Below, in pieces: positions 1 to 64,000 of a stretch of DNA of 64,000 nt (within the stretch, counting starts at the first letter, position 1; the number at the start of each line of letters is the position of its first letter). The position numbers were made by a program, and so were the translations under genes. Source of the DNA: an uncultured candidate division Zixibacteria bacterium (GTDB taxonomy: Bacteria > Zixibacteria > MSB-5A5 > UBA10806 > 4484-95); contig CAXXKA010000008.1 in assembly GCA_963668625.2 (NCBI GenBank), positions 1,088,001-1,152,000 on the forward strand, given 5' to 3'. The notes beneath the pieces were generated by a model. That model made no database searches. It worked only from the letters and a program-made list of their open reading frames with translations, and was not told where the DNA came from.

Positions 1-415
1 TGTCGAGCTCGATCGATTTGGCCTCGCTCTCGAACATCTTGAGAGGCGGTTCATACTCGAGAGCGCCCATACCTCTTTTACCGGTGTAACACAGGCGTTC
101 TACCGGCGTGATCGAACCCGGCGAGCGTCCCTGTTCGGCCAACCACCTGTTTACCAACTCGGTACCATATCGGTCGGGAAGGCTATCGGCAAGCATACCC
201 GGTAAGCCGCTGTATGTAATAAATCGCAAATCCGGAAATTCGAATATGGTATGACCGTCCAGGGCGCGACGAATAGGCATGGTAAGAGGCGCCAGATCGT
301 AGCCGCGTTTCAAGAAACCGCGATCATACTCGAATGAGGCGTACCCCGAATCGGCATTCCAGGCGACCGCCCCGACAAACTCGCCCCAGATTCTAACCTC
401 GGCAACATCGATCAT
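1..415 (-). CDS. hipA: HipA-family toxin kinase, N-terminal part (runs off window start)
   Basis: Manual translation from ATG at 415: MIDVAEVRIWGEFVGAVAW...FEYD...LAPLTMP...GLPGMLADSLPDRYG...RLCYTGKRGMGALEYEP, typical HipA N-terminal motifs; lies directly downstream of an XRE gene. Confidence 0.9.
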   Translation of the reverse strand, partial: MIDVAEVRIWGEFVGAVAWNADSGYASFEYDRGFLKRGYDLAPLTMPIRRALDGHTIFEFPDLRFITYSGLPGMLADSLPDRYGTELVNRWLAEQGRSPGSITPVERLCYTGKRGMGALEYEPPLKMFESEAKSIELD

Positions 416-437
416 AGTAAATGTCCGTCGTCCATTG

Positions 438-770
438 CTATGTATTTTTCCGTGGATGAGAGGCTCGTTGGCGTTTGTTTTTACTCATGCGCAGCCTTTC
501 CAGGGGGCTTATTTTGACATCCTCGCGAAATCCATTCAGGATATCGAGCTTATCCATAGCCCGTAATACACCCACTATAGTCAGAAGAGTAGCGGCCCGG
601 CCACCCTCGAGGCGACTAATGGTTACCCGGTTTAGTCCCGATATCCGAGCGAGTTGCTCCTGGGACAGATTACGGTTTAGCCTCATTTGCTTGAGATTGG
701 CGCCAATCTCTTTTACAATCGCTGGATCGGCCATTGCCCGCCAATCGTTTTTGTTGCTTTCCGTATACAT
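438..770 (-). CDS. XRE/HTH_3 regulator, probable HipB-like antitoxin
   Basis: LKQMRLNRNLSQEQLARISGLNRVTISRLEGG XRE helix-turn-helix; C-terminal SP...RQRAS; upstream of hipA. Confidence 0.85.
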   Translation of the reverse strand: MYTESNKNDWRAMADPAIVKEIGANLKQMRLNRNLSQEQLARISGLNRVTISRLEGGRAATLLTIVGVLRAMDKLDILNGFREDVKISPLERLRMSKNKRQRASHPRKNT

Positions 771-806
771 AATCAGTAATATCCTTTTGTATTGTAGCTT
801 GTATGT

Positions 807-835
807 ATCATATACTAATATTCGACTGAAATCAA
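807..835 (-). promoter_or_regulatory. sigma70-type promoter of the antitoxin-hipA operon
   Basis: TTGATT-N17-TATGAT on the minus strand, ~37 nt upstream of ATG 770. Confidence 0.55.
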
Positions 836-1207
836 GATTTATTTATGGGAATATTATAATTAAAAGTTATATCACTACTGTCCGGCCTTTTCATCTCGTT
901 GTGAAGCGCTGCTTCGCAACGTGGCTTGTTTGCCGGCAGAATGCGCACTCTACATGGCTCAAGAAGGTCCCCAGGCAGCGCTTTGAAACCAGGGAACTAA
1001 GCCTAACATCGACAGGACATATCAGGATACATGATACGCTGAATATCGGAAAATATCTTTCACTAACAATTCCAAGGAGAAATTTACTGAAAAACACCGG
1101 ACACTAGTGAAGTTATATGTAGAATCACTCCTACATTTTAAAGTCAATTTAGCCATGATATTAAATTTATAGAATCCCCCCGGAAATCGATAATTTGCAT
1201 TTATTAA

Positions 1208-2272
1208 TTATCCGAAAAGCCATTGAATACGCAAACCCAGATCGATAATGATATCCATCGACAGCTCCGAATCGATTATGGCCAGGTTGGTGGTATCGGA
1301 GTTCATATGATCAGCCCTGAACAGGAATCCCATCGAGGGGCTCAAATATAACTTGCTGATATTACCTCCGCCGATTAATCCCGATAAGTTTATTCTGGGA
1401 CTCCAGTATAAATCCATCAACATACCGAAACTGCCCTTGCTTTTGTATAACATATACTGATCGACATCCCCCAACGGCTCGAATTTCACCGATCCCATCC
1501 TGAGTAGAAAGTAAAACGAATCGGTGTCGATCAAGCCGAATACGCCTTTTCCGGTGAGCCTGGTGTCGACTATAAGATCGCCGGTTTGCCCCTCGCCGGT
1601 GGAGGCCGTAAGGATCGATTCATGCGGCTTTTTCAGTACCGATCTGTATATACCGAAACGTATATATTTATTCTCAATGATGTTCTTTTTTAATATGCAT
1701 AAATACCAGTCCTTGAAATCGGCCTGAAACTCGAATGAATCATCGAGATCGAGATATGTCATCACGCCATTACGGTCGGCGAATACGGATTGCTCCACGG
1801 CGATCCCAATGCCCTGGAAATAATTTCGACGATAATCGAATCGAAGACCCGAGAGAAATCTGATGAATCCGTTTTCACTACCGACACCCAGCGGCAACAA
1901 ATCGAGATAGATAAGGTAGTCCTCGAAAGAACTGGTCCCGCTTTCGTTTTTTCTCAATATGATATTATGCTCCGGCGTGTCCTCGAACGGCCGTTGAATT
2001 CGTCCGCCGAAGAAGCGGTTTTTATTCAGAGTGAGGTTGCCCTCTACTGTCCAGGAGGCGACCGGCTCGGATTCGTAGTCGATGGCGTGGCCGGTATACT
2101 CCTCGTCATCGTCATCATCACTGGTAAACCAAACACTGAAATGCGACCTGGCTTTGATATCCGTGCCCACATCCATTCCGAAAAGATCGATTGCCACAGC
2201 CGGATTGACTTTTACGAGTAGAATTACCAGCGTTATTAGTATCCAACATAAGCGTTTATCGCGTACTATCAT
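1208..2272 (-). CDS. hypothetical exported protein, possible outer-membrane beta-barrel
   Basis: 354-aa ORF with GAGGAGG RBS, signal peptide (..PAVA|IDL), amphipathic strands, C-terminal LGLRIQWLFG. Confidence 0.6.
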   Translation of the reverse strand: MIVRDKRLCWILITLVILLVKVNPAVAIDLFGMDVGTDIKARSHFSVWFTSDDDDDEEYTGHAIDYESEPVASWTVEGNLTLNKNRFFGGRIQRPFEDTPEHNIILRKNESGTSSFEDYLIYLDLLPLGVGSENGFIRFLSGLRFDYRRNYFQGIGIAVEQSVFADRNGVMTYLDLDDSFEFQADFKDWYLCILKKNIIENKYIRFGIYRSVLKKPHESILTASTGEGQTGDLIVDTRLTGKGVFGLIDTDSFYFLLRMGSVKFEPLGDVDQYMLYKSKGSFGMLMDLYWSPRINLSGLIGGGNISKLYLSPSMGFLFRADHMNSDTTNLAIIDSELSMDIIIDLGLRIQWLFG

Positions 2273-2552
2273 TATGATTTGCCTCCTCGATTAAATGATC
2301 GTAAAAAAGCGATTCTCAAATGTATTGATTTTGTTATTTTGTAGCAATGGTTTTTATTGTATCTATAATAAAACGTATTACTCTCCGGAAAAGTCGTCGG
2401 AGGATGGAGCATTTTATGGAGACGAGTGATTAACGGGGGTTATTGGGCCGAATGATTAAACTTTGTGGGCAGGTTTCGTGTATAATATACAAACGATTAA
2501 TCGTATCCCGTACCGCCGGGGATAAATTAAACGGGGGATATCTTAGATATTC

Positions 2553-3458
2553 GTGGCAGACAACAGTTTAATACTATCATCGAAAAACACCGAAAGAAAG
2601 GTGCTGATAGTTGCGCTTGTTTTATCGCTTCTATTTCACCTTTTACTCCTGTTATTTATCAAATTCGACCTGTTCAAGTTTTTTGATATTCCCGAGGCGG
2701 CGAAAGATACTCACGAGCCGGTTACTTTCGTATTTCCCGAAAACAATCCCCGGCAGGTGGTTGAGAATATCAATGAGAACGGTGAAAAGCCGGATAAATC
2801 GGATCTGCTGTCGGATAATGATTCCCGAGCCAGAAGCGATATACTGATGGAACAGCGAGGTGACCAGCCATACAGCGAGGGCAACACCGATCTCATGAAT
2901 ATGTCGAAACCCGAGGCCATGGCGGAGCACCAAAATGATATAACGGAAAATTTCAGGGAGAGCGAGGAGTTCTACCGCGAGGCATTGCTAGAGGATGATG
3001 GCGCCGGAGCTGTATCAAAAACCAACCGTCAAAAGTATGTCGCGCCTCGCATTACTCCCGAGCGAAATAACAGGCCGGGCACGAATAATATGCTTAACCA
3101 GAGGGACTTATCCTCCGATTTGCTGGGTGATATTTCGCTGAGCACTTACGCCTGGGAATGGACTCCTTATATGAATGCGTTTAAAAGAAAGCTGTACGAA
3201 AACTGGCGGGTACCGAGTGGTTATTACCTGTTCGGTATCAAAGGCAAAACGATAATCGAGTTCACGATAGATCGTTCGGGCAATCTCGTAAGAAGTCAGG
3301 TTCTCAGTCACGAGGGACATGAGTCTTTAAGAGTATCGAGCGAGCTGGTGATAAAAAAATGCTTTCCCCTTCAACCCTTGCCGGTTAGCTTTCCTGATGA
3401 TTCACTAAATGTTCAATTCACCCTGCTATACCCCGGGGTGGAGAAAAGGATTAGGTAA
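2553..3458 (+). CDS. tonB: TonB/TolA-family energy transducer
   Basis: N-terminal TM with SLLFH motif, long polar linker, C-terminal TonB_C-like domain (KLYENWRVP...IEFTIDRSG...PLQPLP); adjacent to exbBD. Confidence 0.8.
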   Translation: MADNSLILSSKNTERKVLIVALVLSLLFHLLLLLFIKFDLFKFFDIPEAAKDTHEPVTFVFPENNPRQVVENINENGEKPDKSDLLSDNDSRARSDILMEQRGDQPYSEGNTDLMNMSKPEAMAEHQNDITENFRESEEFYREALLEDDGAGAVSKTNRQKYVAPRITPERNNRPGTNNMLNQRDLSSDLLGDISLSTYAWEWTPYMNAFKRKLYENWRVPSGYYLFGIKGKTIIEFTIDRSGNLVRSQVLSHEGHESLRVSSELVIKKCFPLQPLPVSFPDDSLNVQFTLLYPGVEKRIR

Positions 3459-3459
3459 T

Positions 3460-4131
3460 ATGCTGGAGTTTTTCTCGAGAGGCGGTTTCATGATGTATCC
3501 ACTGGCGCTATCCTCGCTGGTGATGGTAACTATTATCGTGGAGCGGTTATTCATGCTAAGGCGGTCGAAGATTATCATAGCCGAGATAATTGGCGTGGTC
3601 GAACAGTTTAACTCGCGCAAGGACCTGGATTTGGCCAAGAAAATATGTTCGCGATACGAGGGGCCGTTGCCCAATATCGTGAAGCTTCAACTGGAAAATA
3701 TCGATCTGGGCAAGGATGATACCAAAGAGCTGATCGAGGATCAGGGCCGTCAGGAGATAAGCCGCCTGGGGAGAGGGCTGGGGGTACTCGAGACGATCGC
3801 CTCGATAGCGCCTCTTCTGGGATTGGCCGGTACGGTACTGGGTATGATAAAAGTCTTCGGCGTGATCAAAGAACAGGGAATCGGCCAGGCCTCGGCTCTT
3901 TCCGGAGGTATATCGGAGGCGTTATTAACCACCGTAACCGGCTTGTTTATCGGCATACCGGCGCTGGTGTTTTTCAACTATTTCTCACATAAGTCCGAAA
4001 AGTATACGCTGGAGATAGAGAAATACACCTCGACATTATACCGTAAGGTTAACCTGATGAAAAACTCCGAGGGCTCGATGGAGGATAACATGTCGGACTA
4101 TGGCATTCAACCATCTAAACACGAAAAGTAG
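3460..4131 (+). CDS. exbB: MotA/TolQ/ExbB proton channel
   Basis: GGFMMYPL; LETIASIAPLLGLAGTVLGMI; GISEALLTT.GL.IGIPA; ATG at 3460. Confidence 0.92.
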   Translation: MLEFFSRGGFMMYPLALSSLVMVTIIVERLFMLRRSKIIIAEIIGVVEQFNSRKDLDLAKKICSRYEGPLPNIVKLQLENIDLGKDDTKELIEDQGRQEISRLGRGLGVLETIASIAPLLGLAGTVLGMIKVFGVIKEQGIGQASALSGGISEALLTTVTGLFIGIPALVFFNYFSHKSEKYTLEIEKYTSTLYRKVNLMKNSEGSMEDNMSDYGIQPSKHEK

Positions 4132-4137
4132 CCGCCG

Positions 4138-4542
4138 ATGAAATTAGCCGTAAAAAACAAACGTAAAGCCGGATTGAACTTAACGCCTCTCATTGACGTG
4201 CTTTTTATCCTGATTATATTTTTCGCCGTATCCTCCACGTTTTTAGAACAGCCGGGTATAGAATTAAAACTACCCGAGGCCGAAAGCGGCGTGGATCTTC
4301 CGATGGAGAAAATCGTTATTCATATAGATAAGACCGAAAAATTGTACATAAACGATAAAGCCGTTAGCCGCGAGGAACTTGCCGATCAAGTTCTGGAGTT
4401 AATCGGCGATGAGGGCGAGAAAAGCGTGACATTGAACGCCGATACGGAGGTTCATCACGGCGCGGTAATATCGTTAATGGATGATTTACGCAAGAAAGGC
4501 ATATACAAGATTACTGTCTCCACGGTCAAACCCTCATTATAG
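4138..4542 (+). CDS. exbD: ExbD/TolR biopolymer transport protein
   Basis: NLTPLIDVLFILIIFF; LNAD...HG.V..LMD. Confidence 0.92.
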   Translation: MKLAVKNKRKAGLNLTPLIDVLFILIIFFAVSSTFLEQPGIELKLPEAESGVDLPMEKIVIHIDKTEKLYINDKAVSREELADQVLELIGDEGEKSVTLNADTEVHHGAVISLMDDLRKKGIYKITVSTVKPSL

Positions 4543-4578
4543 TTTTTTAACATTTCCCTTGATTTTCATGAAATTTAT

Positions 4579-4605
4579 TTGTATCTGCAACAATTGCAGT
4601 TGCAA
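4579..4605. promoter_or_regulatory. tandem palindromic operator, probable MarR sites
   Basis: TTGTATCTGCAA (4579-4590) and TTGCAGTTGCAA (4594-4605) directly upstream of the MarR gene. Confidence 0.55.
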
Positions 4606-4624
4606 CACGTAGGAGGGGATTAGT

Positions 4625-5074
4625 ATGGTTAGCAAATCGATAAAGATGAAATTCGAAGGGCTGTTCAAGGAGATATTCCTGACAGTATTCCAATTTAAAG
4701 AGCGAACGCGCAGGAAACTTCTGGATAATAATTTCGAGATGTCATTCGAACAGTCTATGGTGCTTTTCCTTTTAGAGGCGAATGAGGGTCGAAGTATGAC
4801 CGATTTAGCCTGTCGCTCACCGAGAGACAAAACCACCATGACAAGGATGATAGACGGATTGGAGAAAAGCGGGCTTGCCAAGCGGGTACCGTGTAAAACG
4901 GATCGCCGCCAGATAAATATCTACCTGACCGGCAAAGGCAAAAAGAAAATCGAGGAAATTAAATCTCTTAAGCCGGATACTCTGGATGTCGCTTTCAAGG
5001 GATTGAAATCCGAAGAACTGGCAACGACAATTAGAACTTTACGGAAAATGCAGGAGAACCTGAAGGAGGGTTAG
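4625..5074 (+). CDS. MarR-family transcriptional regulator
   Basis: DKTTMTRMIDGLEKSGLAKR...DRRQINIYLTGKG. Confidence 0.92.
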   Translation: MVSKSIKMKFEGLFKEIFLTVFQFKERTRRKLLDNNFEMSFEQSMVLFLLEANEGRSMTDLACRSPRDKTTMTRMIDGLEKSGLAKRVPCKTDRRQINIYLTGKGKKKIEEIKSLKPDTLDVAFKGLKSEELATTIRTLRKMQENLKEG

Positions 5075-5087
5075 ATTCATTTATTGG

Positions 5088-5099
5088 TTGTAGATGCAA
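5088..5099. promoter_or_regulatory. third copy of the putative MarR operator
   Basis: TTGTAGATGCAA between the MarR gene and the efflux adaptor. Confidence 0.5.
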
Positions 5100-5176
5100 T
5101 ATTCGTGAGAACTAATTAAGCCCCCCGCTAGTTTTCGTGTCTGAATAAATTAACGAGAGATAAAGGAGATGGCAGA

Positions 5177-6289
5177 TTGAACAGGATTAAAAGCGCTTTA
5201 ATAGCCGGATCGATTATTATATTGGGTATTCTTCTTTTTATGATTTTTAGTAGTCAGAAAAAGCCGATGAAAATGAATCCCGGCGTGAAAACGGAAAGAG
5301 AATTAAAAACTATAATCGCCGAAAACCAACCGATCGAGCTCGATTTTAAAGTGAGCGGTACCCTTCACTCGCGCGATAAAATAGACCTGTACGCCGAGGT
5401 AAGCGGCACATTGGAACAGGGAGGCAAGCAGTTCAAAGAGGGAGTTGCTTTCGATAACGGCGAGGTCGTATTTCATATTAACGATGATGTTTATAAAAAC
5501 ACGGTACTGGCGCAAAAAAGCAGTTTTTTGAATCAGTTAACGCAGCTACTGCCCGACCTTGAAATCGATTTCCCTAATACTATCGATACCTGGAATAACT
5601 ACCTTGATCGATTCGATTTCGATAAACCCTTAGCGCCGTTACCAGAGCCCTCCAACAGCCGCGAGCGAAACTACCTGGCGGCGCGTAATATCTATAATCT
5701 TTTCTATACTATCAAAGGCATGGAGGCGACCCTCGAGAAATACACCATGCGCGCCCCTTACGACGGTATAGTTACCGAGTCGAACCTCAATCCGGGAATG
5801 CTTGTCAGGAGCGGCCAGAAATTGGGCGAATTTACCAGTACCGATATCTTCGAGCTGGAGGCCTCGGTTGGCCTGGCCGAGATAAGGAATATAAAACGCG
5901 GCCAGTCCGTGAAACTTACATCGGATGATATACCGGGCGAATTCAAAGGTGTAATTCAACGGATTAACGATAAAATCGACCAGGCCTCGCAAACATTGAT
6001 GGTTTACATTACCACCTCGGATAAACGTTTGAAGGATGGTATGTACCTGACCGCTCATATAACGACACGTACCATTGAGGCCGCGGTTAAGGTGCCTCAG
6101 AGAGTTCTTGATAATGATATAGTATACGGCCTTCAAGATTCCGCCGTTGTCAGGCATGCCATTGAAATTATCGGAACCGAAAACGGCAACGTAATAGTCA
6201 CCGGAATTCCTGATGGCGTGGTGATTCTGGATGAGGATATTAAGGGTGTCGCCGGGGGTACGAAACTTTCAGAGATAGCACTGGATTAG
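5177..6289 (+). CDS. RND efflux periplasmic adaptor (MFP)
   Basis: N-terminal anchor; AEVSG; RAPYDGIV...PGMLVRSGQKLG; LKDGMY. Confidence 0.88.
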   Translation: MNRIKSALIAGSIIILGILLFMIFSSQKKPMKMNPGVKTERELKTIIAENQPIELDFKVSGTLHSRDKIDLYAEVSGTLEQGGKQFKEGVAFDNGEVVFHINDDVYKNTVLAQKSSFLNQLTQLLPDLEIDFPNTIDTWNNYLDRFDFDKPLAPLPEPSNSRERNYLAARNIYNLFYTIKGMEATLEKYTMRAPYDGIVTESNLNPGMLVRSGQKLGEFTSTDIFELEASVGLAEIRNIKRGQSVKLTSDDIPGEFKGVIQRINDKIDQASQTLMVYITTSDKRLKDGMYLTAHITTRTIEAAVKVPQRVLDNDIVYGLQDSAVVRHAIEIIGTENGNVIVTGIPDGVVILDEDIKGVAGGTKLSEIALD

Positions 6290-6297
6290 GGGGCTGA

Positions 6298-9200
6298 ATG
6301 CGGAATGTCATAAGGCAATTTATCAAATATCCTGTTCTGGGAAACGCTATAATTGTTCGCGGTTTTACTGTTCGGTATTATAACTTTTCGAACGACTCAA
6401 ACCACCTTTTTCCCCGATGTCGAGAGCCATACTATTTACATACAGGCCGCTTACCCGGGCGCCTCTCCCGAGGAGATCGAGGAAGGTATCGTCCTGAAGA
6501 TCGAGGATAATCTTAAAGGCGTTACCGGTGTCGACCGGGTCACCTCCACTTCCAGCGAGAATTCAGCCAGTATCACTTTAGAATTATTGAGCGGTTATGA
6601 TATTAACGAAGTCCTTCAGGATGTAAAAAATGCGGTCGACCAGATAAGCTCGTTCCCTGTCGATATGGAGGAACTCGATCGTATACAAGCAGGAGATGCT
6701 CAATTTCGGCGTCAGTTTCGTGATTAGCGGCGACGTCGATCTGAAGACTCTCAAAGAGACCGCCCGTAGAATCGAACGCGACTTGCTCAATTTTCATGAT
6801 ATATCGAAAATAGAGATAACCGGCTTTCCCGATGAGGAGATCGAGGTAAGTATCCGCGAAAGCGATATGCGAAAGTTCGGATTGACTTTCGACCAGGTCT
6901 CGACCGCTATAAAAAAACGCCAATGTGAAATTGACCGGAGGCACTATCAAAGGCGCCAAAGAGGAACTCCTCGTTAGGGCGGATGCCAAGAAATATTACG
7001 CCAAAGATCTGGGTAATCATGTAGTAAAAGCAACCTCGGACGGAACGATAGTGCGTTTGAAAGATATAGCCACCTTAAGCGATAGATGGGCCGATAGCCC
7101 CAATCGTATCTACTATAACAATCAAGCCGCTGTCCAGATTAGTGTGAACAATACCAATGAGGAGGATTTATTCGTAAGCTCCAATTATGTGTTGGAATAT
7201 GTTGATAAATTCAATGCCGAGCATGATAAGATAACCGCCAGTGTTATTCGCGATGGCTCTAAGATAGTGGGCGAGCGTGCCAATATCCTCATGAAAAACG
7301 GTATTATCGGTTTGGTGGCTGGTTTTACTGTTCCTGTCGCTTTCGCTGAATACTCGCCTGGCTTTCTGGGTTGTCCCTGGCAATTCCCGTCTCGTTTGCC
7401 GGTATGTTCATGATCAGCCCGTTTTACGGTTTCACTTTCAATGTGATGTCGCTGATGGCTTATGATCCTGGTGATAGGGTATACTGGTTGATGATGGCAT
7501 TGTTATAGGTGAAAATATTTATCAGCAGTACGAGAAAGGCAAAAATCCCCTGGAGGCGGCGGTCACCGGTACGATGGAGGTTTTGCCGGCGGTGACCTCG
7601 GCTATTTTTACCACGACAGTGATTTTTATGACATTCTTCTTCCTTGAAGGCAGGATGGGGCGATCGAACCAAAGATATCGCATTTGTCGTAGCAGCCACC
7701 CTGTTATTTTCGCTGGTCGAGGGGATTTTCATATTGCCTTCCCATATAGCCCACTCCAAAGCCCTGCGTACCAAGCAATCGGATAAAAGTAAGCTGGAGA
7801 TTTTCAGCACGAAGGTACTTCAATGGTTTAAGATTAAAACATATATGCCAATGTTAAAATTCTGTATCAATCATCCATTTATTGCCCCTGACAATTCCGA
7901 TCGCCTTATTCATGATTACCATAGGTGCGATCAAAGGCAGGCAGCGGTTATCAAAACCACCTTCTTCCCGGCGCTGGAGGCCGACTATGTAGCGATTAAC
8001 CTGGAGATGCCTGCCGGAACCCCCGATGCGGTTACCGATAGTATTCTTCAGGATTTGCAAAAATCCATAGTGGCTGTCAATAATGATTATATGGATTCGC
8101 ACGATGGCGATACGCTCATCACGGCGATCACCCGAAGAGTTGGGCCCAATACGCATGAGGGAACGATATCCGCGCCGCTTATAGAGGGGCGTTATCGTGA
8201 TTGGACCAACACTGAGGTTGCCGGTAGGATAAGGGAAAATATAGGCGTGGGTCGAGGACGCGGAACTTCTCGAGGGTGGATGACGGCGGTGGTTTTTTTC
8301 GGCAAGCCCGTGTCTATCGTATTAAAAAGCGATAATCTTCAAAAACTGCAAGAGGGCCAAGGATGTCTTGAAGATAGAGCTAAAGAAGGTCGGCGATTTA
8401 GCGGATGTCATCGATGATAACCCGCCCGGTCTTCGCGAGGTAAAGGTCACCCTGAAAGATAAAGCATTCGCTCTGGGATTGACTGCCAATTCGGTGCTAA
8501 ACCAGGTTCGTGGCGGCTTTTTCGGCAGCCAGGCACAGCGCATACTGCGTGGGATCGATGAGGTGAAGATATATGTTCGTTACGATATGGCTGATCGTTC
8601 CTCGATAGATGATTTACGTAGTATGAGAATCAGGACAACCGACGGACGCGAGTTTCCGTTGGAGGAGATCGCCACATTCGAGATCGACCAGGGCGTTATG
8701 TCTATCAAGCATATCGACGCCCAGAGAGTGATAACGGTAGAGGCTAATATATCCAACCCCAGTGAGTCGGTTACCGATATCCTGGCTGACATTTCGACCG
8801 ATATCATGCCGGGGATCATCGAGCGGTACCCCGAGGTAGATTTCGCTTTCGAGGGCCAGAGCCGTGAAAGCGCCAAGACCACCTCGGCTATGATGATGGT
8901 GGTGCCGGCCGTGCTGGTGCTGATGTTTCTCATCATCGTAGTCACTTTCAGGTCGTTCATACAGGCGGGCATGGTTATCATACTGATACCGTTTAGCCTG
9001 ATTGGTGTTGCCTGGGGGCATTTCTTCCAGGGCTATTTCATAAGTATGCTCTCTCTTTTCGGGACGATTGCCCTGGCTGGTATCGTTATTAATGATTCGC
9101 TGGTGTTCGTGAACGCATTCAACCGGTATCTGAAAGCCGGTATGAAATTCAAAGACGCTTTATTGGAAACCGGAGATTCGAGATTCAGGCCGGTTCTTTT

Positions 9201-9477
9201 GACCTCCCTGACCACTATTGCCGGGCTGGGCCCGTTAATTTTCGAAAGCAGTTTTCACGCCCAATTCCTTTCCCCGATGGCGATTTCGGTGGCTTACGGT
9301 TTGTTATTCGGAACCGTGTTGACTCTGTTATTATTACCGGCATTGATGGTAATAGTTAACCGTTTCAAGATATGGACCGGGCGTGTATTTGCCGGAATAG
9401 AGTTCACTCCAGAGGCTGTCGAACCGGCGATGCGTGAGGAAAGATTCACCAGGGAACAAAATATTAAAGAGGTATAG
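6298..9477 (+). pseudogene. AcrB/CzcA-type RND permease broken by ~15 single-base insertions (likely sequencing error)
   Basis: Consecutive fragments carry RND motifs (YPGASPEEIEEGI, ILVDDGIVIGENI when re-framed, GIVINDSLV, RFRPVLLTSLTTIAGL); removing the inferred insertions gives ~1054 aa. Confidence 0.85.
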
Positions 9478-10775
9478 TGATGAAGATAAAAATCATGTTT
9501 ACGCTGTTTGTCGCGATTGTTATCTGCTTACCCGTGTACGGGCAGGAGATGCTCTCTCTGGATGATGCAATCGTCATCGCGCTCGAGGGCAATCATGATA
9601 TTCGAATCGCCCGCAACGATCAGAAGATCACCGATAACCAGGTAGGCCTCGGAAACGCTGGACTGCTGCCGAAAGTCGATCTGGTTGCGGTCAGCAGGTA
9701 CCTCGATGAGACACTGCCCGATTCGTTAGCTGGGGTAACTACCCGGACAACAACCAATACTGCCCAAATACAGGCCAGCTATACGCTGTTCGATGGTTTA
9801 AACAATATTTATACTTACAAGCTTCTAAAAGCAGGCGGACAGCAGGGGGAACTTCAAAGCAGAAACACAATCGAGCAAACCGTTCTTCAGGTTAGCCAAG
9901 CGTATTACGATGTTTCGAGCGCTTACGAACAACTGACAATCACACGCGAGGCGCTGGCAATCTCCAACGATCGACTGGCGCGCGCGCGCAAACGCGCCGA
10001 ATACGGCCAGGCCAACACTATCGAGGTACTTTCCGCTGAGGTCGATTTGAACACCGACAGCACCTCCGTTTTGAATGCGGCGCTGGCTTTTGATGAGGCT
10101 CGCCGGAATTTAAACGTACTTTTGAATCGTGATATAAACACTGAATTCGCGGTCGATACGGATGTTGATTATATCGATAATCCGGGGCTGGAATATTACA
10201 ATAACCACGCTTTCGAAAATAATGCGAGCTACCTTATGGCGCTTAACTATCTCAAGCAGGCTAAATACGGCCTGGCCATAGCCAACTCCAGTTTCCTTCC
10301 CGAATTGAGCCTTTCTGCATACTATGGCTATATGCAATCTTCTCCCGATTTCAAGATCGATTACAACGATCCGATTAAGGACATGTCGGTTTCGGCGACT
10401 CTGAGTTTCAACCTGTTTAACGGATTCCGCGATAAGATCAACCGCCAAAACGCAAAACTTTCGGTAAAAAATAACCAGTTGTATATAGATCAACTGGAAT
10501 TGCAGTTGGCCGGCGATATCATAAATGCCCACAAACTATATGAAAACAGTCTTACCGTATTGACGCTTCAACAAAGTAATTTGCGATCGGCGGATCTGAA
10601 TTTCAGTCGTACCGAGGAATTGTTCAATTTGGGGCAGGCTACCACCACGACATTCAGAGAAGCGCAGCTTAATTTGATACGGGCAAAAAGCAATATCTCG
10701 ACCGCCAAGTTCAATGCCAAGCTAAACGAGCTGCAATTACTCAGGCTTTCGGGTTTGTTATTGAGGCAAATTTAA
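9477..10775 (+). CDS. TolC-family outer membrane efflux protein
   Basis: Signal peptide, LSLDDAIVIAL, LLPKVDL, YTLFDG, duplicated OEP repeat; last gene of the RND operon. Confidence 0.9.
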   Translation: MMKIKIMFTLFVAIVICLPVYGQEMLSLDDAIVIALEGNHDIRIARNDQKITDNQVGLGNAGLLPKVDLVAVSRYLDETLPDSLAGVTTRTTTNTAQIQASYTLFDGLNNIYTYKLLKAGGQQGELQSRNTIEQTVLQVSQAYYDVSSAYEQLTITREALAISNDRLARARKRAEYGQANTIEVLSAEVDLNTDSTSVLNAALAFDEARRNLNVLLNRDINTEFAVDTDVDYIDNPGLEYYNNHAFENNASYLMALNYLKQAKYGLAIANSSFLPELSLSAYYGYMQSSPDFKIDYNDPIKDMSVSATLSFNLFNGFRDKINRQNAKLSVKNNQLYIDQLELQLAGDIINAHKLYENSLTVLTLQQSNLRSADLNFSRTEELFNLGQATTTTFREAQLNLIRAKSNISTAKFNAKLNELQLLRLSGLLLRQI

Positions 10776-10822
10776 CTGATACGAGTAAAAGCCAGCCTTT
10801 ATAAGAAGGAATAAAATCATCC

Positions 10823-10850
10823 GTAAGGGCAAGACATGTCGTGCCTTTTG
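10823..10850. repeat. degenerate GTAG-type REP-like palindrome
   Basis: GTAAGGGCAAGACATGTCGTGCCTTTTG is an imperfect hairpin resembling GTAGGGGCACG..CGTGCCCCTAC REPs. Confidence 0.4.
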
Positions 10851-11027
10851 GGGGGTTGATGATATATTAGATTCATTATACCGCAAGTATTCCTTACGAG
10901 GTTTTCTCCACTCTGCGACTTTCTTTGAGGTCAGGCTAATTTTACGTTATTATCGAATCAGCCCTTGTTGAGTATAATATCGTTTAGTATATTGGCGTTT
11001 TTAATATAAAAGTGAAACGGAATAAGT

Positions 11028-12002
11028 ATGCCCCAAAATATCAACGCCCGTGAGGATTATATATCCCGCATAAATAAAGTGATGGACTATATCGAGGCCA
11101 ATCTCGATAGCGAATTACAGCTTAACGAACTGGCGAAAGTAGCTAGTTTCTCGCCATTCCATTTTCATCGCATTTTTAAAGGTATGGTCGGTGAGACCTT
11201 GCGAAATTACATTCAGAGATTGAGGGTTGAGAAAGCCGCTAACATGCTTCTGTTAATGCCGAAAAAATCGATCACCGAGGTTGCTTTGGATTGCGGTTTC
11301 GCATCCTCGGCTCATTTCGCGCGGGTGTTCAAGGAGACCTATGGTGTGAGCGCCAGCAAATGGCGTGAGGGGGGGTATAGCAATTTCAGAAAAACGGATG
11401 GCAAGGATAATCAATCATTGAGCAAGACCGTGAAAGAAACATCCGATATAGACAGTTATCTTGATCCAGTAACATCTAACATAATATGGAGGATTAAGAT
11501 GAGTGGCAAAAGCAATCTGGAATTGAAAGTGGTGGTCAGGGATATAGAGGATATACACGTTGTCTATATCAGGCATACCGGGCCGTATAAAGCCGATGAG
11601 GCCCTGTTCCAGCGTCTGTTCATGAAACTGGCGCAATGGGCGCAGCCGCGAGGGTTGTTCTCGCCGGAGACAAAGTCATTAACAATCTATCATGATGACC
11701 CGAATATCACCGATGAGGAGAAACTCCGGATAAGTGTCTGTTTCAGTGTGCCTGAGGGCACCGAGGTTGATGGCGAGATCGGCAAGACCACGATCAAGGC
11801 GGGCAAATACGCAGTTGCCAGTTTCGAGATCGGCTCCGACCAATTCGAGGAAGCCTGGACCTCGGTATACAGCGACTGGTTACCTCAAAGCGGCTATCAA
11901 CCGGATGACCGCCCGTGTTTCGAGCTTTGTCTCAACGATCCCAGGACGCATCCCGAGGGCAAGCATATTGTCGATATCTACGTGCCGGTCAAGCCGCTGT
12001 AG
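11028..12002 (+). CDS. AraC-family regulator with C-terminal GyrI-like ligand domain
   Basis: LAKVASFSPFHFHRIFK; ITEVALDCGFASSAHFARVFK; RHTGPY...YHDDP...WLPQSGYQPD. Confidence 0.93.
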   Translation: MPQNINAREDYISRINKVMDYIEANLDSELQLNELAKVASFSPFHFHRIFKGMVGETLRNYIQRLRVEKAANMLLLMPKKSITEVALDCGFASSAHFARVFKETYGVSASKWREGGYSNFRKTDGKDNQSLSKTVKETSDIDSYLDPVTSNIIWRIKMSGKSNLELKVVVRDIEDIHVVYIRHTGPYKADEALFQRLFMKLAQWAQPRGLFSPETKSLTIYHDDPNITDEEKLRISVCFSVPEGTEVDGEIGKTTIKAGKYAVASFEIGSDQFEEAWTSVYSDWLPQSGYQPDDRPCFELCLNDPRTHPEGKHIVDIYVPVKPL

Positions 12003-12025
12003 ATATTCGCTTGAGATGAGTACAG

Positions 12026-12059
12026 GTGTCAGGATGAAAGCGAGGCGACATCCTGACAC
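12026..12059. terminator. hairpin between convergent genes
   Basis: GTGTCAGGATG-N12-CATCCTGACAC, a perfect 11-bp inverted repeat. Confidence 0.6.
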
Positions 12060-12097
12060 AGTTTTAATTCCGGGCATCAAACCGATACAATGACAGG

Positions 12098-12580
12098 TTA
12101 TCTTACCGAATCCTTACTGAAAATGTAACCGGCGTTGCGACGGTATTTGCCATCCTTACGAGTCATCATTTTCTCCATGATGAATTCCCGACGCACGAAA
12201 CAGAAATCCTCGTGGTATTTCAGGATTATCTCGTTTACCTCTTTTTCGGGGTAGACACGATTGAACTCGAAATCCTTGAGTATGAATTCGAGAATGTATT
12301 TCCTTTTCTTGCGTTGCGCCGGCAAAGTCTGGAAATAGCCGTCAACCATGAAATTATTAACTACCTTCTTACCGGGATCGGCTTGAGATTTATTGGAATG
12401 CTTTTCCAACCACTGAATTAGATCCGATTCCTTGATCCGCCAATCCTTACCGATTTTATAACCCGGTATCTCTCCGTACTTTAGCTTACGTGAAATGACC
12501 TGCACATTCATTTTCAGTAATTCAGCAACCTCGGTAGTGGTGTAGAATTTGAGTTCCGGCGTATTGTCCAATTCGTTCAT
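12098..12580 (-). CDS. excisionase-type HTH fused to a DUF2087-like domain
   Basis: YTTTEVAELLK...GEIPGYKIGKDWRI, then LPAQRKKR...YPEKEVNEII..HEDF..VRREFI. Confidence 0.8.
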   Translation of the reverse strand: MNELDNTPELKFYTTTEVAELLKMNVQVISRKLKYGEIPGYKIGKDWRIKESDLIQWLEKHSNKSQADPGKKVVNNFMVDGYFQTLPAQRKKRKYILEFILKDFEFNRVYPEKEVNEIILKYHEDFCFVRREFIMEKMMTRKDGKYRRNAGYIFSKDSVR

Positions 12581-12629
12581 TTATTCCTCACTATTATTCA
12601 CTATTGATCATTATATCATTCTTTAGTGT

Positions 12630-12657
12630 ATTATAATGTATTTTGCAGTATTATCAA
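12630..12657 (-). promoter_or_regulatory. sigma70-type promoter of the HTH-DUF2087 gene
   Basis: TTGATA-N16-TATAAT on the minus strand, ending ~10 bp outside the IS left end. Confidence 0.5.
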
Positions 12658-12721
12658 GTGTTTTGTTGGTGGTGTCCTTATTTGAAATTCTCGCAGACTG
12701 AACAAATGTTCAGGAGGTAAG

Positions 12722-13035
12722 ATGCTTGATTATAAACCGGAAAAAAAGAAAAATTTTTTCCACCATTAGATAAGGGGATAAAGACATATGTCTTAATTTT
12801 GCGTGATAATGGAGTTGAAACCTATGAATCGTGTGAAGGAGGTGAAGGCCATGCGTTTCCAGAACCAACGATTCGATTTGATGGCGAATATTATGCTGGT
12901 TTTGAAGCTCTTGCGATTGCTTTGGCTTATAATCTACCAGTCTCGGAACTAAGAAGGGTCTATTCTATAGATAACGGTGAACCAACTGGGCCGTGGTGGG
13001 AGCTGACCTTCACCCCTACCACAGATTTGATTTAG
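12722..13035 (+). CDS. small passenger protein with TYW3-like motif; the RBS-linked start needs a -1 shift
   Basis: AGGAGGT RBS and ATG 12722; A_AAA_AAG at 12742-12748 leads into the frame encoding FFPPLDKGIKTYVLILRDNGVETYESCEGGEGHAFPEPTIRF. Confidence 0.6.
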
Positions 13036-13199
13036 TGCTTGTGTTTATGACCGGATTTTTGACATTCCTTGCAAAGACGTTTTCCGCCTTTCCCGGGTGT
13101 CATATTTCTATCTTCAATGTTATTGCCGGTTGTACAGTTTGTGTCATTGTGGTAGACATTAGTTTGTTGTTTCGAGTGCCAGGGTTTCTTTTTAGCCAT
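13032..13199 (-). CDS. 55-aa small putative Zn-binding protein (below ORF-track cutoff)
   Basis: AAGGAG RBS; MAKKKPWHSKQQTNVYHNDTNCTTGNNIEDRNMTPGKGGKRLCKECQKSGHKHKH with an H-x4-C...CxxC ligand set. Confidence 0.75.
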   Translation of the reverse strand: MAKKKPWHSKQQTNVYHNDTNCTTGNNIEDRNMTPGKGGKRLCKECQKSGHKHKH

Positions 13200-13234
13200 G
13201 ATTTGCTCCTTTTTTGATTGGTTCTTTGAAAATA

Positions 13235-13620
13235 GAATTTTAAGCGACCCAATGGCGATACGGCTTTTCTTTCCCCCGTGTCCTCAAGTGTTTTTCGGTT
13301 CCTCATACGAGACCTGCCGAAGCGCAAAAGAGGGGAGCTCTCTCGTAAAGTATCGCCTGCAATATCCTGTTAAGGACCATCGTTATTAAGGTAACGTAGT
13401 GGGGCCATCTGAGGCGACCTAAACCAACAATGTCGGTTCGGTTCGTGTCATCCGGTTATCCCTTCTTGCATTTATGGGTCTTTTCCACCCCGTGTTTACG
13501 AGACCTAATTATCCTTAACTAATTAGGTAGTGCCTTGGGGGCGTCCAAAAATTTCCTAAAAACATCACCTATCCTTTCGGGAATGAGTTGAAGGTTATTA
13601 ACGGATGCCCCTTTCGGGGT
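13235..13620 (-). ncRNA. candidate structured non-coding RNA downstream of the transposase
   Basis: No convincing ORF; GAAA and UUCG tetraloop hairpins on the minus strand and several nested 7-8 bp helices. Confidence 0.4.
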
Positions 13621-13621
13621 T

Positions 13622-14434
13622 CTATATCAAAATCTCCTGCCAATTACCAAAACGAGTTGTAATGCCTGCGGCAATTGCAGGGGTTGTTTTTAGTGTTCTA
13701 TGAAGCCTTATAAAGTTGTAGTGCCAGAAGTGAAGTGCTAAGGCCGCCTTTAAATTAGCTAATTTCTTTGAAAATGCAATAGTTAATCTATTCAATCGTT
13801 TCATATAGGTTCTCATGGTAAGATTCTGCCTTTCAATATAAGACGTGCAAATCTTGTCAGGGTCAGGGTTTCCGCATATTATACTTATATCAATATCCTT
13901 TAATCGTGATGGGCTATAGCCCTCTCTTTTTATATTACCGTCACTGTGATAGCGTTTCGATAATTGGGCATAATGAATCATTGTACCGAATGTCCAGAGA
14001 ACAGCACCAGTATAGCCGTTAAAGCCGTCTGTGGTTAATTGAAAGTTCGGTTTTACACGCCGTTTTAATTGTCTCATAAACATATAGGCGTAATCTGAGG
14101 TTCTTTGACCGACTAAATATAGCGGGACGAGTTTAGTGTCTCTATCCATAGCGACATATACATAATGACTGCCGAGTCCGTCACTATCCCACGGCTTTAC
14201 GTTTGTTTGTTTCTTGCCTACATACGTCCAGATTTCATCACACTCTAAATGCTTACATTCTAAATCGTGAAAACATTGACTCATGTAGTAGAGGCAATTT
14301 TCCCCTGCACTAACCATTAATCGCATAATAGTATCCCTGTGAACGCCTGTGATGCGTTCTATGCCCCGTATGCTATTGCCCTCTACCAGTAAATTCAAAA
14401 TCATTTCCTGTTTTTCTGTTTTAAGTCGGTTCAT
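13622..14434 (-). CDS. IS1-family DDE transposase (single ORF with N-terminal HTH)
   Basis: LLVEGNSIRGIERITGVHRDTI HTH; CDEIWTYVGKK, TTDG, IERQNLTMR..KRLNRLT.AFSKK, HYNF; in-frame upstream ATG at 14479. Confidence 0.9.
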   Translation of the reverse strand: MNRLKTEKQEMILNLLVEGNSIRGIERITGVHRDTIMRLMVSAGENCLYYMSQCFHDLECKHLECDEIWTYVGKKQTNVKPWDSDGLGSHYVYVAMDRDTKLVPLYLVGQRTSDYAYMFMRQLKRRVKPNFQLTTDGFNGYTGAVLWTFGTMIHYAQLSKRYHSDGNIKREGYSPSRLKDIDISIICGNPDPDKICTSYIERQNLTMRTYMKRLNRLTIAFSKKLANLKAALALHFWHYNFIRLHRTLKTTPAIAAGITTRFGNWQEILI

Positions 14435-14444
14435 GGCTTTTCCC

Positions 14445-14554
14445 TTGACTATTTGAGCGGGAAAGCCGATAATTAACATGGTTCGACTAAGCGGCTCACC
14501 CCGCTTGGTTGATACTTACCCGTCCCGATGTGACCGCATCGGGCGGGAGTTTTT
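14445..14554 (+). ncRNA. antisense sRNA unit 1 with own promoter
   Basis: TTGACT-N17-GATAAT (14445-14473), hairpins CGACTAAGCGG/CCGCTTGGTTG and CCCGATG/CATCGGG, then a T-run. Confidence 0.6.
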
Positions 14555-14559
14555 AAGGG

Positions 14560-14591
14560 GGATAGCCTATCGGAAAACCGACAGACTATCC
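14560..14591 (-). promoter_or_regulatory. 14-bp RNA hairpin in the transposase leader
   Basis: GGATAGTCTGTCGG-TTTT-CCGATAGGCTATCC is fully paired (two G-U) only on the minus strand. Confidence 0.55.
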
Positions 14592-14603
14592 AGAAAAAAA
14601 TAT

Positions 14604-14696
14604 TTAAGTTTTTATAGGTGGTGGCGGGCGTGGTATAATTAGGCAAGTTTTTAAGAAAACACTTGCCAAACCAATGTAATTATTGTATAATAACAT
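14604..14696 (-). CDS. putative 30-aa leader or toxin-like peptide MLLYNNYIGLASVFLKTCLIIPRPPPPIKT
   Basis: GGAAGGGG RBS-like sequence before ATG 14696; hydrophobic core then RPPPP; RBS overlapped by antisense sRNA 2. Confidence 0.4.
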   Translation of the reverse strand: MLLYNNYIGLASVFLKTCLIIPRPPPPIKT

Positions 14697-14760
14697 CACA
14701 ATCGAACCCCTTCCAAAGGGTTTAAAGTTGGCCGGACTGCTGCAATCAGTTCGGCTTTTT
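14663..14760 (+). ncRNA. antisense sRNA unit 2 with own promoter
   Basis: TTGCCA-N17-TATAAT (14663-14691), hairpins GAACCC/GGGTTT and GGCCGGACTG/CAGTTCGGCT, then a T-run. Confidence 0.65.
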
Positions 14761-15184
14761 AATTGTTAGGTTCTTGCGAACCAGCAACGTCAGGCCTTAA
14801 TGCCTTATAGAGGCCTACATCAACCTTCTCGATCTTTTTGCCCTTGACCAAGTTACTAAGCATGGCAAACATAGCCCCTTCAAAGCTTTTGGCTGTAGAT
14901 TTATAGCCTTTTCTTAGTACTATTTGCCTGATTTGTTTAGCCCTTAATGATTTAGGGTAAACTTCTGTCAGGGTTTGGACAACATAAGATCCTAAAGACT
15001 GAGGCGTGCTATTATCGGTTGTAAGGTCAAAAGTCTCGCCCTCTGTCTCAACATTTAGGGGGATTTGCCCTTGATACCTATTAAGCATACGCCTAACTGC
15101 CTCTAAGTCAGCGTTTAACGCCTTGATCTGTTGCGTTAAGTCTTGTTCAATCTTTTGTAGGTTTTGTACAATTTCTTTACTCAT
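14759..15184 (-). CDS. passenger protein: coiled coil plus winged helix-turn-helix
   Basis: LQKIEQDLTQQIKALNADLEAVRRML coiled coil; SLRAKQIRQIV...AMLSNLVKGKKIEKVDVGLYKA wHTH-like; ATG 15184 preferred over 15319. Confidence 0.65.
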   Translation of the reverse strand: MSKEIVQNLQKIEQDLTQQIKALNADLEAVRRMLNRYQGQIPLNVETEGETFDLTTDNSTPQSLGSYVVQTLTEVYPKSLRAKQIRQIVLRKGYKSTAKSFEGAMFAMLSNLVKGKKIEKVDVGLYKALRPDVAGSQEPNN

Positions 15185-15257
15185 ACCCCAAATATAACAT
15201 AAATGATTCTGGAACACAAGTATTTTTTTAAGAAATCTTGGTTTTTCTTGCATTAGT

Positions 15258-15293
15258 GTGGGTTTACTTGTGGGTTTACTTGTGGGTTTACTT
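15258..15293. repeat. 3 x 12-bp tandem repeat GTGGGTTTACTT
   Basis: Three perfect copies plus a degenerate fourth, ~35 bp inside the IS end. Confidence 0.9.
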
Positions 15294-15590
15294 ATGGGTA
15301 TGTTATTATCTATAGACATATATAGCCTCTTTTGTTTTTAAATTAGGTAAAAGAAAGGAAAATAAAATTGAGGAATTAAAAATGAAAAAAAAGAATAAGA
15401 AACTGACCTTTCCTGGTTTCCAAGCGCTGCTTGGAAACCTTCTTGAGTTATGTAGAATACGCATTCTGCAGGCAAACAAGCCATGTTACGAAGCAGCGCC
15501 TCTCAACGAGATGGAAAGACCAGACAGTAGTGATGTACAAATTTTATCGAAGTTAGGATTCCCAGATTATGTCCCAATCCCCCTTTCAGC

Positions 15591-15617
15591 CGTAACTTAT
15601 CCTCCGGCCTTGCGTAT
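15591..15617 (+). promoter_or_regulatory. ECF-sigma-type promoter upstream of the ABC transporter
   Basis: CGTAACT-N15-CGTAT; same spacing as three other sites. Confidence 0.5.
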
Positions 15618-15657
15618 CATTTTATGTGTCAGTTACATAATAACTTAATAATACCGT

Positions 15658-16350
15658 ATGGACGCGATGAGCAATCCCTGGATCAAGATAGAGAACATAT
15701 CACGGCATTATAAACGAGCCAGATCAACCGTGCGAGCCCTGGATGGCGTTTCGATTGCCATAAAACGCGGTGAGTTCGTGGCCATTGTCGGCTCCTCGGG
15801 CTCGGGTAAATCCACGCTTCTAAATCTGATAGCCGGACTCGATCATCCCACCGCCGGTAGTATCATCCTCGATGGCCTCGACTTGAACGATCTAACACCG
15901 CGCGCCAAAGCCAGAATCAGGGCCGAGAAAATCGGTATGGTGTTCCAATCGTTTAACCTTCTGCCGCAACACTCGGCGATAATGAATGTCGAGATGGCCC
16001 TGTATTTCGATAAGATGCCCCGGCATAAACGTCACGGGAAAGCTCTCGAGACTATGGAGAAACTGGGCCTGGCGGAGCGTTTAAACCATCGCCCGGCAGA
16101 TTTATCCGGCGGCGAACAACAGCGGGTGGCATTCGCCAGGGCGCTGGTGAAATCACCGGAGCTGCTTCTGGCGGATGAGCCAACCGGCAATCTCGATAAG
16201 GATAACTCAGCGATAATCATGGGATTAATGAAAGAGCTTAATTCCGGCGGGCAAACTATTATCATGGTAACGCACGACTTGAAATCGGCGGAGCAGATCG
16301 CCGACAGGCTTATAAGATTAAATTACGGAAAACTTTCCGAGGATAGTTAG
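15658..16350 (+). CDS. ABC transporter ATP-binding protein (LolD/MacB type)
   Basis: GSSGSGKS Walker A, LSGGEQQRV signature, LLADEPTGNLD, VTHD. Confidence 0.95.
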   Translation: MDAMSNPWIKIENISRHYKRARSTVRALDGVSIAIKRGEFVAIVGSSGSGKSTLLNLIAGLDHPTAGSIILDGLDLNDLTPRAKARIRAEKIGMVFQSFNLLPQHSAIMNVEMALYFDKMPRHKRHGKALETMEKLGLAERLNHRPADLSGGEQQRVAFARALVKSPELLLADEPTGNLDKDNSAIIMGLMKELNSGGQTIIMVTHDLKSAEQIADRLIRLNYGKLSEDS

Positions 16351-16363
16351 AGGATATAGCGGT

Positions 16364-17833
16364 ATGACTTTCAGAGATTTAGTCGAGCTGTCGTTTTCCA
16401 ATCTCTACCGGACAAAACTTCGCACCCTGCTAACCGTGAGTGGCGTCATTATTGCTATATCAACATTTACGGCTATGATCTCGTTCGGCGCGGGCAATCA
16501 GCAACTGGTCAACGATACGTATAAGGATCTGGGCTTATTTACCAGTATGAAAGTTTACCCTATAGAATCCCCCGCCGAGGGTGATTCTATCGAACCGGGC
16601 ATACTTAATAAAGAGGCCGTATCGGAACTGGCTAAAATTCCGGGAGTTGTTTTAGCATATCCGTTCGTGGATTTCACCGTCACCGCCGGAGTGCTAGACA
16701 CCCAGATAACGAGCGAGGCGCGGGCTTTGCCGGTGGAGGCGCTCGATACTCCGATTATGCGAAAACTTCTCAATGGTTATGCGTTTTCCTCCGATTCGGC
16801 TAAAGAGGCGATAGTCACCCCGGCGTTCATCGAAAAGCTAAATACCGAATATCCCGATTCACTGATAGGCAAGGAACTGATCGTATCGCTTCAAATAGCC
16901 AGCCTCGATTCGGCTCTTATAAATGTTCTGGATGATAACGAAACCACATTATACGATAGATTCGAGGCTCTCGATCCCGATTCACTTCTGTATATGAAAT
17001 ATATCAGGCGAGTTGCCAGGCAGGAACTCGGCGAGGGAATCAAACGGTTAATCGATGGCTTTTTCAACCGCACCATGACAGTTGCCGATACCCTGACGAT
17101 AGTCGGGATAGGCGAAAAACAGCGTCAACGCCAGTTTACCCTTTCACCTATTGTCATGCCTGAGCGTACGGCCAGACTGTTGACCACCGCCGGTTTCGGT
17201 ATCGGAAACGACCCGCTTTCGCTTTTCGAGGCGATGAGAAGCGGCGAGTTTTTTCCGTCTGACGGCTCGGAGCGTGATGAGACTTATCCTCGGGTTACAT
17301 TGGAACTAGATCCGTATGTTTCTTACGAGGGCATTAAGGATTCTGTCGAGGCGATGGGATTCCGGGCGTTCAGTTATGCCGAGGAGTTCAAGGAGATACA
17401 GCGGTTCTTTCTGTATTTCAACGCTGCCCTGGGTGTTGTCGGTTTAATCGCTTTGATGACCGCCTCGCTGGGGATCATCAATACCCTGTTGATGTCCATA
17501 AACGAGCGCCGTAAGGAGATAGGTATTCTTCAATCGCTAGGCGCTTACCGCACCGATATATGGGTGATTTTCCTGTCGGAGTCGGGGGCCATCGGTTTTG
17601 CCGGGAGCGTATTCGGCATAATTTTCGGCTGGCTGGGTACACGAGCGATGGCATTCGTATTAAAACTTATAATGGAGAATGAGGGGATTCCGGTAGTCGA
17701 TCCGTTCGCGTTACCATTCTGGCTTATCGGTTTATCTATGGTTTTCGGGATTTCGGTCAGTATTCTTGCCGGCTTATACCCGGCAGCTAAAGCCGCCCGG
17801 GTGGATCCTGTAGAGGCATTGAGAGGCGAATAG
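16364..17833 (+). CDS. ABC transporter permease (MacB/FtsX family)
   Basis: KLRTLLTVSGV; GIINTLLMSINERRKEIGILQSLGA; GLYPAAKAARVDPVEALR. Confidence 0.92.
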   Translation: MTFRDLVELSFSNLYRTKLRTLLTVSGVIIAISTFTAMISFGAGNQQLVNDTYKDLGLFTSMKVYPIESPAEGDSIEPGILNKEAVSELAKIPGVVLAYPFVDFTVTAGVLDTQITSEARALPVEALDTPIMRKLLNGYAFSSDSAKEAIVTPAFIEKLNTEYPDSLIGKELIVSLQIASLDSALINVLDDNETTLYDRFEALDPDSLLYMKYIRRVARQELGEGIKRLIDGFFNRTMTVADTLTIVGIGEKQRQRQFTLSPIVMPERTARLLTTAGFGIGNDPLSLFEAMRSGEFFPSDGSERDETYPRVTLELDPYVSYEGIKDSVEAMGFRAFSYAEEFKEIQRFFLYFNAALGVVGLIALMTASLGIINTLLMSINERRKEIGILQSLGAYRTDIWVIFLSESGAIGFAGSVFGIIFGWLGTRAMAFVLKLIMENEGIPVVDPFALPFWLIGLSMVFGISVSILAGLYPAAKAARVDPVEALRGE

Positions 17834-17837
17834 TCGA

Positions 17838-18521
17838 TTAATGTTTGGCGTGATGTTTATTTTTTGATTTGGGTTTATCCTTAAACAGCTTATCGTAAAT
17901 ATCAGGGTATAACTGCTCGGCGCAATCGGGGCATATGCCGTGACTGAATTGAACATCTGAATGGTCTTTCACATAAACCTCGACCTCGCTCCAATAGCCG
18001 TCATCATCCCTTACTTTCTTACAGTTGGCACAGATGGGCAGGAGGCCGCTGAGTATTTTAACATCCTCGAGCGCCTTGCTTAGCCGCGTATTCTTGTCTT
18101 TAAGCTCGTCTCTTTGACGGCGAATTTCCTTGTACGAGTCAGCCAGCATTAGAATGGAACGCACGCGAGCCATGATTTCTATTTTATCTATTGGCTTACG
18201 AATGAAGTCAACCGCGCCCGCCTCTAAGGCGGTTCGAAGGTTTTTGGAGGAGGTCATTACACCGCTGGCAACGATGACCGGGATGCTTTCGGTGATACTG
18301 TTTTTCTTGAGATTGATGATAGCCTCGATACCCGACATCCCCGGCATCTCCCAATCGGTGATAATCAAATCGGGAACGATTTTTTCGGCAAGTTTATAGC
18401 CCGATTCGCCATCGGTTGCCTGGTACATCTTGTAAGGCTCGCCGGTTTCCTCCAAATGATTTACTATAATTTCGATATTTATCGGTTGATCATCGATAAT
18501 CAGTATTTTGCGCTCATCCAT
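17838..18521 (-). CDS. response regulator with C-terminal Cys-rich (Zn-finger-like) domain
   Basis: ILIIDD, LIITDWEMP, FIRKP receiver motifs; LLPICANCKKVRDDDGYW...FSHGICPDC. Confidence 0.9.
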   Translation of the reverse strand: MDERKILIIDDQPINIEIIVNHLEETGEPYKMYQATDGESGYKLAEKIVPDLIITDWEMPGMSGIEAIINLKKNSITESIPVIVASGVMTSSKNLRTALEAGAVDFIRKPIDKIEIMARVRSILMLADSYKEIRRQRDELKDKNTRLSKALEDVKILSGLLPICANCKKVRDDDGYWSEVEVYVKDHSDVQFSHGICPDCAEQLYPDIYDKLFKDKPKSKNKHHAKH

Positions 18522-18536
18522 AAATCTAACTCTTAT

Positions 18537-20834
18537 CTACGCCTTTATTAATTTTTTGTAGCTGTCCTTGTTATTAGTGTATACCGCCTGGTGTATTTTA
18601 TCTTTCCATGCCTCCAGGGCGATACTTTCATTGGTATTGATCTGCCTCAGCGTTTTGCGAAGATCGCTTATTTCGTAAATTTCCAACTCTCTGAATTTTG
18701 CGAGGTACTTGTCGAGAAGAATCTTTTCATCATTACTAAACTCTATATCGGTATTCTCAACCGATGCTGGAGTAGGTTTGGCGGCGGAGGCTTTATCCGA
18801 CAGGCTAACAGTGAACCAGAAAGTGGTCCCCTCGTGAGGCCTGGATTCGATCCAAATTCGTCCGCCGTGCGATTCGATCGCCATTTTACAGAATGTGAGA
18901 CCCAGGCCGGTAGAGCGTACCTTACCGGCCTGTTTGGGAGCGACCTGTTGAAATTTCTCGAATACTTTCTTTAAATTATCCTCGTTTATACCCTCACCGT
19001 TGTCGCTTACCGAAACTTTCACCCGGTCACCCTCGACCGCAAGTGAGTCTAACACTATGCGGCCGTTCTGGGGTGTGTATTTAATCGAGTTGGTGAGAAG
19101 ATTTACGAATACCCTTTCGATTATATCGTTATCAACACTTACAGTTAAATTATTCGCGATATTGTTATCTATCGTTATACCTTTCTCGTGGCTAAGGAAA
19201 TTTATCTGCTTGATAGCGTTCACTCCGACTTGATACAAATTGATATCATTTATCTCGAGATTCATCTTGGAATCCTCGAATTTCTGGACATCCAGAATAT
19301 TAGTCACCATGTTCAGCATTTGAAGAGAAGCCTGGTAGATAATATTTTGTGAAATATTTTCACGTGCCTGGGAATAGTTGAGTATGGCGCCCAGTGGATT
19401 TTTCAAATCATGAACGATCATTCCGGTCATGGCCTCTTTGAACCTGTCGAGCTCGATAAGTTTATCGTTAGCCGATTTTAATTCGCCGGCCTGTTTTTCA
19501 ATCTTGGCTTTTTGCTTATTCAACACCCGGTTAGCTTTTTTCTTACCGTTATATGCCCTGATTACGAATACCGCGAACCCGATCATCAGCATTAAACCGA
19601 TTCCGATCGAGAACGTGAGGGTGCGCTGCTTGTTGATAGTTGCCTGCTGAACTTCTTTTTCTTTGCGAAGTAGCTCGTTTTCCTGTTCTTTTTTATCGGT
19701 GTCGTATTTGGTTTGCATGTCGGCTATCTTGTTGCTGCTTTTCTCGTTGAAAATCGAATCTTTCATGGCCGTGTATTGTTTATAATATTGCAGCGCGTTT
19801 TCAAAATCCATCTGGTCGGCGCGAAGTTTTGAGAGGCAATCGTAGTTTTCCATTAGCATATCTTTGGCGCCGATTTCCAACGAATAAATCAGGCTCTGGT
19901 TCAAGTATTTGGACGCTTCCTCGTAATTTTGAAGGCGGCGGAAAAGATCACCGATATTATTCGTGGTTATGGATAGGCCATAAGTATCCTTAAGCTCCAT
20001 CTCGATTTTAAATGATTCGAGGTAATGAGTAAGAGCCTGATCGTGATCTTTTAAATCATCATAGGCGTAGCCGATATTCAGTAGAGCGTCACCAATGCCG
20101 AATTTGTCATTGATTTTGCGATTCAACTCCAAGCATTCATGATAGAACATTAGCGCTTTATGATAGTCTTTCTCCTCGGAATATACGTTGCCTAAATTAT
20201 TGAGACACAAAGCCGCGCCGGAAGAGTCGTTTAAAATCTGGAACAGGTTCAGTGATTTTTTATAGTAATCCAGCGCTTTATCGTTTTTACCCAATATATT
20301 ATATATAGTGCCGATATTTACGAAAGAAGCCGCTATACCGCTGGTATCGTTGATTTCCTCATATATTTTCATTGATTGAAGATAATATTGGAGGCCTGTA
20401 TCATACTCATCCCGATCCAGGTAATTTACACCGATATTGTTCAAGACATTCGCCTCGCCCTCTTTGTTATCGATTGCCTGGTAGATTTGTAACGCTTCAT
20501 CGTAATAACGAAGGGATTCCTTGATTTTATACATATTGGAATATCCAACGCCGATATTTTTGCGAGCCGTCGCTTCACCCATCTTGTCATCGCAGCGAAG
20601 CGCCAACTCCAGCGCCTGATAGCCATATTCTATTGTTTGTTCGGTTGAAATGCTCCAGGAGGCCCGGGAAAGATCGTTGAGGATTTGTACTTTTTCGGTG
20701 CCATCTACGATAGGTAATAACCTTCGCAGGCTGTCTGCCACACTGTGGGCCGATATAGAACCCATCAGAAGAAATGTCATTACTATTACGGTTATAAGAT
20801 GTTTCATCAAAGAAGTATCCTGACTATTCAACAA
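18537..20834 (-). CDS. TPR-repeat sensor histidine kinase
   Basis: Signal peptide, many TPRs (NNIG.Y), TM, H-box IVHDLKNPL, NLLTNSIKY, DNGEGI, STGLGLTFCK; start may be 20807. Confidence 0.92.
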   Translation of the reverse strand: MLNSQDTSLMKHLITVIVMTFLLMGSISAHSVADSLRRLLPIVDGTEKVQILNDLSRASWSISTEQTIEYGYQALELALRCDDKMGEATARKNIGVGYSNMYKIKESLRYYDEALQIYQAIDNKEGEANVLNNIGVNYLDRDEYDTGLQYYLQSMKIYEEINDTSGIAASFVNIGTIYNILGKNDKALDYYKKSLNLFQILNDSSGAALCLNNLGNVYSEEKDYHKALMFYHECLELNRKINDKFGIGDALLNIGYAYDDLKDHDQALTHYLESFKIEMELKDTYGLSITTNNIGDLFRRLQNYEEASKYLNQSLIYSLEIGAKDMLMENYDCLSKLRADQMDFENALQYYKQYTAMKDSIFNEKSSNKIADMQTKYDTDKKEQENELLRKEKEVQQATINKQRTLTFSIGIGLMLMIGFAVFVIRAYNGKKKANRVLNKQKAKIEKQAGELKSANDKLIELDRFKEAMTGMIVHDLKNPLGAILNYSQARENISQNIIYQASLQMLNMVTNILDVQKFEDSKMNLEINDINLYQVGVNAIKQINFLSHEKGITIDNNIANNLTVSVDNDIIERVFVNLLTNSIKYTPQNGRIVLDSLAVEGDRVKVSVSDNGEGINEDNLKKVFEKFQQVAPKQAGKVRSTGLGLTFCKMAIESHGGRIWIESRPHEGTTFWFTVSLSDKASAAKPTPASVENTDIEFSNDEKILLDKYLAKFRELEIYEISDLRKTLRQINTNESIALEAWKDKIHQAVYTNNKDSYKKLIKA

Positions 20835-21154
20835 CGTGTGTTGACGTTTCCCCTCCGGTTATTTAATTGTTCAACTGGCAATACTATTATCAATCTATAT
20901 GCCGAAAAACACCGGAGCTGTTTCATATTCATACATTTAATGTAAAGTATTTAATGACAACATGATAGGCGTTGCTATAAACCGTTGTATCGGCCTATAA
21001 ATGGCTAATTTTCAGGCTAAAATATGGGGAATATCCAATACCCTTTGAGTTCATACGATAGTTTTGGATTATTATATCGTTATTTTGCGATTTTAGCATT
21101 ACGGATAATTATATAAGGTTTAGTTTACAAGCACATGCGTTGTCCAGATAAAGA

Positions 21155-21181
21155 TGTAACCTTATCTTGGCCATGACGTAA
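21155..21181 (+). promoter_or_regulatory. ECF-sigma-type promoter upstream of the aspartyl protease
   Basis: TGTAACC-N15-CGTAA. Confidence 0.6.
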
Positions 21182-21269
21182 TTATAATAAACATATCATT
21201 CGTATATTTGATAATCGAATTAATATCCCTGGAATTTATCCGAACAGAAATTTCATTAAAATCGTATAT

Positions 21270-22226
21270 ATGGAGGATTGGATGAATTTATTTTTGCGCT
21301 CGATATCGTTGACTATTATTGCCCTGATATCGATTACAACCTGCCAGAAATCCGATAACAGTGCCTTGATCCGAAAAGAAGGTATAGCGATACGTTTCTA
21401 TCTTGACCGTAACCGCGTAATTATTCCAGTCAGCGTTAACGGTTCGAAGGAATTAAATATAATCCTGGATACGGGAATGCGATTCGACGGCGTTTATCTT
21501 TTCCACGAGGAGTTAGTCGGCGAGATAGATACGGCAGGGGCAATTGAGGTGCGTGTACCCGGCGCGGGTGCGGGTGAGGCCTCAACCGCGACTATGATCG
21601 AAACCGGACATATCAAGTTCGGCGAGGTCGAGTTGGACAGTCAACGAGTGATTATCTCCAGGAGCCCGCATACCCAGACTTTCCCCACCGATGGCGTAAT
21701 CGGTTGGAATTTGTTCGGTCACTATACGGTGGAGATAAACTACGATCACGAATATATTATCCTTCATGATACGACCGGATACGAGGCCGATGCCTCCTGG
21801 CATGAGGTACCGGTTAATATGGTTGATGGCATGCCTTTTTTCGATTGCCGGGTAGAGGTGTTGGGTGGGGATGATGTGGCTTTGAACACGTATATCGATT
21901 TAGCCTCGGGGGACGCCCTGGAATTGTTGACGGGCGCCGATCAAAAATTCAAAATGCCTGATAATTTAATAGATGATTATCTTGGCACCGGTTTGAGCGG
22001 TGATATTCACGGCCAGCGAGGAAAAGCCAGTAAATTAACTTTCGGCGGATTTACCCTTCACGATATTACCACTCAATTCGCTCCCACCGATGTTCGTTCC
22101 AAACAGGACGGCAGTGAAGCTATACTAGGCAATGATGCGGTTCGGCGATTTAATATCGTGTTTGACTACGCACATTGTCGGCTGTTCATAAAACCCAGCA
22201 AATACTTTACGATATCTTTTGATTGA
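21270..22226 (+). CDS. exported two-lobed retropepsin-like aspartyl protease
   Basis: IILDTG...DGVIG first lobe; YIDLAS...AILGND second lobe; N-terminal signal or lipoprotein peptide. Confidence 0.8.
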   Translation: MEDWMNLFLRSISLTIIALISITTCQKSDNSALIRKEGIAIRFYLDRNRVIIPVSVNGSKELNIILDTGMRFDGVYLFHEELVGEIDTAGAIEVRVPGAGAGEASTATMIETGHIKFGEVELDSQRVIISRSPHTQTFPTDGVIGWNLFGHYTVEINYDHEYIILHDTTGYEADASWHEVPVNMVDGMPFFDCRVEVLGGDDVALNTYIDLASGDALELLTGADQKFKMPDNLIDDYLGTGLSGDIHGQRGKASKLTFGGFTLHDITTQFAPTDVRSKQDGSEAILGNDAVRRFNIVFDYAHCRLFIKPSKYFTISFD

Positions 22227-22235
22227 TGAGATATA

Positions 22236-23423
22236 TCAGGCGGTGACTAGCCTGTGAACGGTGATCTCCGACCGGGCGCCTATACGTATCTGCGGCCCCC
22301 AGAACCCAGTCCCTTTGCTGACATAGAGCGCCATCCCGTTATGCCTGTTGAATCCGGACATATAGGGTTGTGCCAGCGCCACCAGAAAATGATAAGGGAA
22401 ATACTGTCCGCCATGAGTATGGCCCGAGATCATGTAGTCGAAACCGGCCTTGTCCGCCTCGAATATGCTTTTGGGCTGATGCGCTAGCAATATCTTTGGC
22501 GAATTCTCCGGGGCGCCAGCCATGGCTTTTCGAGGGTCTGTGCCATGTCCCGGGTGTGAATGGCCGGCGGAGTAATCGGTCACTCCGGCAAGCGTAAGTT
22601 TATCATTGCCGATAGATATGATTTCATGTTCGTTGATAAGAGTCTTGAATCCCAGCCGCGATATCTCTTTTAGCCATTTATCTATTCCCGAATAATAATC
22701 ATGATTGCCAGTTACGAAATACAGTCCGTGTTTTGCCTGAAGATCGGCCAGCGGAGCGACATCATAGCCAAGTTGCCCGACCGAGCCATCTACCAGATCG
22801 CCGGTTAAGGCTACTATATCAGGATTTAAACCGTTAACCTGCTCTACTATATTTTCGACGAAAGGCCGTTTGATGTTATGGCTGACATGAATATCGGTAA
22901 TCTGCGCGATAGTCAGACCGTTTAGCGAATCGGGCAGGCCTTTAAGGGGGACATCCACAGTGACAATGTTGGGTTTGCGATAAGCGCCGTAAAGCCCGTA
23001 ACCGATCATAGCGCCGGTAACACCGACAATACCGAGGTTAACCGAGTTTACGAGTAAAGCGCGTCGGGAAGGATCTACCGCATCCGCGGCAAGGTTTTTC
23101 GATTCCGAACCGAAAACGCCGGTGAGTTTGATTATACCTATCGTGATCAGAAACACGATATCCTTAACCAGCATGAACGCGAACAGTATGGTGAAAAAGC
23201 CGAAACTGAGATAGCCGATTCGAGCGGCTGTACCGATCCATTCGCCCTCGATGCCGTTGAATCGCATTATATGAGGCAGGAAAGGTAGGATAAGGCTAAT
23301 TGCCAGTACCAGCCATAATACAATACTAATAGGCAGGCCGAATGCGGCGGGAATAATTATTCGCCAGCCGATATAGCCGTACATCAGAGAAAACACTATT
23401 ATTACAATCAGTAGAAACGACAT
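22236..23423 (-). CDS. membrane-anchored metallophosphoesterase (YkuE-like)
   Basis: TDIH, TGDLVD, GNHD, LAHQP, SGHTHGGQ motifs after N-terminal TMs. Confidence 0.92.
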   Translation of the reverse strand: MSFLLIVIIVFSLMYGYIGWRIIIPAAFGLPISIVLWLVLAISLILPFLPHIMRFNGIEGEWIGTAARIGYLSFGFFTILFAFMLVKDIVFLITIGIIKLTGVFGSESKNLAADAVDPSRRALLVNSVNLGIVGVTGAMIGYGLYGAYRKPNIVTVDVPLKGLPDSLNGLTIAQITDIHVSHNIKRPFVENIVEQVNGLNPDIVALTGDLVDGSVGQLGYDVAPLADLQAKHGLYFVTGNHDYYSGIDKWLKEISRLGFKTLINEHEIISIGNDKLTLAGVTDYSAGHSHPGHGTDPRKAMAGAPENSPKILLAHQPKSIFEADKAGFDYMISGHTHGGQYFPYHFLVALAQPYMSGFNRHNGMALYVSKGTGFWGPQIRIGARSEITVHRLVTA

Positions 23424-23509
23424 TTAAACCTTAGAGCCTTAAACCTGCGGGCCAGGTTTCTTGTTCCAGACATTAATTAAAAACAATTCGAGTGTATCAC
23501 TATTTTATT

Positions 23510-24829
23510 TTATTCAATATGTGTTTTTTGCTCTTCGAGCGCTTTATCAATTTCGGCAATTGCCCGGCGGTCTAAATCCAAGGCCTCCTTAAGAACCGCT
23601 ATTTCCCGTTTACGTAACGCAGTATTCCGGTCATTTATCCCTTTAGCGCCTTTCGAGACAAAGATCGGGTATGTTTCGCGCGCCTCGGCTAACAACCTGT
23701 ATTGATTATTATATATAACGGCTGCGTTTTTCAAATAGCCGGATATTTCGGTTGAAAAAAAATGTGCATGGCTATCGAGGAAAATACCGGCCTGTTTGCG
23801 CGAGTCTACCAGGGAGAGGAAACACCAGTTACTAACTCTATAAAGTAACTCACGTTGTCCATCGGTGAAACTATCTGCCCGGATTAGATCATCCATCCAG
23901 GTTTTAAAAGCTAAATCGCCGAATAGGTAGCTATGCTCTCGTTTCTCAGGATAATCAGGTGGAGTCCACGAACGCTGCCGCCAGCCATATAGCGACAGAG
24001 CGTTGATCACGCTGTCGGCAGTATCAATATCGCTATTATGTGAAACAGGAATTATTATCATTCTCTCGATTTGACTTTTAGGCAGCCTTAACGCTTTTGG
24101 GGAATTATACGAATTCCACAGGAAATAGATACCATCCTTAGCTATTTCATATCCCTGAAGAACAGCTACATCGAGATCATTAGCATGGCCGATGACGGGT
24201 ATACCTATATCAATCGAGTGAATGATTTTGTCGTACAGGCGGCTCAACTCCTGATCGCTTAAAGTCGGCTTATCGTAAATATCGAAAAGCCAACCGGTGT
24301 TAGCTTGGGTAGCCTTCATCTCCTCGGGAAATTCGCCGGTGGGGCTTGAAAAACACCACTCGGGTATATCCGTGCGACGGTACCATCTCAGGCGAAACGC
24401 CAGGCCCGAGAATCCCATGATATCGGCGTAGGTAAGGGGATATTCGGTCACTGATAAGGCTGAGGACAGCGCTCCGGCATAGGTGGTGGCGCCCGAATGC
24501 TCCCACGAGAGTTTGGGGAGATTCTCGATAAACACTCGCCGGCTATTATAGTTCGATATGGAATTATCCGTATCGTCGATTAAGCTACGTACGTGTTTAA
24601 TCATGGCATCCCAGCTTTTAAAGCCGTAATCGATCGCCAGTGCGAACTGTACCTCATTTAAAGCCGTATTTTCCGCCAGTATTTTTTCATCGCTGAGTGA
24701 CTTATAACGGTTGAGTTTTTTTAAAACATCGCAAACCGATTTGTCGCCCGCACTTTGACGTTTTAGGATATCTTTAGCCTGATTCTTTAAATGAGCGATG
24801 TTGGGTTTTGGGGGCAATGAACGTGACAT
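23510..24829 (-). CDS. hypothetical protein with conserved LPxxPNxxHLKxQAK...YGFxSW N-terminal module and BtrH/C39-like C-terminal region
   Basis: AAGGAG RBS and ATG 24829; SLPPKPNIAHLKNQAKDIL...VQFALAIDYGFKSW; DIMGFSGLAFRL, SIDIGIPVI. Confidence 0.65.
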   Translation of the reverse strand: MSRSLPPKPNIAHLKNQAKDILKRQSAGDKSVCDVLKKLNRYKSLSDEKILAENTALNEVQFALAIDYGFKSWDAMIKHVRSLIDDTDNSISNYNSRRVFIENLPKLSWEHSGATTYAGALSSALSVTEYPLTYADIMGFSGLAFRLRWYRRTDIPEWCFSSPTGEFPEEMKATQANTGWLFDIYDKPTLSDQELSRLYDKIIHSIDIGIPVIGHANDLDVAVLQGYEIAKDGIYFLWNSYNSPKALRLPKSQIERMIIIPVSHNSDIDTADSVINALSLYGWRQRSWTPPDYPEKREHSYLFGDLAFKTWMDDLIRADSFTDGQRELLYRVSNWCFLSLVDSRKQAGIFLDSHAHFFSTEISGYLKNAAVIYNNQYRLLAEARETYPIFVSKGAKGINDRNTALRKREIAVLKEALDLDRRAIAEIDKALEEQKTHIE

Positions 24830-24987
24830 AACAACTCCTTTCGACACTTGCCGGGGTCTGTAATATCTGGCAGAAAGTAAGTTGTAATATATAACCTATA
24901 CAGGTGAACTTCGTTCTTCCCACAGACCGAGGAGGCGGCCATCTCCGCCCGTATGGTTAAATATACTTATCAGCGTTAATGAGTCAA
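24830..24987 (-). promoter_or_regulatory. promoter and ~125-nt structured 5' leader
   Basis: TTGACT-N16-TATATT (24987-24960); hairpins GGCGG/CCGCC and GAAC/GTTC; long-range GGTCTGT/ACAGACC helix ending near the RBS. Confidence 0.5.
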
Positions 24988-25018
24988 TATTTATTTATAC
25001 TGTGCCTTAAACAGCAAA

Positions 25019-25042
25019 CCGTTGGGAAAGGATTCCCAACGG
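25019..25042 (-). terminator. hairpin downstream of the DUF5916-like gene
   Basis: CCGTTGGGAA-N4-TTCCCAACGG, a perfect 10-bp stem. Confidence 0.65.
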
Positions 25043-25078
25043 CTCTATGTATTTATCGGTTAGTACTATATAATACTA

Positions 25079-27517
25079 TTACATGTTCCACCAATAGCTG
25101 GCTTTAATGAGAAATACGTTCTCGGCATCCCCGGAAAACAGATTCTCCAGGTCGCGGGAGAATTCCAGGTTATTCAGGGCGCTGTTGGATTCGGACATCG
25201 CTCTTGTCCATACCAGATACAACGTTGATCCCGGCCGGTATTCCCATCTGAGAATGAATGTAGAGTTGAGTGCCGAGTAGTTAAAATCTTCCTCATCCTC
25301 CAGCGGATATGATGCGTAGTTTTCACTACCGAGGTAACGCCTGTAATCGCGGTAGTCTATACCTGAGATATACCCCTGTCCGGAAAGTTGCATGGATAGA
25401 TCGCGAGTTAAAACAACGCTGGCGGTCAAACGCAATACGACCTCATCCTGATACATATCGGCGAATATCGAGGTGTCGGCCTCATTGGCCACCCACATTA
25501 TTTGATGGAAAGAGCGTATGTAATTAGTACCGGCATCGAAAGTGATATTGCCCGCCGGCCTGTAAGTAACGCCGGTCCAGTTGGCCCACCAGTGACCGTA
25601 TCTAGCCTCGCCGCTGCCGGGATTGATATTGAACGACCATGTTTTACGCGGATCGGTACTCAGCGAGGACCACCAGCTCCACGAGTCGGTTCTTTTCCAT
25701 GGTCCATTGCCGCGAGTCTCTTTATCATCATACTCCGCCAGTTCAAGCTCGGCGCCACCGCTGAAAGTCCAGTTATTTTGAAGATCCCAGGTGAAATTAA
25801 AATTACCGCATTTGCTGATATTGTATCCGGCATAATTCCAGTAACCGTAAAGGTTGATATTATTCCAGGAATTACGGACAATCCACCAATCATCGGTGGT
25901 GCGGTATTGTAGCCAAAGCACACCACCGCGCCTGTCATTTCTGGAGGTGTACCCTAGCCGGTTTATCTCGAGATTAGGATCTTTCACACTGAATCCGATA
26001 GAGCCCCGGAAATGATCACCAGCGGTTTTCTCCAGATCGGTAACCATGCCGAATCCTTCTTTTTTACCATGGACACTGCTAAATATGGTTTGACCGTAAA
26101 GCGACCAGGTTCCGCTGGGGGTGAATAACCTCCAATCTGCGCCGCCTGTTGTTACCGGATGCCTGTTATCCTGGGTGGCAAGCGTTAACATACCGCCGAT
26201 GTTGGAGTTCGAGAAAATATCCTGTTGCAAGCGCAGCACCGAGCAATTTGCCATAGGCTCGACAATGCCATCCAACTCATTACCGGAAGTATCCGTATAT
26301 TCGGCTTTCTCCTCCTGAGTCATGGCGTTCAAGAAAGCTATGGAAGTACCCGTGTTGAGTTTTCCCGTTATTTTGGCCGCGCCCAGTATGGTCACTGCGT
26401 TCGGATAATTCGTATAATAATCGAAATTCGGGTCGTATGAATCGTCATCCTCATCTTCTATATCGCCCAAAGGCGCTCGACCGATACGTCTGGAATAGAA
26501 CAGCGTGAACGGGGTATCGAACAGGTTAGCCCCCTCCAGGAAGAACGGACGTTTCTCGTCATAGTATGTTTCATAAGCGGTCAAATTCAGCACCGGTTCA
26601 TCCAGTTCAACCTGCCCGAAATCGGGATTGATAGCGGCATCCAGAATAAGGTTGGACGACAGACCATATTTCAAATCGAATCCCGTATTGCTCATATAAT
26701 CCCTGCCATCAGGATTACCCTCATTCTTTTTTTCAGTCTCGATTCCACCGACGGCATAGGGTAATATCTCCAGGTGGCGTGATGGTTTTATTCCTTTCAA
26801 ACCTGTCAGATGTCCAAAACGAGAGACAAAGCCCTGTTTTGAGGAGGGGGAATGAGCCCACCAGGGAGATTCATTTCGGCGACTTATATAGCGGGTGACG
26901 TTCATGCCCCAGGTGTGTTCATCCTGCTCGGCAAAACGCAGGCAGTGGAACGGTATCATTATCTCGGCGCTCCATCCCCAGGGTTGGGCTTTTACTCCGG
27001 ACATCCATACGCCATCCCAGGAGTAATCTGTCCAGGTATCGTTATATAAACGGCAATCTCGTTGAACGCCGGCGGCGCTTAAATCGAATCGATAACCTGT
27101 TTGATGATCGTGGTATGGATCGAGCCTGACAGTGACGACATCAGACTCACCCCAGCGGTCGCGTCGCACTAACTGACGATGAATTTGCTCGGGATCATCA
27201 TCATAGCACCAGAAAGCGAAATACATAGCGTGATCATCATAAACAACCGCTACCAGCGTTGATTCGGTGGCCGGCTTGCCATCCTCCGGCTCACGTTGAA
27301 TGAAGTTACGAGCGATATCAAGAGTTTTATTTTTCCAAATCTCATCATCAAGGTTGCCATCAATAACAGGAGCCTTACCGTTAACTCGCGTTGCCCGGAG
27401 TTCAGGAACAGAGGGGGCAATAGTTTCATCATCCTGGGCTATGGCAGTTGAGTAAATAACAGAGAAAAAACAGAATAAAAAAATACAACGATACAAATAA
27501 TAATGAGCATGATTCAT
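25079..27517 (-). CDS. CBM9-like / DUF5916 outer-membrane protein
   Basis: PVIDGNLDDEIW, FIQREP, WSAEIMIPF..LRF, INPDFGQVELD, EKRPFFLEG, FYSRRIG, WEYRPGS, C-terminal KASYWW; ATG 27517 with GGAGAG. Confidence 0.85.
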   Translation of the reverse strand: MNHAHYYLYRCIFLFCFFSVIYSTAIAQDDETIAPSVPELRATRVNGKAPVIDGNLDDEIWKNKTLDIARNFIQREPEDGKPATESTLVAVVYDDHAMYFAFWCYDDDPEQIHRQLVRRDRWGESDVVTVRLDPYHDHQTGYRFDLSAAGVQRDCRLYNDTWTDYSWDGVWMSGVKAQPWGWSAEIMIPFHCLRFAEQDEHTWGMNVTRYISRRNESPWWAHSPSSKQGFVSRFGHLTGLKGIKPSRHLEILPYAVGGIETEKKNEGNPDGRDYMSNTGFDLKYGLSSNLILDAAINPDFGQVELDEPVLNLTAYETYYDEKRPFFLEGANLFDTPFTLFYSRRIGRAPLGDIEDEDDDSYDPNFDYYTNYPNAVTILGAAKITGKLNTGTSIAFLNAMTQEEKAEYTDTSGNELDGIVEPMANCSVLRLQQDIFSNSNIGGMLTLATQDNRHPVTTGGADWRLFTPSGTWSLYGQTIFSSVHGKKEGFGMVTDLEKTAGDHFRGSIGFSVKDPNLEINRLGYTSRNDRRGGVLWLQYRTTDDWWIVRNSWNNINLYGYWNYAGYNISKCGNFNFTWDLQNNWTFSGGAELELAEYDDKETRGNGPWKRTDSWSWWSSLSTDPRKTWSFNINPGSGEARYGHWWANWTGVTYRPAGNITFDAGTNYIRSFHQIMWVANEADTSIFADMYQDEVVLRLTASVVLTRDLSMQLSGQGYISGIDYRDYRRYLGSENYASYPLEDEEDFNYSALNSTFILRWEYRPGSTLYLVWTRAMSESNSALNNLEFSRDLENLFSGDAENVFLIKASYWWNM

Positions 27518-27565
27518 GTTACTCTCTCCATTACAACTGGTTTGCAATACTTCTTACCATCTGAA

Positions 27566-27592
27566 TTACGAAGCAATTCGTGGAAGGTTACA
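27566..27592 (-). promoter_or_regulatory. ECF-sigma-type promoter upstream of the DUF5916-like gene
   Basis: TGTAACC-N15-CGTAA, both boxes identical to the 21155 site. Confidence 0.6.
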
Positions 27593-27807
27593 TTTTTTTT
27601 CATGATTGTGTGAATGGCACTTAGAAAAAAGCTAATTATGAGTCCTATATTATATTAAATGGTTACTATGTTCTTATTTGGTACAACTATTATATTATTG
27701 TCGATTTTTATTATGCTTTTAGTAGTTTTGTTTCAAGGTATTGCCCAATATATCGATACTAGATATAGCAATTATCAATAGGAAATATCATTTAAAACCT
27801 GATACTT

Positions 27808-29982
27808 GTGAAAAATTTAACTATGAGTGCAAAACTGAAAACTGAACGGACCGCTATCCTAAAACAATGTTCTAATTTGAATTGTCCGGGTCGGCAGGGG
27901 AATAATGACCCTGAGGTACATTTACTGGATGTGGTTGATTTTAAGAGCATTCAGTCAATCCAGGATTCGTTCGCTAAGGTGACTGGTGTGTCCACTATTA
28001 TCGTTGATCTTGAGGGTGAATTAATCACTCGACCAAGCAATTTTTCTGAGGTTTGTGAGATAGCCCAGGAGACAAGAGCAGGAAGGGAAAGATGCGAGCG
28101 CTCGAATAATATAAGATCGGAAAAATCATTAGCCAGCATTAAACCGATTTTTCACAAATGCCTGGCTTGCGGTTTTGTCGATGGCAGCGTACCGATATAT
28201 ATCGGCGATATGCATGTTGCTAACTGGCTGGTAGGTCAATGTAATGCTGCCGGTGTGACTCGAGAGGATATTGCCCGATATGCCGATGAGATCGGGGCGG
28301 ATAAAAAGCGGATGTTGAGAGCTTTCGATAAGATGCCGGAAGTAACAATTGAAAGATTCGAAAGTATTCTCGATTTACATTATCAAATCGCGAGTGAGTT
28401 TTCCAGGTTAAGTATGAATAACTTATTGCTAAAAAAAGAGATTGCCGCCAAAGAGCTTATAGCCTCCCAACTGGAGACCTCCGAAAGTTACCTGAATGAA
28501 TGTTTCGATTCGGTAATGGAGGCAATCATAATAATCGATTTGGATAATATCATTCAGTTTGCTAATAAGCCTGCGGCCGAACTTTTTGGTACCGATTCTC
28601 TGGATGATCTAATCGGGAAGACGGTAATGAATTTTATCGAAAACGAGTACAAAGAGATTGCCAGGAATGAATGGGAAAGACGCAAGCAGGGGAAATCCTC
28701 GAAATATGAAATAAAACTGAAAAACAACCATGGACAGATACTTAATTTGCTGGTGTCCTCAACGCCCCGTTATAATAGAAAAGGCGAATTCATCGGAGCT
28801 TTCGCCTCGGTTATCGATATTACGGAACAGAAAAGGCTGCAGGAATATCTCTCCCGGGCACAGCGTCTGGAAACAGCCGGAAGAATAGCGGCACAGGTCG
28901 CTCATGATTTCAACAACCTGCTCGGACCACTCGTTGCTTATCCTGAGATTATATGTAAGTATCTTCACGAGGATAGCCCCGCCTTACAATTACTTCAGGA
29001 TATGGATAAATCAGCTTCCCTGATGGCGGAAATCAATCAGCAACTTCTAACTTTGGGCAGGCGAGGCCATTATAATTTCGAGACAGTGGATATCAACGAG
29101 ATTATCTTGCAGTCGCTGGAGAATTTAAGCAATTGCCTGGATGGAATCGAAGTTGATCTGAACTTATCCAGTGACGTGATGGGAATAAAAGGAGGAGGTT
29201 CACAGTTAATTCGAGTTGTAACGAATTTGCTTAACAACTCAATTGATGCCCTCAATGGCGAAGGCCATCTCCTGATCAATACCGAAAATTTCTATATTGA
29301 TGATAATTGTAGCGAGAATTTCCAGATACCTAATGGGGATTATATCAAGATAACGATTTTGGATAACGGTTGCGGTATAGAAGCCGGTCTATTACCGTTG
29401 ATATACGATCCGTTTTTCACCACCAAAAAATCGGATATCAAACGAGGTTCAGGGCTCGGGTTAAGCGTGGTTCATTCGGTTGTCCAAGACCATAACGGCT
29501 ATATCAATATCGAATCTAAATCCGGCGAGGGAACCTCGGTATACCTGTATTTTCCATCGGTGCAAGTGAAGACCAGGGAGATTTCCGAGGTCGGTAATAT
29601 TATTGGCCATGAGAAATTACTTGTAGTAGATGATGACGCGGTACAACGGTCGGTTGCCGAAAACCTCTTGGCTGATCTTGGTTATCAGGTTAGTCTTTGC
29701 AGATCGGGAGAGGAGGCAGTATATCATATTCGGAATAATGATTACGATATCGTGATTTTGGATATGATTATGCCCAACGGTATGGATGGCGCTCGGACGT
29801 TCGAAGAGATTCTCAAAATAAAGCCGAACCAGAAAGCTCTTATAGTTTCCGGTTATGCCCAATCCGATAGGGTGGAGAAAGCCCGTAAACTGGGTATCGG
29901 CGGATTCGTCGGAAAACCGTTGAAGGCTTGTGATATTGGCAAGGCAATCAGAAACCTGATCGATAACGACAAAAAACAGTAG
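27808..29982 (+). CDS. hybrid histidine kinase (PocR sensor, PAS, HisKA/HATPase, REC)
   Basis: IQDSFAKVTG..ITRPSNFSEVC..C.ACGFVDGSVPI PocR; PAS; VAHDFNNLL; DPFFTTK, GSGLGLS; VILDMIMP. Confidence 0.9.
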   Translation: MKNLTMSAKLKTERTAILKQCSNLNCPGRQGNNDPEVHLLDVVDFKSIQSIQDSFAKVTGVSTIIVDLEGELITRPSNFSEVCEIAQETRAGRERCERSNNIRSEKSLASIKPIFHKCLACGFVDGSVPIYIGDMHVANWLVGQCNAAGVTREDIARYADEIGADKKRMLRAFDKMPEVTIERFESILDLHYQIASEFSRLSMNNLLLKKEIAAKELIASQLETSESYLNECFDSVMEAIIIIDLDNIIQFANKPAAELFGTDSLDDLIGKTVMNFIENEYKEIARNEWERRKQGKSSKYEIKLKNNHGQILNLLVSSTPRYNRKGEFIGAFASVIDITEQKRLQEYLSRAQRLETAGRIAAQVAHDFNNLLGPLVAYPEIICKYLHEDSPALQLLQDMDKSASLMAEINQQLLTLGRRGHYNFETVDINEIILQSLENLSNCLDGIEVDLNLSSDVMGIKGGGSQLIRVVTNLLNNSIDALNGEGHLLINTENFYIDDNCSENFQIPNGDYIKITILDNGCGIEAGLLPLIYDPFFTTKKSDIKRGSGLGLSVVHSVVQDHNGYINIESKSGEGTSVYLYFPSVQVKTREISEVGNIIGHEKLLVVDDDAVQRSVAENLLADLGYQVSLCRSGEEAVYHIRNNDYDIVILDMIMPNGMDGARTFEEILKIKPNQKALIVSGYAQSDRVEKARKLGIGGFVGKPLKACDIGKAIRNLIDNDKKQ

Positions 29983-30176
29983 AAGGCCGGTTATAAACCC
30001 GGCTTAGAACCGGTCACCATACACTACTATACGGTGTTTATCGTTTTACTTCTCCCGGAAGATATTTGCAAAAACTATTCTTCAATACGATTGGATAGTA
30101 AACGTGTTATGAGGTTGTTTTGATTCCATCCTTGCACGTCTATTCCCCGGATCGGACATTAATGCTTATTATATTA

Positions 30177-30968
30177 TTAATCTTTTAACCACTTCTCCAA
30201 TATTTCAGTGGACTCTTTTTTCACCCGGGCCGTTTCGGCTATGCCTAAGCTATTATTATCGGAGACGACCACCTCTTGAACCAGGCTGATGGCTTTATCT
30301 TTCTGATCACGTTCGTATAGCACCTCGGCAAGGTATTGTTTGCCATACAAATTGTCCGGCGCCAGCGCTATTGCCCGCTCGAGGTATCTCTGCGATTTCT
30401 CCTTTGAGGGCCAGCCCAGTATGAACGGTATCTTCGGTGATTTGAAATGAACCCGCCCCAGTATCCGATACCCACCGGCATCACCGAACAGGCTATCGAG
30501 CTGTATGGCTTTCTGGCAATAATCGCGTATTTTCCCGGCTGCACCTTCACGGGCGGCTTTAAGCTTTCCGTATTCCTCCGCCCAGACGCCGTATAGTATG
30601 GCAGTCCAGAGATTAATCCCGGCTGATTCGGGGAAATGCTCCAGGCTTTCCACGCCGAGCTTCTTGCCATCATCGTATATTCGCTTTTTCAGCTCTTTGT
30701 CATCCGTAGTGAAATTACCTTTAAAATAGTAAGCACGCAAAAGTTTCCAGGTAGCCTCGACTTTCGTATCGTACGAGGATGATTCCATGGCCTGACGGTA
30801 GAGATCGATGGCCAGGTCAATCTCGGCGGAATCGGCGATCTGGGTTTCGGTATCGAACGAGTCGCCGCGATGCTCGTATAAGCTGTCGGCGGTGGCGATT
30901 AGCTCATCAGCGGAGCCCACATTCCAGAGGCACAGCAAGCCGGCTATGATTAGAAAGGCTTTTTTCAT
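30177..30968 (-). CDS. exported TPR-like protein
   Basis: Signal peptide; helical repeats; GGYRILGRVHFKSPKIPF.LGW..KEKS..YLERAI. Confidence 0.7.
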   Translation of the reverse strand: MKKAFLIIAGLLCLWNVGSADELIATADSLYEHRGDSFDTETQIADSAEIDLAIDLYRQAMESSSYDTKVEATWKLLRAYYFKGNFTTDDKELKKRIYDDGKKLGVESLEHFPESAGINLWTAILYGVWAEEYGKLKAAREGAAGKIRDYCQKAIQLDSLFGDAGGYRILGRVHFKSPKIPFILGWPSKEKSQRYLERAIALAPDNLYGKQYLAEVLYERDQKDKAISLVQEVVVSDNNSLGIAETARVKKESTEILEKWLKD

Positions 30969-31198
30969 TTTAAATCCTTTTATTAAAAGTAAGATTCTTA
31001 TTCAGTTTTGCTTTATGTGGCAAATAATAATATCAATTCTAATATATTTCCATAATAATATGGTTAAGAACTACCGGACAAATATTTTTATCGGTTTACG
31101 ATAAGATCACCCGCGAAAAGAAACTATAGTGGCTAAATCATCGTAAATAGACTATACTGGTTTCGTGGTATGGAAGTTAAGAACGTGATCGGAGAAAT

Positions 31199-32380
31199 AT
31201 GGCATTCGAGAAACAACCCTTTTTGTTCTCGGCATTAGTCGGGCAAGAGAAACTGAAAACCGCCTACCTGGCCAATATCGTAAATCCGAAAATCGGTGGG
31301 CTTCTAATTAGCGGTCCCAAAGGTACGGGCAAAAGTACTATCGTTCATTCGATAATTACCGTATTGCCCGAGTATGAGGCGATTGCCGACTGCCGTTTCA
31401 ACTGCGATCCCGATCACCCGGAAAAACACTGTACTCTCTGCCGTGAAAAAGAAAACCATGAGACCAAAAGGAATAAGATGCGCGTGGTGAACCTCCCCCT
31501 TAGCTGTACCGAGGACAGGTTGATCGGCAGTATCGATATCGAGAAACTTCTGAAAACCGGCGAGAAAAAAATCGAGGTCGGAATATTAGGCGAGGCCAAC
31601 CGCAATATACTTTATATCGATGAGGTCAATCTTCTGCCGGATCACCTGGTGGATGATATCCTGGATGCCGCCGCCTCTCCCTGGAACACGATAGAACGAG
31701 AAGGTCTTTCGATAACGCATCCGGCAGATTTTATACTGGTGGGCACGATGAATCCGGAGGAAGGCGAGCTTCGACCGCAAATCCTCGACCGGTTCCCGAT
31801 CAATGTAAAGGTGGAATCGATAACCGATCCCCGCCTGCGAGTGGAGATCGTAAAACGTAATCTTCTGCATGAAAACAATCCCGATAAATTCAATGAGCTG
31901 TTCGAGGCGGACCAGAAGTCTATCGGTAGTATTATCGTTAAGGCAAAGAGATATCTACCCCGAGTACAAATCGCCGAGTCGTATATTTACGCCATAGCCG
32001 AGGCTTGTGGCGAGCTTAAAGTCGATGGTCAACGGCCTGATATCGTAATCGTGAAAACCTCGCAAACTATTGCCGCTCTGGATGGCAGGGATGATGTAAA
32101 ACCCGGCGACGTACTTCTCTCGGCGGAGTTCGCTTTATCTCATCGCACCCGGGATGGTGGATTGCTGGGGCCACCGACGGCCGAGGAGATCAGGGATGCT
32201 TTCGTGAAATACCTGAAAAAAGCCGAAAGCTCCGGGTCGGGCTCATCCGGTACCAAAAAAATCTCAGGAGACAATGCCGAGATCGATAAAGATGTCGATA
32301 GTTTTTTGGAACGCGGCAGGGACGGGCTCGAGGATATGGAGCCGGATGATATCGAGGTAAAAAAAAAGCGGATGAAATAG
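31199..32380 (+). CDS. Mg/Co-chelatase ChlI-like AAA+ ATPase (0-frame product)
   Basis: FSALVGQE, GPKGTGKS, TEDRLIGSIDIE, ILYIDEVNLL, GTMNPEEGELRPQILDRF. Confidence 0.9.
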   Translation: MAFEKQPFLFSALVGQEKLKTAYLANIVNPKIGGLLISGPKGTGKSTIVHSIITVLPEYEAIADCRFNCDPDHPEKHCTLCREKENHETKRNKMRVVNLPLSCTEDRLIGSIDIEKLLKTGEKKIEVGILGEANRNILYIDEVNLLPDHLVDDILDAAASPWNTIEREGLSITHPADFILVGTMNPEEGELRPQILDRFPINVKVESITDPRLRVEIVKRNLLHENNPDKFNELFEADQKSIGSIIVKAKRYLPRVQIAESYIYAIAEACGELKVDGQRPDIVIVKTSQTIAALDGRDDVKPGDVLLSAEFALSHRTRDGGLLGPPTAEEIRDAFVKYLKKAESSGSGSSGTKKISGDNAEIDKDVDSFLERGRDGLEDMEPDDIEVKKKRMK

Positions 32381-33444
32381 ATCGGCCGCGTAACAAACGT
32401 ATCGACGAACTGGTCGAGAAATACTCCGAGGCCGCTCCTCGCGATGCCACTTTCACTCCCGGTGCAACTAAAGTCAAAGTACCTATTCCGGATATTCCGC
32501 AAGACCAGCTATTCGATTCATTCGATAGTTTATACAGGTCGACCAGGAATTCGTTTTTCGGTTTCCTGCGCTCTTTCAGACGGCAGAAAGTGAGATCGGC
32601 GCGCGGTAACAAACGTCGCGAGGCTGTTTCCTCCATGACGACCGGCAGGGATACGAGGGTGATCGGTTATATCAGGAACCAGACGAGGCTGGCAATCAAA
32701 AACACGATCCTTCATGCCGCGATTAACAACCGCTACGACCTCAAAAACAGGCGGTTCGATATCCAGAGCGAGAACATGAGAGGCTGGACACGTCGAGAGT
32801 ACGAGAGCCTCACGTTAATATTGCTGGTGGATGTCAGTAAATCTACCTGGGCTTTCATCGAGGTATTCAAAGAAATTTTATCCTCCCTGACGGATTATTT
32901 TCACAAGCACAATGACCGGGTAGGTTTGATATCTCTTCAGGGATTGCAGGCTAAAATCTACAGCCACCCCACTCATAACTTTAGAGTGGTGGCCAGGGGA
33001 TTGAGCAAACTGAAATTTCACGGCGAGACACCTATCGCGGACGGCTTGTATACCTCGCTAAATATGGCCAGGATGGAAAAAGCGAAAAACCCCGGCGCGA
33101 GATCTATCGTTATATTGTTGAGCGATTGTTTTCCGGAGCCGCTTACGCTGGGTGTTCGGGATGTTTTCGAGGATCCGGCATATCGAAATTCTATCACCGC
33201 CGCGGCTCAATACAAAAAACAAAAAATAATGCTGCTGGTGATTAATCCCTCTTTTACCGGGGAAGAGGCCGAATTGCCGGGAGAAATATTGTCGGAGAGT
33301 ATCGCTAAAGCCGGCGGGGGAGGGTTAATAAAACTTCATAGGGATAAAGACAGCCGCTACGCGAATTTATCAACGCGTGAAATAGAAATTATCATCAAGG
33401 GTATCGAGGATTCGCTCTCCCGCAAAGAGGGTTATCTGAAATAA
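32350..33444 (+). CDS. ChlD-like linker plus vWA domain, open in the -1 frame from the A9G run
   Basis: -1 frame is stop-free from 32350 to 33444; LLVDVSKS (MIDAS), GETPIADGL, ILLSD; no convincing RBS at GTG 32590. Confidence 0.85.
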   Translation, partial: YRGKKKADEIDRPRNKRIDELVEKYSEAAPRDATFTPGATKVKVPIPDIPQDQLFDSFDSLYRSTRNSFFGFLRSFRRQKVRSARGNKRREAVSSMTTGRDTRVIGYIRNQTRLAIKNTILHAAINNRYDLKNRRFDIQSENMRGWTRREYESLTLILLVDVSKSTWAFIEVFKEILSSLTDYFHKHNDRVGLISLQGLQAKIYSHPTHNFRVVARGLSKLKFHGETPIADGLYTSLNMARMEKAKNPGARSIVILLSDCFPEPLTLGVRDVFEDPAYRNSITAAAQYKKQKIMLLVINPSFTGEEAELPGEILSESIAKAGGGGLIKLHRDKDSRYANLSTREIEIIIKGIEDSLSRKEGYLK

Positions 33445-33558
33445 GAAATCATCAGCGTACACCTCCCGTTAGAACTTATTCACAGTGATGTCATACAATA
33501 ATAATAAGATATTCTAATAGCTATTACAGGTATATTTTCGTATAAACATCTAATAAGA

Positions 33559-35694
33559 ATGAGTGAGGATATTATGATTGATGAACAAATCAGGAATTTG
33601 ACGCAAAGAGTATATAAGCTCGAATTGGTGGTCGGTAAGTTACAGCAAACTATCGAAAAACTGAGCGGGCAAAAAATAGATGTTGAAGAAAGCGTAAAAG
33701 CCGTAGAAACCGAAATAGTATCGACACCCGAAAAAGATACTGAAACGGTCAAACGAATATCATCCCCCGGCAAATCAATACGACCACGCAAATCAGTTGA
33801 TCTTCCCGATTACATGAAACGAAGCGAGTACTGGTTGAATAAAGTCGGTATCGGTTTACTGCTGTTTGCCGTAGTGTTTCTATTCAAATACTCCGTCGAT
33901 CAGGGTTGGCTGACTCCGCCGGTGCGAGTCATTTTCGGATTGGCGCTCGGCGCGTTGTTTCTGGCGCTTGGTTTCAGACTCATCAAAAAACGTCGCCATT
34001 TCGCGCAGGTTATGTTCGGGGGAGCTATCGCTACATTTTACATATGCGGTTTCGCGGCTTTCAGGATGTTTTCGCTGGTATCGTACCCGGTCGCCCTGAC
34101 ATTCATGGTATTGGTTACGGTAACAGCCTATCTGCTGGCAATCAGGCAGAATACCTCAGTGCTTTCGCTGTTGGGAGCGATTGGCGGTCTGGGAACGCCA
34201 TTTATGCTTCATGGAGGAGTTGGCGGAATACCGATTCTGGTGATTTTCACTATCTTGATATTGCTGGGTACCGTAGCTGTTTTTCTGTATAAAGGTTGGT
34301 ATTCCCTGCTGTGGCTATCGGCGATCGGTAGTTGGATCGTGTTTTCGATTAACCTGGTAGATATGCTATATGATAAAGATATAATCGTGTCCGCCGACCA
34401 ATGGGCGTTACAGATCGCTTACTCGAGCGGCGTCCTGCTATTCTGGCTCGCGCCGCTATTCCGAGAGATTTACCGCAGCGGCAAACATGCCGAATCATCC
34501 CTCGGCTCAAGCTCGATCAATCGAAATATATATATTCTCAATGTGATCGTACCTGCTTTCACGCTTGGAATTTCAATGGCGATCTGGCCCGAAATAACGC
34601 TTAAATCCTGGGGCTGGATTACCCTGGGAGGTGGAGTCGTGCTCGGCTTAACCGCATGGGGGCTGGATCTGCTGGAACGATTCGAAGACCTCGCGTTCAC
34701 TAATGCGATTTTGGGATTAGCATTTCTGACCGGCGCCGTTTGTTTTATACTTGACGGTGATTCGCTGTTTTTCGCGCTGGCCACCGAGGCGACGGTAATT
34801 CATCTGATTGCCATTCGTATTAAAAGCAAGGGCTATGCTATTTGTGCGCATGTATTGAGCCTGTTTATGGCTTTGGTATTCTCGTATCGGGTATTCCCCG
34901 CTATAGAATTGATATTCCCATCCTCTATTTCGCACGATCCTGTTATAAACGCCAGGGCGTTAACCGATCTCTGGTTGATCGGGATGTGGGTTATTTTGTC
35001 GGGGTGTTTTCAAGCAACAAAAGTGAAGCGTGTATATTTCATTGCCGCTGCGGTGGCCCTGGTCGGCTGGTTCAATCGGGAGCTTAGTGGTAACGTCTTG
35101 TTATTGTTACTGGCTGTAGAAGCTGTTTTGATACATGTTGTTGCCAGATGGAAAAACGATCCACCCATAAGGTTGTTTGCGAATGTATTCTATGCCATTA
35201 TTGGCATGGTAATGGTGATACGACTGCTGGGAGTTAAATCCCCCGGGCCGGCAATGGTTAATTTTGATGCAATAGCCAACATGATAGTGATAATCTCCCC
35301 GGCCGTAGTATATAAGTACTTTAAAATTGATAAATCCTATGTGCTCTATCTGTATTTCTCTCATGCTGCGTTTCTGACATGGTTCTATCATGAGCTGTAT
35401 GTTTACCCTAACGGGCAGGGAATCATTACTGTCGCCTGGGGAATTTATAGCGCGATATTACTGGTGATCGGCCTTCGGCTAAACTATCATCGCCTGAGAG
35501 TCGTCTCGCTGATTACTTTATTCATTGTCGTCGGCAAGCTGTTCCTTATAGATTTGGCCGCGCTGGAGGTATTATGGCGTATACTTTTATTCATGGGATT
35601 CGGCGGATTGTTTTTATTCCTCAGCTATTATTTCCGCAACCTGTGGAGATATGAAATTCCTGAAGGCGATGACGAAAATATCACCGAGCAATAA
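33559..35694 (+). CDS. DUF2339-like polytopic membrane protein
   Basis: E.WLNKVGI.LLLFAV.FLFKYS...GWLTP.VR; many TMs; KLFLIDLA.L..LWRILLF.G.G. Confidence 0.85.
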   Translation: MSEDIMIDEQIRNLTQRVYKLELVVGKLQQTIEKLSGQKIDVEESVKAVETEIVSTPEKDTETVKRISSPGKSIRPRKSVDLPDYMKRSEYWLNKVGIGLLLFAVVFLFKYSVDQGWLTPPVRVIFGLALGALFLALGFRLIKKRRHFAQVMFGGAIATFYICGFAAFRMFSLVSYPVALTFMVLVTVTAYLLAIRQNTSVLSLLGAIGGLGTPFMLHGGVGGIPILVIFTILILLGTVAVFLYKGWYSLLWLSAIGSWIVFSINLVDMLYDKDIIVSADQWALQIAYSSGVLLFWLAPLFREIYRSGKHAESSLGSSSINRNIYILNVIVPAFTLGISMAIWPEITLKSWGWITLGGGVVLGLTAWGLDLLERFEDLAFTNAILGLAFLTGAVCFILDGDSLFFALATEATVIHLIAIRIKSKGYAICAHVLSLFMALVFSYRVFPAIELIFPSSISHDPVINARALTDLWLIGMWVILSGCFQATKVKRVYFIAAAVALVGWFNRELSGNVLLLLLAVEAVLIHVVARWKNDPPIRLFANVFYAIIGMVMVIRLLGVKSPGPAMVNFDAIANMIVIISPAVVYKYFKIDKSYVLYLYFSHAAFLTWFYHELYVYPNGQGIITVAWGIYSAILLVIGLRLNYHRLRVVSLITLFIVVGKLFLIDLAALEVLWRILLFMGFGGLFLFLSYYFRNLWRYEIPEGDDENITEQ

Positions 35695-35907
35695 CGGGTA
35701 GCAAGTAGTTTTTCACAGGGATTTCATACCCCGACTCTTTTGATTATGCTTTCATATCGGGAACGGTTATGTTAATTTGGGTGTTATCAATACTCGAATA
35801 CGTGATGTTTTTGCGACTGTACCGGGTATGACCTGATTGGTTCGTATCTTTCAGAACCTCGCAATTACAACCGGGATAAACATAAAATCAGATAAAAGGA
35901 ATAAAAA

Positions 35908-36681
35908 ATGAGCACCATTAAAATACTCTCCTGGAACGTGAACGGTATACGAGCAGTGCATAAGAAAAAAGCATTCGATTGGTTTTACGAGCGTAAACCG
36001 GAGATACTTTGCATGCAGGAAACAAAGGCGATGGAGGAACAGCTTCCCAAAGACCTGACCACGGTCGAGGGTTACGAGCATTACTTCATCTCGGCCGAGC
36101 GTAAGGGATATTCGGGTGTCGGGATGTACAGCTCCATCGAGCCTGTTGATGTCAAAGGTGGTTTCGGCGTCGCCAGATTCGATTCGGAGGGACGCTCGAT
36201 GATTGCCGATTTCGGAAAGTTCGTGCTTTTCAATATATATTTTCCTAACGGCAAGATGAATAAAGAGCGATTGAAATATAAGATGGATTTTTACGATACT
36301 TTCCTCGATTACGCCAATAAGCTTAAAGATGACGGCAAGAATATCGTTATTTGCGGGGATGTCAACACTGCGCACAAAGAGATAGATCTGGCCAGACCGA
36401 AAGAGAACGAGAAGACCTCGGGATTTTTGCCCGAGGAGCGCGCCTGGATTGACAAACTACTGGATAACGGCTATCTCGATACTTTCAGGATGTTTCACGA
36501 TGAGCCCGATCAATATACCTGGTGGGACATGAAAACCAGGGCACGCGACCGGAACGTGGGCTGGAGAATTGATTATTTCTTTGTCAGCGAGAGCTTGAAA
36601 AGCAAGGTGAAATCAGCCTCTATCCATTCTGATATCATGGGCTCGGACCACTGCCCGATCGAGATAGAACTGAAGCTTTAA
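35908..36681 (+). CDS. xth: exodeoxyribonuclease III
   Basis: [41 protein letters not shown]. Confidence 0.96.
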
Positions 36682-36878
36682 CGATCTTTAGGGCTAATAT
36701 CAGTTAGCCGGTGGAACTTAATTAAATCAGACCTATCGATATTATAATAGCCAAAGGTATATTTTTTTATTATTGGCATATACCTCTTTAATTTATATAT
36801 TGAGCACGCGAGTAATCCTATATAATTATTCGTATAAAATTTTATGACTTGATATTCTAAATTATTTCGGGAGGTAGG

Positions 36879-38243
36879 ATGTTTGATAAACTCCGGACGA
36901 TTTTAAATAAAATCGATGCCGACTACGCCGACATCCGCTATGAAACCAAAAAGCAATCGAATATATCATATTCCGGTAAAGAGTTGACCCAGATAGGGGC
37001 GAGCACTACCGATGGTTTCGTGGTCAGGGTGCTGAAAAACGGCGGCTTTTCCTCAGTCGTGTTTACTAAAGATGATGATGCTGATAAGGCCGTAGGATCA
37101 GCGGTGGAAAACGCCGTGTTAACCGGGAAAACGATCGCAAAACCAGTCAGGCTTGCCAATGCGGAACCGGTCAAGGACGAATATTCGCCGAAACTCGTGG
37201 AGGATCCTCGCGATATCAGCATAGAGGAGAAACTCGAGTTGGTGAGCAAGTACAACGATATAGCCTTGGATCACGAGGGGATCGCCAGTACACAGATTAA
37301 TTACCGCGAGATAATCAGGGACAAGTATTTCCTTTCCAGCCAGGGATCGGAAATCCACGAGGACCTGGTTACCTGCGCGTTTTCCGGCGAGCTGATTGCC
37401 AGGGATGGTAACCTGATGCAGAACATCCGGGTTGGCGGTGGCGGCTCCAACGGTTTTAACAGGATTCGAAATCTCGAGGATATAATGGAGCAGCGTTCGA
37501 AAACAGTACTCGATCTGTTGAAAGCCAAACCGGTAAAAGGTGGCGAATATACTTGCGTACTGAATCCGAACATGACAGGCGTTTTCGCGCATGAGGCATT
37601 CGGCCATTTTTCCGAGGCTGATATAATCGAGTCGCTGCCGGCGATGAGAGAGAAAATGAAACTGGGTGAGCAACTCGGCAGCGACAAAGTCAGTATCGTG
37701 GATGATCCGACATTTCCAACTCAACTGGGCTATTACAAATATGATGACGAGGGCGTTCCGGCCAGGCGTACCGATCTGATGAAAGAAGGCGTACTCGTGG
37801 GAAGGTTACATTCGCGGAGAACCGCAGCCGAGTTCGATGAACCGATTTCCGGACACTGCGTGGCCGAGGATTTCAGATTCGCTCCGATTGTCAGAATGGG
37901 CACGACATTCGTCGAGCCGGGGCCTAACTCGCTGGATGATTTAATCAGAATGATGGGAGATGGTTTATATATACTCGATGCCAAAGGCGGGCAAACGGCC
38001 GGTGAGAATTTCACTTTCGGCGCCCAGTACGGCTACGAGGTCAAAAACGGTAAGATAGGGCAAATGGTTCGCGATATTAATATCAGCGGTAACCTGTACA
38101 ATACCCTTAAAAATATACAGGCGGTGGGCAACGATCTCACCCTGAACAAGGTTGGTAGCTGCGGTAAAGGTCAGCTTAATATTCGCTCATGTCACGGCGG
38201 GCCGCATACCCTGTTTTCAAGCCTGATTGTAGGAGGTGCCTGA
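36879..38243 (+). CDS. tldD: TldD-family metalloprotease
   Basis: FAHEAFGH zinc motif, YDDEGVP, C-terminal CGK. Confidence 0.9.
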   Translation: MFDKLRTILNKIDADYADIRYETKKQSNISYSGKELTQIGASTTDGFVVRVLKNGGFSSVVFTKDDDADKAVGSAVENAVLTGKTIAKPVRLANAEPVKDEYSPKLVEDPRDISIEEKLELVSKYNDIALDHEGIASTQINYREIIRDKYFLSSQGSEIHEDLVTCAFSGELIARDGNLMQNIRVGGGGSNGFNRIRNLEDIMEQRSKTVLDLLKAKPVKGGEYTCVLNPNMTGVFAHEAFGHFSEADIIESLPAMREKMKLGEQLGSDKVSIVDDPTFPTQLGYYKYDDEGVPARRTDLMKEGVLVGRLHSRRTAAEFDEPISGHCVAEDFRFAPIVRMGTTFVEPGPNSLDDLIRMMGDGLYILDAKGGQTAGENFTFGAQYGYEVKNGKIGQMVRDINISGNLYNTLKNIQAVGNDLTLNKVGSCGKGQLNIRSCHGGPHTLFSSLIVGGA

Positions 38244-39553
38244 TGGAAAAACTTTTGGAGATGGCCAAACAGGTTTGTGACAAAGCTGAGATTTACTCGA
38301 TAGAGTATTCGGACAATGCCGTCTCGTTCCAGGACGCTAAACTTCATGAGATTGAAAGCTCATACCAGTCGGGTATCAGCCTTCGGATTATCAAGGACGG
38401 CAAAGAGGGTTTCGCTTATACCCGTAATCTGATCGATCGCCAGGAGCTGCTGGATAATGCCAGGCTTTCGCTTGAAGGTGGTGTCGAGGCCGGTTATGAT
38501 TTCCCCTTGACGACCGAGATACCCCGGATTGATTCGTACGATAGTTCGCTGGAAAACCTGACCAACGCCGAGATCGTGGATGAGGGCAATCGCGTGTGTG
38601 ATTTGCTAAAATCCAAAACGGATACGGAAATTATGTTAAGCGGCATAAAACATCTGACCAAAGCCCGCTTGATAAATACCGCCGGTACCGATCTATCCGC
38701 CCGGAATAGTATTTACGGTATTTTTGGCGTGGCTGTTACTCCCGGATCCGGATCAGGTATACATCGCTTTTTCCAGAGCACGAAATACGAAAAGATGCCG
38801 GATAGCTATATCAACGAAATAGCCGAACTTTTCAATCATACTAAAAAAGAGGCCTCTTTCGGTGGCGGTAAAATGAAAGTGCTGTTTATGCCGAACAGCC
38901 AGATCGTTTTCAAATACCGTTTGCTAACCGGCATGAGCGCGAAAAGCCTTTACGAGGAAACTTCGCCTATTGCCGATAAAATAGATCGGCAGATTTTCTC
39001 CAGCAATTTGACTATATATGATGATCCGCTCGATGAAGCACATCCCGGCGCCGGCGCTTTCGATGATGAGGGGGTTGCCTCTAAACCGCTGACACTGGTC
39101 GAAAACGGCGTGTTCAAGAATTATTATTACGATTTAAAGTATGCCGCCAAGCTAAACGCTCAGTCTACCGGTCATGGCCATAAAACCTCGATGTGGGGCG
39201 GTGATGCTATCACGTTAAAACCGACCCCTGCGCTGAAACATCTGCGGATAAAACCCGGTGATAAAAACCTGACCGAGCTTATCCGATTGATAGACCGTGG
39301 AATAATCGTGGAGGGTTCGCTCGGTCCGCATAGCGGAAATATACCCAACGGCGATTACTCGGTTGGCGCGGTTCCCGGCCTGTATGTGGAAAATGGCGAG
39401 ATAGTCGGCCTCGCTAAAGATATTATGGCGGCCGGCAATATATATGAGACTCTCAACAATGTAATAGGCGTTGGGGATAAGCAATACGCCGCTTACGGTA
39501 CCTGGGTACCGCCGATACTGTGTGATGGTGTAAGCGTGGCCACCAAGATCTAA
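38243..39553 (+). CDS. pmbA: PmbA/TldE-family protein
   Basis: TGATG-coupled to tldD; FDDEGVAS, LVENG, GDYS; lacks HExxxH. Confidence 0.88.
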   Translation: MEKLLEMAKQVCDKAEIYSIEYSDNAVSFQDAKLHEIESSYQSGISLRIIKDGKEGFAYTRNLIDRQELLDNARLSLEGGVEAGYDFPLTTEIPRIDSYDSSLENLTNAEIVDEGNRVCDLLKSKTDTEIMLSGIKHLTKARLINTAGTDLSARNSIYGIFGVAVTPGSGSGIHRFFQSTKYEKMPDSYINEIAELFNHTKKEASFGGGKMKVLFMPNSQIVFKYRLLTGMSAKSLYEETSPIADKIDRQIFSSNLTIYDDPLDEAHPGAGAFDDEGVASKPLTLVENGVFKNYYYDLKYAAKLNAQSTGHGHKTSMWGGDAITLKPTPALKHLRIKPGDKNLTELIRLIDRGIIVEGSLGPHSGNIPNGDYSVGAVPGLYVENGEIVGLAKDIMAAGNIYETLNNVIGVGDKQYAAYGTWVPPILCDGVSVATKI

Positions 39554-39575
39554 ACTCGATTAATACATGATATTC

Positions 39576-39606
39576 GGCGCCGGTTGTTAAAATCGGCGCT
39601 TTTTTT
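39576..39606 (+). terminator. intrinsic terminator after tldD-pmbA
   Basis: GGCGCCGGTT/AATCGGCGCT stem followed by a T-run. Confidence 0.75.
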
Positions 39607-39607
39607 G

Positions 39608-39635
39608 TTGACAAATCGAATTAATGAAACATAAT
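39608..39635 (+). promoter_or_regulatory. sigma70 promoter of the rsgA leader
   Basis: TTGACA-N16-CATAAT. Confidence 0.65.
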
Positions 39636-39698
39636 AGGGGTGTCCCCGTAATGGTGGGTAAGCAAAGAGAACGTAGTTTGGAAAGGAGGCGTATTTTT

Positions 39699-39761
39699 AT
39701 GGAAGCGACATATTTTTATCTAGATGTTGAAGTGCGCCCCGGACTGGTGGCTGTAGGATAG
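39699..39761 (+). CDS. 20-aa leader peptide MEATYFYLDVEVRPGLVAVG
   Basis: Strong AAAGGAGG RBS, ATG 39699, TAG 39759-39761; lies between promoter and terminator upstream of rsgA. Confidence 0.75.
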   Translation: MEATYFYLDVEVRPGLVAVG

Positions 39762-39807
39762 GATACAGTTTTACCCGGCTTACTGAAAAAGCCGTTTTGA
39801 ATACATG

Positions 39808-39839
39808 ACCGCGGGCGTAATCAGTCCGCGGTTTTTTTT
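39808..39839 (+). terminator. attenuator terminator upstream of rsgA
   Basis: ACCGCGGGC-N7-GTCCGCGGT followed by a long T-run. Confidence 0.8.
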
Positions 39840-39917
39840 CGTTAAATCCGCGGTCAACATGTCGGCGGTTTTTTTATTTCCGATATTTAAATGTAAGATA
39901 AAAAGGAATTTAAGATA

Positions 39918-41024
39918 ATGAATTTGATAGATTTAGGCTGGACAGAATTTTTCGAAAAAGAATTCGAGAGTTTCAATGGGCGGGGATTCAAACCCCTGCG
40001 GATTATCAGGGAGCATAAAGAGTTGTATATGCTCGCGGGCGAATCGGGCGAGTATAGAGGAGAAATCACGGGCAAGTTTCGTTTCGAGGCCAAATCGCGG
40101 GCCGATTTCCCGGCTGTGGGAGATTGGGTTGTCGCTACTCCGTTCGAGAACGAGGCTAAAGCGATAATTCATGCCGTGCTGCCTCGTAAAAGCTGTTTTT
40201 CCAGACAGGCGGTACTGTCGGGAGGGCAGCCGGAAACCGGAGGTAAAACCGATGAGCAGGTGCTGGCAAGCAATATCGATACGGTGCTGATAGTGAACGG
40301 GCTCGATAACGATTACAGCTTGAGGCGGATGGAGCGATACTTGAGCGCTGCCTGGGATAGCGGAGCCAATCCGGTTATTGTTTTGAACAAGGCCGATATC
40401 TGCGAAAATATCGAGGCAAAAATAGCCGAGGTCGAGGCAATCACTTATGATACCCCCATCCACGCGATGAGCGCCGAGAAACAAAGCGGCCTGGAGCAAC
40501 TGGATCAATATATGGTAAGAGGCAATACGATAGTTTTGCTGGGCTCCTCGGGCGTGGGTAAATCAACTATAATCAACCAACTTCTGGGAGAACAGCGATT
40601 GAAAACTCAGGAAATAAGGCAATCCGACAGCAAAGGGCGTCACACGACGACCCACCGGGAGCTAGTGGTATTGCCCGAGGGGGGAATCGTTATCGATACG
40701 CCGGGCATGAGGTTGTTCAAGGTATGGGATGGCGATGAAGGACTGTCGCACACGTTCGGCGATATCCTGGAGTTGATGTCTCAATGCCGGTTCTCCGATT
40801 GTAAACATCGTAGCGAACCCGGCTGCGCCGTGAAAGCCGCCCTGGAGGAAGGCATACTGGATCAGAGGCGGTATGACAGTTATTTGAAACTTCAAAAAGA
40901 ACAAAACTTTTTAGAAAACAGAAAAAACGAAGCCGTTTTCAGAAAACAGCAACGCGATCTGGGTAAATATTACAAGAAAATTCTAAATGAACAAAATGAA
41001 TTAAGAAAGAAGAAACTTCGATAA
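39918..41024 (+). CDS. rsgA: ribosome small subunit-dependent GTPase A (long paralog type)
   Basis: PAVGDWV, LNKAD, GSSGVGKST, GRHTTT, IDTPGMR, C-x4-C-x-H-x5-C zinc site. Confidence 0.95.
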   Translation: MNLIDLGWTEFFEKEFESFNGRGFKPLRIIREHKELYMLAGESGEYRGEITGKFRFEAKSRADFPAVGDWVVATPFENEAKAIIHAVLPRKSCFSRQAVLSGGQPETGGKTDEQVLASNIDTVLIVNGLDNDYSLRRMERYLSAAWDSGANPVIVLNKADICENIEAKIAEVEAITYDTPIHAMSAEKQSGLEQLDQYMVRGNTIVLLGSSGVGKSTIINQLLGEQRLKTQEIRQSDSKGRHTTTHRELVVLPEGGIVIDTPGMRLFKVWDGDEGLSHTFGDILELMSQCRFSDCKHRSEPGCAVKAALEEGILDQRRYDSYLKLQKEQNFLENRKNEAVFRKQQRDLGKYYKKILNEQNELRKKKLR

Positions 41025-41037
41025 AGGCGGAACCGAT

Positions 41038-42033
41038 ATGCTCGAGGAAAGTGTAAAACTATTCGAAAACAACAGGGATGAAATATTAAGCCGGATATGC
41101 GTTCGCTTTGAAATCAAACCGGGGAGCTTGAGTAAATTGGGCTCTTTCGAAAGCTTAGTATACGAGTATCCCCGGGATGGTAAAGAGTATATCCTCAAAA
41201 TTACCCATAGCCTCCACAGGAGCGAGGATTTGATAATGGGAGAGCTGGACTGGGTCAACTACCTGGCGACCGCCGATCTTTCGGTCTGCGAATACTATCC
41301 CTCCGTTAACGGCAATTTGGTGGAAAGTATTACCGTGGGTGATTCCTCTTTTCATGGCTACATATGCGAGAAGGCTAAGGGTGAATTTACTAACGCGTCC
41401 AATTGGAATGAACGATTGTTCGAATCGTGGGGCGCGATGATCGGCAGAATGCACGGCGCTACCAAAAAGTACCGACCTTCACGGGAAAGCTACCGGCGGT
41501 TTCACTGGTATAATGATCCATCCATTAATATAGCCGATTGTCTTCCCGATGATCAGATTGCCGTGGTTGATAAAGCCGAAGAGTTAATCGAAAAGCTGAA
41601 AGAGCTGCCGACGGATTCGAATAACTATGGCTTGATACATAGCGATCTTCACACCGGAAATTTCGTAGCGCAGGATGGTGTATTAACGGCATTCGATTTC
41701 GATGATTGCCACTACGATTATTTCGCATTCGATATCATGATACCGCTGTATTACGCCATGCTCGATGAATCCATAGGCGACGATAATACCGAGTTTGCCG
41801 GTAAATTTTTCAAACATTTTATCAGCGGCTACCGGAGGGAAAATAAGGTCGAAAAATGGTGGTTGGAATATCTTCCGGATTTCATGAAACTTCGCGAGAT
41901 AGATTTATATTCCGTAATCCTTCGAGAGAATGCTCACGAAACTAACGACTGGTGTAGAAGATTTATGGCCGGCAAGAGGGAGCGGATAGAAAACGATATA
42001 CAGGTGATCGACATGGATTTTTCGGATTTCTAA
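41038..42033 (+). CDS. APH / type II homoserine kinase-family phosphotransferase
   Basis: ILKI, ELDWVNYL, GLIHSDLHTGNF (Brenner motif), FDFDD. Confidence 0.88.
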   Translation: MLEESVKLFENNRDEILSRICVRFEIKPGSLSKLGSFESLVYEYPRDGKEYILKITHSLHRSEDLIMGELDWVNYLATADLSVCEYYPSVNGNLVESITVGDSSFHGYICEKAKGEFTNASNWNERLFESWGAMIGRMHGATKKYRPSRESYRRFHWYNDPSINIADCLPDDQIAVVDKAEELIEKLKELPTDSNNYGLIHSDLHTGNFVAQDGVLTAFDFDDCHYDYFAFDIMIPLYYAMLDESIGDDNTEFAGKFFKHFISGYRRENKVEKWWLEYLPDFMKLREIDLYSVILRENAHETNDWCRRFMAGKRERIENDIQVIDMDFSDF

Positions 42034-42084
42034 AGAGTTTGGCTTTGAAAGTAACGCCCTTTATGCTAAAATATATACGGTGTT

Positions 42085-42591
42085 ATGAACGTACCTGAGT
42101 TTAAAATACGCGGCGCCTCACTCGATGACGAAAAAGCTGTCATGAAAGTATTCAACTATTTCGTCGAAAACAGTTACGCCGCCTATACCGAGCACTCCGA
42201 GGGTAAGGAGTTTTTCCGCCGCCTGTGGTATATCTCTCGCGGTTACCCGTTCTATGTGGCCGAAAATAAAGATGGAGAGATAGTCGGATTCGCCCTGGTA
42301 CATCCCTATTACGGCATTGGCGTTTTTCGGCGATCGGTACGGATCACCTATTTTATACTACCTCGTTACACCCGGATGGGCCTCGGTAAACGATTTCTCG
42401 ATCTTCTGACCGAAGCATGTCGGAAATCGAGTGTTGATAATATCATGGCCAGCGTCTCCAGCCGCAATCAGCAAAGTTTGGAGTTTCACAAGAAATATGG
42501 CTTTGTCGAATGCGGCCGTTTCAAGGATATCGGCCGTAAGTGGGGCAAAAGTTTCGATGAGATATGGCTGCAGCTAAAGGTGAAACCGTGA
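42085..42591 (+). CDS. GNAT acetyltransferase (Pat/YncA-like)
   Basis: YTRMGLGK acetyl-CoA motif; NQQSLEFHKKYGF.ECG....G.KWG..FD. Confidence 0.88.
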   Translation: MNVPEFKIRGASLDDEKAVMKVFNYFVENSYAAYTEHSEGKEFFRRLWYISRGYPFYVAENKDGEIVGFALVHPYYGIGVFRRSVRITYFILPRYTRMGLGKRFLDLLTEACRKSSVDNIMASVSSRNQQSLEFHKKYGFVECGRFKDIGRKWGKSFDEIWLQLKVKP

Positions 42592-43001
42592 GTATATTTT
42601 TATCCAATCAACTCCCCGATGAGTATGAATATTTCGAATTGTTCGAGACCACCGGTTGGAACGAGGATTACGGAGCCAATCCCGGGCAACTTCTGGAGGT
42701 AGTGAAGCGGAGCACTTATCATGTCTCGGCTTACGCTGGTAATCGACTGATTGGGTTTGGTAGGCTGTTATCGGATGGCCTTCTGCATGCGGTTATTTTC
42801 GATGTCATAATTCATCCTGATTACCGGGGACAGGGAACGGGTAAGGCTATCATGAATGATTTGATAGACAAATGCAGGCTGTGGAAAATCCGCGATATTC
42901 AATTATTTTGCGCGGTCGATAAGGTCGGTTTCTATGAAAAGTGCGGATTCGTTCCTCGTCCGGAAAACGGCCCTGGAATGGAGATTAAAATCAAGTATTA
43001 G
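42588..43001 (+). CDS. GNAT acetyltransferase
   Basis: LIGFGR.LSDG...IFDVIIHPDYRGQGTGK; FYEKCGF; GTG start overlaps upstream TGA. Confidence 0.88.
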   Translation: MSIFLSNQLPDEYEYFELFETTGWNEDYGANPGQLLEVVKRSTYHVSAYAGNRLIGFGRLLSDGLLHAVIFDVIIHPDYRGQGTGKAIMNDLIDKCRLWKIRDIQLFCAVDKVGFYEKCGFVPRPENGPGMEIKIKY

Positions 43002-43055
43002 AGAGATTTTCAATAAGTTATTGCAATTGATTAATCCGGAGATTATCTATTAGTA

Positions 43056-44606
43056 ATGCATAATGGCGAAACGATTTTCCAATGGTATTCTCTTCTGCCC
43101 CTGATCGGCATGTTCTTCATGTTGTCTCTTGCAGTCGTTTCACTCGTCTCCGGCCGCAAAGTTCTTCTCTGGAAAATGCTGGCTATTTTCGCGCTGCTTT
43201 TATCATTGACGGCTTTTTTCGCTTTTAAAGCAACTATTTCAACCAACGACTACGAACTTTATAAGTATGTTCGTTTCGCGCCTTTTTTTGCGGTGATGTC
43301 GGTTTTGTTCGCGGTTCATTACAGTATGCTTTTAACCGGTCAACCGAATCATATAGAGTTATTTTTCGGTCGGGCTTCCTTGAGGACATATATTTTTTTC
43401 GTAGTAATCCCACTGGGAGTTATTCTTGCCCTGGCCCTTCATAAAGGGCTGGTTTTATCGAGTGCGTACCTGACCGAACCAGGCGGCATTCGGATCGAGT
43501 ATGGCCCCCTGATAGCATTACCGCTTATAATTATCATAGGGGGATTCACGAAAATCATCATATCAATCAACAGGACTTACAGGTCATCGGTAGATAAATC
43601 TTTCCGTAAATTCCTGAGATTGAACCTGCTTGCTTTCAGGGTAACTTATGGCCCGGCTCTGGGGCTTTTTATAATTTTGCCTCTTTTCGGTATTCAGTCT
43701 CAGGTGTTTGCTTTTATCGCATTCCCCCTGGCGGTGGTTATATTCTATATCGCTATTGTCCGTTACCAGTTCGATATGGTGGATGATTTGAATCGCGGGC
43801 TCGAGAGGAAAGTCGAGGAACGTACGGCCCAGTTAAAACATGCGCAATCACGCCTGGTTCAAGCCGAAAAAATGGCCTCCCTGGGTACGCTGGCGGCGGG
43901 TGTTGCTCATGAGATAAACAATCCCATCGGCGCGGTTATCAGTATTCATGGCTCGCTGGTAAGCGCTATCGATAACCTGAAAAATTGCTTACCGCAAAAA
44001 AGGGATGACTCAGGATGCGAGAAACTCGAACAATCGCTTAAAATCATCGATGATGCCAACCGGGTGATTAACGATGGCTCCAGACGCGTGGCAGATATTG
44101 TCAGAACACTGAAAAGCTTTGCCCGTCTCGACCAGGCCGATCTGCAAAAAGCCGATATTCATATGGGTTTGGATGACACGATTAAACTAATCAGCCATCA
44201 GTTGAAAAACAGAATTACCATCGAGAAAAAATATTCCGATATCCCTGAAATTAACTGTTTCCCGGGACCTTTAAACCAGGTTTTTCTGAACATTCTCATA
44301 AACGCAATCCAGGCCATTGAAGGCGAGGGGAAGATCACTATTTCAACCTCAAAAGTCGGCGACCATATCCGGGTAGTTATCAGCGATACCGGTAAGGGAA
44401 TTTCCGCTGAAAACCTGAAAAAGATATTCGATCCGGGATACACGACTAAAGGCGTAGGCGTAGGCACCGGTTTGGGGCTTTCGATATGCTATCAGATTAT
44501 CGAGGATCATCAAGGAGAAATCAAAGTAGAAAGCGAGCCGGGCAAAGGCACGACATTCACGATTATCATTCCCGCAAATTTAAATACCGAAAATAACGGC
44601 CTGTAA
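43056..44606 (+). CDS. multi-TM sensor histidine kinase (NtrB-like)
   Basis: N-terminal TMs; EKMASLGTLAAGVAHEINNP; NQVFLNILINA; DTGKGI; GTGLGLSI. Confidence 0.92.
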   Translation: MHNGETIFQWYSLLPLIGMFFMLSLAVVSLVSGRKVLLWKMLAIFALLLSLTAFFAFKATISTNDYELYKYVRFAPFFAVMSVLFAVHYSMLLTGQPNHIELFFGRASLRTYIFFVVIPLGVILALALHKGLVLSSAYLTEPGGIRIEYGPLIALPLIIIIGGFTKIIISINRTYRSSVDKSFRKFLRLNLLAFRVTYGPALGLFIILPLFGIQSQVFAFIAFPLAVVIFYIAIVRYQFDMVDDLNRGLERKVEERTAQLKHAQSRLVQAEKMASLGTLAAGVAHEINNPIGAVISIHGSLVSAIDNLKNCLPQKRDDSGCEKLEQSLKIIDDANRVINDGSRRVADIVRTLKSFARLDQADLQKADIHMGLDDTIKLISHQLKNRITIEKKYSDIPEINCFPGPLNQVFLNILINAIQAIEGEGKITISTSKVGDHIRVVISDTGKGISAENLKKIFDPGYTTKGVGVGTGLGLSICYQIIEDHQGEIKVESEPGKGTTFTIIIPANLNTENNGL

Positions 44607-44637
44607 AAGAAAAAGACGGGCTGGGGGGCAGCCCGTC
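44606..44637 (-). terminator. intrinsic terminator between convergent genes
   Basis: GACGGGCTG/CAGCCCGTC stem with a T-run on the minus strand. Confidence 0.75.
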
Positions 44638-44675
44638 ATTGGGGTTATAGGCAACAGATACAGGTTAATGTCTTT

Positions 44676-45275
44676 TTAGTCGGCGATGGCATATTTCGAG
44701 AAGTGATGAATCTCGAAACTAGCGCTACCGTTCCTCAGGTTTTTGCCATCCACGGCAACCCAGTTTCTGTGATCCGGATTGTACCAGTAGAGGTACTCAC
44801 TGCTGCTACCGCTGTACTGATACGGTTGATGCAGGACAAGCGGTTCTTTAAACTCGGCGCCACCGGGCGTACACTCGTAATAGTACACCACTCCATCCGA
44901 CGTATACCACTTCTCTGCCCTTATGAAGATATAGAGCCTTTCGCCGAACTTGTTTTTATCAAAGGCGTTTTCAGGAACTGAAATCTTGATGGTTTTGCCA
45001 TCGATGACGAATGAGGTTACGCTTGCCGCACTGCTAATCTCGAAACCGTGGGCAACCTTGCTGATTGAATAGACATTCAATTCGCCTTTTGCCAGTCCGG
45101 GAGTTTTCGCGTTCAGCTCTTTAGCCAAATCTACGGATTGGATGGCCAATAAGTCAGTATTAGCAGGTTCGTTCGAGGTAATCTGATTGTCGGAACACGC
45201 AGTGAATAGTAATAGTGTAAATAAGATAATCGATATGCCCCTGAATTTCTTTAACAACCCTTTACCTTTCCTCAT
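44676..45275 (-). CDS. lipoprotein, possible ZU5-like beta domain
   Basis: Lipobox FTAC; ISVPENAF...TPGGAEFKEPL...LYWYNP...IHHFSKYAI. Confidence 0.65.
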   Translation of the reverse strand: MRKGKGLLKKFRGISIILFTLLLFTACSDNQITSNEPANTDLLAIQSVDLAKELNAKTPGLAKGELNVYSISKVAHGFEISSAASVTSFVIDGKTIKISVPENAFDKNKFGERLYIFIRAEKWYTSDGVVYYYECTPGGAEFKEPLVLHQPYQYSGSSSEYLYWYNPDHRNWVAVDGKNLRNGSASFEIHHFSKYAIAD

Positions 45276-45474
45276 ACTTCCTCCCTTCTTACTTGTCATT
45301 TTAGGTTCTTTATATACAAATAGCGTACCCTCGATAATAAAAAATAAGATGTTGATTCATAACATGTTATAAAAATGGGTCTGGAAACGTTATGGGGAAC
45401 ACGCAATAGGTTATAGGATAATTCCCATAATTTTTCAGCTAAATGGATTTGTTAAACTAAAAGAGTTAAGTTAA

Positions 45475-47595
45475 TCAGAGTTTACCGGCGCGGATTTTTT
45501 CATCCAATTGATAAGCGCCTTCCATCAGAATTGCATCATTGGAAAGTTGATTGTTGGGCGCGGGAAGTTGGCTCTCATCAACAGGTTCCACATGCCAGTT
45601 GCCATCGGTCCAGGTCATTCCCTCATAGATAGCCTCGGCGCCTGCTTTTTCGCCTAAACGGGCGTATATAATATTTCCTTTATCCAGGCAAACCTCAAGC
45701 TGCATATTCGGTTGCGCGTTGGGAGTGATTGTCAGCCGAGCGGTTTTTCGACCCGGTGAAAGGGCTTGCATCAAATCGATAAGGCTCATATCGGAAAGCC
45801 GGCCCCTGGCGCCCGATCCCTGGGAGTTATCCCCGGTTCGACCGGCTTGAACCTGGCTTATGATCTTTTTTATCTTCACTAGCAGTAAGTCATAATTGCC
45901 GTTAATGGTTATGACATCCTCAATGCCTCTATCGTAAACCGAGGCTAATTGGCTGGATATCTCTTTTTCCGCCAGTATAAATGTCGGTATCTTCTTGATA
46001 TTTATTTCGTTATGTTCCAGCTCATCGAGTATTGCGGTAATTTCCTCTGCCGTTTTCTTAAATGCCAGAAGTAATATATCGGGTGTACTGCGCTTAACCA
46101 GGCTAATTACCGATTCGACATCGCTTTCCGATAGTATGCGGTAACCCTCGTTTTTCAACCTCAATTCCAGAGGATACGAGTATTCCGGCAAGTTGGAGAA
46201 AATAAATACCTGGCCGACTCCGGCATTGGTATGGATATCCAGTATTTCCTCTTGCATCATGGCGATAAACGCCTCAACTACCTCGTTTAAGAACAGTTTA
46301 CCGGAAAGATCGCGGAGTTTCTTTTTTACCGTGTCCAGTTTTTCCAATGTCAGTTTCTGATCGAGTTGGATGTTTTCACAGAAAAGATCGACTATCGTAA
46401 TGATATTTCCACCGAGGCTTTCAATCGGCAGGCTATTAGAATATTCGGCAGTTAAATCCTGGTACATTGAATAGATTATACTCAGTATTACCGGTGGATA
46501 ATCGAGCGACTGTAATAGTTTGGCCGATAAGTCAATCTGTTCCTTGTAGTCTTTTTCACTGGTGTTGGGGTAGTAGTATTTGGCAATATCGTGAAGATAG
46601 GCGGCGTTGGTGATAACCATAGTATCCTCGACAGGTATGCCTAGTTTGCGGCAAAGCTTTTCGGTATATCGTCCGACCGTACCGCTATGATTGTCTGTCA
46701 GACCGTCTTTCGTGGAAAGAAGCGAGGTTAGAAGTGTCAGGTTACGATCGAGTATCAGGCCGGCGGTTTCGTATGACTTTTCGCTCAAGACCAAATCGGA
46801 TGATTTTGAGTATTTGATTATCCGTGTGCGAGGTGATTTCTTGCGAATTTTACTGAAAAAACCGGAGGCGCAATCGTACAGCGATTCCTTGATAATGACA
46901 GTTTTGTATTGATTCTCATCGACTAATTTTTGTGCCTGTTCGAGTGTTTCACATATCGTGGTTTTGTAATCATCCCTGGCAAGTATGGTTTGATATAAAG
47001 ACCCGGAGTATTCCTCATCGGTAATAAACAGGATTGTCTTGCTTTCGGTTTTTTCCAACGGCCTGTGGGATTCAACCTGGGTGGTTTCATCGGTGATATT
47101 CAAATCCGGAATATTGAGAGATAATTTCTCGTTAATATTGGTATTCTGGCCGTGAACATACTTCCTGATGGCGGTATCCAGGGCCAATTCGGCGGCTACG
47201 TATAATTTCACGAATTTGCCTTGTACCAGGTAATTGATATCATTAATCAATTGCTGATCGGTGGGATCCTCGCAGGCGATTTTTAAGGTGTTTGTCTTAT
47301 TATCATATTCGAACGGAACGATTTTGCGGGTCACGATTTGTTTGGCCGGTAACATCCCGATAACCTCCTCGGAGATTTCAAGATTGGAGAGGATGATACC
47401 ATCGCATTGAAGCTGATTGGCCAGGGCCTTAATCAGAGTAGCCTCATCGATGATCCGGTAATACATCAACTGCGAACCGAACCGTCCACCGTTAGCTTTC
47501 TGACGTAACAGGGCCTCGGTTACCTGTTCGGGGGTAACCAGTCCGTCTTCGAGGAGTATCTCATCCAGGCGTTTTCTTTTCGGAACCTGTGCCAT
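45475..47595 (-). CDS. MshEN/T2SSE_N, REC-like, degenerate HD, REC-like, DUF4388 signalling protein
   Basis: RLDEILLEDGLVTPEQVTEALLRQ MshEN motif; AAYLHDIAK; GRLSDMSLIDLMQAL...G.IIYA..G.KAGAEAIY..MTWTDG.W. Confidence 0.75.
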   Translation of the reverse strand: MAQVPKRKRLDEILLEDGLVTPEQVTEALLRQKANGGRFGSQLMYYRIIDEATLIKALANQLQCDGIILSNLEISEEVIGMLPAKQIVTRKIVPFEYDNKTNTLKIACEDPTDQQLINDINYLVQGKFVKLYVAAELALDTAIRKYVHGQNTNINEKLSLNIPDLNITDETTQVESHRPLEKTESKTILFITDEEYSGSLYQTILARDDYKTTICETLEQAQKLVDENQYKTVIIKESLYDCASGFFSKIRKKSPRTRIIKYSKSSDLVLSEKSYETAGLILDRNLTLLTSLLSTKDGLTDNHSGTVGRYTEKLCRKLGIPVEDTMVITNAAYLHDIAKYYYPNTSEKDYKEQIDLSAKLLQSLDYPPVILSIIYSMYQDLTAEYSNSLPIESLGGNIITIVDLFCENIQLDQKLTLEKLDTVKKKLRDLSGKLFLNEVVEAFIAMMQEEILDIHTNAGVGQVFIFSNLPEYSYPLELRLKNEGYRILSESDVESVISLVKRSTPDILLLAFKKTAEEITAILDELEHNEINIKKIPTFILAEKEISSQLASVYDRGIEDVITINGNYDLLLVKIKKIISQVQAGRTGDNSQGSGARGRLSDMSLIDLMQALSPGRKTARLTITPNAQPNMQLEVCLDKGNIIYARLGEKAGAEAIYEGMTWTDGNWHVEPVDESQLPAPNNQLSNDAILMEGAYQLDEKIRAGKL

Positions 47596-48686
47596 TATAA
47601 TTTACTGAATTCCATGCTGGTTTTTGTAGTTTTAGTAACATCTATCATAAATTGATCCGGGTTTATCGCCACCCGCATTGCCTCCTCGGGGGTGATAGTG
47701 TTACTTTTTAGCAGTTCCCTTAGATGATCATCCAGAAGTTGCATACCTTTTTTCTTACCGGTTTGAATAACCGTTTGAATCTGATGGGTTTTGTTCTCGC
47801 GTATCAGATTGGAGAGGGAGGTATTATGCGCCAGAAGTTCATAGGCAACACATCTACCGGAACCATCAGCCTTGCGAACCAGTTGTTGGGCCACCACACC
47901 GAGTAATGTCTCGGAAAGCATAATCCTGATCTGCTGCTGCTGATCCGCCGGGAAAACATCAATAATGCGGTTTATCGTACTCGAGGCGGTTCTGGTATGA
48001 AGCGTACCAAGTACCAAAAGCCCTACCTCGGCGGCGGTTACCGCCAGTGAAATGGTCTCGGTATCGCGCATTTCGCCCACCAGGATGACATCGGGGTCCT
48101 CACGTAAACAGGCGCGCAGAGCCATCGGGAAAGACTCCGAATGCATACCGATCTGGCGCTGTGAGATAAGCGAGTTTTTATTGCCATGAACCATCTCGAT
48201 GGGATCCTCCAGCGTTATTACATGCTTGGAGTAGTTGGTATTGATATGGTCGACCATGGCGGCCAGGGTAGTGGTTTTACCGCTGTTAGTCGGGCCGGTT
48301 ACGAGTATGATACCGGCTTTGTTATCGGTAAGGTTTACCACGGCATCGCTGAAACCGAGGGTCTGTAAGTCCCTGATACTATCCTCGATTATACGAATGG
48401 CCGCGCCGATTCCGTGGAATGTTTGATACAGGTTCACCCGGAAGCGGGCTACGTTTTTAATACCGTAAGAAAAATCAAGATCGCCGGATTTTTCGAATTG
48501 TTTGATTTGCGTATCGGAAAGCATTTCATACACGAGTTGCTTGATTCCCTCGCCGGTCAATTTCGCCGAGTGGGTTTTCTCGAGCCGCCCGTGGACGCGT
48601 ACTATGGGGACGGAGCCAACGTTCAAGTGAAGATCCGAGGCATCCGCCTGCTTGATTATTTCTAAAAGTTGATCTATTTTAGCCAT
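47595..48686 (-). CDS. pilT: type IV pilus retraction ATPase PilT/PilU family
   Basis: ASDLHL, RFRVN, TGPTNSGKTTT, LEDPIE, LREDPDVILVGEMRD, GTLHT, GMQ. Confidence 0.93.
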   Translation of the reverse strand: MAKIDQLLEIIKQADASDLHLNVGSVPIVRVHGRLEKTHSAKLTGEGIKQLVYEMLSDTQIKQFEKSGDLDFSYGIKNVARFRVNLYQTFHGIGAAIRIIEDSIRDLQTLGFSDAVVNLTDNKAGIILVTGPTNSGKTTTLAAMVDHINTNYSKHVITLEDPIEMVHGNKNSLISQRQIGMHSESFPMALRACLREDPDVILVGEMRDTETISLAVTAAEVGLLVLGTLHTRTASSTINRIIDVFPADQQQQIRIMLSETLLGVVAQQLVRKADGSGRCVAYELLAHNTSLSNLIRENKTHQIQTVIQTGKKKGMQLLDDHLRELLKSNTITPEEAMRVAINPDQFMIDVTKTTKTSMEFSKL

Positions 48687-48978
48687 AACGCTTAAAGACT
48701 ATTCCTTTTTTAGATGTATCGGAAATTTTTATCGGGAGTTGACAGAAGAATAAATAAAGTTTTATCGATCGTTTGATCGGTAACACCATTCAATGTTTTA
48801 AACATTGTTATTAATATAGGGATAGATTTCTATCCAGAGTTACCGGGCGAGAAAAATAGTGAATCAAAGGCTTTATCTGCCCGCCATCAAGATTTCAGTA
48901 TTTTAATCCCATTCAATTGTTTGCGGATAGGACTTTCGTTTATTATTATTAGGGTAAATATAAAAACCTGGAGACAAT

Positions 48979-51183
48979 ATGAATCCTATATATCTTGATT
49001 ATAACGCCACTACCCCGATAGACCCCCGGGTTGCCGAGGATATGATCCCTTTCGTTACCGATCATTTCGGCAATCCCTCGAGCGGGCATAGTTTCGGTAT
49101 CACCACGAAAAAGGCGGTCGAGAAAGCCCGCAAGCAATTGGCCGATATGCTTGGATGTCAGTTGGATGAGATCATCTTTACCAGCGGTGGTTCGGAATCC
49201 AACAACTATGCCATAAAAGGAATAGCCCGGGCTTATCGTGACAAAGGCAATCATATCATAACCTCAGCAGTGGAACATCCCGCGGTATTGGAGGTTTGCC
49301 GTTTCCTCGAGGGGGATGGATTGAAGGTCACGTATTTGCCGGTGGATCAATACGGCCTCGTCGATCCGTTACAGGTGGAAAAAGCGATTACGCCTCAGAC
49401 GATATTGATAACGGTCATGCATGCCAATAACGAGGTCGGCACGATCGAACCGATACGCGAGATTGCCGATATCGCCCACGCTCAGGGTATATTGATGCAT
49501 TCCGATTGCGCCCAGTCGATCGGGAAAATACCGGTGAACGTTATTGAATTGGGAGTGGATTTGCTCTCTGTAGCCGGTCATAAATTATACGCGCCGAAAG
49601 GTATCGGGGCGTTGTATATCAAAAATGGCGTGAAATTGGAAAAACAGGTTCACGGCGCGGATCACGAGAGAAACCTTCGCGCCGGTACCGAAAACGTAAT
49701 CGAGATTGTAGGCCTGGGCAAAGCCTGCGAGTTGATAAACAACGAATTCGATAAACATACCGCTTATCTACGTAAAACCCGCGATCAGCTGGAAGATGGT
49801 ATTAAAACTAATTTTCCTGATATCAGTATTAACGGTCATCCCGATAGACGGTTGCCGAATACTTTGAGTGTCAGTTTCCGGGGGCTGGAGGCCAACACTA
49901 TCCTTTCCGAACTCAGCGGCATAGCGGCCTCGGCGGGCGCGGCCTGCCATAGCGATAATGTCGAAGTGTCGAGTGTGCTGGAGGCGATGAAATTACCACT
50001 CGAATACGCCATGGGAACGATACGGTTCTCGGTCGGACGGTTCACCACAATGGAGGAGATCGATAAGGCGCTGGAGGAGATAGTCGATGTCGTTGGCAGG
50101 CTCACACCGGGCCAGTCGCCGGTTCTAGCCGGTGTCGATACGGGCGAATACAAACTGACCCGGTACACTCATGGCCTGGGTTGCGCCTGCAAACTAAGGC
50201 CGCAACTTCTGGAGGAGACATTAAAGAAACTGCCCGTGCCCGATGATATCAATATCCTGGTTGGCGCTGATACCTCCGATGACGCGGCGGTCTATCGTAT
50301 CGATGATAATACGGCGATCGTGCAGACGGTCGATTTTTTCACGCCCATAGTCGATGATCCTTATCAGTTCGGGGCTATCGCGGCGGCTAACTCGTTAAGC
50401 GATATTTACGCTATGGGCGCCCGGCCTCTTTTCGCGTTAAATATCGTAGGTTTCCCCAGCAATCGTCTACCTATGACGGTACTGGAGAGTATTTTGAAAG
50501 GCGCCCAGTCCAAGGCCGAGGAGGCGGGTATTTCGATTATCGGCGGGCATACCGTGGATGATACCGAGCCGAAATACGGTATGGCCGTAACCGGCGTGAT
50601 TAATCCCGACAAAGTACTGGCCAATAACAAAGCCCGGGCCGGCGATATGCTGATACTCACAAAACCTATCGGAACGGGTATTTTATCCACAGCTTTAAAA
50701 CAGGGATTACTGGAAAACGAACGGATTGATATACTCGTGAAAACGATGTCGGCTTTGAATAAGACTGCGGCCGAGACAATGGCTCGATTCGAGGTTCATA
50801 GCTGTACCGATATAACCGGTTTCGGCCTGCTGGGTCATCTACTGGAGATGATGAGAGGCTCGGCCGCCTCGGCAGTGTTATCGTACGAGAGTATACCTAC
50901 CCTGCCCGGCGCGATGGATATGGCCTCCGCGGGTATTATCCCCGGCGGCACCAACGATAATTTCAGCTATACCGAAAATCATGTCGAATATGAGGAAACG
51001 TTATCACGGACCAAGAGGTTAATCGTAAATGATGCCCAGACCTCGGGTGGATTGTTGATAGCAGTTTCCGAATGTGACACCGAGCCGCTCTTGAAACAGC
51101 TCAAGAGCGCCGGTCTCGATTCGGCCTCGATAATCGGCAGGGTGAATACACGAGATGATAGAGCTATCAGGGTGGAAAATTAA
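48979..51183 (+). CDS. selD: NifS-type cysteine desulfurase / Sec lyase fused to selenophosphate synthetase
   Basis: YLDYNATTP, GHKLYAPKG, ASAGAACH; then GCACK, DDAAVY, TVDFFTPIVDDP, DITGFGLLGH, DAQTSGGLL. Confidence 0.95.
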   Translation: MNPIYLDYNATTPIDPRVAEDMIPFVTDHFGNPSSGHSFGITTKKAVEKARKQLADMLGCQLDEIIFTSGGSESNNYAIKGIARAYRDKGNHIITSAVEHPAVLEVCRFLEGDGLKVTYLPVDQYGLVDPLQVEKAITPQTILITVMHANNEVGTIEPIREIADIAHAQGILMHSDCAQSIGKIPVNVIELGVDLLSVAGHKLYAPKGIGALYIKNGVKLEKQVHGADHERNLRAGTENVIEIVGLGKACELINNEFDKHTAYLRKTRDQLEDGIKTNFPDISINGHPDRRLPNTLSVSFRGLEANTILSELSGIAASAGAACHSDNVEVSSVLEAMKLPLEYAMGTIRFSVGRFTTMEEIDKALEEIVDVVGRLTPGQSPVLAGVDTGEYKLTRYTHGLGCACKLRPQLLEETLKKLPVPDDINILVGADTSDDAAVYRIDDNTAIVQTVDFFTPIVDDPYQFGAIAAANSLSDIYAMGARPLFALNIVGFPSNRLPMTVLESILKGAQSKAEEAGISIIGGHTVDDTEPKYGMAVTGVINPDKVLANNKARAGDMLILTKPIGTGILSTALKQGLLENERIDILVKTMSALNKTAAETMARFEVHSCTDITGFGLLGHLLEMMRGSAASAVLSYESIPTLPGAMDMASAGIIPGGTNDNFSYTENHVEYEETLSRTKRLIVNDAQTSGGLLIAVSECDTEPLLKQLKSAGLDSASIIGRVNTRDDRAIRVEN

Positions 51184-51196
51184 CTGCGGGAATGAT

Positions 51197-51616
51197 ATGA
51201 AACTACTGATGATTTATGCGGACAGTTTCGGTTATAAAACCAGTATGAAAACACTGGAGGATATGCCGGATTCGGATGAGACGAGATCTTATGAAAAAGC
51301 TGTCGTGGGATTTATTCAAATAGAGAAACGCGATGAGGAAAACTTATCGTATATCGAAACCAAGCTAGTTAAAAATCTCAAATGGGCGGCGGGCAAGAAT
51401 AACACCAGGGTGATAATTCTGCATTCGTTCGCTCATCTTTCCGAGAGCAAAGCCGAACCGGAAAACACCAGGCAGTTATTCGACAGCGCCGAGAGCCGAC
51501 TGGTGAAATCGGGTTACGAGGTTTATCAAACGCCGTTCGGCTACTTCCTCGATCTGGACTTGCAAGCGCCGGGCACACCGCTGGCCAGGCTGTTCAAGGA
51601 TATTCAGGTTGGCTGA
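51197..51616 (+). CDS. stand-alone archaeal-type threonyl-tRNA synthetase editing domain protein
   Basis: MKLLMIYADSFGY, FIQIEKRDE, ILHSFAHLS, TPFGYF, GTPLAR match the tRNA-Thr_ED pattern (YPFAHLS...APFGY...GHPL). Confidence 0.8.
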   Translation: MKLLMIYADSFGYKTSMKTLEDMPDSDETRSYEKAVVGFIQIEKRDEENLSYIETKLVKNLKWAAGKNNTRVIILHSFAHLSESKAEPENTRQLFDSAESRLVKSGYEVYQTPFGYFLDLDLQAPGTPLARLFKDIQVG

Positions 51617-52349
51617 TTTCTATAACCAAGCAACCGAGGCAATCGGTAACGCCAATCATGTCGTGGCTTTCACCGGCGCGGGTATATCCGTTGAAAGCGG
51701 CATACCTCCGTTTCGCGGACAGGGCGGCTTGTGGAACAGGTACGATCCTGAGTTGCTGGAGATCGGGTATTTTCTTTCCAATCCCATAGAATCGTGGAAA
51801 GTTATACGCGAGATATTCTTCGATAAATTCATGGATGCCCGGCCCAACGCGGCTCATCTGCTACTGGCCGATATGGAAAAGGCTGGTATGTTAAAATCGG
51901 TAATCACACAAAATATCGATAACCTTCACCAGATGGCCGGTAGTCAGGTGGTTTACGAATTTCACGGAAATTGTCAGAAATTACTCTGCCTCGATTGTCA
52001 TAACGTGCATCTCGCGCAGGAAATAGATCTAAACGCCGATCCGCCCTCATGCCCCAACTGTGGCGGGCTGTTGAAACCGGATTTCATATTTTTCGGCGAA
52101 CCGATCCCCAAGAACGCGTATACCATGTCGGTTAAGGAGGCGACTGCCGCGGATGTCCTGATGATTATCGGGACAACCGGCGAGATTATGCCGGCGGCCT
52201 CGATACCTCATCTGGCGAAAATAAACGGCGCGATGATTATAGAAATAAATCCGCAAAGTTCGAATTATACCGGAGTCATCACGGATATTTTCATTCAAGC
52301 CGGCGCGGTGGAGGCCTCGATGGTTATTAGGGGACTATTGGGCGTATAA
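51609..52349 (+). CDS. cobB: NAD-dependent deacylase (sirtuin)
   Basis: TGAGISVESGIPPFRG, ITQNIDNLH, FHGN, CxxC..CxxC, LKPD..FFGE, IGT, IEIN. Confidence 0.93.
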   Translation: MADFYNQATEAIGNANHVVAFTGAGISVESGIPPFRGQGGLWNRYDPELLEIGYFLSNPIESWKVIREIFFDKFMDARPNAAHLLLADMEKAGMLKSVITQNIDNLHQMAGSQVVYEFHGNCQKLLCLDCHNVHLAQEIDLNADPPSCPNCGGLLKPDFIFFGEPIPKNAYTMSVKEATAADVLMIIGTTGEIMPAASIPHLAKINGAMIIEINPQSSNYTGVITDIFIQAGAVEASMVIRGLLGV

Positions 52350-52588
52350 TTTCAGGCAATAAATTACTCTTTTGGTACATTTATAACACCAATTATGATA
52401 TTAAAAGGTTCTATAGTTTAATTTTATGACGATTAATAGTATCATATGGCTGATAATGTGATTAATGATGATTTTAATATCAAAGTATTATTAAGCCTTT
52501 AAAAAATATTCGGAAGTATTCGTAAAATAGTTGACTTAGGAATAGAATTGTTTAGATTCCCGGCGTTTGTTTAACCTGATTAACAGGA

Positions 52589-54148
52589 TTGGTGTTAATG
52601 ACAGATTCTAAGATAAATAATTTACGTAGTAAGCGTGCCGAACTTTCTAAAGGCGGCGGGGATAAACGAATCGAGAAGCAACATTCGTTGGGCAAACTAA
52701 CGGCCCGCGAGCGTATCGATTTGCTTTACGAACCGGGTACTTTTCGTGAATCGCTATTATTCATGAAACATCGCTGCACGAGTTTCGGCATGGCCAAGAA
52801 AGAATTTCCCGGAGAGGGAGTAATTACCGGTACCGGCCTGGTAGATAATCGACCGGTTTATGTCGCCAGCCAGGATTTTACGGTTGGTGGCGGTTCGGTC
52901 GGCGAGGCTAGCGCGAGGAAAATTCAGGAGGCGATGAGCGCCGCTATGAAAACGGGCGATCCGTTCGTGATGATAAACGATTCGGGCGGCGCGCGGATTC
53001 AGGAGGGCGTTGACGCTCTGGATGGTTACGGTGGAATTTTCTATCGTAACGTATTGCTTTCCGGAGTAGTACCGCAGATAAGCATAATAGCCGGGCCATG
53101 CGCCGGAGGAGCGGCTTATTCGCCGGCACTGACTGATTTTATCATTCAGATTCGTAACGAGGGGCAGATGTTCATAACCGGGCCGAGCGTCATCAAAGAG
53201 GTGACCGGCGAGGAGATAACCTCGGAGCAGCTCGGCGGCGTCGAGAGCCATGCGTACTATTCGGGCGTAGTGCACTTTATTGCCGAGGACGACGAAGACG
53301 CTATCGCAATCACCAAGCGTTTGTTATCGTTTTTGCCCAGCAATAATACCGAGGACCCGCCGTTCGATTCCAACCTGTACGAGGATGAAATCGGAGTGGA
53401 TGAAACCCTGGATACTATCGTTCCTGAAGATTCGAAAGAACCATATGACATGCATGATGTGATCTACGGTATCGTCGATCAAGGTGATTTCATGGAGATA
53501 CAGGAGCATTTCGCCAGCAATATCATTATCGGTTTCGGCAGGATAACGGGCCATACGGTCGGAGTCGTAGCTAATCAGCCGAAAGTGAAAGCCGGCGTGC
53601 TCGATATCAATTCCTCGGTTAAAGCGGCGCGTTTTATTCGTTTCTGCAACGCCTTCAATATTCCTATCTTGACTTTCATCGATGTTCCCGGATTCATGCC
53701 CGGCGTACAGCAGGAATACAGCGGTATAATCCGTCACGGCGCCAAGATGCTGTTCGCTTATGCGGCGGCGACAGTGCCGAAAATAACGACCGTGGTGCGC
53801 AAAGCATACGGTGGGGCGTTCCTGGCGATGTGTGCCAAGAGCATGGGCGCGGATACGCTGATAGCCTGGCCAACCGCCGAGATCGCCGTGATGGGCGCCG
53901 AGGGCGCGGTAAACATCCTCTATCGCAAGGAGATCAGCGAGGCCGAGGATGCAGCCGAGGAGAGGAAGAAGAAGATCGATGAGTATAAAGATACATTCGC
54001 TAATCCGTATTTCGCGGCCGCCCGGGGGCTGGTTGATGATATAGTAGTTCCCTCCGAAACCAGGGCTTACATTGCCGCCGTGCTGGAGGTTTTAAAAGCC
54101 AAAAGCGAATTGAGACCTCAGAAAAAGCACGGGCTAATCCCGCTTTAG
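52589..54148 (+). CDS. mmdA: acyl-CoA carboxyltransferase, methylmalonyl-CoA decarboxylase alpha subunit type
   Basis: GKLTARERI, DSGGARIQEG, GPCAGGAAYSPALTD, DVPGFMPG, RKAYGGA, KKHG. Confidence 0.88.
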   Translation: MVLMTDSKINNLRSKRAELSKGGGDKRIEKQHSLGKLTARERIDLLYEPGTFRESLLFMKHRCTSFGMAKKEFPGEGVITGTGLVDNRPVYVASQDFTVGGGSVGEASARKIQEAMSAAMKTGDPFVMINDSGGARIQEGVDALDGYGGIFYRNVLLSGVVPQISIIAGPCAGGAAYSPALTDFIIQIRNEGQMFITGPSVIKEVTGEEITSEQLGGVESHAYYSGVVHFIAEDDEDAIAITKRLLSFLPSNNTEDPPFDSNLYEDEIGVDETLDTIVPEDSKEPYDMHDVIYGIVDQGDFMEIQEHFASNIIIGFGRITGHTVGVVANQPKVKAGVLDINSSVKAARFIRFCNAFNIPILTFIDVPGFMPGVQQEYSGIIRHGAKMLFAYAAATVPKITTVVRKAYGGAFLAMCAKSMGADTLIAWPTAEIAVMGAEGAVNILYRKEISEAEDAAEERKKKIDEYKDTFANPYFAAARGLVDDIVVPSETRAYIAAVLEVLKAKSELRPQKKHGLIPL

Positions 54149-54151
54149 GGG

Positions 54152-54505
54152 ATGGGGATTATGGAAGGTATGGAATTTATTCTAAGATTTTCGGCTATCG
54201 GTATCGCGATCGTTTTCGTTTCTTTGAGCATTATCGCTATCGCTATCACCTGGATAAGGAAAGCGGATGAGGGCTGGCAAGCCAAAGAAATAAAGCTGGA
54301 GGAGAAAGCTCTGGAAAGCGAACAGACAGTCGATACCACCACTCTCGTGCTCATAAGCGCAGCCTGCGCTACGATAATAGGTGGAAAGTTTTTCATACGA
54401 AGCGTCAGGCGGTTAAGGCCAATCGGGGGAGCTCCGGGTTCATGGTCTCGTCAGGGACGATCCGTGCTATTAGGTTCTCATATTGTCGGAAAGAAAAGAA
54501 GATAG
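54152..54505 (+). CDS. OadG / MmdD-like decarboxylase membrane anchor subunit
   Basis: Single TM (GIAIVFVSL), LVLISAA, SWSRQGR; position in operon. Confidence 0.8.
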   Translation: MGIMEGMEFILRFSAIGIAIVFVSLSIIAIAITWIRKADEGWQAKEIKLEEKALESEQTVDTTTLVLISAACATIIGGKFFIRSVRRLRPIGGAPGSWSRQGRSVLLGSHIVGKKRR

Positions 54506-54535
54506 TCAGTCATATTGATAAAGGATGAATCATAA

Positions 54536-54940
54536 ATGAAACTTAAGATAACTTTACATGGTGTAGCCTACGAGGTCGACGTGGAGATACTGGATGCCGG
54601 CGAGGGTTTCCCGACTCTACCGCCCAGACCCAGGCAACGATCGCAGGCACAGAACGGCGGTCAGGCTGTAGCTCCTGCTCCACTACAAGCAGGCCCATCA
54701 CCTGCACCGGCGGCCAACGGCGGCGGTTCTAACCTGGTTGCCTCGCCCATAGCCGGCATTATCGTCGAGATAAAGTGTAAGCCTGCCGATGTGGTAACGC
54801 AAGGGCAGATATTGCTGGTTATCGAGGCGATGAAAATGAAAACCTCGATAGCCGCGCCCGCTCCCGGTAAGATAAAAAGCGTTCCGGTGGCTGTCGGCGA
54901 TAACGTTCGCGAAAGCCAAACCCTGGTGGAATTTGAATAA
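54536..54940 (+). CDS. mmdC: biotin carboxyl carrier subunit
   Basis: YEVDVE, Pro/Ala linker, EAMKM biotinylation motif. Confidence 0.88.
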   Translation: MKLKITLHGVAYEVDVEILDAGEGFPTLPPRPRQRSQAQNGGQAVAPAPLQAGPSPAPAANGGGSNLVASPIAGIIVEIKCKPADVVTQGQILLVIEAMKMKTSIAAPAPGKIKSVPVAVGDNVRESQTLVEFE

Positions 54941-54967
54941 GGGGGTAGAATCCCCAGGGAGCAGGTA

Positions 54968-56092
54968 ATGGATATACTATTAAATTTCCTTCATGCGGGG
55001 GCTATTTTCAACATGAGCTGGGGCAACCTGATTATGCTCATCGTTGGTGGAATTTTCATATATCTCGGAATTGCCAAAGACTATGAGCCGCTCTTACTGG
55101 TACCGATCGGTTTCGGTATTCTGGTCGGCAATATCCCGTTTATCGAGGGGATGCGAATCGGGATTTACGAGGAGGGCAGTGTTCTTTCGATACTGTACTC
55201 CGGCGTTACCCAGGGCTGGTATCCCTCGTTAATCTTTTTAGGCATAGGGGCGATGACGGATTTCTCCTGTATGCTGGCCAATCCCAGACTGATATTGTTG
55301 GGAGCGGCCGCACAGGCGGGCATATTCCTGACATTCATAGGCGCTTCGTTGCTGGGGTTCGATTTAAAAGAAGCGGCGGCGATTGGCATTATCGGCGGGG
55401 CGGACGGCCCGACTGCGATTTTCCTTTCCTCTAAACTTGCGCCACATCTTCTGGGCGCGATTGCCGTCTCGGCTTATTCGTATATGGCGCTGGTGCCGGT
55501 TATACAACCGCCGATCATCAAACTTCTGACCACGAAGAAAGAACGCCTGATAAAGATGTTGCCTTCCAAGCCGGTCAGCAAACGGCTCAGAATCATGCTA
55601 CCTATAATCGCGTTCATTATTACCGGTTTTATTGCGCCGGGATCGATTAACCTTCTGGGATTTTTGTTTTTCGGTAACCTTCTGAAAGAAAGCGGCGTAA
55701 CCGAGAGATTGGCAAACACCGCTCGAAACGCCTTTATCGATATGATCACGATTTTGCTGGGTTTGACCGTTGGCGCCTCCACGGATGCCAGCCGGTTTCT
55801 TACTCCGGCCTCGATAAAGATTTTCATACTGGGCGCGTCCTCGTTTATTATCGCCACGGCTGCCGGCGTGCTTTTCGCCAAGTTTATGAACGTCGTCACC
55901 AAAACCCCGTTGAATCCGATTATCGGAGCGGCGGGAGTCTCGGCCGTGCCGGATTCGGCCAGGGTTTGCCAGATGGTGGGGGCTAAAGAGGATCCCAACA
56001 ATTTCCTGATCATGCATGCTATGGCGCCTAACGTAGCCGGTGTTATCGGTTCTGCGGTTGGCGCGGGAATTCTTCTGGCGACATTCGGATAG
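54968..56092 (+). CDS. mmdB: Na+-translocating decarboxylase beta subunit
   Basis: EPLLLVPIGFG, GIIGGADGPT, AYSYMALVP, GVSAVP, HAMAPNVAGVIGS. Confidence 0.93.
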   Translation: MDILLNFLHAGAIFNMSWGNLIMLIVGGIFIYLGIAKDYEPLLLVPIGFGILVGNIPFIEGMRIGIYEEGSVLSILYSGVTQGWYPSLIFLGIGAMTDFSCMLANPRLILLGAAAQAGIFLTFIGASLLGFDLKEAAAIGIIGGADGPTAIFLSSKLAPHLLGAIAVSAYSYMALVPVIQPPIIKLLTTKKERLIKMLPSKPVSKRLRIMLPIIAFIITGFIAPGSINLLGFLFFGNLLKESGVTERLANTARNAFIDMITILLGLTVGASTDASRFLTPASIKIFILGASSFIIATAAGVLFAKFMNVVTKTPLNPIIGAAGVSAVPDSARVCQMVGAKEDPNNFLIMHAMAPNVAGVIGSAVGAGILLATFG

Positions 56093-56121
56093 TACGAATA
56101 TTTATACTATGGATAAAATAT

Positions 56122-56151
56122 AAGCCGGGCTGTTTAGATAGCCCGGCTTTT
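56122..56151. terminator. intrinsic terminator, probably bidirectional
   Basis: AAGCCGGGCT-N8-AGCCCGGCTT followed by Ts. Confidence 0.8.
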
Positions 56152-56207
56152 GCAAGCAATGAACCTTTGGTGAAAAGGTATTAATGAGTTTATTTCTTAT
56201 GTTCTAT

Positions 56208-56990
56208 CTAAAACCATCTGATACGATCTAGTTCCTCGATCTCATCTTTCAGTTCATCAGCCATATCATTAAGCTCATCGGCTAAATCCTCAATTTCCTC
56301 GGCTGCGTTTTCCAATCTGTCGGCATCCTCCTCCAGGTACTCGGCCTCATCCTCAATGTCTTCCTCAAGGTCTTCGAGTTCCTCTAGAGCGCGCCGGGAG
56401 AACAGTGCGCTTAAAGCATCCTTGGCAGCTCTTAAACCAAGTTTAGCTCCGGCTATACCTATTTTTGCGCCTTTCTCGCCGACAATCATGGCTTTCTCTT
56501 CAAGCTCTTCGGCTATATCGTAATATTTCCTGAGTTTCTCTTTCTGGGCGGGTGTCGTGATGATACGATCGTGGTTGATATACAGGTCGCCTTCTTTGGT
56601 GATCTCAATTTCCTGACCGTAGCGGCCTCGTTCTTGCCTGATAATTACGCTGCCATTTTCGATATCGAAAGTATGTATATCGCGATCGGAGTGGTTGTAG
56701 AAAACGTAAGGCTCATCGAACAGGTCGCCGTCGAAAAAGAGGTTATACCCGGGACCGACCTCATACTCGTAATCATAGTCATAGTCATAGTCGTAATCGT
56801 GGTCAAAATCGAAATCGAAATCGAAATCGAAGTCAAAATCATCATCATAGGCGTAGTAATACTTATAATCGTCGCTTTCATGCTTATGATACTTATAAGG
56901 TTTAACCTTGACTTTATCGTATTCGCCGGGAGCGGCAATAGTTGTGGTTATCAGGAGAAGGCTTAGTATAGCCGTGATAAATATTCTCAT
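56208..56990 (-). CDS. exported protein with Asp-aromatic repeat and YggN/DUF2884-like C-terminal region
   Basis: GGAGGAG RBS, MRIFITAILSLLLITTTIA signal; ITKEGDLYIN...TPAQKEKLRKYY; acidic coiled coil. Confidence 0.7.
   Translation of the reverse strand: MRIFITAILSLLLITTTIAAPGEYDKVKVKPYKYHKHESDDYKYYYAYDDDFDFDFDFDFDFDHDYDYDYDYDYEYEVGPGYNLFFDGDLFDEPYVFYNHSDRDIHTFDIENGSVIIRQERGRYGQEIEITKEGDLYINHDRIITTPAQKEKLRKYYDIAEELEEKAMIVGEKGAKIGIAGAKLGLRAAKDALSALFSRRALEELEDLEEDIEDEAEYLEEDADRLENAAEEIEDLADELNDMADELKDEIEELDRIRWF
56760..56866 (-). repeat. coding hexamer repeats giving (DF)n(DY)n
   Basis: GATTTC and GACTAT arrays encoding YYYAYDDDFDFDFDFDFDHDYDYDYDYDYEYE. Confidence 0.85.
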
Positions 56991-57022
56991 TTGGCTCCTC
57001 CATTTTAAAGGTTGTAGCTTAA

Positions 57023-57049
57023 CTACGAAAATCGGCGTAATTGGTTGCA
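57023..57049 (-). promoter_or_regulatory. ECF-sigma-type promoter
   Basis: TGCAACC-N15-CGTAG, ~33 nt upstream of ATG 56990. Confidence 0.55.
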
Positions 57050-57432
57050 GAAAAGTGAAAGATAATGGAGTGTGTGGTATTATATAAGTGTGATCTAAAA
57101 TGCCGATACTAAGCGGGTAAACATAATGGCATTGATAGCATTCTTTTATTTTATAGCCTTTTAAGTTGGTTACGATTGAGGCGCGCCTGCCGGGCAGCCA
57201 TCCGGGCGAAGCGTGCATTTTTCAGGGCAGGCCGGGTATTCGGCCAGGGGATCGTTTTCCGGTTCTATATCAGCAAGTATCGCGCCGAGTTGAATCATAT
57301 TGCCGTATTTGTCATTTATCAGCAGCGTATTTTTTCCGAGTTTGCCAGGACCGGCTAAGCAGCCGGCGTAACGGAGAGAAAGTATTCCCGACGACTTGCA
57401 ACAAAAGAGGAGGATAGTAGTATCTGAACTGA

Positions 57433-58425
57433 TCAGATATGGAATTCGATTATATCTTTATCGGATAAAACGAAGCTGTTTTTCACCCGTTGTCCCTCGT
57501 GTTTGCCATCCCCCCAGACCTTGGCGAACTGCATCTTGTGAGCGAAATCCTTATGCAGGGAAAAAGCGGCTTCCTCGACAGTACCTCCTATGGGCAGTAT
57601 TATCGGGTCGACAAACTCCGGGTCGTGGCCGACTTTCTTGGTATATACTCGTATGATGCCCAGCGAATCGAATATAGTACTTTGGAACGCTATGATCGAA
57701 TCATCATCCAGAATCGAGGTCGGGATGATAGTGAAATCGGAGTAGAGCCGTTTAAGTTTCTCCAGCCCCGGTAGCCCGTCATCCATATATTTATGCCCGG
57801 CTATGAGTGTTTTCTTGTAAGCGAACCGGGGGTCATCGGTCTCCTCGGGGGGCTTGGAGGTCAGGATAATTCGTTTTTCCTCCAGACGGTCAAACATCGT
57901 TTTTAACCTTACCTCGAATCCCGGCGTGGAGACATCAACGACCACCACGATTATATCGCCCTCGCGTAGCAGGCTGGGCATGAACGTATCGAATAGTTCC
58001 TCCGATATCGGCGGGGTATCGATAAGCTGGTACTGTACGGTATCGTACAGCATCATACCGGCCAGCGGTTTGGTGGTGGAGTAGGGATAGTCGGCGATCA
58101 TCGGCTCGGCGTTGGTCAGGTAATCTAACATGGTTGATTTGCCTGAGTTCGGCGGACCGATTAGTAATATTTGCGCCGCGCCCTCTTTATCGATATGCGA
58201 GAACGGGTCGACCTGGCGGGCGCCGTGCTTTTTACCGCCGCCTTGTATTTGCTTATTCAGCGCGGATATTTTGGCTTTCATCTCCGCCTGAAGTTTATCC
58301 GTGCCCTTGTGTTTGGGCATCAGGGCAAAAAGCTCTTTAGCCAGGCGAAGTTTCTCGCGCGGATCGGATTCCTTTTTGAACTCGCGTTCGAGCTCGTAAT
58401 AATGAGGGGGTAAATTCGCGGGCAT
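57433..58425 (-). CDS. DRG-like OBG-family GTPase with C-terminal TGS domain
   Basis: MPANLPP...PKHKGTDKL, GPPNSGKS, ADYPYST, DTPP, IRVYTK, HKDF..AKVWG..GQRV...L.DKDIIE. Confidence 0.9.
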   Translation of the reverse strand: MPANLPPHYYELEREFKKESDPREKLRLAKELFALMPKHKGTDKLQAEMKAKISALNKQIQGGGKKHGARQVDPFSHIDKEGAAQILLIGPPNSGKSTMLDYLTNAEPMIADYPYSTTKPLAGMMLYDTVQYQLIDTPPISEELFDTFMPSLLREGDIIVVVVDVSTPGFEVRLKTMFDRLEEKRIILTSKPPEETDDPRFAYKKTLIAGHKYMDDGLPGLEKLKRLYSDFTIIPTSILDDDSIIAFQSTIFDSLGIIRVYTKKVGHDPEFVDPIILPIGGTVEEAAFSLHKDFAHKMQFAKVWGDGKHEGQRVKNSFVLSDKDIIEFHI

Positions 58426-58788
58426 AAGATCACCTCCTGCTATAAATATATGGATGGTGAATTGTTAGATCAAGGGAAAAGGCCAATCCCGAATCACCGG
58501 TTCCTGAGATTATCACTACTTCGCAAAACGTGTAAGAGGGAAGTTCTTTAGCAAATCATACCGATGTATAAGTGCTGTTATACCAGGGTGTATCCTGGAT
58601 ATCTCCGGTTGAGTAGAACCGTGGCTCGATCACGTTGTATTTATCGCAACTTGTAATAGCTAATAATACAGGCTTATTCCCGTGAGGATGTAAATCTTTG
58701 ATTTATCCATATTTTAATAGATCTCCACGTTTGAGTTAAGATACGAGCAATTGACCGATTGGTCAACGGTATTTAATCCTGAATATCT

Positions 58789-59799
58789 TTGCAGTTGACT
58801 TTTAACATAAAATCCGTATCTATAAACGTGTTTAGTCTCATAACAAGCAAATCGAAAAGCATCTTATGCGCATTCAGCCTGTTTATTATAATCATGCTGT
58901 CAATACCTATGTTATCGTATGCCGATGAGGTCGGTGTCACCTCGGATACGCTTATTGATGAGAGCGCCACAGACACTACTGTTGCGATGATCGAGCAGCC
59001 TGTCGAAAATGAAGCGCAGGTTTCTGCCGTAAGATGGGATCGCTTGAACGCGCTGATATTTATGATGCTGTTCTCTGTGGTGATTTTAATCTACACCAAA
59101 TGGGCCAGGCAGGGTAAGAACCTATTTATCCGTAAGATAAACGGCCTGGATGAAGTCGAGGAGGCAGTCGGCCGGGCTACCGAGATGGGTAAACCGGTGC
59201 TGTTCATCCCCGGCCTTCAGGAGCTTGATGAGATAGAGACTATTGCCGGGGTTTCCATACTCGGGCGAGTGGCTCGTATTACAGCCCGTTACGGCACGCC
59301 GCTTCTGGTGCCTGTCAGGTATCCGCTGGTGCTGGCGGCCGGACAGGAGGTGGTAGAGCAGGCTTACAACGAGGAAGGCAATCCCGAGGGGTACAACCGC
59401 GACATGGTGCGTTACGTAGCCGGTGAGCAGTTCGCTTTTACGGCCACCGTTAACGGTATCATGATGAGGGAGCGTCCGGCCACCAATATCTACATGGGCG
59501 CGTTTTTCGCCGAATCGTTGCTTCTGGCCGAAACCGGCAACGCCGCCGGTTCGATACAGATAGCCGGTACGGCGCAGCCCTCGCAGTTGCCGTTTTTCGT
59601 AGCCGCCTGCGATTACACCCTGATGGGCGAGGAGCTATACGCCGCCAGCGCATATCTTTCGCATGAACCTTTGCTTCTTGGCGGACTTAAAGGCCAGGAC
59701 TGGATGAAGATAGTACTCGTGATTTTGATTATAGTAGGTATCGTACTCGTAAGTATGGGGTACGGCGAAACATTCTTGAGTTTGTTCGATAGCGTATGA
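58789..59799 (+). CDS. DUF6754-like membrane protein (start uncertain)
   Basis: IRKINGLDEVEEAVGRATEMGKP, FFAESLLLAE, QIAGT..QLPFF..CDY.LMGEELYAASAYLS. Confidence 0.75.
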   Translation: MQLTFNIKSVSINVFSLITSKSKSILCAFSLFIIIMLSIPMLSYADEVGVTSDTLIDESATDTTVAMIEQPVENEAQVSAVRWDRLNALIFMMLFSVVILIYTKWARQGKNLFIRKINGLDEVEEAVGRATEMGKPVLFIPGLQELDEIETIAGVSILGRVARITARYGTPLLVPVRYPLVLAAGQEVVEQAYNEEGNPEGYNRDMVRYVAGEQFAFTATVNGIMMRERPATNIYMGAFFAESLLLAETGNAAGSIQIAGTAQPSQLPFFVAACDYTLMGEELYAASAYLSHEPLLLGGLKGQDWMKIVLVILIIVGIVLVSMGYGETFLSLFDSV

Positions 59800-60455
59800 A
59801 AACTACTGTTCCCGTAATAATAGCGTTTCTCTCGGGTTTCGCGATGATAATCTCGTTTTTTTTCAATCCCGAAACCAGCTTTATCGGTAATCTGGAACCA
59901 GAGGTTTTAAGCTGGGTGACAATTGTCGGTGGTTTTACTTTGCTGCTGGGTGTGGTCTCCATCGTGAGAGTTAACTACACCGCCGTGAAACGTAGAAACG
60001 AGGGCTGGGGTTACAAACTTGCGACACTGATCTCGGTGTTCGTGATGGCCATTCCGGCGATTATCCCCTCGAGTGTTTCGCCGCTTTTCGGCACCAGAGT
60101 CGGCTCGATATACGACTGGTTGTTCAACTATCTCGATGCTCCCATGATGTCTACCATGTTTGCCATGCTTGCGTTTTATATCGCCTCGGCCGCTTTTCGG
60201 GCGTTCAGGGCGCGCAATACCGAGGCTACGCTGCTTCTGGTTACTGCGGTTATCGTAATGCTGTGGCGAATTCCCATGGGCGAGATAGCTCTTAAATCGA
60301 TTCATGAAAGCCTACCCTCGCTGATTAATATCTACATTATGAACGGTATCAACATGGCGGTGCAGCGCGGAATCATTATCGGCGCGGCCCTGGGTGCGGC
60401 AGCGATGTCGCTTCGAATATTACTTGGCATAGAACGCACGTATATGGGGAAATAG
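59796..60455 (+). CDS. hypothetical polytopic membrane protein
   Basis: ~6 TMs; STMFAMLAFYIASAAFRAFRARN.EA; RGIIIGAALG...LRILLGIER; ATGA overlap with upstream gene. Confidence 0.8.
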   Translation: MKTTVPVIIAFLSGFAMIISFFFNPETSFIGNLEPEVLSWVTIVGGFTLLLGVVSIVRVNYTAVKRRNEGWGYKLATLISVFVMAIPAIIPSSVSPLFGTRVGSIYDWLFNYLDAPMMSTMFAMLAFYIASAAFRAFRARNTEATLLLVTAVIVMLWRIPMGEIALKSIHESLPSLINIYIMNGINMAVQRGIIIGAALGAAAMSLRILLGIERTYMGK

Positions 60456-61340
60456 ATGATCTGGCTCGTTCTGGCATATTCGTTACTTGTTCTCGCGGGA
60501 GTGTTTTTACTGTATATGACATTCCGAACGGGAGACCGTCGCTATATATATCTTTCGGTTGCGTTCTACGTGATATTCCCCGTGATACTGACACTCGACC
60601 TTCCCACCGAGATATCGCCGGAGGTGCAGCAGCTTTACGATGCTGTCGAGGCGCTGCCGGATTCCTCCACGGTCATGCTTACTTTCGATTACTATCCCTC
60701 GACATTGGCCGAGACCGAACCGATGTCTCGGGCCGCTTTACATCATTTGTTCAGAAAACACTGCAAAGTTGTGACCGTTACCACTATACCGCTGGGTGGC
60801 CCCTCGATTGCCGAAAGGGTAACCCGTGAACTGGCGGATCAATACGGCAAAGTTTACGGTCTCGATTTCGTGAATTTAGGTTATAAGGCCAATTACGTGG
60901 CGGTGCTCAAAGGCATGGGCACCTCGATAGAGTCGATTTATCCTACCGATAATTCTGGTACCCTGCTACGAGATATTCCGATGATGGATGATATAAAAAA
61001 TTACGATGATATCGATTTCATTTACGTAGTCGCGGATAACGGTATAGTTGATTACTGGATGTCTATCGTGAACGCCCAGTACGAGATTGAGGTGGGCTCG
61101 GGCGTGACCGCGGTTATGGCGCCGAAATTTTTCGCCTATATCAACTCGGGTCAGATGACCGGTATGCTGGGTGGTATGAAAGGCGCCTCCGACTACGAGA
61201 AGCTGGTGGATAAACCGGCGCTGGCTACCAAAGGTATGGCGGCTCAATCGTTGGTGCACCTGTTTATTATCTTCTCGGTTATCGCCGGTAACGTGATATT
61301 TTTCACCGGCGGCAGGAAGAAAATGAGGACTATTAACTGA
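60456..61340 (+). CDS. hypothetical membrane protein with soluble alpha/beta domain
   Basis: N- and C-terminal TMs; YGLDFVNLGY, SGQMTGMLGGMKGASDYE, AQSLVH. Confidence 0.8.
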   Translation: MIWLVLAYSLLVLAGVFLLYMTFRTGDRRYIYLSVAFYVIFPVILTLDLPTEISPEVQQLYDAVEALPDSSTVMLTFDYYPSTLAETEPMSRAALHHLFRKHCKVVTVTTIPLGGPSIAERVTRELADQYGKVYGLDFVNLGYKANYVAVLKGMGTSIESIYPTDNSGTLLRDIPMMDDIKNYDDIDFIYVVADNGIVDYWMSIVNAQYEIEVGSGVTAVMAPKFFAYINSGQMTGMLGGMKGASDYEKLVDKPALATKGMAAQSLVHLFIIFSVIAGNVIFFTGGRKKMRTIN

Positions 61341-61981
61341 TGGCGATCGTTGATTTCTTACAGATCTGGATTATCGCGTTTTTCACGCTTTCGCTGTTTT
61401 CGTTTTTGTATAAAGACAACGCGTTGTACAAATTCGCCGAACATATTTTCGCCGGTCTTTCGGCAGGTTACTATGTCGGCCTGATCTGGGAGTCGGTCAT
61501 CGTACAGCAGATGTACGAGCCGATGGTTCACAACGGCAAGTGGTGGCTTATATTCCCGGGCTTTTTGGGTTTGCTGATGTTTTCCCGGTTTACCAAAGGC
61601 TACCCCTGGGTGAGCCGTATCTCTCTGGCGTTCGTGATGGGAAACACGGCCGGGATATTCCTGCTTTCCGAGCTTCATGGAAAAGTGCTGCCGCAAATAC
61701 AATCGACTATGCTTTCGCTGAATTTCAACCAGGGATTCGGTGGCTGGTTATTCGCATTCATCGTTATCGTCGGTGTGATCTCCACGCTCATATTTTTCTA
61801 TTTCAGCAAAGAGCATAAAGGCGTGCTCGGGGGAGTTGCCAAAACCGGAATCTGGTTTATCATGATATCGTTCGGAGCGCATTTCGGCTATACCGTGATG
61901 GCGCGTATCTCACTTTTGATCGGCCGCGTACAATTTCTCATCGATGACTGGCTGGGCAGTATTTTTAATCTTTTCACATGA
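61340..61981 (+). CDS. hypothetical polytopic membrane protein
   Basis: SFLYKDN..YKFAEHIFAG.SAGY; FYFS; MISFGAHFGYTVMARISLLIGR; TGATG overlap. Confidence 0.8.
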   Translation: MAIVDFLQIWIIAFFTLSLFSFLYKDNALYKFAEHIFAGLSAGYYVGLIWESVIVQQMYEPMVHNGKWWLIFPGFLGLLMFSRFTKGYPWVSRISLAFVMGNTAGIFLLSELHGKVLPQIQSTMLSLNFNQGFGGWLFAFIVIVGVISTLIFFYFSKEHKGVLGGVAKTGIWFIMISFGAHFGYTVMARISLLIGRVQFLIDDWLGSIFNLFT

Positions 61982-62106
61982 GATTTTATTTATCCAACTA
62001 AATTATTCATAAAGATTATCGTTCCTGCTATGGGTTTTCTGCCCGTGCTGTGATGGTCTCTTTTCCCCGCTACGAAGCGGTGGTATTGATGCAAACCTAA
62101 AAAGCA

Positions 62107-62192
62107 TTTACTACGAGTGGAGCGAAATAATCTGTCTATTCGGTGGTAATAACTCGTGGATTGCTTCGTCGATTTCGGCTCCCCGCAATGGC
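62107..62192. repeat. degenerate GTCATTGCGAG..GCAATC / GATTGC..CGCAATGAC-type extragenic palindrome pair
   Basis: TTACTACGAGTGGAGCGAAATAATCT and GATTGCTTCGTCG..CTCCCCGCAATGGC arranged as an inverted pair. Confidence 0.5.
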
Positions 62193-62414
62193 GCCGTAGG
62201 GGGCTTTCACTAAAATCCCGGCGCTTAGGACCCGGATAGTAGGCAGCGTTTCGGAACCGGATAGTTTGTTATTCATCTGAACTAGAGGTTGGCCCCGCAT
62301 ATTTATACCTCGATCAAATAAATTTTAAAGCTTGTTTTCCGATAGAAACTCGTATAATATTTTACCTGTGTGTTGGATAATTAATGTCTCTAAATATCAG
62401 GGAGAGGATAATCC

Positions 62415-64000
62415 ATGAAAAAAGTATTGATCATTGTTGGGATAATAATTGCCTTATTGATAATACTATTGTTTGTAGGGCCTATAATATTCAAACCTCA
62501 AATAGTCAAACTGGTGAAAGACCAGGCCGGCGAGCAAATGAACGCCAGCCTCGATTTCGAAGATGTCGGGATAAGCCTGTTCAAGAATTTCCCAAAACTT
62601 ACCGCTACGGTGGAAAAGCTGACTGTCATAAACAAAGCTCCGTTCGAAGGCGATACCCTGGTCTATCTACACGAATTCCAGGCCACGCTCGATTTGATGA
62701 GCCTGATCGGCGGGAATATCGAGATCCTCTCCATCCAGTTGATCGAGCCGCGTATAAATCTGGTGATGCTACCCGATAGCAGCGCCAACTGGGATATCGT
62801 ACCGCCCGATACAGCCGCGGTCCCGGCAGAGAAGGAGGAGGCGACTGCGTTTAGTATGGCCATACAACAGTACGAGATCAGCAACGCCTCTATCACCTAT
62901 ACTGATCAGTTGAACGACATGCAGGCTGATGTCAAAGGCTTGACACATGTCGGACAGGGTGATTTCAATCAAGCCATGTTCACCTTGACCACCAACACGC
63001 TAATAACAGGTGTTACGGTCAAGATGGCGGGAGTGCCGTATTTGAACGAGGCGGAAATCGATATCAAAGCAAATATCGAGATGGATATGGAAAACCTGAA
63101 GTATACGTTCAAGGAGAACGAGATCAGGCTAAATCAGCTTTTCCTCAATTTCGATGGCTGGGTAGCTACGCCGAACGAAAACGATATCGAAATGGATATA
63201 AATTTCGCCGCCAAGAAAGCCGAGTTCAAGAATATACTCTCTATGGTTCCGATGATATACATGAAAGATTTCGGCGAACTCGAGGCCGACGGCCAACTGG
63301 CTTTGCGGGGTAATATAAAAGGTAAATTCAACGAGCAGGTTTTCCCCTCGTTCGATATTAATTTGGGCGTGCAAAACGGACGATTCCAGTATCCCGAGCT
63401 GCCGACGCCGGTCGAGAACGTGTCTGTCAGTTTGAATATCAAGAATCCTAAAAACAACCTTGATGATACTATCGTGGATTTGAAGAAATTTCATCTGACC
63501 ATATTAAACGAGCCTATCGATTTCAAACTGATGGTGAAAACACCTATCTCCGATCCTTACATCGACGCTAATTTCACGGGCAAGGTCAATTTGGCCGAGG
63601 CAAAAAACGTGATGCCATTGGAACAGGAGATGGAGCTAAACGGAACTATCAATACCAATTTCCGTTTCCAGGGGCATATGTCCGATATCGAAGCGCGTCG
63701 CACCAATAAGCTTACGGCCACGGGCAGTATCGTTATATCGGATGTCAAATACTCAGCCGCCGATTTGCCGGTGCCGGTTGAGGTGCAGACCGTCGACCTG
63801 ACGATCACGCCGGCCAATGCCTCATTGAACAAATGTAAAGTTAAACTCGGTGATAGCGATATCTCCGCGCGAGGCGGACTGGATAATATCGTAGGCTTCG
63901 TCTTAAGCGATCAAACACTGAAAGGCACACTGAATGTCGATTCGAAATATCTAGATTTGAGCCCGTTTATGGTGGAGGATTCATCGGCAATGGCTGAAGC
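62415..64000 (+). CDS. AsmA-family protein (runs off window end)
   Basis: GGAGAGG RBS; MKKVLIIVGIIIALLIILLFVGPIIFKPQI...SLFKNFPKLT...DTLVY...LDLMSL...ANWDI; beta-rich frame with no stop seen to the window end. Confidence 0.85.
   Translation, partial: MKKVLIIVGIIIALLIILLFVGPIIFKPQIVKLVKDQAGEQMNASLDFEDVGISLFKNFPKLTATVEKLTVINKAPFEGDTLVYLHEFQATLDLMSLIGGNIEILSIQLIEPRINLVMLPDSSANWDIVPPDTAAVPAEKEEATAFSMAIQQYEISNASITYTDQLNDMQADVKGLTHVGQGDFNQAMFTLTTNTLITGVTVKMAGVPYLNEAEIDIKANIEMDMENLKYTFKENEIRLNQLFLNFDGWVATPNENDIEMDINFAAKKAEFKNILSMVPMIYMKDFGELEADGQLALRGNIKGKFNEQVFPSFDINLGVQNGRFQYPELPTPVENVSVSLNIKNPKNNLDDTIVDLKKFHLTILNEPIDFKLMVKTPISDPYIDANFTGKVNLAEAKNVMPLEQEMELNGTINTNFRFQGHMSDIEARRTNKLTATGSIVISDVKYSAADLPVPVEVQTVDLTITPANASLNKCKVKLGDSDISARGGLDNIVGFVLSDQTLKGTLNVDSKYLDLSPFMVEDSSAMAE

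Follow-up and report, generated by a model that had tools for sequence, protein, structure and literature searches.

Classical insertion sequences of the IS1 family are usually about 0.8 kb long and encode insA and insB′ with a programmed −1 frameshift and a zinc finger in InsA. Their terminal repeats have a GGnnnTG tip, and they produce target duplications of 8–9 bp. Control of IS1 is thought to rest on the frameshift and on repression by InsA, and single-ORF and passenger-carrying IS1 subgroups are listed by ISfinder. In the account of transporter IS (tIS) cited here, passenger genes inside the inverted repeats move with the transposase (PMC9330008). The cited accounts of IS200 art200 and IS10 RNA-OUT describe small RNAs that are encoded in cis, end at a terminator and are transcribed against the 5′ region of the transposase mRNA from a promoter within the element (PMC4513863, PMC5006887). 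Finally, R-P-P-P belongs to a class of sequences known, in the cited work on EF-P-dependent polyproline stalling, to stall ribosomes (PMC4176338, PMC5021804).

We analysed a 64-kb stretch of Zixibacteria DNA, referred to below as the window, with an IS1-family transporter IS from 12668 to about 15355 (~2.69 kb). The best explanation of the locus as a whole, which we consider likely, is one copy of such an element with a damaged end and with predicted control by RNA and a leader peptide. In the orientation of the transposase, the conserved core consists of a repeat, a coiled-coil/winged-helix gene, the antisense unit sRNA2, an LARPPP leader ORF, a hairpin, the antisense sRNA1, the transposase, variable cargo and a repeat. 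Its synteny (accessory gene and its terminator, leader motif, hairpins and promoter P1) is visible in the 8–11 closest loci.

Transposase, accessory gene and cargo

The transposase (13622..14434, minus strand) is a single ORF of 270 aa with an N-terminal HTH and without a zinc finger. It matched Pfam PF03400 (DDE_Tnp_IS1) with 37.2 bits (cut-off 24.1) and NCBIfam transpos_IS1 (NF033558) with 74.1 bits, below the equivalog cut-off of 100. The catalytic residues D66, D136 and E201 are invariant across 13 aligned transposases and intact in the window copy. The ORF starts at the HTH and does not have the classical insA/insB′ −1 frameshift layout. A zinc-finger extension was found only in another clade (L004, L035), and a clade at 41–47% identity lacks sRNA1 and has a sense promoter abutting the ATG instead. 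Within the window, the only candidate for a sense promoter of the transposase, a 9/12 match at 14716–14687, is not convincing.

The initial annotation had described an IS1-family element with extra genes. The PF03400 match and the cargo inside the repeats support this description, but the right border and several labels had to be revised. On the minus strand, the winged-helix gene, the RPPPP small ORF, the DDE transposase and the Cys/His microprotein all lie where they had been placed. Furthermore, homologous transposases carry the same small-RNA units, RPPP leader ORF and winged-helix gene, as had been anticipated.

More than 7,000 homologues of the transposase were detected. The family genes are patchily distributed, with 30 of the 285 genomes positive (one match in 26 of the 30, two in the other four). 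Related elements are also present on plasmids of cultured Alphaproteobacteria, among them a Hoeflea plasmid element with both repeats and the duplication. The search for other copies that had been proposed gave none elsewhere in the own genome, where the transposase and the DNA of 12600–15400 each occur at a single place, but did give these related elements in other genomes. The repeat pattern matched this genome 4 times, versus 17 times for the reversed control pattern. A near-constant single copy per genome in the relatives is unusual for an active IS, but repeats get lost from draft genomes.

The accessory gene (14759..15184, minus strand) encodes 141 aa, counted from Met46 of a 186-aa ORF, with an N-terminal coiled coil and a C-terminal winged helix. 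In the AF2 model, a helix at residues 2–40 is followed by an H-H-H-beta-beta domain (pLDDT 70–87), and the top Foldseek matches were all winged-helix domains, at weak scores (best E 0.011). A gene of the same architecture occupies the same position in eight relatives (L044, L045 and L047 to L052), and the protein of L049 matches HARE-HTH (E 3e-6). Because the accessory proteins are only 11–16% identical to one another, their homology rests on position and architecture.

Between the repeat at 12668 and the transposase lie two cargo genes, the arrangement expected of a transporter IS. In relatives, varied genes likewise lie between repeats that are bounded by duplications, and the cargo varies from copy to copy. 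The first cargo gene (12723..13035, plus strand) belongs to a ~97-aa ‘SCEGG-GH ... GPWWELTF’ family; here its reading frame shifts within an A/T homopolymer run, which breaks the gene in two. The ORF called initially spans 12799–13035, and the N-termini of the homologues (PPLDKGI) match the window only upstream of this called start, in a frame other than that of the ATG at 12723. In total, 781 homologues were found at E ≤ 0.01; the best 120 are 60–74% identical, most of them 94–110 aa long, and no Pfam domain was present in any of these 120. The initial label of this ORF, ‘TYW3-like’, was not supported, since no Pfam or NCBIfam match was obtained at E ≤ 0.1 (TYW3 is PF02676). The sole TYW3 lead concerned another protein, a 154-aa ORF in L044 (Atlas score 0.84).

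The second cargo gene (13032..13199, minus strand) encodes a microprotein of 55 aa with the ligand set H17/C22/C43/C46. A profile search retrieved 560 cluster representatives at E ≤ 1e-3, 39 of them at E ≤ 1e-10. C22, C43 and C46 never vary across 26 sequences, in which the conservation of H17 reaches at least 90%. Homologues directly follow the transposase in L044 and also occur in L094, a relic that has no transposase.

The spacer at 13200..13621 had been described as a 400-nt structured region, a description that its fold scores do not bear out (z = −1.37 on the minus strand, −2.89 on the plus strand). It had no Rfam match at E ≤ 1, and a search of 284 other genomes of the phylum gave a single match, marginal and 37 nt long (E 8e-4). 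The spacer is absent from L044, L047 and L003. Neither a conserved RNA nor a gene was found in it, and the RNA cargo proposed initially downstream of the transposase is not supported.

Antisense units and leader ORF upstream of the transposase

Both plus-strand promoters proposed initially, and the terminator of the second, were recovered. Promoter P1 (TTGACT-17-GATAAT; 14445..14473, plus strand) is antisense to the transposase, with its −35 box 11 nt from the transposase start codon. Its hexamers and spacing are conserved in alignment A4 and, as judged by eye, also in the zinc-finger clade. It is followed by a predicted antisense RNA of ~80 nt (sRNA1; 14477..14556, plus strand) with two hairpins, the second of which is an intrinsic terminator (stem 14519–14547, T-run 14550–14554).

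In an alignment of 12 sequences, 23 pairs were predicted for sRNA1, 11 of them with compensatory changes, and all 23 are intact in the window. Pairing cells reached 92.4%, versus 81.2% in shuffles, and none of the 500 shuffles attained the observed scores. Slid controls paired in 31–46% of cells versus 92% for the structure, and G-U cells numbered 50 versus 3 C-A cells. By strand, 255 of 276 cells paired on the plus strand versus 208 of 276 on the other, a comparison that is biased in that the RNAalifold structure was predicted on the strand it then favours. Moreover, covariance model R1 gave antisense-strand matches in five zinc-finger-clade loci outside its training set (E 3e-5 to 4e-7). Since sRNA1 lies 43–124 nt upstream of the start codon and overlaps neither the transposase ribosome-binding site nor the ATG (14432–14434), an IS10-type block of initiation is not expected.

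Next to sRNA1 lies hairpin 1 (14560..14591), with a conserved structure and a variable sequence. It occupies the same position in eight main-clade loci checked by eye (the window and the relatives listed above for the accessory gene, apart from L050), and in some relatives a tRNA gene lies between it and sRNA1.

The second unit (14663..14761, plus strand) consists of P2 (TTGCCA-17-TATAAT, 14663–14691; 11/12 promoter matches) and the predicted sRNA2 (about 14698–14761). Its terminator (14730–14761) has a 10-bp stem and then TTTTT, and it directly adjoins the winged-helix stop codon. At the equivalent position, 6 of 11 loci have a promoter with at least 9/12 matches, and all six also have a T-run terminator after the accessory-gene stop codon. 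The promoter and terminator of sRNA2 are conserved, but its sequence is not.

The two units might serve as insulators, with convergent transcription and termination shielding the transposase from outside or accessory-gene read-through and with no base-pairing regulation. Such a role fits the strong terminators of both units, which function in one direction only, antisense to the transposase (read on the sense strand, each hairpin has an A-tract on its 5′ side), and it also fits the conservation pattern of sRNA2 and the avoidance of the start codon by sRNA1. However, hairpin 3 of sRNA1, which is not the terminator, covaries as strongly as the terminator does (6 of 12 pairs with double changes), which argues for a functional RNA body. 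Insulation and base-pairing are not exclusive, and insulation as the sole function seems possible but unlikely. Of the initial claim of regulation by antisense RNA, the conserved cis-antisense units with promoter and terminator stand, and regulation by them is plausible on the sequence evidence.

The leader ORF (14604..14699, minus strand) ends in ...PRPPPPIKT* and has the family consensus L-A-R-P-P-P. The LARPPP motif was present in 9 of 29 sources scanned, and all differences in the Arg and Pro codons are synonymous, so that the short ORF with its PPP motif is conserved at the peptide level in these nine loci. Alternatively, the motif GGTGGTGGCGGGCGTG (14617–14632) could be a DNA site that does not code for RPPP, namely an end-like site in the interior, similar to the repeat tip GGTGGTG, to which the transposase would bind. 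It has GGTGGTG in common with the terminal repeat of the window, in the same orientation as the 12668 end, and several relatives have no convincing start codon for the leader ORF. Yet the nine loci differ at third codon positions and, for Arg, by the change CGN to AGA, a pattern that fits a constraint on the peptide rather than on a binding site. In addition, the CCNCCNCCA pattern is kept even in relatives with a GGTAGTG repeat tip. We regard a DNA site as improbable.

Under the favoured reading of RNA and leader control, the transposase would be read from a long sense transcript starting upstream of the leader ORF. sRNA1, with the −35 box of P1 abutting the transposase start codon, would pair with the transposase 5′ leader and lower the amount of transposase, in resemblance to IS200 art200 or IS10 RNA-OUT, while sRNA2 and its terminator would oppose read-through from the accessory gene. 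Through the RPPP leader, transposase expression would depend on ribosomes clearing a polyproline stall, and the winged-helix protein might be a DNA-binding co-factor or repressor. We infer this mechanism as a whole from conserved sequence features. A more elaborate version combines the polyproline leader ORF, the two convergent antisense sRNAs, the winged-helix partner and the tRNA genes embedded in sister clades into a dedicated, conserved RNA- and translation-sensing switch. This switch would tie transposase production to the host translational state (EF-P or tRNA supply), in an element that may also target one particular promoter-proximal site ahead of DUF2087/HTH_17 genes. We offer this version tentatively and think it rather unlikely.

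Ends, insertion site and mobility

Both ends were found in nine related elements, i.e. eight distinct loci and the Hoeflea plasmid element, with lengths of 2810–4224 bp. All nine have near-perfect 18-bp inverted repeats GGTAGTGTCCTAATTTGA with a GGTAGTG... tip and perfect 8-bp target duplications. Comparison of these elements shows that the family, to judge from its ends, moves by DDE transposition with 18-bp repeats carrying a GGnnnTG tip and with 8-bp target duplications. The repeat GGTAGTGTCCTAATTTGA together with the 8-bp duplication offers a simple annotation rule for delimiting such elements.

In the window, the transposase-distal repeat GGTGGTGTCCTTATTTGA (12668..12685, plus strand) is intact and has the GGnnnTG tip (GGTGGTG...). 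It differs from the family repeat by 2 mismatches and is the sole match in the whole window at ≤4 mismatches. The left border given initially is exact: the element starts at 12668, flanked by the target octamer GTTTTGTT (12660..12667). This octamer is not part of the element; it precedes, by 10 nt, the −35 box of the DUF2087/HTH_17 promoter (TTGATA-16-TATAAT, minus strand, 12657–12630). An empty site had been sought as a check on the borders, and genome G021 has an uninterrupted, empty-site-like sequence that maps to the left one.

In G176 and G013, an element adjoins this same position ahead of the DUF2087 gene promoter. At most ~1 kb separates the DUF2087 gene from a transposase or its remnants in the window, G176, G013 and G011. 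The G013 copy sits at the site in the opposite orientation, which indicates that insertion has recurred there and that the copies were not simply inherited. Recurrent use of a single promoter-proximal site hints that the element selects its targets, a behaviour unusual for the IS1 family.

The proximity to these genes would also suit a domesticated module, with the transposase, winged-helix protein and RNAs kept as a host regulatory or site-specific cassette instead of a mobile element. Domestication would be in line with the single copy in 26 of 30 positive genomes, with an intact transposase ORF and sRNA1 despite one damaged end, and with the persistence of modules without transposase in three genomes. 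It is at odds with the nine unrelated sites whose perfect duplications and repeats show recent mobility of the family, with the patchy distribution, with the repeated insertion indicated by G013 and with cargo that is not the same between copies. We consider it improbable.

On the accessory-gene side of the window element, the inner half of the second inverted repeat is left as a remnant, TTAAATTAGG (15338..15347, plus strand); the outer 8 bp have been lost, as has the duplication. The original end was probably at about 15355. AAATTAGG is found at a single place in the window, and shuffling of the 470-nt region yields it in 1.7% of cases. No fuller match to the second repeat was found within 12000–20000 at ≤6 mismatches, and a second copy of the octamer GTTTTGTT is absent at the damaged end. 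In relatives, the repeat lies 100–550 nt upstream of the accessory gene. Three tandem copies of a 12-nt unit, TGTGGGTTTACT (15257..15299), lie between the accessory gene and the damaged end.

The dissimilar ends of the window element, taken initially as a subgroup trait, are in the light of the nine relatives damage and not a family trait. The initial version, an intact 2660-bp element (12668–15327) with naturally dissimilar ends, is highly improbable: the 9-mers TGTTTTGTT (12659) and TCTTTTGTT (15328) are both present with an 8/9 match, and both proposed ends begin with GG, but a match with ≤1 mismatch arises in 14% of the shuffled versions of the 470-nt candidate region (P about 0.14), a third copy lies at 14929, the proposed right terminus GGCTATATATG... 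matches the left repeat at ~7/18 positions (counted by eye), the inner half of the family repeat comes after the right 9-mer rather than before it, and all nine relatives with both ends have near-identical repeats and 8-bp duplications. The 9-bp duplication is thus a chance match; with the right border it was off by about 20–28 bp, and TCTTTTGTT lies inside the element, adjoining the remnant of the true repeat. Since one end is damaged and the copy is unique in its genome, this element, although its transposase and RNA core are intact, is most likely stranded and probably immobile.

Comparison with known systems

The lineage resembles the IS1 family in its DDE_Tnp_IS1 transposase, the HTH before the catalytic core, the GGnnnTG terminal repeats and, in relatives, the 8-bp duplications. 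In contrast to IS1, its elements are 2.7–4.2 kb rather than ~0.8 kb long, and the transposase of the present clade is a single ORF without insA/insB′ frameshift or zinc finger. The lineage also differs in its conserved upstream winged-helix gene, polyproline leader ORF and two antisense promoter–terminator units. The accessory gene, proline-rich leader peptide and two predicted antisense sRNAs have not been described for the IS1 family, and the literature searched gave no link between polyproline leader stalling and transposase control.

As in the tIS account cited, passengers lie inside the repeats; here, however, the winged-helix gene and RNA units are conserved and look like element machinery, and only the distal genes vary (PMC9330008). 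Like art200 and RNA-OUT as described in the cited papers, the predicted sRNA1 is cis-antisense to the transposase 5′ region and has its own promoter and terminator, but it lies off the start codon, and a second antisense unit and a leader ORF are found further upstream (PMC4513863, PMC5006887). The short upstream ORF with R-P-P-P is similar to the polyproline stalling leaders of the cited studies, with the stall predicted here (PMC4176338, PMC5021804).

If true, such control would add a new means of holding a DDE transposase in check, and these elements would provide compact natural examples of antisense and leader-peptide control, testable in E. coli. A widespread environmental IS1 lineage appears to use a regulatory architecture different from that of textbook IS1, in which a winged-helix accessory gene is combined with a polyproline leader peptide and a pair of antisense RNA units.

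Family membership and ends of the element

The element at window 12668 to about 15355 genuinely belongs to the IS1 family and is a transporter IS (tIS) in the sense of PMC9330008. Its 270-aa transposase (13622-14434, minus strand) matched Pfam DDE_Tnp_IS1 at 37.2 bits (cut-off 24.1) and NCBIfam transpos_IS1 at 74 bits, under the model cut-off of 100, and residues D66, D136 and E201 were invariant in an alignment of 13 transposases. The Pfam match, together with the genes beside the transposase within the family repeats, bears out the initial annotation, which had described a cargo-carrying IS1-family element. The transposase family is large, with 7,797 of the 8,000 scored candidates at E ≤ 1e-3. 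The closest non-self transposases were 68-69% identical, one of them encoded on a 2651-bp contig. Homologues at E ≤ 1e-40 occurred in 30 of 285 genomes of the phylum (the window's own genome counted), with one match in 26 genomes and two in four. Both the transposase protein and the DNA of 12600-15400 were found at a single place in the 4.3-Mb genome. The further copies that the initial annotation had proposed to seek in this genome are thus absent, and therefore no comparison between copies within the genome is possible.

Neither in the window nor in 14 relatives did gapless and Smith-Waterman searches close to the transposase gene yield inverted repeats above chance level. The terminal repeats came to light through a motif that the window and L044, a related element, have in common in their cargo-distal flanks, and all transposase-bearing loci were scanned for a 15-mer at ≤ 3 mismatches. 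Both ends were located at eight distinct places (L044, L045, L046, L050 (the same place as L016), L003, L052, L035 and L025). Each of these eight elements is bounded by a perfect 8-bp direct repeat (TTTTCAAG, GAATGGAA, CAACAAAG, AAAATTCT, GGGAGTCG, ACTTGCCT, GGTAATCT and CCAAATTG). For most remaining loci the flanks comprised only 1.5 kb, and several had a single end visible. A ninth element, of 4,224 bp on a plasmid of Hoeflea sp., has the repeats GGTAGTGTCTCAGTTTGAA and the duplication GATGATTG. The hallmarks of IS1 according to ISfinder are a GGnnnTG tip and a duplication of 8-9 bp. Judged from sequence, the family is characterised by 18-bp repeats with a GGnnnTG tip, 8-bp duplications, a length of 2.8-4.2 kb and genes beside the transposase, and it is therefore assigned to the IS1-family transporter ISs.

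In the window, an intact repeat, GGTGGTGTCCTTATTTGA, occupies 12668-12685 and is the sole match at ≤ 4 mismatches. It begins exactly at the left border proposed earlier, and the insertion-site alignment of relatives agrees. No second repeat was found at ≤ 6 mismatches in 12000-20000. The inner half of the second repeat, TTAAATTAGG, lies at 15338-15347, correctly oriented and placed some 150 nt upstream of the accessory gene, in line with relatives; AAATTAGG is found at this one place in the window, with a match expected in 1.7% of shuffles for the 470-nt candidate region. The outer 8 bp of the second repeat and a second copy of GTTTTGTT are absent at this damaged end. The right border and 9-bp duplication of the initial annotation proved wrong, as the 9-mer TCTTTTGTT (15328-15336) falls inside the remnant end, is matched at ≤ 1 mismatch in 14% of shuffles and has another copy at 14929. 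With an intact repeat on the left, half a repeat on the right and a 9-mer at chance level, the dissimilar ends, earlier taken for a trait of the lineage, therefore reflect damage to one end. The window copy is probably immobile. The sequencing runs listed for this stretch were three DNA runs from one sample; their contigs (~3.5x) contained no joint skipping the element, which speaks neither for nor against excision.

Ten nucleotides separate the intact end from the -35 box in the promoter of the adjoining HTH_17 + DUF2087 gene (12098-12580), a gene kept in relatives without the element. In genome G176 (element L046, with a transposase 61% identical to that of the window by tblastn), a family repeat sits directly at the corresponding position (...ACC|(C)AACAAA...), in the same orientation and with a perfect CAACAAAG duplication. 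In G013 (L022), a family repeat abuts this position in the opposite orientation and the transposase is internally deleted, while G021 has the site uninterrupted (GCAACAAAATCCTTTACAAT). These occupied and empty sites, the latter a check proposed in the initial annotation, confirm the left border at 12667/12668. A degenerate repeat-like sequence is present upstream of the DUF2087 gene in G001; no empty site was recoverable in the same-genus genomes G001 and G002, where the neighbouring permease is ~50% identical and synteny is absent. Insertions of family members ~10 nt upstream of the DUF2087 gene's -35 box occur in at least three genomes (window 12630-12667; L046, L022, L008, L009 and L023), one of them reversed, and transposase remnants lie near the site in a fourth genome. 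Sequence comparison suggests a preferred insertion target upstream of this gene; the other eight duplications were without obvious consensus.

Conserved core upstream of the transposase

Upstream of the transposase, the minus strand carries an accessory gene of 141 aa (14759-15184) with a hairpin at its stop codon, a 31-codon leader ORF ending in PRPPPPIKT (14604-14699), a GC-rich hairpin (hairpin 1, 14560-14591) and two more hairpins (14477-14556). Consensus scans of the plus strand placed a promoter, TTGACT-17-GATAAT, at 14445-14473 before the predicted antisense RNA sRNA1 (14477-14556). They also placed a promoter, TTGCCA-17-TATAAT, at 14663-14691 and a terminator, a 10-bp stem followed by TTTTT, at 14730-14756, both at the predicted antisense unit sRNA2 (about 14698-14761). 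A spacer of about 420 nt separates the transposase from the gene of a 55-aa Cys/His microprotein (13032-13199, minus strand). The parts listed in the initial annotation were thus recovered by ORF, promoter/terminator and domain scans. Rfam gave no match at E ≤ 1 within 11500-16500.

In the closest relatives (52-65% transposase identity) the upstream region is colinear with the window. This colinearity, the covariation of sRNA1 and the promoters of sRNA2 agree with the earlier expectation that homologous transposases are accompanied by the sRNA units. This conserved, predicted regulatory core is new with respect to the literature searched, which covered IS1-family passenger genes and tIS, polyproline leader peptides with transposases, and IS1-family antisense RNA; these searches found no paper with this architecture and none on the name 'ISMhu11'.

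The accessory proteins (130-146 aa) combine a coiled coil at the N-terminus with a winged helix at the C-terminus, and are mutually only 11-16% identical. One of them (L049) matched HARE-HTH at E 3e-6. The AF2 model of the window protein (mean pLDDT 70.6) has a helix at residues 2-40 followed by an H-H-H-beta-beta domain, for which the best Foldseek matches were all winged-helix domains, although weak (best E 0.011). The sRNA2 hairpin adjoins the stop codon of the accessory gene. Only on the antisense strand does a T-run follow this hairpin, and in 6 of 11 loci a promoter with at least 9/12 matches precedes it on that strand. A 12-nt unit, TGTGGGTTTACT, is present as three tandem copies at 15257-15299, in the interval from the accessory gene to the damaged end. 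These units, read as a PTSK repeat by a long ORF call, are probably non-coding and may be protein-binding sites.

The leader motif L-A-R-P-P-P was encoded in 9 of 29 sources (window, L044, L047, L048, L051, L052, L025, L094 and L096). Its Arg (CGC/CGT/CGA/CGG/AGA) and Pro (CCG/CCC/CCA) codons vary only synonymously, which is the signature of a translated peptide. Hairpin 1 keeps its structure with a variable sequence. The segment 14617-14632, where RPPPP is encoded, has the plus-strand sequence GGTGGTGGCGGGCGTG, with the GGTGGTG tip and the orientation of the repeat at 12668. Together with the opposite end, this site would bracket a unit of ~740 bp containing sRNA2 and the winged-helix gene; it may be a coincidence or an internal end-like site.

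For sRNA1, we aligned 12 sequences, including the G013 remnant (alignment A4). On the strand opposite the transposase, RNAalifold predicted a structure of 23 pairs, 11 of which have compensatory double changes. Pairing was possible in 92.4% of cells, compared with 81.2% in shuffles and 31-46% in slid controls, and for four of five measures none of 500 shuffles reached the observed value. G-U cells numbered 50 and C-A cells 3. The antisense strand had 255 of 276 pairing cells versus 208 of 276 on the transposase-sense strand, a comparison with some bias, as the favoured strand was the one used for structure prediction. Upstream of sRNA1, both promoter boxes (-35 and -10) are kept, as is the distance of 17 nt between them, and a T-run follows the second hairpin of sRNA1 only on the antisense strand.

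Covariance model R1 recovered 10 training loci in 151 genomes, together with three new sites (E 1e-7 to 3e-10) with no transposase within 1.5 kb. These sites, L094 (G197), L095 (G075) and L096 (G141), retain sRNA1, the hairpin, the LARPPP leader and sRNA2. L094, in which the microprotein gene occupies the transposase position and the winged-helix gene is on the other strand, looks like a deletion relic. Outside its training set, R1 also matched five loci of the zinc-finger clade (E 3e-5 to 4e-7), in each case on the strand opposite the transposase. It had no match in the 41-47% clade, i.e. loci with 41-47% transposase identity except L070 and the zinc-finger loci. In this clade a sense promoter lies directly at the ATG, and several loci have one or two tRNA genes upstream. 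At L055, L056, L057, L059 and L061-L069 the promoter is TTGACA-17-TATATT, ends 8-10 nt before the ATG and contains an inverted repeat in its spacer, and the transposase mRNA of the clade is suggested to be leaderless or near-leaderless.

In related elements, one or two tRNA genes or tRNA-like sequences follow the leader region and precede the transposase, on its strand; they were recognised by Rfam (L059, L068, L035, L063, L056) and ARAGORN (L045, L050, L056, L059). ARAGORN reported oddities among them, such as a tRNA-Ser(gct) of 74 nt and anticodons that are undetermined or of four bases, and by eye some anticodon loops would read UAA. The window copy has no tRNA gene.

Cargo and the adjacent repeat

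A profile search (HMMER) with the microprotein found an unnamed family of 560 cluster representatives at E ≤ 1e-3, 39 of them at E ≤ 1e-10, whereas a word search returned the self-match only. Across 26 sequences C22, C43 and C46 were invariant and H17 was kept in at least 90%, so that the earlier label of a Zn-ligand microprotein is reasonable. The spacer, previously called a 400-nt structured region, showed no detectable structure on the minus strand (z = -1.37; plus strand -2.89). It had one marginal 37-nt match in 284 other genomes, and is missing in relatives where the repeat or the microprotein directly follows the transposase.

The plus-strand ORF is, by its homologues, a real gene family (781 at E ≤ 0.01, most of 94-110 aa); the best 120 homologues listed are 60-74% identical, and none of them has a Pfam domain. 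Its former label, TYW3-like, found no sequence support in Pfam or NCBIfam. The N-termini of homologues align to sequence that precedes the called start and is in another frame than the ATG at 12723, so the cargo gene is interrupted in a homopolymer run. This gene, of a family of roughly 97 aa, is out of frame with its own ATG and Shine-Dalgarno sequence across an A7-G-A5-T6 run (12723-12800), and is either a pseudogene by mutation or a homopolymer error of the ~3.5x assembly. A 'SCEGH' cargo common to the window and L044 was rejected (BLASTP E 6.8). At L045, 491-1464 encodes a SocA/Panacea antitoxin-domain protein (E 7e-12) adjoining a 101-aa ORF, likely a toxin-antitoxin passenger.

Just beyond the element, at 15409-15533, lies a repeat of ~125 nt with an imperfect internal palindrome and no Rfam match. 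With 40 of 143 candidates scored, at least 41 matches were found, made up of the window copy, one at 78% identity and 39 at 89-93%. Its summed contig depth in the source metagenome exceeded 200, compared with ~3.5 on either side, and contigs break at the repeat. The view that it is a MITE of this IS was rejected, since the genome has fewer matches to the terminal-repeat pattern (4) than to a reversed-pattern control (17).

Proposed control of the transposase

On the sense strand, the region before the transposase contains the leader ORF and, in sister clades, the tRNA genes; a sense transcript probably crosses this leader region. PPP motifs stall ribosomes unless rescued by EF-P, with the stall modulated by upstream context (PMC4176338), and EF-P is described as maintaining transcription-translation coupling (PMC5021804). 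On these grounds, the LARPPP leader could gate read-through into the transposase.

The predicted sRNA2 would be complementary to the junction of the accessory gene and the leader ORF, and sRNA1 to about -43 to -124 of the sense leader. Since sRNA1 does not cover the start codon, any effect would act via processing, structure or termination rather than start occlusion. Pairing of sRNA1 with the leader may lower transposase output, by analogy with two known systems: art200 of IS200, an sRNA opposite the 5' UTR of tnpA (PMC4513863), and RNA-OUT of IS10 (PMC5006887).

Follow-up and report, generated by a model that had tools for sequence, protein, structure and literature searches.

A candidate two-strand control region with an R-x-P-P leader ORF and two predicted antisense RNAs upstream of an IS1-like transposase gene

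Introduction

How is a transposase gene controlled when the bases upstream of it appear to carry signals on both strands? The question is raised by a locus of an uncultured candidate division Zixibacteria bacterium (assembly GCA_963668625.2, contig CAXXKA010000008.1, positions 1,088,001 to 1,152,000). The whole 64,000-nucleotide stretch that was analyzed is referred to as the window, and coordinates are counted from its first base. An initial annotation had read positions 14445 to 14760 as a duplicated antisense cassette, with two small RNA units that would repress transposition in two steps.

Antisense control of transposases and arrest peptides of the RAPP type are each known separately; both in one leader would be the new part. 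The main texts searched yielded nothing relevant on the combination of a transposase with leader-peptide stalling, a RAPP motif, or an IS1 antisense RNA.

Results

The transposase gene and the gene upstream of it

Analysis of the minus strand revealed two protein-coding genes on either side of the region:

13622 to 14434, minus strand: transposase gene, IS1-family-like DDE enzyme, 270 aa, single open reading frame (ORF), N-terminal HTH (Pfam, NCBIfam, and alignment)
14759 to 15319, minus strand, the same strand as the transposase gene: upstream gene, 186 aa (ORF186; relatives found with jackhmmer)

The transposase matched the Pfam family DDE_Tnp_IS1 with an E value of 4.6e-9 and 37.2 bits (cutoff, 24.1), over 32 residues only, and it scored 73.4 bits with the NCBIfam IS1 model, under the cutoff of 100. 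An alignment of 11 sequences revealed D67, D137, and E202 as invariant acidic residues. The homologs in the protein database carry the source name "IS1 family transposase." These features point to a distantly IS1-type DDE enzyme.

Of 285 genomes from the same class, 39 encode transposase homologs with E values at or below 1e-20, in nearly every case a single one, and the transposase region is present in one copy in its own 4.3-Mb genome. A metagenome scan returned 599 pattern-matched stretches, 536 of which encode a transposase relative; the best 80 of these 536 were kept. Of the 8000 candidate clusters scored in the protein database, at least 7809 reached an E value of 1e-20 or below. The set used for upstream comparison comprised 106 oriented loci with at least 200 nt of upstream sequence.

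The search for terminal inverted repeats reached 1.4 kb upstream and 0.7 kb downstream and yielded no consistent pairs in 10 loci, the best matches (13 to 14 of 16) lying at scattered positions. Of two traits of the IS1 family, inverted repeats were thus not detected within this range, and multiple copies were not found, with one copy in the genome. Genomes of the same genus and family, inspected as possible empty sites, contributed only gene fragments of 67 to 82% identity, without synteny.

The 186-aa upstream protein had no match in Pfam, NCBIfam, or PHROG. A weak lead in the Atlas pointed to HARE-HTH (score, 0.87). Relatives of ORF186 were detected by jackhmmer upstream on the transposase strand in loci L023, L017, L049, L022, L014, and L088 (E values from 1e-42 to 3e-20). 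Between the 186-aa gene and the transposase, no minus-strand promoter with at least 10 of 12 matches was found. The 186-aa gene, the leader ORF (described below), and the transposase gene are probably cotranscribed, in an mRNA that would continue from the first of these. A minus-strand promoter-like site with 9 of 12 matches lies at 14716 to 14687; if it were used as a promoter, the mRNA 5' end would fall downstream of the leader ATG, and the leader ATG would be excluded.

Two predicted promoters and two predicted RNAs on the plus strand

The opposite strand carries two units, each consisting of a promoter-like sequence followed by a predicted small RNA:

14445 to 14473, plus strand: P1, promoter of unit 1, TTGACT-17-GATAAT, 10 of 12 matches
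about 14478 to 14554, plus strand: unit 1 small RNA (predicted ends), with hairpin 1 at 14483 to 14512, hairpin 2 at 14519 to 14547, and a T-run at 14550 to 14554
14663 to 14691, plus strand: P2, promoter of unit 2, TTGCCA-17-TATAAT, 11 of 12 matches
about 14698 to 14760, plus strand: unit 2 small RNA, with a 5' hairpin at 14699 to 14730 (inner stem, 14704 to 14723), a terminator at about 14730 to 14756, and a T-run (fold and terminator scan)

Both promoters were recovered where the initial annotation had placed them, and they are the best sigma-70-type matches between 13500 and 15800. The number of promoter matches in this region (10, versus 5.4 ± 2.5 in shuffled sequences) is by itself unremarkable; the units exceed chance because they are conserved in homologous loci, not by their promoter count. 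The other parts of the annotated layout were also found, namely, the hairpins, terminator, and T-run of both units, the plus-strand orientation antisense to the transposase leader, and the recurrence of the units in homologous loci.

Conservation and covariation of unit 1

Unit 1 runs antisense to the spacer that separates the leader ORF from the transposase gene. Folding of positions 14479 to 14555 on the plus strand predicted two hairpins at -41.5 kcal/mol (z score, -6.9), compared to -31.8 kcal/mol on the minus strand. RNAalifold analysis of the ten closest loci, which share 41 to 65% protein identity with the transposase, aligned the two hairpins and gave 22 consensus pairs, 10 of them with compensatory changes. 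Among the 220 pair cells of these ten loci, 166 were Watson-Crick pairs, 41 were G.U pairs on the plus strand only, and 1 was a G.U pair on the minus strand only. Read on the transposase strand, the 41 G.U cells become A.C mismatches.

A covariance model was built from the ten closest loci, and it matched further loci of the comparison set (L003/L137, L074, and L054). In an alignment of 18 sequences, whose fitting to the covariance model favors the structure of that model, 93.0% of the cells paired, versus 75.4 ± 1.3% in shuffles, and 17 of the 22 pairs changed on both sides, versus 9.3 ± 1.7. Neither the pairing nor the two-sided-change value was reached in any of 500 shuffles, and in slid controls 30 to 47% of the cells paired. 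A counterpart of P1 with at least 9 of 12 matches was present at the same place in 10 of the 13 loci with a unit 1 RNA; the chance rate of such a match was 2.3% in 5000 random 52-nt windows.

The loops of unit 1 are short and fairly conserved in sequence. The RNA occurs a single time in the 4.3-Mb genome, with no other copy or obvious trans target there. A model match at 43392 to 43457 (20.3 bits; E value, 0.0078) was judged to be due to chance, and a plus-strand ORF at 14478 to 14642 (54 aa) was rejected, its ATG being without conservation. A search of positions 13000 to 16000 against Rfam with E values up to 10 returned no c4-like or other relevant family. The lone match in this interval was rhtB (E value, 8.5), on the other strand, over the spacer hairpin described below as hairpin 3.

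These results indicate that unit 1 is, on the evidence of covariation and strand preference, a conserved structured plus-strand RNA, apparently of a family absent from Rfam. It would define a new transposase-associated RNA family.

A leader ORF with an R-x-P-P motif

Between the two plus-strand units, the minus strand encodes a short peptide:

14604 to 14696, minus strand: leader ORF, 30 codons plus stop, start ATG at 14696, ending in PRPPPPIKT before the stop codon, with the R-P-P-P-P codons at 14616 to 14630

The ATG is preceded, at a distance of 10 nt, by the Shine-Dalgarno sequence GGAAGGGG. Of the 106 upstream regions, 26 carry an R-x-P-P, PPPP, or M/R-PPP motif on the transposase strand and 4 carry one on the other strand; 50 shuffles gave a mean of 4.8 and a maximum of 9. 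For 17 of 20 loci the leader ORF has an in-frame ATG or GTG, which usually follows a purine-rich Shine-Dalgarno sequence. In most loci the stop codon follows 0 to 17 codons past the motif; in the window, four codons (P, I, K, and T) follow R-P-P-P.

The arginine of the motif was invariant in 22 of 22 loci and was encoded by CGC (7 loci), AGA (6), CGT (5), CGG (2), and CGA (2). Its invariance despite five codons indicates selection on the peptide and not on the DNA. The residue that follows the arginine was P in 15 of these loci, G in 4, S in 2, and A in 1. The motif was also present in all six model hits examined outside the training set, on the opposite strand and 30 to 160 nt from unit 1, and one of the six is a true R-A-P-P.

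Outside the motif, the leader peptides vary. Across loci they measure anywhere from 4 to about 45 residues, share nothing conserved but the R-x-P-P core, and for the most part lack hydrophobic character. Inspection of the peptide sequences revealed no conserved N-terminal part and no consistent signal or membrane segment. The leader peptide of the window has a hydrophobic stretch. In five loci the leader is an M(R)PPP ORF of no more than 4 to 15 codons; such leaders are too short for tunnel-dependent arrest and look more like plain polyproline.

The conserved G-rich motif at 14617 to 14633 of the plus strand corresponds, on the transposase strand, to the arginine and proline codons of the leader ORF. 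Two other readings of it, an IS1-type terminus and the 3' end of a tRNA, were rejected because no inverted copy of the motif lies within the window and because the proline codons vary synonymously.

The RPPPP peptide thus belongs to a conserved RAPP-like leader ORF, which is probably the center of the control region.

Unit 2 and its position over the leader start

Unit 2 is antisense to the Shine-Dalgarno sequence and the 5' untranslated region of the leader ORF. As annotated initially, it starts beside the start codon of the RPPPP ORF. P2 lies antisense within the opening codons of the leader ORF, its -10 box overlapping leader codons 2 to 4. The leader Shine-Dalgarno sequence falls, in the window, within the first hairpin of unit 2. 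Folding of positions 14697 to 14762 on the plus strand gave a hairpin and a terminator at -22.6 kcal/mol (z score, -3.5), compared to -17.8 kcal/mol (z score, -1.3) on the minus strand; the terminator stem of the window contains two G.U pairs on the plus strand.

A plus-strand terminator was found 80 to 150 nt beyond the G-rich/R-x-P-P motif in 11 of the 13 closest loci, and a minus-strand terminator was found in none of the 13. Between motif and terminator, 5 of the 11 terminator-bearing loci have a P2 with at least 10 of 12 matches. In four of these five (the window, L014, L016, and L019), exactly 2 nt separate the end of the -10 box from the leader start codon, so that transcription would begin between the leader Shine-Dalgarno sequence and the start codon. 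By eye, the corresponding gap is 1 to 3 nt in L133, L136, and L137. A third promoter-like site, at 14611 to 14639, was set aside, its position not being conserved.

The sequence of unit 2 is not conserved, no common sequence being visible by eye across loci, and a subgroup of loci (L045, L047, L053, L056, and L074) has no unit 2; in these, the upstream same-strand gene abuts the leader ORF. What is conserved of unit 2 is its layout and position only. The two units resemble each other in layout and not in sequence. The proposed duplication of a cassette found no support, since no direct repeat links the units and the unit 1 covariance model misses unit 2; the AACAT..TCGA that both contain is no evidence for it.

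Structures on the mRNA strand

Analysis of the minus strand between the leader ORF and the transposase gene predicted two structures:

14435 to 14467, minus strand: Shine-Dalgarno hairpin directly before the transposase ATG, pairing the Shine-Dalgarno region (RNAfold)
14563 to 14592, minus strand: spacer hairpin 3, about 12 nt after the leader stop codon (fold, -23.6 kcal/mol; z score, -6.0)

All 16 loci examined have an RNAfold-predicted Shine-Dalgarno hairpin, formed by arms of different sequence from one locus to the next; its folding energy does not discriminate between the strands. Of the two P1 boxes, the -35 box is in the loop of this hairpin and the -10 box is adjacent to the outer arm. 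Unit 1 begins at the foot of the hairpin, 44 to 45 nt upstream of the transposase ATG (5' end at about 14478, ATG at 14434), and the RNA covers the 75 nt upstream of this point and not the transposase ribosome-binding site. This arrangement bears on the target that had been proposed for unit 1. Two minus-strand ATGs had been named, at 14479 and at 14696, and both exist; the former, described as in frame with the transposase and as lying next to the region covered, is without a counterpart in the homologs examined. Homologs instead keep the start at 14434, some 45 nt past the point where unit 1 begins.

The spacer with hairpin 3 favors the mRNA strand, with a folding energy in the window of -23.6 kcal/mol versus -15.5 kcal/mol on the plus strand. 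The corresponding spacer was compared in 16 loci: the transposase-strand fold was the more stable one in 12, with a margin of 5 kcal/mol or more in 6, and in no locus was it worse by more than 1.5 kcal/mol. The whole minus-strand leader folds with a z score of -5.4, and the predicted fold pairs the proline codons with the complement of unit 1. The leader is thus modeled as a mosaic of mRNA-strand and antisense-strand structures.

Distribution of the module

The unit 1 covariance model yielded 14 hits in 13 of the 151 genomes of the phylum. The module adjoins an intact transposase gene in 9 of the 14 hits, and one further hit has a transposase fragment only. The remaining four (L135, L136, L138, and L139) are without a transposase gene within 1.5 kb. 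By eye, these transposase-less modules have an ORF186-like gene nearby, on the same strand in three and on the opposite strand in L136.

Discussion

A proposed layered control region upstream of the transposase gene

The reading that we prefer is that the approximately 330 bases upstream of the transposase gene form a layered post-transcriptional control region on both strands, whose net effect is repression by two antisense layers and a stalling leader; we give it a probability of about 0.6. From the computed features of the sequence, their conservation, covariation, strand, and geometry, we infer what is transcribed, where ribosomes stall, which RNAs pair, and which way the effect goes, as follows. 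An mRNA from the 186-aa gene would carry the stalling leader ORF, a structured spacer, and a hairpin that locks the transposase Shine-Dalgarno sequence. Ribosomes translating the leader ORF would stall at R-P-P-P. Outward transcription of the other strand would come from two independent small RNA genes, both of which have a sigma-70-type promoter and end in an intrinsic terminator. The unit 2 RNA would pair with the leader Shine-Dalgarno sequence and either block translation of the leader or create a substrate for RNase III. The unit 1 RNA would form a duplex of 75 bp beside the Shine-Dalgarno hairpin, and the leader would be held closed or become cleavable. With these layers combined, transposase output would be very low and tied to translation status. 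Stalling itself may activate or repress the transposase.

Several observations speak against this reading. None of the computed features accounts for an effect on the transposase Shine-Dalgarno hairpin of a ribosome stalled about 190 nt upstream. The commonest form of the motif, R-P-P-P (15 of 22 loci), is only "partially permissive" in the ApdA context. Unit 2 lacks sequence conservation, and no more than 5 of the 11 terminator-bearing loci have a strong promoter for it. The distance of unit 1 from the transposase start codon, the five very short M(R)PPP leaders, and the minus-strand promoter-like site at 14716 to 14687 also count against it. The 4 of 14 model hits without a transposase gene raise the possibility that the module serves something else.

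Alternative explanations

That last observation leads to the alternative that the RNA module, consisting of the upstream gene, unit 2, the leader ORF, the spacer or tRNA-like element, and unit 1, is autonomous and that its main role is not transposase repression. The small RNAs might then have targets in trans or in the upstream gene, with the transposase as a passenger or a later addition. We regard this as unlikely and yet as deserving serious consideration, since the four transposase-less hits keep the promoter, the hairpins, and the leader motif, another hit has a mere fragment, and several loci have a same-strand ORF186-like gene upstream. It does not sit easily with the nine hits that abut an intact transposase gene or with the P1-bearing hairpin, of which the transposase Shine-Dalgarno sequence and start codon form part. 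The transposase-less loci may be recent deletions, and the genome of the window has neither another copy nor an obvious trans target. A role of unit 1 as a cofactor or guide of the transposase, like bridge RNAs or omega RNAs, and not as a repressor would suit a well-conserved structured RNA that adjoins a transposase gene and is absent from Rfam, and no terminal inverted repeats were found that would explain how the element ends are recognized. This role is improbable: unit 1 would be transcribed away from the gene from a promoter in the Shine-Dalgarno hairpin of that gene, which is the geometry of antisense control, and no variable "guide" loop is evident. To our knowledge, DDE enzymes of the IS1 type make no use of RNA.

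The remaining explanations dispense with one or both antisense layers. The hairpins could be leader or attenuator structures of the mRNA strand under a stalling leader ORF, with the plus-strand promoters and T-runs being incidental. The leader ORF and hairpin 3 are indeed features of the mRNA strand, and the whole minus-strand leader folds well; this account nevertheless appears distinctly improbable in view of the 41 G.U cells of unit 1 that turn into A.C mismatches on the mRNA strand, with 1 the other way, the retention of P1 in 10 of 13 loci, and the terminators found on the plus strand in 11 of 13 loci and on the minus strand in 0 of 13. A type I toxin-antitoxin pair, with the leader ORF as the toxic peptide and unit 2 as the antisense RNA, would have the expected arrangement of a small ORF whose Shine-Dalgarno sequence is covered by an antisense RNA, and the hydrophobic stretch of the window's peptide would fit. 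However, conservation of the R-x-P-P core only, lengths from 4 to about 45 residues, and the mostly nonhydrophobic character of the peptides make such a pair highly improbable. Chance promoter- and terminator-like matches in an AT-rich intergenic region, finally, would be compatible with a promoter scan that gave only about twice the shuffled expectation. They are scarcely credible, being contradicted by positional conservation, by covariation, and by the recovery of the model in other genomes.

Implications of the proposed layered control region

If a RAPP-like leader does gate the transposase, a gene of a mobile element would be coupled to the translation machinery, for example, to the supply of proline or EF-P or to ribosome stress. 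Such a leader would also represent an undescribed use of arrest peptides, cytosolic and without a secretion signal. With at least 7809 protein clusters, the family to which the transposase belongs is very large, yet a genome almost always has a single copy, which a tight multilayer brake would help to explain. We advance only tentatively, with confidence somewhat below even, the statement that a RAPP-like arrest leader gates a DDE transposase and is flanked by two antisense RNAs, to which relatives add a tRNA-like element with an alanine-type acceptor stem.

Comparison with known systems

In IS10/Tn10, the antisense RNA RNA-OUT controls the transposase mRNA (RNA-IN) by covering its ribosome-binding site and start codon. 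The present locus resembles this system in having a stem-loop RNA of about 70 nt, an outward promoter in the 5' region of the transposase gene, perfect complementarity, and predicted low expression. P1, P2, and the terminators are, as sequence predictions, likewise located opposite the transposase strand and conserved in homologs. In contrast to RNA-OUT, unit 1 leaves about 45 nt between itself and the transposase start codon; as it is clear of the transposase ribosome-binding site, the classic RNA-OUT mechanism does not apply directly. There are two RNAs here, the second of which lies over the Shine-Dalgarno sequence of the leader ORF and not of the transposase, and there is no sequence or Rfam relationship to RNA-OUT. 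The c4 and CI RNAs of phages P1 and P4 are comparable as small structured antisense regulators in mobile DNA. The kinship with c4-type RNAs that had been suggested for the two units was not borne out, as the Rfam search, which included c4-like families, gave no such match at E values up to 10, and the gene context is different.

Classical IS1 encodes InsA and InsB, with a frameshift, between terminal inverted repeats. The present transposase shares with it a distant DDE similarity and an N-terminal HTH, and it differs in being a single ORF with no detectable inverted repeats and one copy per genome. The control proposed here would be exerted by RNAs and a leader ORF and not by InsA and frameshifting.

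The mgt leaders of Salmonella encode polyproline leader peptides that depend on EF-P. Consecutive proline codons in a short leader ORF are common to these leaders and to the present one and could tie downstream expression to translation capacity. Unlike in the mgt type, no attenuator terminator follows the leader on the mRNA strand, and the invariant arginine and the alternatives G, S, and A at the next position point to the RAPP type and not to plain polyproline.

RAPP/RGPP arrest peptides such as ApdA, ApdP, and CruR are, like the leader described here, encoded by small ORFs upstream of a gene on the same strand (PMC12992588 and PMC10951233). [quoted passage not shown] The present leader has R-x-P-P near its C terminus with an invariant arginine and with x among the permissive residues A, G, S, and P, the R-P-P-P-P of the window corresponding to the "partly permissive" form (PMC12992588). 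RAPP and RGPP are also described there as avoided in proteomes and enriched near the C termini of small ORFs upstream of diverse genes, and the arrests are described as not relieved by EF-P (PMC12992588). The word "transposase" is absent from the main text of PMC12992588 and of the other arrest-peptide papers covered. Here the downstream gene is a transposase gene, unlike the protein-localization and metal-homeostasis genes of the known systems (PMC12992588 and PMC10951233). The present leaders further differ from the RAPP monitors in that they are very short, have no consistent signal or membrane segment, and are dominated by R-P-P-P, and in that arrest is a prediction. With arrest as predicted, the locus would be a compact case of a short cytosolic R-x-P-P leader, bearing on what relieves arrest without translocation force and on whether mobile elements sense translation stress.

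Occurrence of the leader module without a nearby transposase

The covariance model of unit 1, the plus-strand small RNA predicted next to the transposase gene of the window, matched four genome loci (L135, L136, L138, and L139) in which unit 1 is accompanied by a leader ORF with the R-x-P-P motif and by a unit resembling unit 2, the second predicted small RNA. No transposase homologue was found within 1.5 kb of the module in any of these loci. Inspection by eye revealed that they also carry a gene resembling the 186-aa gene located upstream of the leader ORF in the window, which lies on the strand equivalent to that of the transposase in three loci (L135, L138, and L139) and on the other strand in L136. 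The similarity of L135 ends at about the point where the transposase start codon would lie. Within the 186-aa gene of the window, a 12-nt unit is present in three and a half tandem copies (15257-15299), which encode a repeated four-residue motif near the N terminus of the product.

The unit 1 model also gave a weak match elsewhere in the window, at 43392-43457 on the plus strand (20.3 bits, E value of 0.0078). Reading of this segment for a promoter or leader context revealed neither, and the match is probably due to chance.

Leader start region and genes around the transposase

In the window (14663-14692) and in the related loci L011, L012, and L015, a near-palindromic motif of the TTACA..TGTAA type was seen by eye to recur around the unit 2 promoter (P2) and the beginning of the leader ORF. 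Its recurrence in different reading frames suggests a protein-binding site. Upstream of the transposase in the metagenome locus L053, a PPPP motif lies in frame with an upstream helix-turn-helix-like ORF, at its extreme C terminus. The motif is immediately preceded by an internal ATG that has a strong Shine-Dalgarno sequence, so that PPPP can be read as a protein tail or as part of a 9-codon mini-ORF.

Analysis of the transposase gene and its downstream region revealed the following features:

12098-12580, minus strand, gene with DUF2087 and HTH_17 (excisionase-like) domains, located on the same strand as the transposase gene and roughly 1 kb downstream from it
13665-13681, plus strand, terminator-like hairpin with a T-run, inside the 3'-terminal part of the transposase gene, to which it is antisense

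The DUF2087 and HTH_17 gene may belong to the same element as the transposase. The same arrangement of the two genes is present, at 61% identity, in the related locus L013. In the genome G013, a 65% relative is found close to the transposase fragment.

tRNA-like elements in related loci

tRNA-like elements were observed upstream of the transposase and on its strand in L012, L015, L017, L020-L023, L027, L031, L034, L036, L044, L049, L050, L055, L135, L137, and L138. They are located either in the interval that separates unit 1 from the leader ORF or immediately 5' of the transposase; at this place, the window contains only hairpin 3 (14563-14592, minus strand). In several loci, the element is exactly bracketed by a plus-strand promoter and terminator, an arrangement from which an antisense RNA of the element would be made. 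Inspection of a subset by eye revealed a G3.U70 pair in the acceptor stem and a T-loop, with an anticodon arm that is often odd or absent. ARAGORN called 12 tRNAs among the 106 upstream regions compared; all of them lie on the transposase strand, and the anticodons of several are impossible. Comparison of the elements with Rfam gave matches to tRNA, together with sub-threshold matches to the tmRNA end and to mascRNA.
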